From positions 180,001 to 212,000 of the forward strand of contig NBVN01000001.1 of assembly GCA_003056265.1 (NCBI GenBank): 32,000 nucleotides of DNA. Direction: 5' to 3'. The translations under genes and the position numbers were made by a program. The notes beneath the pieces were generated by a model. That model made no database searches. It had not been told where the DNA came from and saw only the letters and a program-made list of their open reading frames with translations. Position 1 is the stretch's first letter. Every line of letters starts with the position of its first letter. The stretch is from Zestosphaera tikiterensis (lineage in GTDB: Archaea; Thermoproteota; Thermoprotei_A; Sulfolobales; NBVN01). This document shows positions 1 through 32,000 of the stretch, piece after piece.

Positions 1-5
1 CCGTC

Positions 6-1001
6 TTACCCACTTGAATCACCTGCGAAGTATATGAAGACGTCTTCCAGCGTTGGTTCCTCAAGCTTGAACTTCACTATGTCTAAACCTGCTGAAGTTA
101 TCACTTTAACTACGTCGTCAACTACCTCTTCAGGGTTTTTCGTCAATATCTTAAGCACGTAAGTCTCTTCGGAGCTTTGACTATATTGAGAAACCTCTAG
201 TCCCATCTCCTTAAACGTGTTGATTATGTGGTTAGGTGCTTCACGAAGATGCACTTCTAAAGCTCTAACTTTAGGTATCCTACTCTTAAGCTCTTCAGGA
301 CTTCCTTCAGCAACAATCCTGCCTTTATTAATCATAACTATCCTATCGCATACTATCTCAACCTCAAACATGTTATGCGACGTATATAGAACTGCCTTCC
401 CCTCTCTAGCTAATTCCTTAACTAAAAGCCTTATCTTCCTAGCTGAAGGTGGGTCAAGCCCTAAAGTTGGTTCGTCAAGAAACACTACAGGAGGGTCTTT
501 AAGAAGCGCTCTAGCTAAAGATAACCTAGCCTTCATACCTAAGCTAAACTCTTCGAAAAGCCTGTCGCTACCGCCTAGCTTATCCAACTCAAGAAGGTTT
601 AAGAGCTTATCAATCCTATCCTTAAGGATTTTAGGCGGTATGCCGTATAGAGCACCGAAATATTCGAGGTTCTCCCTACCAGTAAGTCTGTTGTAGAATC
701 CCTTCTCAACAGTTAACATTATTCCTATCCTCTCACGAACTTTATCCGCCTCACGAACTACGTCGAAACCTTCAACGTAGGCTTCACCGCTGTCCGGTAG
801 CAGTAAAGTCGACAATATCTTAATGGTTGTTGTTTTACCGGCGCCGTTAGGTCCTAATAAACCAACTACCTCACCATGCCTAACGTTAAGTGAGACACCT
901 CTTAAAGCTTCGACATATTCAGTAACGCTACGTATTAAACCAAGCCTCTTCTTAGTCACGTATTTCTTAAATAAATTCCTAGCTTCAACAGCTATACTCA
1001 C
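6..1001 (-). CDS. ABC transporter ATP-binding protein (DrrA/NatA-like, with C-terminal accessory domain)
   Basis: 331-aa ORF. Walker A GPNGAGKTT, signature FSLGMKARL, Walker B VVFLDEPTLGLD, H-loop YTSHNM. GTG start at 1001 with a TATA-like AACTATATAATT about 20-30 nt upstream on the minus strand. Confidence 0.9.
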   Translation of the reverse strand: MSIAVEARNLFKKYVTKKRLGLIRSVTEYVEALRGVSLNVRHGEVVGLLGPNGAGKTTTIKILSTLLLPDSGEAYVEGFDVVREADKVRERIGIMLTVEKGFYNRLTGRENLEYFGALYGIPPKILKDRIDKLLNLLELDKLGGSDRLFEEFSLGMKARLSLARALLKDPPVVFLDEPTLGLDPPSARKIRLLVKELAREGKAVLYTSHNMFEVEIVCDRIVMINKGRIVAEGSPEELKSRIPKVRALEVHLREAPNHIINTFKEMGLEVSQYSQSSEETYVLKILTKNPEEVVDDVVKVITSAGLDIVKFKLEEPTLEDVFIYFAGDSSG

Positions 1002-1192
1002 ACATCAACACCTATTTGAGAATTATATAGTTACGTAAATATAACTTTCAACGCTTAGGTGATCAATTAAGGAACAATACTAACAACTTCTTAAATCGCT
1101 AAGTTCTTACGTTAGTTACGCTTATTCCTACGTTGTTCAGCGATCGGAAGATTTATAAGCTTTCCCTTATTTAGAGTGTTGGGTTTTCAGTT

Positions 1193-1765
1193 ATGATGCA
1201 TAAATTGAGTAGATGTAACGTTTGGTTAATGCTGTCTTTAGCGGCTATCGCCATACCTCTGCTTTTCATAGCTTTAGCTGCACTCCTCTCAGGGTGGTTT
1301 AACATATATAACAACGCTTTAAGCGACTTAGGCCATGCTGTAAGAAGTAACGTAGCTTTAATATTTAACCTTGGGTTAAGTCTCGGGGGTTTACTGCTAG
1401 TAATAACATCTATTGGATGTATCTTTAGAAGGTATAGAGTTCTCTCATACGTGGGTGTTTTAGTAGGTTATAGCCTAACCTTAGTCGCCGTTTTCGACGA
1501 GGTTTATGGACGGCTACATTTCATTGTTTCAGTAGCTTTCTTCCTATCCTTAGCTATTATGTTAATTACGTATATGGCGGTCTTTAAGAAAGTAACTCCT
1601 ATACCGTCGTTGGTGGTGAGTGTTCTAGCTTGGTATGCGCATTTAACGTACAGAATCCCTAGAGGTGCTGCGATACCTGAACTTATCTCTATATTCGCTA
1701 CAATGCCTTTCTATATTGACGTAGTTCTAAGGAGTTTAAAACCATGTGATGAACAACAGGGTTAG
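1193..1765 (+). CDS. polytopic membrane protein, about 6 predicted TM helices (possibly DUF998-like)
   Basis: 190-aa ORF made almost entirely of hydrophobic helices. An LSDLGH motif follows TM1. Family assignment is from memory only. Confidence 0.6.
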   Translation: MMHKLSRCNVWLMLSLAAIAIPLLFIALAALLSGWFNIYNNALSDLGHAVRSNVALIFNLGLSLGGLLLVITSIGCIFRRYRVLSYVGVLVGYSLTLVAVFDEVYGRLHFIVSVAFFLSLAIMLITYMAVFKKVTPIPSLVVSVLAWYAHLTYRIPRGAAIPELISIFATMPFYIDVVLRSLKPCDEQQG

Positions 1766-1822
1766 AAGACCATTTAACTCAAGTTAAACGATCTACTTGA
1801 AAAATCCCTTCAATTTTTCAAC

Positions 1823-2377
1823 TTAAAAACCTACGTACTTATTCTTAGGTGCTCCACAAACAGGGCATTTATCGGGTGCTTCCTTACCTACATGTGTATG
1901 CCCGCATATCGGACATATCCATACATTACCTTCTAACGGCATATCCTGACCTTTATCCACGTACTCCTTAGCTTTCTTATAGAGTTCGGCATGTATCTTC
2001 TCAGCTTCTAAAGCCCATTTAAAACTTACTTCAGCGTTTTTCTCGCCTTGATACTTAGCTATCTCCATATAGACTGGGTACATCTCTTCAATCTCGAATA
2101 CTTCACCACGTATCGCTAACTCAAGGTTTTTAGATGTGTTGCCTGGGCCGAAAGGTGCTCCAGCAACTACTTTAGCATCTACGTTTAAGTCTTTCAGTCT
2201 TTCGTAATGGTTTCTCGCATGTACTTGCTCCGCGTAAGCTATGGCTTTAAACAGCCTAGCTACGTTCTTAAAGCCTTCCTTCTCAGCTATTTCAGCGAAT
2301 ATTAAATACCTCATATGCGCCATTGATTCACCGCCATATGCCGACATTAAAGCGTCTTGAGTCATCGGTTTAACCAT
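1823..2377 (-). CDS. rbr: rubrerythrin
   Basis: Three ExxH di-iron motifs (ESMAHMRY, AEQVHARNH, EAEKIHAELY) plus a C-terminal rubredoxin-like CPICGH...CPVCGAPK. I chose the ATG at 2377 (MVKPMTQDAL...) because TTATATAT lies about 24 nt upstream. The ORF-track start at 2452 adds 25 non-homologous residues. Confidence 0.9.
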   Translation of the reverse strand: MVKPMTQDALMSAYGGESMAHMRYLIFAEIAEKEGFKNVARLFKAIAYAEQVHARNHYERLKDLNVDAKVVAGAPFGPGNTSKNLELAIRGEVFEIEEMYPVYMEIAKYQGEKNAEVSFKWALEAEKIHAELYKKAKEYVDKGQDMPLEGNVWICPICGHTHVGKEAPDKCPVCGAPKNKYVGF

Positions 2378-2509
2378 AGTATTAACACCGAATATATAAC
2401 GATTCGCATGTTTAAATACTTTAGCAGGTAAGTACCACGTGTTAGTTTGCATTGTCGAATGTATAGACGTTATTTAATATGGTAAGTAGTTAGAAAATCT
2501 AACTTTATA

Positions 2510-3823
2510 TTAGGTCAGCAGATCCTTATTACGCGTGAGGAACTCCTCGAAAACATTAACGAATTTGATTAAGTCTTCATCGGAATGCGCTATCGAGAGG
2601 AATAGATGTGGTTTCGTGGGTGATTGATATACGATGCCGTTATCGAGCATGTGCTTGAATAAAGCCTCACATGCTTTCACGTTTTTAGTTCTTTCTGAGG
2701 TCAAGCCGTTGATGGGTTTCTCCTTAGTGAAGTGTATGCCGACCATAGACCCCAGCCCAGTTACGTAGCTTTGAATACCGTGCTTTTCTACAACCTCCTC
2801 AAGCATCGACTTCAGCTTATTTCCAACACCGTATAACTTACTGTAGAAGCCCTCACCCTTACTTAGTAAGTCTTTTATTAACGTATAGCCTGCCCTCATC
2901 GTGAGAGGATTACCTACGAAAGTCCCTCCATGGAAAGCCCTTTCCCAGAAATGCGGGTGTTTCGTATGGTCTAGCAACTCCATATATTCGGCCTTACCTA
3001 CTAAAGCCCCAGCACCTGGGAAGTACTGACCGCCAACCGTTTTACCGGTGGTTATGAGGTCTGGCCTAACCCCGAAGTAGTTTTGAGCGCCTCTGAAGAA
3101 TCTAAACCCTGTTATTACTTCATCGAATATCAGTAGGAATCCCTCCTCATCAGCTAATTCCCTCAACCCCTTAAGGAATTCCCTCTCTGCCGGTATACAT
3201 CCGGCAACACCCATTACCGGCTCAACTATTAACGCGGCCAGGTTCTCTCCCTTAACCTTCTTACGGACGCCGTCTAAGTCGTTATACGGTAGTAAAACTA
3301 AATCCTTAGGCGGTGCGTAGGTTAAATCTAACGAAGCCGGCTTATCGTATGGGTAGTTAACACCAGCGTGTAGGCCTTCATAGCCGCCGTGCCACCCACC
3401 TTCAAACTTACCTACCTTAACCCTACGTGTGTATGCTCGCGCAAGCCTCACAGCGTACATGTTAGCTTCAGTACCTGAGTTAGTAGGTCTAACCATATCC
3501 ATGCCAAACCATTCAGTAACGGCTTCAGCCCACCTAACCTCCCACTCGTTACACCATCCGAAATGCGTGCCTAACTCCAGCTGCTCCCTTATCGCTTGAA
3601 TAACGGGTTCGTAGCCAAACCCCGTCACTACAGCTCCGTGGCCCATCCAGAAATCTATGTATTCGTTGCCGTCGACATCCCACAGCCTAGATCCTTTAGC
3701 TTTAACTACGTAGAAGGGGTATGGGGGTATCGCCCTTAACCCGTATGAAACCCCTCCCGGTAGGTGTTTTTTAGCTCTTTCATAAAGCTCTCTAGACTTA
3801 GGTGTTCTATCTACGTAAACCAC
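2510..3823 (-). CDS. class-III PLP aminotransferase, glutamate-1-semialdehyde 2,1-aminomutase (HemL)-like
   Basis: 437 aa. HemL-like blocks are present: PGGVSYGLR, NSGTEANMYAVRLARAYT, KFEGGWHGG, FDEVITGFR, and PLP-lysine context TTGKTVGG. GTG start overlaps the upstream gene stop by 13 nt. Confidence 0.75.
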   Translation of the reverse strand: MVYVDRTPKSRELYERAKKHLPGGVSYGLRAIPPYPFYVVKAKGSRLWDVDGNEYIDFWMGHGAVVTGFGYEPVIQAIREQLELGTHFGWCNEWEVRWAEAVTEWFGMDMVRPTNSGTEANMYAVRLARAYTRRVKVGKFEGGWHGGYEGLHAGVNYPYDKPASLDLTYAPPKDLVLLPYNDLDGVRKKVKGENLAALIVEPVMGVAGCIPAEREFLKGLRELADEEGFLLIFDEVITGFRFFRGAQNYFGVRPDLITTGKTVGGQYFPGAGALVGKAEYMELLDHTKHPHFWERAFHGGTFVGNPLTMRAGYTLIKDLLSKGEGFYSKLYGVGNKLKSMLEEVVEKHGIQSYVTGLGSMVGIHFTKEKPINGLTSERTKNVKACEALFKHMLDNGIVYQSPTKPHLFLSIAHSDEDLIKFVNVFEEFLTRNKDLLT

Positions 3824-4839
3824 TTAAAATCACCTAAGAAGGCTGATGGGGTCATGACGTCCTTCATCGTTATAAGTCCCGGAGGTGCTTTCATAAGCCT
3901 GGGTATCATGTTTATAACCATAGCAGCCGTCGCTATATCGCCGGATACCCCTAAGTCATTCCTCCACCTAATGTTCGGCTCACCTTCAATAACCACTTCA
4001 TCGTAGTCCTGCCTCCCTACGGAGGCGTAGAGATCGTATCTGATGAATTCCTTACCCCCTACGTAACCAACACCCCATCCGTGAATGCCGCTTACCCTAC
4101 CCGGCTCTATCTTAAAGTACTGTGTCTCCATATACTTGTCAGCCACTACGGGTTCCTGACCCTCATCAACTTTATCTATCTTAACACCTAAAATACACGC
4201 TAGGAGCATTACAGACTCAGCGTAGCCTACGTGGGCTGTTATCTCACCACTGCTTATCTTAGCTTTAAACTCCTCGGGAGTCATGCTTAACCCGTACTTC
4301 TTCTGGAATGAGTACCTTCTCTTAGCAGCGTCTAGAGACCGCACCACGTGAATCCTGTTTATTTCAACGGCAACCGACGAGAGAACTGCCGGTAAAGTAT
4401 CGAATACGTAACCTGGATTGACTCCAGTGCCTAAAACCCTTACGTTGTGTTTCTTGGCGTATTCGTCTATAAGGGTGGCCAACTCTGGGTATCTATACCA
4501 TGGGTAAGCAAGCGTTTCTGAAGTGGATATTACGTTAGCCCCTACTGAAATAGCCCTAACTATCTGCGGGTATATCTTATCTAGGTATGTCCCTGTGGAG
4601 AGGACGACGACATGCGGCTTTACAGCCTTCATTAAAGTTAAAGCGTCTCGCTCATGAACCACCTTAACACCTAAGGACCTACCTAACCCTACGACCTCAC
4701 CTAAGTCTTTACCTACTTTAGCTGGGTCGATGTCAACCCCACCAACCAACTCAACGCCGGCCTTCCTATCTAAGTACTTACCTACTAAAGCACCTATAGG
4801 ACCTAAGCCATAAATCAACACTCTAAGGTTCTCGCCCAT
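3811..4839 (-). CDS. NAD(P)-dependent DapB-like oxidoreductase (2,4-diaminopentanoate / native amine dehydrogenase-like family)
   Basis: 342 aa. N-terminal Rossmann motif IYGLGPIGALVG, central GTGVNPGY, C-terminal GDIATAAMVINMIP. This resembles DapB-fold amine dehydrogenases. Family call is from recollection, not a search. Confidence 0.6.
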   Translation of the reverse strand: MGENLRVLIYGLGPIGALVGKYLDRKAGVELVGGVDIDPAKVGKDLGEVVGLGRSLGVKVVHERDALTLMKAVKPHVVVLSTGTYLDKIYPQIVRAISVGANVISTSETLAYPWYRYPELATLIDEYAKKHNVRVLGTGVNPGYVFDTLPAVLSSVAVEINRIHVVRSLDAAKRRYSFQKKYGLSMTPEEFKAKISSGEITAHVGYAESVMLLACILGVKIDKVDEGQEPVVADKYMETQYFKIEPGRVSGIHGWGVGYVGGKEFIRYDLYASVGRQDYDEVVIEGEPNIRWRNDLGVSGDIATAAMVINMIPRLMKAPPGLITMKDVMTPSAFLGDFKWFT

Positions 4840-4886
4840 AAATACGCACCGATAATATCTTGCTGTAGGTTTAAATAAGTTTATCC

Positions 4887-6041
4887 TTACCTACGTATGC
4901 GATATTTCCTACCACGCCACTTAAGTGTTTCACTACATGAGGCCATCAACCCAGCAGCTAGGACTAAACCCGATAAAGGCGTTGTTAAAGCGTAACTCCT
5001 TGAGTAGTTATTTAGTTTAGCGCCATACATATGCGTGTAAGTCATTAAGCCGTAGTTAGCTGCGGAAGCTATCGTAAGGGTATAGACCCCTGTTAAGAGT
5101 CCTAAGAATATACCTAAAGGAGGCAGTACGTAGCTTAAGCCCACTAAAACAGCAGCGCTTAAAGCCTTAAACTTACTTCGGCAGTATGTGTGTAGAACTC
5201 TGCCTAGGACTTCAACGTTCTCCTTAATGGTTTCGTACCATTCAGTAACTACGAAGTTAAAGCCTTCAACTACTTTAAAAGGTATCCCCAACGCCTTAGC
5301 CCTCTTAGCTAAGGCTTTATCCTCAACTAACTCCCCTTTAACAGCTTCATGCGTGCCTAACCTTACATACACGTCCTTTAAAACACCCCAGCAACAGCCG
5401 TAAAACCAAGCTAAGCCACTCCTTAAATTGAATACTTTATTAAAGCCTAAGAAAGCATGTGAGAACGTAGTTAACACGACTTCAATACTACGGCATGTAC
5501 TTGACCGGCAGTGGAAGGAAGGTGCGTAAGAAGCTAAGCCATATTTAACGGTGGAGCATATCAATCTCCTTAAAGCGTCTCTAGACTTAAACCATACGTC
5601 AACATCTATGAAAACTAAGACATTACCTGAAGAAGCCTTAAACCCTTGAATTAAGGCGTAGTTTTTCGGGGCCCAATCCACGGCAACGTCGTTAAGCCTT
5701 AAATACCTTACATTCAGGCTTAACGCATTACGTAACTCCTCAACCACCTCAGGCGTGTTGTCAACGCTATTGTCGTCAACAACAATAACCTCAGCCGGTT
5801 TGAAGTCCTGCTCGTCAATACTTAGTAAAAGCCTACGTAAGGAGTTAGAGGAATTCCTAGTGGGGATAATAACTGAAACCTTGATTCTATCATCAATAGG
5901 GCAAACCTCAGCTTGCGTAAGGGAATTTAAACTCTCCCGTAAAGATTTAAAGCCGTAAAGCCACGCAACCATGTTTAAAAACGTTAATCCAAACACTATT
6001 GAAATGCTTACGTCTAGCAACTCCATACCGTATCCTAGCAA
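4887..6041 (-). CDS. membrane-anchored family-2 glycosyltransferase
   Basis: GT2 signature VSVIIPTRNSSNSL...EVIVVDDNSVDNT and a DxD-like FIDVDV. One N-terminal and several C-terminal TM helices. The ORF opens with TTG at 6041; the ATG at 6026 (MELLDVS...) is the more likely start. Confidence 0.85.
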   Translation of the reverse strand: MLGYGMELLDVSISIVFGLTFLNMVAWLYGFKSLRESLNSLTQAEVCPIDDRIKVSVIIPTRNSSNSLRRLLLSIDEQDFKPAEVIVVDDNSVDNTPEVVEELRNALSLNVRYLRLNDVAVDWAPKNYALIQGFKASSGNVLVFIDVDVWFKSRDALRRLICSTVKYGLASYAPSFHCRSSTCRSIEVVLTTFSHAFLGFNKVFNLRSGLAWFYGCCWGVLKDVYVRLGTHEAVKGELVEDKALAKRAKALGIPFKVVEGFNFVVTEWYETIKENVEVLGRVLHTYCRSKFKALSAAVLVGLSYVLPPLGIFLGLLTGVYTLTIASAANYGLMTYTHMYGAKLNNYSRSYALTTPLSGLVLAAGLMASCSETLKWRGRKYRIRR

Positions 6042-6222
6042 ATATTGCGTAGATAGTTAAATCTTAACATACTTAAAACTTTTACTTCATAACTCAGGGT
6101 TTTAGTTCAAACGCTTCTATCGCTTCTACATCTGAACACTGGATAAGGTTTTAACATATGAACTTCTCTTTAACTAACAGTTAACGAGTAGTGACTTAAT
6201 AAAGCTGGCTTAGCTTTAAGTT

Positions 6223-6704
6223 ATGGAAGTGGAAAGCATGCCTTTCCCGGGGAGGAGGGTTGTCGTAGGGTCTGACGATCTATACCCAGCTGTGGAGGCA
6301 GTTATTAAATATCTAAAGGAGAAGGGGTTTGAGGTGGTTTTGGTTGGATCGCCTAAGACAGGTAAGCCGGAGCCTGGCCTTTAGTCGGTTATGAAATAGG
6401 TAAATTGGTTGCTGAGGGATCCGCTGACTGGGGGGTTGCTATATGCTATACAGGTACGGGAATCTCCATCGCAGCTAATAAGGTCTGTGGGGTTAGAGCA
6501 GCTTTATGCAATGACGCCGAAACAGCGCGTGGAGCTAGGCTTTGGAATGACGCAAACGTACTAGCGATGAGCAGTAGACTCATAACTAACTACCTAGTTA
6601 AGGAAATACTAGAAGCTTGGATCTCCACAACAAACATAGATGTAAGCGAAGCTAACAACATAAAAACACTTAAAAAACTAGACGAAGGAAGGAAATGCCC
6701 ATAA
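6223..6704 (+). pseudogene. rpiB: ribose-5-phosphate isomerase B (RpiB/LacAB family) interrupted by a 1-nt frame change
   Basis: N-terminal frame 6223-6384 reads MEVESMPFPGRRVVVGSDDLYPAVEAVIKYLKEKGFEVVLVGSPKTGKPEPGL*. The -1 frame is open from 6366 and reads AGAWPLVGYEIGKLVAEGSADWGVAICYTGTGISIAANKVCGVRAALCNDAETARGARLWNDANVLAM... Joined, the two parts give about 150 aa, which is normal RpiB length and motif order. Confidence 0.8.
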
Positions 6705-6708
6705 AACA

Positions 6709-6862
6709 TTAACTCCCTCAATCGCTTTTAGCCACTTCTTACAACTTACCTTCATCACCCCACCTATCTTCCACTCCCGCTTTTCAGGAGCCTAGCTTCA
6801 TAAGTCAAACCCTCCTTCTCACCCTTCACTAAACTCCCTCAAGCGAAGGTAGGAGCGGAAAA
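6709..6862 (-). repeat. G-rich intergenic element, copy A (inverted relative to the other copies)
   Basis: The minus strand reads CTTCGCTTGAGGGAGTTTAG...TTATGAAGCTAGGCTCCTGAAAAGCGGGAGTGG...GGTGATGAAGG...GCGATTGAGGGAGTTAATG. It shares colinear motifs with copies B-E. A TTTTTAAATTATTTT TATA-like box lies immediately upstream on the minus strand (6863-6880). Confidence 0.55.
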
Positions 6863-6910
6863 TAATTTAAAAATAATGAAAAGCTACGAAACTTGAGGAG
6901 GCGTCTAGCT

Positions 6911-7270
6911 ATGGGTTATGTTCGCGTTAAGGGAGTTATCGCTAATCCTTTGAAGCGAGAGGTTAGAGTGGAGGTAGAGTTCATAGCTGATACTGGAGCA
7001 ATCTACACGATGATATCCAAAACCATTGCTGAAAAACTAGGTCTAGAGATCATGGGTAAGCGTAAGTTCAGAGTTGCGAGCGGTGATGCGGTTGAGTATC
7101 CAGTAGCTGAAGCATACATAATCGTTGAGGATAGAGGAGTTACAAGCTTAGTAGTCATAGGGCCGGAGAACACTATTCCATTACTAGGCGTCACCACACT
7201 AGAACTACTGGGCTATCAAGTCGACCCAGTAACCGGTAAGTTGAAGCCGTTAGAGCTAATGATCCTCTGA
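6911..7270 (+). CDS. retropepsin-like clan AA aspartic protease (small archaeal AF_0612-like family)
   Basis: About 119 aa with the catalytic motif FIADTGAIYT (D-T-G-A), and the size and layout of single-domain retropepsins. The ATG at 6911 is preceded by GAGGAGG 9-10 nt upstream. The ORF-track TTG at 6893 is less likely. Confidence 0.75.
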   Translation: MGYVRVKGVIANPLKREVRVEVEFIADTGAIYTMISKTIAEKLGLEIMGKRKFRVASGDAVEYPVAEAYIIVEDRGVTSLVVIGPENTIPLLGVTTLELLGYQVDPVTGKLKPLELMIL

Positions 7271-7288
7271 AACACTGAAACACAAACC

Positions 7289-7321
7289 GCATATGCATAC
7301 ACTTTTACTTTTTGCATATGC
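7289..7321. repeat. two copies of the 8-bp palindrome GCATATGC (7289-7296, 7314-7321), plus a partial third copy TGCATATAC ending at 7334
   Basis: Read directly from the sequence. The site lies between the convergent protease gene and the small minus-strand ORF. Confidence 0.6.
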
Positions 7322-7335
7322 TTCATGCATATACT

Positions 7336-7542
7336 TCAGATGCTCCAAAACCTCGTTTTCTCGACCCATTCAATCTGAAGAAGGTTTGGAGTTGTTGTAA
7401 CTGCTAAGTACTCCATAGACATTAACAGGTTATCTGCACTCATCTCAGCAAACTCTTCTACCTGCCTAAGCACCTTTCCTTTATCAGCGAAAGATATCTC
7501 AAAGCCTCTGGCGGACCTCAGCCTAACCCTTCTCCAGAACAC
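7336..7542 (-). CDS. hypothetical protein (68 aa), possibly a gene remnant
   Basis: Open frame only, with no recognisable motifs. The upstream minus-strand sequence breaks into short frames. Confidence 0.25.
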   Translation of the reverse strand: MFWRRVRLRSARGFEISFADKGKVLRQVEEFAEMSADNLLMSMEYLAVTTTPNLLQIEWVEKTRFWSI

Positions 7543-7783
7543 TATACGACGCTCTTTACAACTAGTCCTGAGGGCTGTGGAAAGACTGCTCTATCCAGAC
7601 AGGCTTTCGAGAAGTGAAGATTCAGGGACGTAGCTGGAGACCTTGCAGTACCAGCACTAGACGAGAGGAGGTAGGCATTGTCGATCTAATGCTTAGATAG
7701 TTCTCAGCTCTTTCAAAGCATAGAAAACTAGCGGCGTTCATAGCTGACAATATTTTCCAAGCTGTTTCTAGAGTGTTGTAAAG

Positions 7784-8105
7784 CTTAAATGTTTTGGATA
7801 GTTTTCTATTTTGAGTGATGATGTTGTGGGTTAATGATCTCCTATCCTATGATCAGTTATGTTGTGCGGGTTTTGGGGGTTGATGTTCTCTATGACGTTC
7901 AATCAAATAGGAGGTGTGTGGCGCTCACTTCGACGGAACCCCATGAAGTACGGATGGAATCTACAAAATAGAGTTGAAAGCTGGATAGACGAGTCCCCTG
8001 CGACTAATGAGGGTATAGAGGTTGGAGATGAGGCAGTATGGCAGTTCACACTACGTAGGGAAGTTGCTGGAAGAGCTTTAGAAGAGGGGTGAGCGATTCA
8101 TCGCG
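7784..8105 (+). repeat. G-rich element copy E with promoter-like CTTAAATGTTTT box; candidate long leader of the first HEPN-MNT operon
   Basis: CTTAAATGTTTT at 7784-7795 is identical to 10232-10243. It is followed by a GT-rich GGTTTTG segment, GTGTGGCGCTCAC, CCATGAAG (7943) and AATGAGGG (8006), in the same order as in copy C. No TATA-like box lies within 60 nt of the HEPN start at 8116. Confidence 0.5.
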
Positions 8106-8115
8106 GTGAGCTTCA

Positions 8116-8541
8116 ATGTTTGACGTTGCAGAATATTCTAGGTGGATGGAGAGCGCGAGGAGGACTTTGGGATCTGCCCACGGAGATTTAGAGCGAGGTG
8201 ACTTTAACTGGGCTTGCTTCAAAGCTCATCAAGTCGCTGAGAAGGCTCTCAAAGCGTTGCTGTGGGGGGTGGGGGCCCCTACCCCTGGACACTCGCTACC
8301 AAAGCTCCTTAACAAGGTAAGGGAGGTGCTATCAGTTGAACCTCCTCAAGACGTGTATGAAGCCTGTATAAGGTTGAACAAGTTCTATATAGCTGCGAGG
8401 TATCCGAATGCGTGGAGCGAGGGAATTCCAGAAGAGTACTACTCACGTAGCGAAGCAGAGGAGGCTATACGCTATGCTGAAGTAGTCCTGAAGTGGGTGG
8501 AGGGGATATGGAGAGAGTTGTCGAGGTTAGGAGGAGGCTAA
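8116..8541 (+). CDS. HEPN domain protein (HEPN-MNT module 1)
   Basis: 141 aa. QVAEKALKALL, GHSLPKLL and the ...YIAARYPNAW blocks are typical of the small HEPN partners of minimal nucleotidyltransferases. It overlaps the downstream MNT gene. Confidence 0.85.
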   Translation: MFDVAEYSRWMESARRTLGSAHGDLERGDFNWACFKAHQVAEKALKALLWGVGAPTPGHSLPKLLNKVREVLSVEPPQDVYEACIRLNKFYIAARYPNAWSEGIPEEYYSRSEAEEAIRYAEVVLKWVEGIWRELSRLGGG

Positions 8542-8906
8542 AGGAGGAGGCTATTAGAAGAGCTAAGACGTTCTCCGAGTGCGTGAAGAATAAGTTGGGG
8601 AAAGTGACTACTATGGTCTTCGGTAGCTATGCAAGAGGAGACTTCAATGTTTGGAGCGATATCGATGTACTTGTGGTCGTCGATTCGGTTCTACCCAAAA
8701 ACCCGCTGAGGAGGCTCGACATAGTTGAGGAGTGTCTCCTTGCTGTAGGTGTCGTTGAGCCGATAATTCTCACAATCAATGAGTTCATGGAAAAACTACG
8801 TAAGAAGGATCCGGCGGTCGTGGAAGCAGTTGATGAGGGTATAGCAATATTAGACGACCTCGAACTGAGGAAGCAGATAGAAGAGGATTCAAGGACTTTT
8901 AACTGA
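8508..8906 (+). CDS. minimal nucleotidyltransferase (MNT, pol-beta superfamily), module 1
   Basis: VFGSYARGDFNVWSDIDVLVVV contains the GSxxRG and DxD motifs. The ATG at 8508 is preceded by GGTGGAGGGG. It overlaps the HEPN gene by 34 nt. Confidence 0.85.
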   Translation: MERVVEVRRRLKEEAIRRAKTFSECVKNKLGKVTTMVFGSYARGDFNVWSDIDVLVVVDSVLPKNPLRRLDIVEECLLAVGVVEPIILTINEFMEKLRKKDPAVVEAVDEGIAILDDLELRKQIEEDSRTFN

Positions 8907-8964
8907 AGACCCTTCGAATCGTGCGTGATGTATACTTCTAAACCTCCATATTGTCCTTTCACGA

Positions 8965-9115
8965 TAAGGATGAAGAATCCTGAACCCCCTCTGCCTTCGC
9001 CCCAGGGAGTTTAAGGCGATGAAGCCAGCTCCCCGAAAGCAGGGGTGGAGGAAACCATGAGAAATGAAGGCAAAAACAAAAGGATCAGACCTCTAGAGGA
9101 GAGAATAGGATTAGG
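8965..9115 (+). repeat. G-rich intergenic element, copy B
   Basis: Reads AAGGATGAAGAA, CCTTCGCCCCAGGGAGTTTAAGGCGATGAAGCCAGCTCCCCGAAAGCAGGGGTGGAGGAAACCATGAGAAATGAAGG. By eye it aligns with copy A (inverted) and copy C. Confidence 0.55.
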
Positions 9116-9337
9116 AAAAGAAGTATAGAGGGCTATACAGAACATCTCTAGTGATAGCTTATAACACAGTATAATAATAATAGAAACTATATTGCTGAGA
9201 AGTGTAATGAATACATTGCCGCCCAGCCGTAGCGCTAAGATACGAGTAAGTAACCTCTTCCTAACATACAGTACTGGAGACTATGGATCGTGCTTACATT
9301 AAGGTAGTTAATTATTGATTAGCTAAGATATGTTTAG

Positions 9338-9769
9338 ATATTAGGGTGGGGATTTCTGGAGAGGTTTGAGGAAGCGAGGAGGTGGTTTGCTCAAGCACTT
9401 AGGGATGTTAAGGCGGCTCGCGATAGTGTTGATGATGGGAATTACGAGTGGAGTAGTTTTCAGTCACATCAAGCAGCTGAGAAGGCGTTGAAGGCATTGC
9501 TTTACGCGCATGGGAGGAGTGCTTGGGGGCATGGCTTAGTAGAACTCCTAGATTATTTGAGGGAGGTTGAGGAGGTAGGTAGTGAGTTATATGTAGCTGC
9601 TAGAGAACTTGATAGGCACTACATACCGTCTAGGTACCCGAACGCTTTCGAGTCTGGATACCCGGGGCTCTACTACGATGAAGTAACTGCTAGGAGAGCC
9701 CTAGATAGCGCTAAGCTCATAATTGATTGGGTGAGAACACGTTTGAGAAGTCTTGGATTAGCGCTGTAG
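9338..9769 (+). CDS. HEPN domain protein (module 2) with no in-frame canonical start for the full-length domain
   Basis: The frame is open from 9338 and encodes ...FLERFEEARRWFAQALRDVKAARDSVDDGNYEWSSFQSHQAAEKALKALLYAHGRSAWGHGLVELL...RELDRHYIPSRYPNAF..., colinear with HEPN1 from its N-terminus. The first in-frame ATG/GTG/TTG is the TTG at 9488, which would delete helix 1-2. The GTG at 9346 is one nucleotide out of frame, just before a G4 run. Confidence 0.7.
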   Translation: MLGWGFLERFEEARRWFAQALRDVKAARDSVDDGNYEWSSFQSHQAAEKALKALLYAHGRSAWGHGLVELLDYLREVEEVGSELYVAARELDRHYIPSRYPNAFESGYPGLYYDEVTARRALDSAKLIIDWVRTRLRSLGLAL

Positions 9770-10137
9770 AGGAGGCGGTGAAGAAGATCAGGGAGAAGGT
9801 AGGGCTTGTGGAGGCAGTCATAGTCATCGGTTCCTGGAGCCGTAGTGGTGGAGGTGTGTGGAGCGATGTTGACGTACTCGTAGTTACCGATGAAGTAGAA
9901 GGTATGAACATCCTAGATAGGTTCGCTATAGCTTCCGAGCTCGACCTACGTAGGGTGGACGTATTCATGTACAGTTACAGTGAGTTAGAGTCCATGGCTA
10001 GGAAAGGCAATCCCCTAGCACTATCAGCACTCATAGAAGGGGTTAAGCTGATTTCAAGTAGAAGGGTAGATGAGTTAGCAAGGCGCATATCCAAGCACTA
10101 CATCAGGATAGGGAGGATGTGGAAAGCCGTAGACTGA
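9727..10137 (+). CDS. minimal nucleotidyltransferase (MNT), module 2
   Basis: VIGSWSRSGGGVWSDVDVLVVT contains the GS...G and DxD motifs. TTG start at 9727 overlaps HEPN2 by 43 nt. This is the same architecture as module 1. Confidence 0.8.
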   Translation: MGENTFEKSWISAVEEAVKKIREKVGLVEAVIVIGSWSRSGGGVWSDVDVLVVTDEVEGMNILDRFAIASELDLRRVDVFMYSYSELESMARKGNPLALSALIEGVKLISSRRVDELARRISKHYIRIGRMWKAVD

Positions 10138-10231
10138 AAGAAGAGAAATGACTCCAGAGGCTTGCTCTCTAGAGCGATCGACAAGCTGTGGATATATAGT
10201 CGCAACCTGTTCTGTATAATTCCTCGGTATT

Positions 10232-10625
10232 CTTAAATGTTTTAATTACTTTCTGTATACTCTTAAGTTTATGTGTTGGTTGAGTGGTTTTGTTTGGTGT
10301 TGGTGAGGGGTTTATCCACCTATAGGGTAGGTGGATCCCTGAGGTAGTATCGTAGAGATTAGGGGAGAGAGTGGGTAAGCGTGTGCGGGGGTGCTTGGGT
10401 CACCCCTAAGAGCCTCTGCTGTGAAGGATGAAGCCAGACAGAGCAGAGGAACAAAACATGAGGGGATGAAGAAAGTGATTAGGGAAATCGTTCAGACCGA
10501 ACCCTTAATGTATCAGTGTACCGGAACTAATATATGACCCTCCCCCGCTTTTAAAGGCGGGATTTTCGCTGCTGGGTCTTGAGCGATACCCCTCTCCTTA
10601 AGGGAGTTACGGGACACCACCAATC
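10232..10625 (+). repeat. G-rich element copy C: promoter-like box plus a hairpin-rich segment, with no downstream plus-strand gene
   Basis: CTTAAATGTTTT at 10232-10243. Hairpins at 10314-10336 (ATCCACCT/AGGTGGAT), 10388-10406 (GGGGTG/CACCCC), 10413-10449 (CCTCTGCT/AGCAGAGG), 10544-10561 (CCCGC/GCGGG) and 10566-10586 (TCGCT/AGCGA). Motifs GATGAAGCCAG (10427), CATGAGGGGATGAAG and GGGAGTTA (10602). Confidence 0.55.
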
Positions 10626-10829
10626 ATCGACCTTTAGATGATCTCAAGGCTTCGTGTGGGAGGCATTATGTAGGTTGCGTGTATGCTTTAGTTGATATTG
10701 CTTAAGTTTTACCTCCTACACATCAGCATTATCGCCGAGAATAAATTAGAAGCAATTACATAAAAACCTTCCCATTCCCGTCATAAATAGCGAAGCCTCA
10801 AATAAGTTGGTGAAGTTTAAAATGCTGGC

Positions 10830-11564
10830 TTAAACGGGTTTTGTTAGGAAGCCATTCCTTCTTAGGAAGTCTATCGCAATGTTAACTACTTCATCTTCCT
10901 TACCTTTAAGTAGATGCCCACCGCCGCGGATTATATGGAGTTCTGCTGTGAAGCCCTTCTCCAAGAGTTTCTTAAGCAGTAATTGCGACTGCTCTAAAGG
11001 TACCATAGTGTCTGAATCGCCGTGGATTATGAGTATATAGCCTGTCATCCTATCCACGTATGTTATCGGGCTGGATAGCTCGTATATGTCTTTACTTTCT
11101 TCCGGCGTTCCTATAGAGGATTTGACTAGATCTGCTACGTACCTTTGCGGGGTCCCCTTCTCAAACTTCGACAGGAAGTAGTATAGGTGGGCTAAGTCAA
11201 CCCATCCAGCCACGTCAATAACGAAGGAGACCTTCTCCTGAGTTGAGGTAAGTAACGCTATCGTACCACCTAACGAAACACCGAATAAACCCACTCTAAT
11301 CGGGTCTACGTTATCCAACGTTTTAATTTTCTTAAGTGCGTTAACAGCTACGTAAACTCCGTCGCTAGCGTCCGTATATTTAGGTGCTAAAGCTACGAAA
11401 CCGTTCTCAGCGAATTTCCTAGCGAAAACTTCAACGTCGTCCGGCGTTTGATTAAACGCATGTAAGACAACTACCCCCGGGTATCTACCCGGTTCCTTAG
11501 GCGTTACGGTATAGCCTATCATATCCGTTAATTTAGCCTTAACCACTTCATGCCTAAGCAACAT
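10830..11564 (-). CDS. alpha/beta hydrolase (dienelactone hydrolase / S9 peptidase-like)
   Basis: Nucleophile elbow GVSLGG, acid motif IHGDSD and histidine motif GGGHLL in canonical order. The ATG is preceded by AAATATTTAACTATTT about 25 nt upstream. Confidence 0.85.
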   Translation of the reverse strand: MLLRHEVVKAKLTDMIGYTVTPKEPGRYPGVVVLHAFNQTPDDVEVFARKFAENGFVALAPKYTDASDGVYVAVNALKKIKTLDNVDPIRVGLFGVSLGGTIALLTSTQEKVSFVIDVAGWVDLAHLYYFLSKFEKGTPQRYVADLVKSSIGTPEESKDIYELSSPITYVDRMTGYILIIHGDSDTMVPLEQSQLLLKKLLEKGFTAELHIIRGGGHLLKGKEDEVVNIAIDFLRRNGFLTKPV

Positions 11565-11624
11565 TTAAACCGCCCTCCGAAATAGTTAAATATTTGGTAG
11601 GTAATTATAGTTCTTGGTGGTTAG

Positions 11625-11865
11625 ATCTCACCTCGGATGTGGAGGGAAGGTGGGTAAAGCTCCGAAGGAGGTGGGTGTGAAGCCCTAGGCTTAAGATGTG
11701 TGGTTTCCCCTAAAGCTCGAGCGCCCCCATCACGTGGTGATTAAGGAGGTGATCCCTTGGTGGGGGACGCAAATGAGGGCTTTAGGCGGGGTTGCCACGA
11801 ATGGGGGTGAGGGCTGTAATATGCCACCGATGAACTCAAGAGGTGGCTGAACCTAATGAACCCCA
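11625..11865 (+). repeat. G-rich intergenic element, copy D
   Basis: GGTAAAGCTCCGAAGGAGGTGGGTGTGAAGCCCTAGG aligns with copy A GAAGGAGGG...TATGAAGCTAGG and with copy B GCTCCCCGAAAGCAGGGGTGG. AATGAGGGCTTTAGGCGG aligns with copy E AATGAGGGTATAGAGG. TATA-like GTAATTATAG at 11601-11613. Confidence 0.5.
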
Positions 11866-11866
11866 A

Positions 11867-11900
11867 AGCCTACATAGGCTTACAAATGCCTATGTAGGCT
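11867..11900. promoter_or_regulatory. perfect 13-bp inverted repeat AGCCTACATAGGC-N8-GCCTATGTAGGCT upstream of the ZIP transporter gene
   Basis: Arms at 11867-11879 and 11888-11900 are exact reverse complements. The repeat lies about 30-60 nt upstream of the TATA-like GTAAAGTTAAATAA (about 11927-11941) and 77 nt upstream of the ATG at 11977. Confidence 0.6.
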
Positions 11901-11976
11901 AAACCCCTATTTCTAATATGTGTTTGGTAAAGTTAAATAACTCTATGTTTTAAGTTGTAAACAAGGATGGTGTGCT

Positions 11977-12747
11977 ATGCTTGAGGGGTTAGTTACCGAG
12001 AGTTTGTTGGTTAGGATCTCGTTAATTGCTTTAATACCTTTCGCAGCAACTGTTTTCGGGTCTTTAATCATATTTGTAAACTATAGGTTTGGTGAGGTGG
12101 GGTTAGATTTCGGGTTGGGGTTTGCGGCCGGGGTTATGATTTACGTGACTTTCGTTAATCTTTTAATACCTTCTATAGACTACGGCGGTATAGTTAATTC
12201 CTTAACAGGGTTTGCGGTGGGTGTTGCTTTAGTTAAGGTTTTAGATGTTTTAATACCTCATACGAGACTTATTAGGGCTCCAGGCGGGTCTAAAGACCGT
12301 AGAGCAGTAGCTAGGGTTGTTTTAATTGCTTTAGCTATAGCGATTCACAACATACCTGAGGGTCTTGCCGTAGGTAGTTCCTCCGTATACAGCTTAAGCG
12401 ATGGATTCGCTGTTTCCTTAGCTATAGCGCTTCAAGACGTTCCTGAAGGGCTTGCCGTAGCTGTTCCCGTAGCTAACTACAGTAAGTCAGCTTTTAAAGG
12501 GTTTTTAGTGGGTGCTTTCAGCGGTTTTACGGAGTACTTAGCTGCTTTCATAGCTTTAGTGGCTGTCTTAGATTATGAGATCTTAACCCCGTTTATGATG
12601 GCTGTCTCGGCTGGAGCTATGGTTTATATCGTGATTCATGAGATAGTTCCGGAGGTTTTCGGTCATGAGCATGACGAACCAGCAACGCTTGGTTTCTTCT
12701 TAGGGTTGTTGTTGGTTATGGTGTTGAGTTCTTCAGGTTATGTTTAA
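11977..12747 (+). CDS. ZIP family divalent metal transporter (ZupT-like)
   Basis: 256 aa and polytopic. Duplicated HNIPEGLAVG / QDVPEGLAVA motifs and a C-terminal HEIVPE are characteristic of ZIP/ZupT. Confidence 0.85.
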   Translation: MLEGLVTESLLVRISLIALIPFAATVFGSLIIFVNYRFGEVGLDFGLGFAAGVMIYVTFVNLLIPSIDYGGIVNSLTGFAVGVALVKVLDVLIPHTRLIRAPGGSKDRRAVARVVLIALAIAIHNIPEGLAVGSSSVYSLSDGFAVSLAIALQDVPEGLAVAVPVANYSKSAFKGFLVGAFSGFTEYLAAFIALVAVLDYEILTPFMMAVSAGAMVYIVIHEIVPEVFGHEHDEPATLGFFLGLLLVMVLSSSGYV

Positions 12748-12784
12748 TCTTATATTTATCTATAGTGTAGTATGAGGTGTTGAC

Positions 12785-13519
12785 TTGACTGAAGCTAAAC
12801 GCGTTAAAGACGAGGTTAGGAAACGGATATGGGATTTAATGGTTGAGTTAGGCATTGCTACATTCCCTAAACCACCGCATGGTAGGATACCTAACTTTAT
12901 AGGTGCTGATTTAGCAGCTGGTAAAGTATTCAACACCGATTTATGGAGGGAAAGCAAGGTCGTTGAAGTCTCTCCAGACAGCCCTCAAAGACCTGTAAGG
13001 TATAGAGCTCTTTTAGAAGGTAAAACCCTACTTATGCCCACACCAAAGCTTAAGGAAGGCTTCCTTATTTTAAACCCCAACGAAATCCCTAAAAACGCTT
13101 TAAACGAAGCATCAACAATAGGCGGGGCTTTTAAATACGGTATACTCGCCTCAGACATTAAAACATTAAGTAGGTTAGGTAAAGTCGACTTAATAATCAC
13201 CGGTTCAGTTGCGGTAGACATCTACGGAACTAGATTAGGTAAAGGCGGGGGTTATTCAGACCTGGAGTACGCAGTCTTAAAAGAGTTGAAGCTCGTAGAC
13301 GAAAACACACCAATAATCACTACAGTACACGATATTCAACTAATTAAAGATAAACTACCTAGGGAGAAACATGACGTGCCGGTAGACCTAATAGCAACCC
13401 CCACCAAACTCCATAAAGCTTTAGAGCCGACGCCGAAACCTAAAGGCCTATACAAAGACTTACTCAACGACGAAACTAAGAATATACGCATAATAAAGCA
13501 GTTAACAACGCTTAAGTAA
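12785..13519 (+). CDS. 5-formyltetrahydrofolate cyclo-ligase family protein
   Basis: 244 aa. The GTRLGKGGGYSDLEY block and overall layout match the MTHFS/COG0212 family. TTG start with GAGGTG 7 nt upstream. Confidence 0.7.
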   Translation: MTEAKRVKDEVRKRIWDLMVELGIATFPKPPHGRIPNFIGADLAAGKVFNTDLWRESKVVEVSPDSPQRPVRYRALLEGKTLLMPTPKLKEGFLILNPNEIPKNALNEASTIGGAFKYGILASDIKTLSRLGKVDLIITGSVAVDIYGTRLGKGGGYSDLEYAVLKELKLVDENTPIITTVHDIQLIKDKLPREKHDVPVDLIATPTKLHKALEPTPKPKGLYKDLLNDETKNIRIIKQLTTLK

Positions 13520-13597
13520 GTGAACGCCATTTAATCATAAAAACTTCACTACATATAGAATTTACTTGGCATACGGTAAAAATCTGACGTAGAAGCT

Positions 13598-13608
13598 AAA
13601 GTTTATTA
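13598..13608 (+). promoter_or_regulatory. TATA/BRE-like box AAAGTTTATTA upstream of livH
   Basis: Ends 26 nt before the GTG at 13634. The identical 11-mer recurs before the binding-protein gene at 17042-17052. Confidence 0.5.
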
Positions 13609-13633
13609 GGAGTTTGGCATTAAAGTTCTGTAG

Positions 13634-14530
13634 GTGATTGGAGTGGCTGACCCTGGATACTTAGCTTTTTACATAGCTACCGGACTCTTACTAGGTACTT
13701 TCTACGGCTTAGCTACAGTAGGCCTTAGCTTTACATTCGGTATATTGAAGATACTTAACAGCGGCCACGGTAGCTTCATAATGATTGGTGCTTACGTTAG
13801 TTACTGGAGTTTCGTAATTTTAGGTTTACCTCCTCTGGTATCGGCTCTCTTGGCTTTTTTAATAGGTTTTATGTTAGGTCTTGGTTTATATTACGGCATA
13901 GTATCACGCATACTTGGAGGACCTGAACTCATTTCCCTCGTTTTGATGTTTGCTATGGGGATATTACTGCAGGAATTCGCTAAGTTTGTCTGGACCCCCA
14001 CGATCAGAGGGTTTACGTGGGATCTCGGTCGCGTAAGTCTCTTTGGGTATGCGTACCCCACAACGCGTATCGTTGGCGGTGTGGTAAGCGCGGTAATAGC
14101 CTTAGGTCTTTACATATTCCTCTATAGAACGAAAGTCGGAAGAGCTATAAGAAGTGTCGTGGAAAGTGCTGAAGGAGCGACTTTATGCGGGGTTAACGTT
14201 AATAGGATTTATGCCATTAGCTTGGCGATAGCTTTAGGGTTAACAATCGCAAGCGGTGGTTTAGCAACTCTTTATGTTTCAGGAGGTATAGAACCTTACA
14301 TGGGTGATCCATACACAACTAGGGCTTTCGCCATAGCAGTTTTAGGAGGTCTTACATCACCGTTTGGTGCGTTCATCGCAGGCCTACTCTTCGGAGTTAT
14401 AGAGAATCTCTCCTACGTTTTACTCTCACTAACCAACGTGGCCAATCCATTCTCTATGACTAGGTTTATAGCCTTCGCTATGATTTTAGTTGTGTTGTTA
14501 GTTAGGCCTCAAGGAATTATGAGGAGGTGA
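13634..14530 (+). CDS. livH: branched-chain amino acid ABC transporter permease (LivH-like)
   Basis: 298-aa polytopic permease. It is first in a permease-permease-ATPase-ATPase-SBP block. GTG start. Confidence 0.85.
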   Translation: MIGVADPGYLAFYIATGLLLGTFYGLATVGLSFTFGILKILNSGHGSFIMIGAYVSYWSFVILGLPPLVSALLAFLIGFMLGLGLYYGIVSRILGGPELISLVLMFAMGILLQEFAKFVWTPTIRGFTWDLGRVSLFGYAYPTTRIVGGVVSAVIALGLYIFLYRTKVGRAIRSVVESAEGATLCGVNVNRIYAISLAIALGLTIASGGLATLYVSGGIEPYMGDPYTTRAFAIAVLGGLTSPFGAFIAGLLFGVIENLSYVLLSLTNVANPFSMTRFIAFAMILVVLLVRPQGIMRR

Positions 14531-15531
14531 TATCCATGGATTTTAAGAAGTATTACCCGTTAATACCTATGTTCATTATCTCCGTAATTCTATTAGCTGT
14601 TAGGTTAGCAGCCCCCGAGCTTTCACAGATAGTTTCATTAGCTCTTTTCTATGTAGCGTTAGGCGAAGCTTTCAACATATTTACTGGATTGACTCTATAC
14701 GTCTGCTTTGGTTACGTAGCTTTCGTTGCTTTAGGCATGTATGGAAGTGGCCTAGCCTTAAAGTATATCCTCGCTACTTCAAACCCACCTTTAGTGACTA
14801 CAATTCTCTTTAGTTTTGCCGTAGCCGGGTTTTTCGCTTTTATACTTGCGTTAGTCGTGGGGTCTATAGGGTTGAGGTTGAGAGGGGCGTTCTTCGCCAT
14901 CGCTACGGTAGGACTTAGTGAAGGACTTAAGAACTTCATAGAAGGTACTGGTATATGGGGAGGTAGTAGCGGGCTTATAATAGCTGGGGATTTAATAAGT
15001 TCTTACGGGCATGAGACGTACGTCTTCGTATCAACGGAGTTAGCAGATTATTTAATGTTTGCTGTTTATGTATTGTCGTTGCTCGTCATGTTTTTAATTA
15101 CGAAGTCTAGATTCGGCTATGGATTAACAGCTTTAAAAGAAGATGAAGACGTAGCTAACGTGATGGGTGTGAATACCGTAAGGTATAAATTAATGACGTT
15201 CGTCATTAGCGCTGCTCTTGCCGGCATGATAGGAGCTACTAAAATGCTTAAAGACCTGGTTATATATCCTCCCCAGGCTTTCGCTATATCCTACACCGTT
15301 GAAGCAATAGTTATAACAATGCTTGGAGGGTTAGGAACGGTTACAGGGCCTGTAATAGGTGGTTTGGTTTACAGCATTTTGAAGTACATGCTTACAGTTA
15401 GTTTTCCAGGGCTCCAGCTGTTAATCCTAGCACCCGTGCTTATAGCCGTTTGTGTCTTGTTCCCCTACGGCATCGTTGGATGGGTTAAGAGGAGGTTTAG
15501 GGGGACGCTCATTGATTACCTCCTTGTTTAG
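14527..15531 (+). CDS. livM: branched-chain amino acid ABC transporter permease (LivM-like)
   Basis: 334-aa polytopic permease. The GTG at 14527 overlaps the livH stop (GTGA). The alternative ATG at 14536 has GGAGGTGA 6 nt upstream. Confidence 0.85.
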   Translation: MISMDFKKYYPLIPMFIISVILLAVRLAAPELSQIVSLALFYVALGEAFNIFTGLTLYVCFGYVAFVALGMYGSGLALKYILATSNPPLVTTILFSFAVAGFFAFILALVVGSIGLRLRGAFFAIATVGLSEGLKNFIEGTGIWGGSSGLIIAGDLISSYGHETYVFVSTELADYLMFAVYVLSLLVMFLITKSRFGYGLTALKEDEDVANVMGVNTVRYKLMTFVISAALAGMIGATKMLKDLVIYPPQAFAISYTVEAIVITMLGGLGTVTGPVIGGLVYSILKYMLTVSFPGLQLLILAPVLIAVCVLFPYGIVGWVKRRFRGTLIDYLLV

Positions 15532-15533
15532 GG

Positions 15534-16277
15534 GTGAGTAGTGTGAGCGAGGAGTTATTAAAGCTTCAGGAAATCTCAAAAAGTTTCGGCGGTATTAGAG
15601 CCCTTAAGAATGTGAGCTTAACGATCTCTATTGGTGAGAGGTTAGCTATAATAGGTCCTAACGGCGCTGGAAAAACAACACTCTTTAACGTGATAAACGG
15701 CGTTTACAAGCCGGATACCGGTAGAGTATTCTTCGCTAATGTTGACGTAACAGACCTGCCGGCTTTTAAAAGGACGCGAATGGGTATGGCTAGAGCTTTC
15801 CAGATACCGAGGCCTTTTCCTACAATGAGCGTTTTAGATAATGTCATGGTTAGCGCTTTATTCGCTGGCAAGTTTAAGAGCGTTGGAGAAGCTAGAGAAA
15901 GAGCTGATGAAGTTCTTGAATTAGTTGGTCTTGCCAACAAAAAGCATGAGTTAGCCGTTAACTTAACCTCACCTGAGAAGAAGTTGCTGGAGTTAGCTAG
16001 GGCTTTAGCACCTAAACCAAAGCTCTTACTACTTGATGAAATAGTCGCTGGAATACCCCCTGCCGAAGTCGATAGGATAATGTTGTTAGTTAGGAACGTA
16101 TCTGAGAAGGAAAATATAGCCGTAGTTGCCTTAGTAGAGCATGTTATGAGAGTTTTAAAATACGTTGAGAGAGTGATTTTCTTGCATGAAGGCCGGGTGC
16201 TTATGGATGATAAACCTGAGAAAGTCCTTAGCAGCGAGACCGTGAAAAACATATATCTGGGGAGGATTTATGACTGA
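15534..16277 (+). CDS. livG: branched-chain amino acid ABC transporter ATP-binding protein (LivG-like)
   Basis: Walker A GPNGAGKTT, Q-loop, signature-like LTSPEKKLLELARAL, Walker B LLLLDEIVAG. Confidence 0.85.
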   Translation: MSSVSEELLKLQEISKSFGGIRALKNVSLTISIGERLAIIGPNGAGKTTLFNVINGVYKPDTGRVFFANVDVTDLPAFKRTRMGMARAFQIPRPFPTMSVLDNVMVSALFAGKFKSVGEARERADEVLELVGLANKKHELAVNLTSPEKKLLELARALAPKPKLLLLDEIVAGIPPAEVDRIMLLVRNVSEKENIAVVALVEHVMRVLKYVERVIFLHEGRVLMDDKPEKVLSSETVKNIYLGRIYD

Positions 16278-16998
16278 AGGTAAAGTTCTTAAACTAGAAA
16301 ACATTGAAACGGGATATAGAGGCGTTCAAGTACTTTGGGGTGTAAACGTAGATGTGGGCCCTAAAGAGATAGTTGCTGTGTTAGGTCCTAACGGTGCTGG
16401 AAAAACAACACTTATGAAAGCTACGATGGGTTTCCTAAAAGTTTGGAAGGGCTCCATAATCTTCTTAGGTAGGGACATAACGAAGATACCTAGTCACGAA
16501 AGAGTTAAGCTAGGCATAACGTTAGTACCTGAAGGCAGGAGTATATTTCCTAATATGACTGTAGAAGAGAATTTAATGATGGGGGCATACATGTATAATA
16601 TCAAGAAAGACCATAGAGTTATCGAGATGTTGGAAGTCGTGTACAACTTATTCCCTATACTACAGGAGAGACGTAGTCAAAAAGCCGGTACTTTAAGTGG
16701 AGGTCAACAGCAGATGCTTGCCATAGGGAGAGCCTTAATGACCAACCCAAAGATACTCTTGCTGGATGAACCAACTTTAGGGCTCGCGCCAAAGCTCGCC
16801 GGTGAAGTGCTTAATACCGTAGCTAAGCTTCGTGACGAGTTAGGACTGTCTATACTGCTTGTTGAAGAGAAAGTTCTGTTAGCTACGAACATAGCAGATA
16901 GGATTTACATAATGAATCAAGGCAGAATTGAACATGAATTCCTGAAAGAAGACCTTACTAAAAAAGAGGAAATTCTTCAGAAGTATATAGGATTTTAG
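16270..16998 (+). CDS. livF: branched-chain amino acid ABC transporter ATP-binding protein (LivF-like)
   Basis: Walker A GPNGAGKTT, signature LSGGQQQMLAIGRAL, Walker B ILLLDEPTLGLAP. Overlaps livG by 8 nt. Confidence 0.9.
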   Translation: MTEGKVLKLENIETGYRGVQVLWGVNVDVGPKEIVAVLGPNGAGKTTLMKATMGFLKVWKGSIIFLGRDITKIPSHERVKLGITLVPEGRSIFPNMTVEENLMMGAYMYNIKKDHRVIEMLEVVYNLFPILQERRSQKAGTLSGGQQQMLAIGRALMTNPKILLLDEPTLGLAPKLAGEVLNTVAKLRDELGLSILLVEEKVLLATNIADRIYIMNQGRIEHEFLKEDLTKKEEILQKYIGF

Positions 16999-17041
16999 GA
17001 ATTATGAGTAAACTTTAGTACTATCTAATATTGAAATCTAA

Positions 17042-17052
17042 AAAGTTTATTA
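17042..17052 (+). promoter_or_regulatory. TATA/BRE-like box AAAGTTTATTA upstream of the substrate-binding protein gene
   Basis: Ends 23 nt before the GTG at 17075. Identical to 13598-13608. Confidence 0.5.
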
Positions 17053-17074
17053 ACCAGAGAATAACATCAAACAT

Positions 17075-18475
17075 GTGGTGGTAAACTTGGCTCAAACCAA
17101 AGCTTTAGCTATCACAATCTTAGTAGCTGTAGTCTTCGCTGCTCTCGGGTACTTAGCAGGTCAGATGACAGCACCTCGAACAGGTGCAACAGTAACGGTA
17201 ACTAGTTATGCTACGGTTACTTCTTACGTAACTGTATCTCGAACGGTTACGCCAACAACTTCGCCTGTTGCTGTGCCTGAGAAAATAACTATAGGTCTTA
17301 CTTTAGGTCTTTCAGGGGCTTATTCATATGCTTCAACGCAGGGGTTGCGTGGAATTCAAATAGCTGTTAAGTGGATTAACGAAGTTTACGGAGGTATTAA
17401 CTTAGGCGGTAAGAAAGTGAAGATCGAGCTTAAGTACTATGATGATCAATCAAATAAGGAGCTTGTCCCAAGTCTTTATGAACAGTTGATAAAGGTTGAT
17501 AAGGTTGACTTTCTGTTAGGACCTTACGGCTCACCTTTAGTATTTGTTGCCGCACCTGTAGCAGAGAAATACGGTAAGTTGATGATAAATTGGATGGGCA
17601 CTAGCGACGTAATACATGAGCAGGGATATAAGATGATTGTGATGGTTTCAACGCATTCTGGTTCGCAGATGAAGCCCGCGATGGAGATGGTTAAGTCCTT
17701 AGATCCTAACGCTAAGGTGGCGATAATATATAAGGAGGACGAGCATAATAGGTTATTAGCTCAAGGCGCACGTGAAGCAGCTAAGCAGTTAGGTCTGCAG
17801 GTAGTGTTCGATAAGTCTTACCCAGTTGACATTAAAGACTTCACACCGATATTTACGGAGATGGCTACGTATAAGCCGGACGTTATAGTTATATGCCCTC
17901 ACGAAGCTGACGGCATATTAGCGGCTACGCAACTTGCTGAACTCAATATAAACGCTAAACTCATGATTATGGGTTTCGTCCCAAGCTTAGCTTCATTTAA
18001 GAGGGCCTTAGGGAACTTAGCTGAGGGTTGGGCTGGAACTAACCAATGGTCTGTAGGTGCTTCATACACTCCAGACGACGCTAAGGCTTTGGGATATGAG
18101 TGGTTTGGACCTACGGAGGAGGAGGTCTTAAACCTCTATAAGCAGATAGCACCGCCTGAGGACTTCCCCTCAGAACACACCGGCGCTGGTGCTGCGGCTG
18201 TGTTAATCTTAGCTAAAGCTATAGAGAAAGCTCAAAGTCTGGATCCCCAAGTCGTTAGAAATACGTTAAATACAATGAAGGTTATGACTTTCTACGGACC
18301 TTTCCAAATAGATCCAACGACGGGTAAGCAGATAGCTCATAAAGAAATACTCTCGCAATGGCAGCAAGGGAAGTTCGTGCCTATATGGCCGCCTGAAATA
18401 GCTCTTTCAAAACCTGTATACCCGATACCTACTTGGGATGAAAAGAGGCAAGGAAAGCAGGCAGTTCCTTCATAA
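17075..18475 (+). CDS. Liv-type (type I periplasmic binding protein fold) substrate-binding protein, membrane-anchored
   Basis: 466 aa. N-terminal TM helix ALAITILVAVVFAALGYLAG, then a Thr/Val/Ser/Tyr linker TVTVTSYATVTSYVTVSRTVTPTTSPVAV, then a LivJ/K-like domain. It lies adjacent to livHMGF. Confidence 0.8.
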   Translation: MVVNLAQTKALAITILVAVVFAALGYLAGQMTAPRTGATVTVTSYATVTSYVTVSRTVTPTTSPVAVPEKITIGLTLGLSGAYSYASTQGLRGIQIAVKWINEVYGGINLGGKKVKIELKYYDDQSNKELVPSLYEQLIKVDKVDFLLGPYGSPLVFVAAPVAEKYGKLMINWMGTSDVIHEQGYKMIVMVSTHSGSQMKPAMEMVKSLDPNAKVAIIYKEDEHNRLLAQGAREAAKQLGLQVVFDKSYPVDIKDFTPIFTEMATYKPDVIVICPHEADGILAATQLAELNINAKLMIMGFVPSLASFKRALGNLAEGWAGTNQWSVGASYTPDDAKALGYEWFGPTEEEVLNLYKQIAPPEDFPSEHTGAGAAAVLILAKAIEKAQSLDPQVVRNTLNTMKVMTFYGPFQIDPTTGKQIAHKEILSQWQQGKFVPIWPPEIALSKPVYPIPTWDEKRQGKQAVPS

Positions 18476-18552
18476 AAGTATTTAACTACCCTCCGCTCTA
18501 AGTTTAAAACTTTTTATTATAGTTAAGACATAAGTATTAATGGGTCTTAGTT

Positions 18553-19236
18553 TTGAGGGTTGGTTTTGTTACTATTGGTCAGTCTCCTAGGGTTGATGTT
18601 TTTAACGATATTAAACATTTACTACCTAAAGATATTGAAATCGTAGAAAAAGGAGCTTTAGACAACTACACAGAAGAAGAAATAAATAAAAAATTAAAAC
18701 CAAGAAAAAACGAAACAACATACATAACAAAACTAAAAAACGGAAAAGAAGTAAAAATATCAAAAAACAAAGTCGTGAAGCTATTGAAGGACGTGATCAA
18801 GGAATTAAATAAGGAAGGTGTTGATTTGATAGTGATTTTATGCACGGGTAGTTTCCCAAGGTTCGCATCTGAGGTTCCTGTGATTTATCCTTATAAGTTG
18901 TTAGAGGGTTTTGTCTCAGCTTTAAATCCTAGGGTTTTAGGCGTTTTAGCTCCTGCTCAGGAGCAGATTAACTACTTAACTCGTAGGTGGTTAAAGAAAT
19001 GCCCTAAGGTTGTGGTTGAGGCGATCTCACCATATACCTCAGACCTGAAGGACTTCCTTAACGTGGGTAAGCGATTAGCTGAGGAAGGCGTTAAAGTAGT
19101 GGTTATGGATTGTATAGGTTATTCAATATCTCAAGCTCAGGTTATTAAGGCTTCCTTAGGTGAGGATTCTCTAGTGTTAAATCCTAGGTTGGCATTAGTT
19201 ACTTTTATTAGGGCGTTGACGTTTTTCTCGTCTTAA
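18553..19236 (+). CDS. AroM family protein (Asp/Glu racemase-like fold)
   Basis: 227 aa, colinear from memory with E. coli AroM: FVTIGQSPR vs ILTIGVVP near the N-terminus, VVVMDCIGYS vs VIMLDCLGF near the C-terminus. TTG start. Confidence 0.6.
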   Translation: MRVGFVTIGQSPRVDVFNDIKHLLPKDIEIVEKGALDNYTEEEINKKLKPRKNETTYITKLKNGKEVKISKNKVVKLLKDVIKELNKEGVDLIVILCTGSFPRFASEVPVIYPYKLLEGFVSALNPRVLGVLAPAQEQINYLTRRWLKKCPKVVVEAISPYTSDLKDFLNVGKRLAEEGVKVVVMDCIGYSISQAQVIKASLGEDSLVLNPRLALVTFIRALTFFSS

Positions 19237-19290
19237 GTTAGTGTTGTTACCGCGTATTTGCTTTTATTAATCCTTTCATAACATATTTAT

Positions 19291-20052
19291 TTGTCAGAGG
19301 GTGGGTTATTGAAGTTGGTTGAATGCTCTGTAACCCATAACTTGAGGGTTAGACCGGAGTATCATATTTTAGGGCTTGAATGTGGTGAGTTAGGTTCGAT
19401 AGAGCCCGGTCAATTCATCACTGTTTCTGTAGATAGTGTTGAAATGGTCTTGAGAAGGCCGTTTTCGATATATAGAGTGTTTGAAAACCGTGGGGTTATT
19501 GAGATATTCTTTAAGGTAGTTGGTAAAGGGACTAAAGCCTTAAGTGAGTTGAAGGAGGGTATGGCGGTGAGTGTTTTAGGTCCTTTAGGTAAGGGCTTTC
19601 CGCTTTACGAAGGCGTTACGGCTGTTTTGCTTTCTAGGGGTGTTGGTTTAGCGTCTCTAGCTTTATTAGGTGATAAGTTGAAGGGGTTGAAGAGTAGGGT
19701 GGTTACCATAGCTAGTTTTAAAGGTAGGGATGCTGATTTAGCCTCCGATAATGAGTACGTGAAGTCCTTTTCTGACGAGGTTATTGTGTTGTATGACGAG
19801 GATCGCAGTAGTGATGTAGAGAACGTGAGGTACTTGCTAAACAAGGTTAAGCCGGACGTCGTATATACGTGCGGCTCTAAAAGGTTGGTAAGGCTTCTTA
19901 AAGAGTTGCCTTACGAAGCGTACGTAGCTTGGGAGGAGAGGATGGGGTGTGCCGTTGGAGCGTGTCGTTCATGCGCTGTTAGAACCGTAGCTGGGTATAA
20001 GCTAACGTGTTACGACGGACCTGTTTTTAACGTAAGGGATTTAATTTTATGA
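19291..20052 (+). CDS. pyrK: dihydroorotate dehydrogenase electron-transfer subunit (PyrK-like)
   Basis: FAD-binding RRPFSIY and a C-terminal 2Fe-2S motif CAVGACRSCAV...TCYDGPVF. Immediately upstream of pyrD. TTG start. Confidence 0.8.
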   Translation: MSEGGLLKLVECSVTHNLRVRPEYHILGLECGELGSIEPGQFITVSVDSVEMVLRRPFSIYRVFENRGVIEIFFKVVGKGTKALSELKEGMAVSVLGPLGKGFPLYEGVTAVLLSRGVGLASLALLGDKLKGLKSRVVTIASFKGRDADLASDNEYVKSFSDEVIVLYDEDRSSDVENVRYLLNKVKPDVVYTCGSKRLVRLLKELPYEAYVAWEERMGCAVGACRSCAVRTVAGYKLTCYDGPVFNVRDLIL

Positions 20053-20059
20053 ATAGGTT

Positions 20060-20992
20060 ATGGGGGAAGTTACTACTATGGAGTTAGATTTAAGTGTTGA
20101 AATAGCTGGTTTAAAGCTTAAGAACCCAGTTATGAATGCTTCAGGCACTTATGACCCGTTAAGGTATGAAAGCCTCGTGGATCCGAACCTACTTGGTGCT
20201 GTAGTTCTTAAGAGCTTAACGTTAAACCCTAGGGAGGGTAATCCCCCGCCGAGAATAGTTGAGGTGGCTTGCGGTATAGTTAACTCAATAGGTATTCAGA
20301 ACGAAGGTGTTGAGGAGTTTATAAAGGTTAAAGTCCCTCTGCTTAGGAAGTTTAAGGAAGCTACCTTTATAGCTAGCGTTGCTGGGTTAACACCCAATGA
20401 GTTCGCTGAGGTTGTAGAAGCTCTAGAAGGTGTTGACATATTTAAAGCGTATGAAATCAACACTTCATGCCCTAACCTTGAGAAAGGTGGTGTAAACTGC
20501 GCTTTAGATGAGCGTTGTATACAGCAGGTAACGAAAGCCGTCAGAGGTAAAACCAACAAACCAGTTATCGTGAAGCTAGCTCCAGACGTCACAGATATTG
20601 TAGCTATAGCTAAAGTGGCTGTGGATGCTGGAGCTGACGCATTAACTATAGCTAACACGTACAGAGCGTTAGTCGTGGATTTGAAGTCTAGGAAGCCGAT
20701 CCTACATAACGTAACTGGAGGTCTCTCAGGACCTGCGATAAAACCTATAACACTTAGGCTGGTTTACGAAGTAGTTAAAGCTTTAGACGTGCCTGTAATA
20801 GCTTCCGGCGGTATAACCTCAGCGAATGACGCCTTAGAATATCTCTTAGTTGGTGCTAAGGCCGTTCAAATAGGGACCATGAACTTCGTAAGGCATGATA
20901 TAATGATTAAAATAATCGAAGGTATTAAGAAGTTCATGGTCGATGAGGGAATAAAAGACATTAAAGAATTTATAGGCACTTTAAGAACGTAA
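20060..20992 (+). CDS. pyrD: dihydroorotate dehydrogenase 1B catalytic subunit
   Basis: LKNPVMNASGT, active-site NTSCPN, GLSGPAIKP and ASGGI blocks. The alternative start at 20078 (MELDLSV) is plausible. Confidence 0.85.
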   Translation: MGEVTTMELDLSVEIAGLKLKNPVMNASGTYDPLRYESLVDPNLLGAVVLKSLTLNPREGNPPPRIVEVACGIVNSIGIQNEGVEEFIKVKVPLLRKFKEATFIASVAGLTPNEFAEVVEALEGVDIFKAYEINTSCPNLEKGGVNCALDERCIQQVTKAVRGKTNKPVIVKLAPDVTDIVAIAKVAVDAGADALTIANTYRALVVDLKSRKPILHNVTGGLSGPAIKPITLRLVYEVVKALDVPVIASGGITSANDALEYLLVGAKAVQIGTMNFVRHDIMIKIIEGIKKFMVDEGIKDIKEFIGTLRT

Positions 20993-21015
20993 TCAAAGCA
21001 CTGCTACGTAACGCC

Positions 21016-21063
21016 GAAAACCTAAACGTTTTCAGCATATGATCAGCGTCGTGTTCACGCTGA
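21016..21063. terminator. two small hairpins with T-tracts between convergent pyrD and purP
   Basis: GAAAAC-N6-GTTTTC (21016-21033) and TCAGCGT-N7-ACGCTGA (21043-21063). T4 runs are present on both strands. Confidence 0.3.
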
Positions 21064-21066
21064 AGA

Positions 21067-22140
21067 TTAGGTTAGGACTTTTTCAAGCATTCCTTTATCG
21101 ATGGCTGTTTTTATTTCTCTAGCTATTCTTCGTCCGACGCTCATGGGTTCGTTCCAGTAGAGGTATGAGTATGGGCTTCCGTTTATGTAGAGGTTTGTGC
21201 CGGCTACGATCCTCCCTGAGAATTCGAAGACTATGATTTCAGCGTCTTTAGTGATTATGCTTTCTAGGCAGAAGGGGCCTATCACGCCCGGAGGTAGTTC
21301 CTCCTTAGTGGTTTTAACGAATTTCTCTCCGTAGTCAAGTATCTTAGGTAGGAGGCTCTCCCTCAACACTAACGGTATGTTACCGACTACTGTAAACGTG
21401 GGTTCAGCCCCCACCTCCAAGTAGGTGTTGGGCGGTAGTCTCTTCAGCCCGTCTATGTCTGATTCGTACCTTATGTCTGCGCCCAAGATCTCCAGCCTGT
21501 TTAACGTGGGGCTGTAGAAGTAGTGGTAATATGCCGTCACGCCTAACACATATTCTTGAATTAACGCTTCGTTGAAGTTTCTTATGGTGCCTTGCTCGAC
21601 GAGCTTACTTAGTTTGTAGGTTATTACTTCCTTATCTTTAGCTATGAAGTAGTCTTTACCGCCTTTAGCGCCGGCTAACTTAACTATGACTAGCTTATCT
21701 ATAGCTTCATCTAAGCTGTATGTCTTCGGTATCGGTATGCCGGCTTTCGAAAGTAACTCCATTTTAAGTTTTTGATTTGCTTCAACCTTAAACAACGTTC
21801 TTAAGCCGAAGATCGGTATCGGTATGTTTTCAGCGCATTCGATTCCGACGTACTCTACGTAGCTTCCGTGAGGTACTATAACGCTGTTTAACTCTTTAAG
21901 CTTCCTCACCACGTCTTGAGAGCATATATCACTCCACTCATCTACAACCACGTATTCATCCACTAAGTGATTAAACCCTCTGTAGAAGGGTAACCTATCG
22001 CGTTTAGCAATGAGTGTGGTTTTAAAACCTTCTAACTTAGCCCCATGCACTATCTGTAAGGCTGAATGACTTGCTAACGTAGCTATGGATAACTTACCCA
22101 CGTCGTAGTCCTTAAGCAGCGTTCCTACGTTGAAACCCAT
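21067..22140 (-). CDS. purP: 5-formaminoimidazole-4-carboxamide ribonucleotide (FAICAR) synthetase, PurP family, copy 2
   Basis: Colinear with archaeal PurP: [51 protein letters not shown] chose the ATG at 22140 (MGFNVG...), which lies 1 nt after the purB stop. The ORF-track start at 22167 adds 9 residues. Confidence 0.85.
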
Positions 22141-22141
22141 A

Positions 22142-23482
22142 TCACATGCCCAACGCTTTCTTAGCATAGCTTACAGCCCTCTCAATAAGCTCTCTATAGT
22201 TCCCGAGGTATTTGAGGTAGTCGAAACATTCGTCGATTTCCTCAGCAGGTAGGGTTTTACCTACGTCGCTTTTTATGAAGACTTCCTTTAAGCTTAAGCC
22301 TTTCTCGAAGGACTCCCTGGAGAGCTTCCTAAGGATTTCATGCGCCTCCACCCTAGGGATGCCTCCTAAGATCACGAGCTTCGACGTTAAGCACTCACTC
22401 ATTATGTTGCCTTTAGTTAATTCTAAATTCCTCCTCATAGACGCCTCATCCACTTCAAGTCTTGACGCTATAGCTACAGCGTCTTCAAGCATCTGATCTA
22501 TTGCGAGGAAAGCATGCGGTATTAAGACTCTTTCAGCGCTGCTGTTCGTTAAGTCCCTCTCATGCATGAGTGGGATGTTCTCAAGGGCTGTGATGAGCAG
22601 CCCTCTTAAAACCCTTGCCAACCCGCAAACCCTCTCAGCGATTGACGGGTTCCTCTTATGCGGCATAGCGCTACTCCCCACCTCACCGCTTGAGATGAAA
22701 ACCTCAGCTATCTCATCCCTCATAAGCTCCCTAACCTCTAACGCAAACCTATCCAGTTGCGAGCCTAAGATAGCTAAAGCCGAGATAAGTTCGGCGAAGC
22801 CGTCTCTAGGCGCTACTTGAGTTGAGATTGCGTGAGGTTTTAAACCTAAGTGGTTTAGGGCCACCTCCTCAACGGTTAACCCCCTCCCAAACCATCCAGC
22901 CATGGTGCCGACGGCGCCGGCGATCTTACCTTGAACGACCCTGCCCTCAACTTCTTCAATCCTCTCGTAAGACCTTGAGAGTTCGTAGACGTAGTTAGCT
23001 AGTTTAAACCCGAATGTTATCGGTAGTGCGTGCTTGCCGTGAGTCCTACCAACCATTAAAACGTCTCGATACTTCCTACTTAACTCGATCATCAACTCTA
23101 TCAAGGTTTTAAGCTTCTTCTTAACGATAGCTAAAGCCTCCCTCAAGACCAACGCCCACGCCGTATCTACGACGTCGTAGCTTGTAGCGCCTAAATGTAC
23201 GTACTTACCGCAGGGCTCGCCGAGCTTACTAGACACTACAGTCACTAAAGCAACTACGTCATGCCCTAACCTCCTCTCCAACGCATCAACTTCCTCAGGT
23301 TCTACGTACTTAGCGGTTGAGAGGGTCTTCTCCCAACACCCTTCAGGAGCAAGCCCAGCAGCTTCAAGGCCTTTCATAATAGCTGCTTCAACCTCAACCA
23401 TCTTCCCGATGATGTGCTCTCTCGAGAAGACCTCCCGCATCTCATTAGATCCATACCTCCATTCAAACGTACATACGGGCAT
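22142..23482 (-). CDS. purB: adenylosuccinate lyase
   Basis: Fumarate-lyase signature GSSAMPHKRNP with PurB-like N- and C-termini. I prefer the ATG at 23482, which has GAGGTGG 7 nt upstream. The GTG at 23491 is also possible. Confidence 0.9.
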   Translation of the reverse strand: MPVCTFEWRYGSNEMREVFSREHIIGKMVEVEAAIMKGLEAAGLAPEGCWEKTLSTAKYVEPEEVDALERRLGHDVVALVTVVSSKLGEPCGKYVHLGATSYDVVDTAWALVLREALAIVKKKLKTLIELMIELSRKYRDVLMVGRTHGKHALPITFGFKLANYVYELSRSYERIEEVEGRVVQGKIAGAVGTMAGWFGRGLTVEEVALNHLGLKPHAISTQVAPRDGFAELISALAILGSQLDRFALEVRELMRDEIAEVFISSGEVGSSAMPHKRNPSIAERVCGLARVLRGLLITALENIPLMHERDLTNSSAERVLIPHAFLAIDQMLEDAVAIASRLEVDEASMRRNLELTKGNIMSECLTSKLVILGGIPRVEAHEILRKLSRESFEKGLSLKEVFIKSDVGKTLPAEEIDECFDYLKYLGNYRELIERAVSYAKKALGM

Positions 23483-23492
23483 GAAAACCACC

Positions 23493-24614
23493 TCAAGAAA
23501 TTAGCTTGTTTAAACATCCCGCCTCCATACATTCCCTTAACTCCATAGCTACCCTCCTACCCATACTTAAGGGTTTGCCGAAGTATAGCTTGCTGTATTG
23601 ACTGCCTATACCCATGTAAACGTTTGTCCCGCCGCCGATCCTAAGAGCTACGTCGAAAACAACGACGTCGAAGTCGGGCGTAACCACTAACTGCAGGGTG
23701 AAAGGCCCTATAACGCCAGGCGGTTCTAAAGCCTTAGCCGCTTCAACGAACTTATCACCTACGTCGAAGAGCTTCTCAAGCATGCTCTCCCTTATCGTAG
23801 CCATTTCATGCCCGATCTCAATCATCTCAACATCTACGACTTCCTTCAACTCCAGCTGAACGTCGGCAGGCATCTTAAGGAAGCCGTCTAAGTTTGTCTG
23901 CAGCCTCCTATCTATGCTTACTATCTCGACCTCCCCCCTCGCTACGCTGTTGAAGTAGTTTACGTTGAAGTAAGCACCTAAGACCAACTCCTCAATGGAG
24001 GCTTTAGCTAAGTCCTCAAGCCTTACGACGCCGTCAGCAACTAACTTGTTAAGTTTCCTACGTAGGTCATCCCTATCGACCGCTATGAAGAAACCCCTCT
24101 CAACTCTTTTTCTGGCGTGCGGCATCTTAACAATCACGGGCTTATCCACATCGTCAGGGCTTCCGTAAACCTTAGGCCTTCTTATATTAGCCGCGTCCAA
24201 CAACCTATAGTAGTTTTTACTCCCAACCCTTTCTTCATACCTAAGTAGGTAGCGATTACCGAATATAGGTATTGGAAACCTAAACTCTATGTTGTCATAA
24301 CCTACATACACGGAGAAACTCCTGTTAGGTATTAGAACAGCGTTCTCAGCCCTGAGCTTAGAGATAACGTCGTCTTTAATCACGTCCGCGAATGAATCCA
24401 GTATCAACGGTATGTCAACAACCCTCTTAAACCTTAAGTAAGGCTTTTCCCTACCTTTCTGGCATATCGCCACGGTTTTAAAGCCTTCGTCTTTAGCCCC
24501 GTCAAACACGTCTAGGGCTGAGTGACTTGCTATAGCCGCTATGGAGACCTTCCTGAAGTCGTAGCCCTTCAGAAGCTCTTCAGCGTTTAATTTAAAACTC
24601 AACTCTCTCACCAA
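23493..24614 (-). CDS. purP: FAICAR synthetase, PurP family, copy 1
   Basis: 373 aa, colinear with the other PurP copy: [35 protein letters not shown] start overlaps the purM 3' end. Confidence 0.85.
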   Translation of the reverse strand: MVRELSFKLNAEELLKGYDFRKVSIAAIASHSALDVFDGAKDEGFKTVAICQKGREKPYLRFKRVVDIPLILDSFADVIKDDVISKLRAENAVLIPNRSFSVYVGYDNIEFRFPIPIFGNRYLLRYEERVGSKNYYRLLDAANIRRPKVYGSPDDVDKPVIVKMPHARKRVERGFFIAVDRDDLRRKLNKLVADGVVRLEDLAKASIEELVLGAYFNVNYFNSVARGEVEIVSIDRRLQTNLDGFLKMPADVQLELKEVVDVEMIEIGHEMATIRESMLEKLFDVGDKFVEAAKALEPPGVIGPFTLQLVVTPDFDVVVFDVALRIGGGTNVYMGIGSQYSKLYFGKPLSMGRRVAMELRECMEAGCLNKLIS

Positions 24615-25605
24615 ATGGCGTGTCTATAACTACTTTGCCCTCGCCTTTAACTACCTCACCAAGTATATATGCTTTAAAGCCGTACCTACCGACTAGGTCG
24701 GAAACCGCGCTTACGTGATCCCTACCTGCAGTCATTAAAAGACCTACGCCCATATTGAAGACTCTATACATCTCGCTTACAGACACCCCACCAAGCTCCA
24801 TAATAGCTTTAAAGATCTTCGGCGGTTCTGGAGCTTCGATACGGGCTTCTAAAGAGCTACTTAAAACCCTCTTAACCTTCTTAAACGCTCCGCCAGTTAT
24901 GTGAACTACGGAATTCACATACCCGTTTTCAATAGCTTCTAAAACCACGTTTGAATATATAGCTGTTGGTTTAGTTAACTCCTCCTTAAAATCGACTTCG
25001 TCGACTACGGCATCGTAGCTACCTAAACGCGACTCTAAAACCTTCCTAACTAGTGAGTATCCGTTAGCGTGAAGCCCCCAACTTTCAAGACCTACGATTA
25101 CGTCGCCCTCTCTAGCCTTATTGCTGAACCCCACCTTCTTCACCGCTAAAACAGCGCATGCAGCATCTACGCCGTTAACTAGGTTTGGAAGTATAGCTGT
25201 TTCACCGCCGATGACGACCACCCCACTACGTTTAGCTGCTTTAAACACACCGTTAAAGACTTCCGTGAATACCCCCACGTCAGGCTTAGGCATGGATATG
25301 TAGTCCACTAAAGCTAAAGGCTTAGCCCCCTCACATACCACGTCGTTGACGTTCATAGCAACGCAGTCCCAACCTATTACTTCATACTTTCCAAGCCTCT
25401 CTAAAACTAAGGCTTTAGTGCCTACGCCATCCACATGCAACGTTATTGAGGTTCCCCCAACGTCTATGAAGGACGCGTAAGATCCTAAGTTACGTACCTC
25501 CACAGCAAGCTCTTCAGCAAGCTGATTCATTAACTTAACGGCGTATTCATGCATCTCGCCATGTTTACTTAAGTCAACTCCAGCCTTAACGTAGTCCCAA
25601 CCCAT
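24592..25605 (-). CDS. purM: phosphoribosylformylglycinamidine cyclo-ligase (AIR synthetase)
   Basis: HVDGVGTKALV, DCVAMNVNDV and GGETA blocks. I prefer the ATG at 25605 (MGWDYVKAGVD), which has GGAGGT 8 nt upstream. The ATG at 25626 is also open. Confidence 0.9.
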   Translation of the reverse strand: MGWDYVKAGVDLSKHGEMHEYAVKLMNQLAEELAVEVRNLGSYASFIDVGGTSITLHVDGVGTKALVLERLGKYEVIGWDCVAMNVNDVVCEGAKPLALVDYISMPKPDVGVFTEVFNGVFKAAKRSGVVVIGGETAILPNLVNGVDAACAVLAVKKVGFSNKAREGDVIVGLESWGLHANGYSLVRKVLESRLGSYDAVVDEVDFKEELTKPTAIYSNVVLEAIENGYVNSVVHITGGAFKKVKRVLSSSLEARIEAPEPPKIFKAIMELGGVSVSEMYRVFNMGVGLLMTAGRDHVSAVSDLVGRYGFKAYILGEVVKGEGKVVIDTPFGERVEF

Positions 25606-25610
25606 AAGCA

Positions 25611-26015
25611 CTACCTCCCCAAACATAGTTTAAGTATCCTTAGCGCTAGATACGCAGCGTTTTCAGCGTTGTTTATGCCTACGGTTGCTACCGGCACGCC
25701 CTTAGGCATTTGAGCGATACTTAATAGAGAGTCTAAACCACCTAAAGCTACGTTTAGAGGGACTCCAACGACGGGTTTTTCAGTTCTAGAGGCTATAAAC
25801 CCCGGTAAATGCGCTGCCAGACCCGCCATAGCTATGAATACGTCGGCATCGCTCTTCTCTATATACTCTTCAAGCTCCTTCGGGTTTCTATGAGCGCTAA
25901 GCACCCTAACCTCATGCTCAATCCCGTGATCCATTAACACCTTAGCAGCTTTCTCCGCGTGTTCAAGATCTCTTTGACTTCCAACGACTATAGCTACCTT
26001 ACCTTTACACGGCAT
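25611..26015 (-). CDS. purE: phosphoribosylaminoimidazole carboxylase catalytic subunit / N5-CAIR mutase (PurE)
   Basis: [18 protein letters not shown] and AGLAAHLPG motifs. The ATG at 26015 lies 5 nt after the purT stop. The ORF-track TTG at 26027 is the alternative. Confidence 0.9.
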
Positions 26016-26019
26016 GAAA

Positions 26020-27234
26020 TCACCCAATAAAAAGGTGTTTGGAAGCCTCCCTTACCTTATTTAAAGCTTCTTCAACGGATGAACCCCTAGCTAGCAACAC
26101 AGCCATCCTCCTATCTCTATACGTGTATGGCTTGCCAAACACCCTTAAGTCAACGCCCGGGGTTTTTAATGTTTCATAAACCCCGTAGAGTTTAGGCGAC
26201 CACAGACCGTCCTTATCTGTGTAGATAGCTAGGCTAGCGCCTGGCGATATGACTTTAGGCTTCGGTACGGGTAAACCCAATACAGACCTGACGTGTATGG
26301 CGAACTCGCTGAGCTCTTGAGTAACCATCGTAACCATCCCAGTGTCGTGCGGTCTTGGAGCAACCTCACTAAATAAAACCCTACCGTCTTTAGTTAGGAA
26401 GACTTCAACGCCGAATATCCCAAGGCCTCCTAAGCCGTTAGCTACGGCTAACCCTATCTCCCGGGCTTTATCTATGACGTCCTTAGGTCTTAACGACGGC
26501 TGCCAAGACTCTATGTAGTGGTATTTACCGTATCTCCAATGCTCAACCACGTCGCACGCCTCCGTATTCACGTGCCCGTCGTCAACGTACCTATACGTTA
26601 AAACCGTGAATTCAGTCTCAAGCGGTACGTACTCCTCAACTATTACTTTCCTGCTTCTACCCCTAGCGTGTGAGACCGCATATTCATAGGCCGCCTTAAC
26701 CGCGTCGGTTGAGGGGTTGAGGACTTTGACGTGTCCGTGGCCGCTACTACTCATTTCAGGTTTTATCAGGCATGGATACCCGACTTTCTCACACGCGTCT
26801 ACAGCCTCGTCGACGTTCTCAGCGAATGCGTGTTTAGTTGTTGGGAGTCCTAACGCCTCAGCCGCGTATTTCCTGAGGGTGACTCTATTCATAGCTATTT
26901 TAACGGCTTTAGCGTTGGGGACTATGAAGTAACCCTCCCCTTCAAGTTCCTCAAGCGCTTCAACAGCTACGGCTTCGATCTCGGGGATTACCGCGTAGGG
27001 TTTTTCCCTCCTTATAACGGCTTTTAAAGCGTTTGGATTGGTTAAGTCAATCACGTACCTCCTATGGGCTACGTGCATGGCTGGCGCCCAATCATATCTA
27101 TCCACGACGACGACCTCAACACCTAAACGCTGTGCTTCTATAGCTACTTCCTTCCCTAACTCACCACCGCCGAGTATCAACACCTTCAGAGAGTCTTCAA
27201 ACATTGGCGTGGTTAGAAACTCGCGTTTCTTCAT
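26020..27234 (-). CDS. purT: formate-dependent phosphoribosylglycinamide formyltransferase 2
   Basis: ATP-grasp fold. [35 protein letters not shown] is the typical PurT N-terminus. ATGA overlap with the purD stop. Confidence 0.9.
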
Positions 27235-28736
27235 GACCTACCCACCTTAACGTCGGATATAAGCGGGTTCGACAAAACCCCCTCCCCGGGAATCCATAGG
27301 AGCGTCTTCCCAAGCATGCCTCTCTTAGCTCTGGATGTGTAGACCCTCCTAACCTTCTCAGCAACTTTAACTCTATAGTTGAGTAGCTCCGCAGACCCTA
27401 TATCGCTTCTGTGGAAGAGCGGCCAACCGTCAAGTGCTTTAACGTGTTCCACGGCTTTCTCAGACTTCAGATAGGCTTCCCTATAGTCGCTCCCGCTACA
27501 TACGATCTCCACAGCCCTAGAACCTCTTGTGTAGAGGGTGCCGTCGCTGGATAACTCAACGCTGGCGTAGAGAGGTATGCAACCCTCACTTAATATAGCG
27601 GCTTCGTCGATTCTTATCGGGTGGCCGGCAGCGAGTCTCTTATCGTTTGGGTAGCCAACGGGGGCTACGGCCTTAACTATAGTTACTAAGTCTTCAGCTA
27701 TTTCCAGCTTGGCGTTAGCTAACCTACCTTCAGCGGCTTTATCTAAAACGTTTAGGAAATCGCTTCTTAACGCAGGCACGAGATTGCTTATCTCCGGGTC
27801 TCCAAACCTGCTGTAGAACTCTATAACTGTAGGCCCCCAAACACCCGTTAACATCATCTGACCCGCTAGAACGCCTCTATAGCTTGAACATCCCTCCCTC
27901 CCCAACGCATCTACAACCTCCTTAACTATATCCACGCTCCTACGGTATTCCTCGTAGGTTAGGAAGGGTAACGTTAAGCCGGGACCCATCACGCTCCCCA
28001 TACCGCCTGTCTCAGGTCCTACGTCGTATTCGTAGGCGTGTGGGTGGTCTTGAATGGCTGGTAGGGGTAGGGCAGTCGAGCCGTCGGTTATGACCTGCAC
28101 TGTGTACTCAACCCCTTCAACCCTCTGCTCCACAAGCACCTTATAATCTACGTCATCGTGTCCCAACATCTCTTTATATAGTATATCAACGTAGGACTTC
28201 TTAACTTCGCTAACGCTGTCTGAGAGGTATGCCTTACTATCCTTTAAAACCTTCACGCCTTTACCCCCGACCTGCCTAGCCGGCTTTAAAACCACGTCGC
28301 CAGCGAACTCCATGAACTCCCTCGCTTCCTCAACGCTTTTGAACGCTTTGAAAAACAGCCTGCCGGGTATGGAGTGCTTCCACATAATACTTCTCGCATA
28401 TACTTTACTTCTTTCAATCTCCGAACACTTCGAGTCAGAACCGAATACCGTATATCCCTCCTCCCTTAGAACGTCCGGGACGCCGGCGAATTGAGGTTCT
28501 TCAGGGCCTACGACGATGAGGTCTGGGGAGAGTTTCTCAGCTAGTGAGAGTATCTTCCCAGCGTTTGTGGTTTCGGTTATGAAGGTTGCGCCGTTGCTTG
28601 CTTCAGCTACTTTCCTCAGCCCTGGGTTGAGGTAGTCCATAGCTACGTAGAGCTTAAGCTCTTCTGAAGCGCTTCTTCTCATCATTTCAGCTATTGCGTG
28701 TTCCCTACCTCCAGAGCCTATAAGCAGTACCTTCAT
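27231..28736 (-). CDS. purD: phosphoribosylamine-glycine ligase, with a C-terminal extension
   Basis: The N-terminal motif MKVLLIGSGGREHA and an ATP-grasp core are present. At 501 aa it is longer than the roughly 420-430 aa typical of bacterial PurD. Confidence 0.85.
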   Translation of the reverse strand: MKVLLIGSGGREHAIAEMMRRSASEELKLYVAMDYLNPGLRKVAEASNGATFITETTNAGKILSLAEKLSPDLIVVGPEEPQFAGVPDVLREEGYTVFGSDSKCSEIERSKVYARSIMWKHSIPGRLFFKAFKSVEEAREFMEFAGDVVLKPARQVGGKGVKVLKDSKAYLSDSVSEVKKSYVDILYKEMLGHDDVDYKVLVEQRVEGVEYTVQVITDGSTALPLPAIQDHPHAYEYDVGPETGGMGSVMGPGLTLPFLTYEEYRRSVDIVKEVVDALGREGCSSYRGVLAGQMMLTGVWGPTVIEFYSRFGDPEISNLVPALRSDFLNVLDKAAEGRLANAKLEIAEDLVTIVKAVAPVGYPNDKRLAAGHPIRIDEAAILSEGCIPLYASVELSSDGTLYTRGSRAVEIVCSGSDYREAYLKSEKAVEHVKALDGWPLFHRSDIGSAELLNYRVKVAEKVRRVYTSRAKRGMLGKTLLWIPGEGVLSNPLISDVKVGRS

Positions 28737-28740
28737 CTAA

Positions 28741-30009
28741 TCACCCGAAGAAACATTCCTTAAAGCACTTCCCACATAACTTGATGTTGTAGTTCCTGAC
28801 TACAGAGCTTAAAACCCCAGCGTCCACCCAGTTAAGTGAGTCTACGTCTAGGTACTTAACCGCTAAATCCTTGGTTAGGTTAGCCGCTAAAAGCCTCTCC
28901 ATGTTAAGGTTGAAGAGTTTGTAAGGGCATGTAGACACGATTGGAGGGCTTGCCACAACCAAGTGGATCTCATCAACGCCGACTTCAGACCTCAGTAGTT
29001 GTACGGCGGCTTTCATAGTTGACCCGACAACCATGCTGTCGTCGACTAAGGCGACTTTCCTACCTTCTAAAACCTTCTTAACGGGGTTCATCTTCATATG
29101 TATGGCTACCACCTTCTCCATAGGGTCTACCTTCAGCATAGACCTACTTCTAGAGCCTGTAGGGATTAAAGCCAACTCCACGGGCTTACCCACGCTTTGA
29201 GAGAAGCCTAACGCGTAGGGGAGGGCCGTCTCAGGAACGCCGACAACCACATCCACTTCATTTTTGAAGGCCTTACCCACCTCAGCCCCGACCCTCTTCC
29301 TAAACTCGTATACGCTCACGCCATCGACTATGGAGTCAGGCCTAGCTAAGTAAAGCAGTTCAAACGCGCATAAAGCTGGAGATCCGCTGAAGCTCGTTTT
29401 AAACGTCTTAAATAAGTTCTTAGATATTATGACGCCCTCACCTGGGGGGAGGCCCCTCTTAACCTCAGCCCCGAGGACTTCCGCGGTGGCGTGTTCTGAA
29501 GCCACTATAGCTAAGTCGAAGCCGTAACTACCTAAAACTAAAGGTGTTAAGCCGGACCCACACCTCCAAGCAATTACATCCCCTCTACTTGATAGGGTTA
29601 GGAGTGTTGGAGCGTTTGAAAACTCCGTGAAGACTTTCCTTAACCCGCTTTCAAGCGCGTTTAAACTACTTAAGTGTACGGCCTCCGCAACCGCGTTTGC
29701 TAAAGGCTTTAATTCCTCGTAAGGTCTGTCGGCTAAAACAACGACTTCAACGCCTCCGGAAGACCCTCTAGCTATGTAGTCCTCGTCAACCCTCACGTCG
29801 TTGTAGGTGCCGACTACAGCTACGTACGATCCTAACCTCACGTCTATTTCGTCGGGTTCTTCAAACGTTAAGCACTTAACGCCTTCCTTAGGCAGGCACA
29901 CGACTACGGAGTCCTCGCCCCTATGCCGTAGGGATATAGCTCCATACCTCACGTAGTTGGTTACATCCCATAAGTCGTCAAAGGCGTGAATCGCTAGAAG
30001 CCCCGCCAC
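28741..30009 (-). CDS. amidophosphoribosyltransferase paralogue lacking the N-terminal catalytic cysteine
   Basis: 422 aa, colinear with PurF. PRPP loop VALVDDSMVVGSTMK and four Cys at the PurF Fe-S positions (CAFELLY, STCPYK, CGKCF). The N-terminus is (M)AGLLAIHAF instead of MCGI. GTG start. Confidence 0.8.
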   Translation of the reverse strand: MAGLLAIHAFDDLWDVTNYVRYGAISLRHRGEDSVVVCLPKEGVKCLTFEEPDEIDVRLGSYVAVVGTYNDVRVDEDYIARGSSGGVEVVVLADRPYEELKPLANAVAEAVHLSSLNALESGLRKVFTEFSNAPTLLTLSSRGDVIAWRCGSGLTPLVLGSYGFDLAIVASEHATAEVLGAEVKRGLPPGEGVIISKNLFKTFKTSFSGSPALCAFELLYLARPDSIVDGVSVYEFRKRVGAEVGKAFKNEVDVVVGVPETALPYALGFSQSVGKPVELALIPTGSRSRSMLKVDPMEKVVAIHMKMNPVKKVLEGRKVALVDDSMVVGSTMKAAVQLLRSEVGVDEIHLVVASPPIVSTCPYKLFNLNMERLLAANLTKDLAVKYLDVDSLNWVDAGVLSSVVRNYNIKLCGKCFKECFFG

Positions 30010-30015
30010 CTCTAA

Positions 30016-31386
30016 TCACCTGGAGAACATGCTCTCTAAGTCTTCAACGGTAAGGTTTTTGAAGGGGTATCTACCGGTGAAGCATGCCGTGCAGACGGCT
30101 GATGAGCCGACGGACCTTATTAAACACTCAACGGGGTTGTAAGCGATGCTGTCGGCGCCTAAAGCTTTAGCTATGTCTTCCAACCGCATCTTAGACCAAG
30201 CCAGCAACTCATTCCTTGAGGATACGTCTATACCCATGAAGCACGGGTATCTAAACGGCGGGCTAGCAACCCTCACGTGGATTTCCCTAGCTCCAAACCT
30301 CCTAAGCTTAGATACGAGGCTCTTCATAGTGGTTCCCCTCACTATCGAGTCATCCACTAAAACGACCCTCCTCCCATTCACGACCTTCTTAACGAACCCG
30401 TACTTCAGGCTGGATAGGGAGTCCCTAACCGTCGGAGGCATTATGAAGCCCCTACCTATGTATTTATTGGCTACGACGCCTTCATCCATAGGTAAGCCGC
30501 TGGCTCTGCTGTAGCCTATGGCGGCGGCCCTACCGCTGTCTGGAATGGGTACGACGACGTCGGCTTCAGCTGGAGCTACCTTAGCTAGCTCCATACCCAT
30601 TAAAACCCTAGATTCGTAGACGCTAACCCCGTTGAATATGGAGTCAGGCCTTGAGAAGTAAACGTATTCAAACACGCAGGGGGTTGCCTCACCCACGGCT
30701 TGAGCTGCCATTACCTCCAGCGAGTGCCCGTCGAAACTCACGACCTCACCGGCCCGCACCTCCCTCCACGACTCAACCCCCACTATGTCGAGGACGGCTG
30801 TTTCCGAAGCCGCGTAGAACTCACCGCCGTTAAACCCGTACGCAAGCGGTCTAAACCCCCTCGGATCTCTTGCTAAGACAATCCTAGGTTCGTTGGTAAC
30901 GACTATAACGCTGTAGCCGCCGACCACCCTCGAAGCTAAAGCCTTTAAAGCCTCAACCACGTCTTTACCGTACTCTATGGAGTACTTCAGCAAGACATTC
31001 GCGAATGCTTGGGTGTCGTTCTCGGGCTTAATCCCCACCTCCTTCGCTAAGGCTCTGTAGTTGGCTATGGTTCCGTTAAACGCTAAAGCTATTTTGAAGT
31101 CTCCCCCAACGACGGCGGGTTGAGTTACTGAGTTTAGATACCCGCCTGACGTGGAGTACCTCACATGCCCGACTCCGCCGAAAGCGCCGTTAACTCTAGG
31201 GATGCGTGATCTATTGAGGATCATCTCGACAACGTTCCACCCGCCGTTAACCCGCTCTATCGCGTGTGTGTTTGTAGCTATAGCTATGCCCGCGTGTTCC
31301 TGCCCTCTATGCTGTAGCTCCACAAGCATTTCCAGAAGTGCCGTAACCACGTCTCCCTTACCTACGTAACCCGCAATACCGCACAA
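30016..31386 (-). CDS. purF: amidophosphoribosyltransferase
   Basis: MCGIAGYVG Ntn nucleophile, HRGQEHAGIA, PRPP loop VVLVDDSIVRGTTMK, Fe-S cysteines (PCVFEY, YPCFMG, CTACF). TTG start 1 nt after the purL stop. Confidence 0.9.
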   Translation of the reverse strand: MCGIAGYVGKGDVVTALLEMLVELQHRGQEHAGIAIATNTHAIERVNGGWNVVEMILNRSRIPRVNGAFGGVGHVRYSTSGGYLNSVTQPAVVGGDFKIALAFNGTIANYRALAKEVGIKPENDTQAFANVLLKYSIEYGKDVVEALKALASRVVGGYSVIVVTNEPRIVLARDPRGFRPLAYGFNGGEFYAASETAVLDIVGVESWREVRAGEVVSFDGHSLEVMAAQAVGEATPCVFEYVYFSRPDSIFNGVSVYESRVLMGMELAKVAPAEADVVVPIPDSGRAAAIGYSRASGLPMDEGVVANKYIGRGFIMPPTVRDSLSSLKYGFVKKVVNGRRVVLVDDSIVRGTTMKSLVSKLRRFGAREIHVRVASPPFRYPCFMGIDVSSRNELLAWSKMRLEDIAKALGADSIAYNPVECLIRSVGSSAVCTACFTGRYPFKNLTVEDLESMFSR

Positions 31387-31387
31387 G

Positions 31388-32000
31388 CTATTCCCCCTCT
31401 AACCTCCTATGTAGTGAGTTGAGGTAGAGGTCGGAAATCAGGTCTAGGTCGATTTTAATCAGTTCCTTAACGCCTTCCTTAAACAAGACCTCCCTAGAGT
31501 CCTCAACCCTGCCTATAACGCCGTAAGCAACTTCGTAATCGTTGACTACGTCCTTAAATAAGTCGATTTTACTGGGTTCAACCTCAACTAAGTAGCGTGC
31601 TTGAGTTTCCGAGTAAAGCAACTCGTCAACCCTACCTACAGCCCTGCTGGGTATTTTAGATATGTCTACGTTGAAGCCTAAACCGCTGGTTACAGACATC
31701 TCAATAAGCGCAACCGCCAAACCACCTACCCCCACGTCGTGAACGGCTGAGACGATGTCGTCTTTAATTAACTTCCTAATCAACTCCGCGTGCTTAACCT
31801 CTAACGACGGTTTAGGTTTAGGTATCTGACCTAATTCCAAGCCGTATATGCGGTGTAGGTATTCAGAACCTCCTAACTCAGGTAGTGTATACCCGATGAT
31901 GGCTACGTAGGATCCATGCCCCTTGAAGTCCATGCCCTTAACTTTCGAGATGTCGTCGACCTTACCTACGCCTACGACGGTTGCTGTTGGCCTCACTTGA
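31388..32000 (-). CDS. purL: phosphoribosylformylglycinamidine synthase II, C-terminal part (truncated by the window edge)
   Basis: HDVGVGGLAVALIEM and the PurM-like C-terminal repeat architecture. The frame stays open to the end of the window. Confidence 0.85.
   Translation of the reverse strand, partial: QVRPTATVVGVGKVDDISKVKGMDFKGHGSYVAIIGYTLPELGGSEYLHRIYGLELGQIPKPKPSLEVKHAELIRKLIKDDIVSAVHDVGVGGLAVALIEMSVTSGLGFNVDISKIPSRAVGRVDELLYSETQARYLVEVEPSKIDLFKDVVNDYEVAYGVIGRVEDSREVLFKEGVKELIKIDLDLISDLYLNSLHRRLEGE

Follow-up and report, generated by a model that had tools for sequence, protein, structure and literature searches.

The window analysed here is a 32,000-nucleotide stretch of the Zestosphaera tikiterensis genome, and its 6.7–11.9 kb portion sits between core genes as an island of small gene cassettes and five gaps, A to E. 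The first gene encodes a clan AA aspartic protease (6893–7270, plus strand; Pfam PF13975 and PF13650), which converges with a 68-aa ORF, orf68 (7336–7542, minus strand). A Z. tikiterensis protein matches the protease at 100% identity. Protease homologues with about 80% DNA identity occur in unrelated contexts, and at locus L088 an orf68 homologue adjoins the protease; the pair (6893–7542) seems to form a portable module. Two HEPN-MNT cassettes follow (8116–10137, plus strand), assigned from Pfam and frame reading: HEPN1 (8116–8541) with MNT1 (8493–8906), and HEPN2 (about 9347–9769, with no canonical start codon before 9488) with MNT2 (9727–10137). In the closest HEPN relative, L090 (83% amino-acid identity), homology begins at the HEPN start codon and does not extend upstream of it. 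The rpiB gene is split in all strain contigs, and this damage, together with the missing start codon of HEPN2, is why we call the island decaying.

A first-pass annotation had described the gaps as five diverged copies of one G-rich element, each free of ORFs of at least 60 aa. The gaps are real, apart from a single 77-aa ORF in E, and they do differ from ordinary spacers in having coding-like GC content and skew. Their GC content is 41–47% (45–56% in the cores), with a G>C skew of 0.16–0.53 on the strand named by the annotation, similar to the window's coding DNA, which has 45% GC and a skew of 0.20 ± 0.09 on the sense strand; of the 11 remaining intergenic gaps in the window, one has 46% GC and the others 22–34%. 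Relative to the genome only D (56%) is GC-rich, and the G-rich strand does not mark the set, as sense-strand G-richness is found genome-wide in transcribed and coding DNA. Compared with shuffled sequence, some stretches of the gaps are predicted to fold more stably (z = −2 to −3). Composition of this kind in all five gaps would fit formerly transcribed or coding DNA, which the core of E demonstrably is.

The five gaps are not one new RNA. By Smith-Waterman alignment against shuffles, nine of the ten pairs were no better than shuffled sequence and only A–B was significant; A–C gave z = 2.3, every other pair at most 1.7, and D at most 1.4 against any other gap. The motif RATGAAGCYAG, which had been reported from all five, is exact (as ATGAAGCYAG) in A′, B and C, its only three sites in 32 kb, all on the G-rich strand (shuffle mean 0.12; 0 of 100 shuffles reach 3), with D and E not among them. 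A second proposed motif, A(A/C)ATGAGR, has 3 sites where chance alone predicts 3.0. The GGGAGTTWA box is a marginal case: it has 3 sites for an expectation of 0.8, and 7 of 100 shuffles reach that count. Nine 10-mers are shared among the gaps where 2.3 were expected (4 of 200 shuffles as high), an excess that stems only from A, B and C and is gone once A is omitted; D and E have nothing beyond chance in common with the other gaps. In the window, the covariance models for the E family and for A′/B each recovered only their own members. With nine of ten pairs at shuffle level and no further copies of A or B in 581 kb of related DNA, a single five-member RNA family is largely refuted.

Gap E (7762–7984, plus strand) is a worn orphan copy of a transposon guide RNA. 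By nhmmer it matched sequences from two hot-spring archaea, L085 (E-value 9e-13) and L095 (1e-15), and it scored 119 bits with model R1 and 84 bits with R2, the sole match in the window for both. R1 also matched the last ~170–50 nt of tnpB, on the same strand, at L151 and at all nine fetched loci of that TnpB family (L155–L163), six of which have an upstream tnpA with Resolvase and HTH domains. The 3′ end of tnpB is where the scaffolds of TnpB guide RNAs (omega-RNA, also sotRNA) are encoded. In the E family the paired fraction of cells is 85%, compared with 67% for shuffles and 30–46% for slid controls; double changes occur in 18 of 30 pairs, and the 12-bp 3′ hairpin of L085 and L095 has four compensatory pairs. 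The homology to the tnpB 3′ segment extends to covarying structure, and the omega-RNA scaffold core is predicted at 7844–7984. The earlier idea of a structured RNA family therefore holds for E, which encodes a structured, covarying RNA, but not for the five gaps as one family. Rfam at gathering thresholds returned nothing, in keeping with the earlier statement that no known RNA family matches; even so, E falls in a known class, the TnpB omega-RNA (sotRNA) of an IS607-type right end, and most of the novelty is gone.

Relatives of E lie beside or within HEPN-MNT cassettes. The L095 copy is inside an MNT gene, parting the MNT N-terminus from the remaining gene, and the L085 copy splits an SDH_protease frame (...STPPDK / 276 nt / PIALVLHTPGG); both insertions have short flanking direct repeats. 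Copies of the E kind have inserted into genes of other archaea. Homologues at tnpB 3′ ends, together with gene-less copies inside genes elsewhere, point to E as a putative degenerate orphan: a tnpB-less, MITE-like derivative of an IS607-type element. It would keep the right-end part that overlaps the tnpB 3′ end and that encodes the scaffold in complete elements, which carry a serine-recombinase TnpA and TnpB. In the relatives, a terminal hairpin stands between the scaffold and the element end. Unlike the omega-RNAs of the IS200/IS605/IS607 superfamily, to which it is likened in sequence and covarying structure, the window copy has no nearby tnpA or tnpB, lacks the 3′ terminal hairpin and has C in place of A at a key conserved position of a K-turn-like motif; with the hairpin lost and this base changed, it looks degenerate and is probably inactive. 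The ends of E were read by eye only: its start, GCTGTTTC..., resembles a left end, and E is missed by an HMM made from the left ends of other copies. A TATA-like GCTTAAAT was also read by eye, and E may supply a promoter towards HEPN1-MNT1.

Two groups of known RNAs bear comparison with the E family. RNAs that overlap tnpB 3′ ends in the sense direction, and PATE-derived copies in intergenic DNA, have been described (PMC4615843). Like PATE/MITE derivatives and the intergenic tnpB-3′-like ncRNAs of Pyrococcus and Halobacterium (PMC4615843), the gene-less copies of the E family are short (about 220–280 nt), built of end sequences and located in intergenic DNA or, in L085 and L095, inside genes. 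Their parent, however, is of IS607 type, with a serine recombinase, whereas PATEs are defined for Y1-transposase IS200/IS605 elements, and the terminal inverted repeats, read by eye, do not exceed 8 nt. Read by eye, the E family resembles archaeal box C/D and H/ACA guide sRNAs in having a K-turn-like motif, CCC-UAU-GA-U-[stem-loop]-U-GA-GGG, as well as a GUGAUGA box close to its 5′ part. It differs from both in length and fold; the window has no C/D′/C′/D arrangement anywhere, and the family has no ACA-box architecture.

Gaps A and B contain two diverged paralogous sequences, A′ (6738–6862, minus strand) and B (8978–9082, plus strand), inverted relative to each other. They align at z = 3.8–4.1 (0–2 of 100–200 shuffles as good), are reciprocal best nhmmer matches in the window (E-value 0.002–0.003) and share about 65–70% identity with indels; there are only two copies, and they are old duplicates. 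B starts 72 nt 3′ of the MNT1 stop codon, and A and B flank a 2.1-kb block of protease, orf68, E, HEPN1 and MNT1. A′ may form a long hairpin whose loop region contains ATGAAGCTAG, and it carries TTGAGGGAGTT(T)A at 6838–6848, of which a second copy lies outside the core at 6709–6722. An RNAalifold fold shared by the two contains only two compensatory pairs, and the covariance model built from them, R3, which scores A′ at 144 bits by construction, found no further member. Rfam searches of A′ and B gave sub-threshold noise only, and A/B had no match in Rfam, among proteins or at related loci. One strain SNP falls in the B core, at 9047.

Gap C is composite. Its left part (10232–10520, plus strand) carries hairpins and has no positive identification: it does not align significantly with any other gap against shuffles, scores negatively with R2 and has no match in Rfam, proteins or related loci. 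It opens with a TATA-like CTTAAATGTTTT that resembles the start of E, and has strong hairpins at 10312–10338 and 10413–10449, the second with GATGAAGCCAG in its loop, an exact 11-mer in common with B. What gap C has in common with A and B comes down to two short motifs, ATGAAGCYAG and GGGAGTTWA. The segment 10400–10540 folds at z = −3.0, and a hairpin with a U-run lies at about 10543–10570. The right part (10524–10645, minus strand) scored 15.3 bits for Rfam HgcC (gathering threshold 50; E-value 4); its homologue L085:5717–5850(−) scored 23 bits for HgcC and for sot0042. By nhmmer, gap C matched L085 (E-value 0.01) and L087 (0.23). Both the right part and the L085 homologue align to the 3′ hairpin and GGAGGAGGUCA tail of HgcC (RF00062) and sot0042 (RF02656), although their 15–23 bits fall far short of the gathering thresholds (50 and 88) and do not establish membership. 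The L085 homologue carries a GCCC-UUCA-GGGC hairpin and so retains the UUCA tetraloop, a right-end-like motif that ties HgcC to IS1341-type elements (PMC4615843); in the window the loop is UUUAAAA. These weak matches make the right part of C a possible remnant of a second right end, from an IS200/IS605 (IS1341-type) element.

Gap D (11625–11865, plus strand) is the GC-rich stretch, lying in a 412-nt spacer between the divergent hydrolase and ZIP transporter genes. Fold z was −2.1 for 11720–11866 and +0.8 for 11600–11740. The only model match in D, with 18 and 14.5 bits, was at noise level and fell on the opposite strand, and no Rfam, protein or locus match was obtained.

Taken together, these results make it probable that the 6.7–11.9 kb stretch is a small decaying variable island, in which portable toxin-antitoxin-like cassettes stand among eroded mobile-element remains and the five gaps are heterogeneous. 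The island would carry mobile-element debris alongside the cassettes; for A/B, the left part of C and D we infer the debris label from context and composition. A and B would be old, opposite-orientation copies of one 105–125-nt sequence, most simply more debris of a non-autonomous element or the product of a local duplication. Against such a mixture of debris count the absence of tnpA and tnpB from the window and the three exact ATGAAGCYAG sites, each in or beside a predicted hairpin loop.

Those sites also bear on the idea that A′, B and left C are themselves TnpB omega-RNA or IS607/IS605 right-end relics, too diverged to score, and hence transposon ends rather than copies of one element. In the E-family copy of L095 and in a solo copy at L156, hairpin 3 has (A)UGAAGCUAGUGA as its loop, the same motif that is found in or beside the predicted loops of A′, B and C; by eye, GCRGGRGTGGARG of A′/B resembles GCGAGGTGGAAG just past hairpin 3 in complete elements; the hairpin of B is followed by GAAAGC, as in right ends of the form ...GGGAAACGC; and right C is weakly HgcC-like. 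All of these resemblances were chosen by eye and post hoc, however. R1, R2 and a 3′-module HMM gave nothing for A′, B or C, and an nhmmer comparison of the nine complete elements with A′, B, C and D yielded no match. We regard this origin as unlikely.

Less probable still is that A/B, left C and D are decayed protein-coding genes with the G-rich strand as former sense strand. Their GC and skew are coding-like, other island genes are damaged, and A′ and B are alike in one frame, where direct reading gives AP(E/R)K(R/Q)(E/G)W(K/R) after MK(L/P). Yet none of the A′–B indels (1, 23 and 4 nt) is divisible by three, ten longer stop-to-stop fragments, orf68 included, had no Pfam match, and 19 gap fragments of at least 35 aa, searched as one chimeric query against 5.8 billion proteins, gave no match at E ≤ 10.

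We give a similarly small chance to A′/B as a functional pair, acting either as two small-RNA genes that are paralogues or as inverted repeats at the borders of the protease–MNT1 cassette that mediate its inversion or mobility. They are the sole significant repeat in the region, inverted around portable genes, and the two compensatory pairs make a shared fold possible. Their divergence and copy number, the lack of relatives in 581 kb, best-conserved blocks that are internal rather than terminal, a block without a recombinase, no good promoter (by eye) for A′ on its own strand and a strain SNP density in gap B (1.8%) no lower than in the GT2 gene next to it all argue otherwise.

Very improbable is one new structured ncRNA or long-leader family, perhaps acting with the HEPN RNases: coding-like or structured-RNA-like composition, the A′/B/C motif, the modest 10-mer excess and some stable folds are outweighed by chance-level alignments, models that miss the remaining gaps, a motif excess lost without A, the different, identified origin of E and the lack of A/B-like sequence beside 65 other HEPN loci. 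The proposal that the gaps are RNA partners or substrates of HEPN proteins found no support, and that of mobile or recombination-related sequence in a toxin-antitoxin-bearing island came close to the truth.

Re-inspection of the window bears out five gaps without ORFs of 60 aa or more, a 77-aa one in E excepted; the stretches considered in them are A (inverted; core A′, 6738-6862, minus strand), E (7762-7984, plus strand), B (core 8978-9082, plus strand), C (10232-10645) and D (11625-11865, plus strand). The first-pass annotation took these gaps for five copies of one new G-rich element, a claim that is not supported as written. Instead, they contain one relic of an IS607/TnpB omega-RNA (E), one real inverted pair (A and B) and a weak stretch resembling an insertion-sequence end (the right part of C), and they lie within a small island that is made up of portable cassettes and shows other signs of decay. 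The proposed five-copy RNA family is thus replaced by a variable island in which portable toxin-antitoxin-like cassettes lie among eroded insertion-sequence ends.

To compare the gaps, we aligned all ten pairs locally in both orientations and scored them against dinucleotide-preserving shuffles. Inverted A and B gave z = 3.8-4.1, A and C gave 2.3, and the remaining pairs gave 1.7 or less. A single five-member repeat or RNA family does not survive this comparison, as only the A′-B match is significant and models fail to cross-detect the other gaps. Ten-mers shared across the five gaps numbered 9, against 2.3 expected (4 of 200 shuffles were as high); the excess is confined to A, B and C, and is gone once A is removed. 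Among the motifs proposed to unite the copies, ATGAAGCYAG stands, with exactly three sites in 32 kb against 0.12 expected, though for A′, B and C only; GGGAGTTWA is marginal and A(A/C)ATGAGR occurs at chance level. Across 581 kb of related loci from hot-spring archaea, no further sequence resembling A/B, C or D turned up. A strict A/B pattern had 0 matches in viral and metagenome collections, although the JGI contig Ga0079639_1007079 contains A.

Base composition sets the gaps apart from ordinary spacers, though it is no badge of a shared family. The GC content of the window is 45%, with the gaps at 41-47%, their cores at 45-56%, and ordinary spacers at 22-34% with one at 46%. Relative to the genome, D alone is GC-rich. 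On the strand assigned to each gap the G-over-C skew is 0.16-0.53, compared with 0.20 ± 0.09 for the sense strand of coding DNA in the window. With this coding-like skew, G-richness is what sense or transcribed DNA generally shows in this organism's genome and not the mark of a family.

Searches for known RNA classes and for coding potential turned up little. The whole window matched no Rfam family at gathering thresholds; in E-value mode, the region and A and B alone returned sub-threshold noise, plus a weak HgcC match. ARAGORN found no tRNA or split tRNA. Box C/D sRNAs were sought with a custom search along either strand of the full window, for which a candidate had to combine a C box (RUGAUGA), D′ and C′ boxes, a D box (CUGA) and 10-13-nt guides; it yielded none. 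Ten of the longer gap fragments had no match in Pfam, and 19 gap fragments of at least 35 aa, joined in a chimeric 1,037-aa query, found nothing among 5.8 billion proteins.

Sequence comparison makes E an orphan that derives from an IS607-type element, lacks tnpB and keeps the predicted omega-RNA scaffold region. We gathered DNA from 65 metagenome loci with relatives of HEPN1, the HEPN gene of the first HEPN-MNT cassette, and from contigs with relatives of the protease gene next to A. Homologues of E occur in two of the gathered loci, at L085:4440-4740 (E = 9e-13) and L095:2093-2305 (E = 1e-15 to 1e-17). R1, a covariance model built on the 136-nt core of the E family, matched L151:438-560; this match overlaps a 434-aa ORF at its 3′ end, and the ORF carries the Cas12f1-like TNB domain of TnpB. 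A search with this TnpB showed that "IS605 OrfB" proteins of about 430 aa are common in Desulfurococcaceae, Thermogladius and Vulcanisaeta. At L151 and at nine of nine loci then fetched (L155-L163), R1 matches 170-50 nt before the tnpB stop codon, on the same strand. Scores at these 3′ ends are 18-42 bits; nine of ten have E ≤ 1e-7, and the poorest, at L155, has E = 0.003. The window's own element E reaches 119 bits with R1. A gene with Resolvase and HTH domains lies upstream in six of the nine fetched loci, which is the IS607 arrangement.

The scaffold is conserved in its predicted structure. Across 8 distinct sequences, 85% of cells are paired; shuffles average 67%, with none of 500 reaching the observed value, and slid controls give 30-46%. 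Of 30 pairs, 18 carry double changes, and all 8 pairs of hairpin 3 covary; these counts come from an alignment fitted to the model, a procedure that leans towards the structure. In L085 and L095 the hairpin at the 3′ terminus has four compensatory pairs, and complete elements have an equivalent terminal hairpin, then CAAACGG. It is the R1 matches at tnpB 3′ ends, together with the covariation, that assign E to an IS607-type omega-RNA scaffold. Archaea are already known to have RNAs that overlap tnpB at its 3′ end (sotRNAs, today named omega-RNAs), as well as intergenic copies that stem from transposon ends (PMC4615843). The kind of element is therefore not new; this particular omega-RNA family is missed by Rfam at gathering thresholds, and the IS607-type TnpB scaffold of Desulfurococcaceae-like archaea now has a structure supported by covariation. 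Relatives of tnpB were not found in viral contigs, and blastn against a plasmid collection gave no match.

In two other archaea, gene-less copies of the scaffold interrupt genes into which they have inserted. At L085:4393-4737, a serine protease gene (PF01972, SDH_protease) is split in phase by a 276-nt, tnpB-less, IS607-derived element lying antisense, with the junctions reading ...STPPDK / 276 nt / PIALVLHTPGG and the element bordered by GCTTATCTGG and GCTTATCGGG; gene callers render the split gene as two ORFs. At L095:2037-2353, a HEPN-MNT pair is broken by an E-type element in the 5′ part of the MNT gene. Here the junction reads ...RRRM / element / LREKAIETARDF, the frame of the N-terminally truncated MNT resuming directly afterwards, and the element is flanked by GCTATAGAG and GCTGAGAG. 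The E family thereby shows the MITE/PATE-like trait of gene-less copies inserted at new sites. The short repeats flanking the copies all start with GCT. Instead of true target duplication, recombination at a short core common to element and target may account for them, as would be expected of a serine recombinase. Another of the loci has a solo omega-RNA-type copy (L156:647-830, 50 bits) directly beside the left end of an IS607-type element that is complete; past this element's right end comes what its sequence suggests is a tRNA gene (L156:2960-3050).

The copy in the window is the only one that R1 and a second E-family model, R2, detect there. Searching the window by tblastn with five TnpB proteins gave noise only, and neither tnpA nor tnpB is present, so we count E as an orphan. 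It has neither the 12-bp hairpin and GGGAAAC kept in L085 and L095 nor the hairpin and CAAACGG of complete elements and, by eye, it reads GC in place of the GA that belongs to a K-turn-like motif in its relatives. With the terminal hairpin lost and this K-turn-like base changed, E appears degenerate. Only by eye is its start, GCTGTTTCTAGAG...GCTTAAAT, similar to the left ends that complete elements have, GCTGTTTCGTAG...TTTATAAGCTT; a left-end HMM built without E did not recover it. Excising E from the window restored no ORF. Orphan copies of this kind can mislead ncRNA scans in AT-leaning thermophile genomes, as they keep coding-like GC content and skew. A 16-nt block, CTGAGTGATGATGTTG, with a box-C-like GUGAUGA, is identical between the orphan copies at window 7815-7830 and L085:4504-4519, and is absent from L095 and from complete IS607 elements.

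By nhmmer, A′ and B are mutual best matches in the window (E = 0.002-0.003), with nothing in C, D or E. They share a possible long hairpin with two compensatory pairs only, and indels of 1, 23 and 4 nt between them argue against conserved coding. A covariance model of the pair, R3, finds no other member in 581 kb, and no A/B-like sequence lies beside protease homologues or at the 65 HEPN loci; in L085-L089 specifically, an A-like element upstream of the protease homologues is absent. A PaREP1 relic in A was considered, since PaREP1 lies upstream of the protease in L085 and L086, yet tblastn gave noise. A CRISPR repeat or mini-array at A′ was also rejected: the match to CRISPR-DR47 has 16.6 bits where the threshold is 39 (E = 0.9 in 400 nt), and the context is unsupportive, with no tandem array and no cas domain in the 20 window ORFs scanned, which cover the window up to 24.6 kb.

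The hairpin 3 loop of L095 and of the solo copy in L156 reads (A)UGAAGCUAGUGA, the motif common to A′, B and C, which have it within or next to predicted hairpin loops. A′ and B also carry GCRGGRGTGGARG, resembling GCGAGGTGGAAG, the sequence found after hairpin 3 in complete elements. These resemblances, which are without statistical support, would fit A′, B and the left part of C (10232-10520, plus strand) being older relics of related transposon ends. We consider this unlikely, as R1, R2, an HMM of the 3′ module and nhmmer against complete elements all return nothing for the three. More speculative still is the idea that A′, B and the hairpin of C-left might form an undescribed small class of element or RNA, its hallmark being a hairpin with AUGAAGCYAG in the loop. 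Such a class would descend, independently of tnpB, from transposon guide RNAs and be kept beside HEPN-MNT for a host or cassette function, for example regulation or cassette exchange. The loop motif does occur in the hairpin 3 loop of some IS607 omega-RNAs; we nevertheless give this proposal very little weight.

The two parts of C differ in content. The left part has a TATA-like box, as in E, and strong hairpins, and its score with the E-family model is negative. The right part (10524-10645, minus strand) scores 15.3 bits with HgcC (RF00062; E = 4), which does not reach the gathering threshold of 50 bits, and is weakly similar to DNA upstream of protease homologues in L085 and L087. Its L085 homologue scores 23 bits each with HgcC (23.1) and sot0042, and keeps a UUCA tetraloop hairpin. 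HgcC is reported to contain, as a structural motif, the right-end-like UUCA tetraloop found in IS1341-type (tnpB) elements (PMC4615843). We regard the likeness to HgcC as a lead and not as membership. D matched nothing, an opposite-strand match at 14-18 bits being at noise level. Just beyond it, at 11867-11900, an inverted repeat of 13 bp, without mismatch and with 8 nt between its arms (AGCCTACATAGGC ttacaaat GCCTATGTAGGCT), precedes the gene for the ZIP zinc transporter by about 75 nt; it could be an operator or a terminator.

Genes around the gaps also show signs of decay or look portable. Strain contigs L082-L084, 98.8-100% identical to the window, cover parts of the region; strain SNP density was uninformative as a test of constraint because variation is patchy. 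In the window, rpiB (PF02502, 6223-6704) is split into ORFs of 53 and 99 aa in different frames. The split (48 and 99 aa as called) recurs in three independent strain-level assemblies, indicating a real frameshift or pseudogene and not an assembly error. HEPN2 (9338-9769), the HEPN gene of the second cassette, has an uninterrupted frame from 9338 with no ATG, GTG or TTG before 9488, and its homology to HEPN1 begins near 9356 (CTG GAG AGG TTT...); either its start codon has been lost or a non-canonical start is used. Comparison of synteny with the closest genomes did not help, as their ZIP homologues are 38-54% identical and share no neighbours.

A 119-aa clan AA aspartic protease gene (window 6893-7542 with orf68; L085-L089) retains about 80% DNA identity across contigs with unrelated neighbours, and hundreds of homologues exist at 65-90% identity, including in Bathyarchaeia. 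The protease encoded in the window shares 100% identity with a protein from a Zestosphaera tikiterensis MAG. It is accompanied by a small convergent ORF, orf68 in the window and in L088 and an RHH_12 protein in L086, and together the two have the look of a portable module. Between the protease gene and orf68, the spacer (7285-7338) carries repeated, partly palindromic GCATATGCAT / TGCATATACTTCA units, in tandem with a period of 13 and 2 copies.
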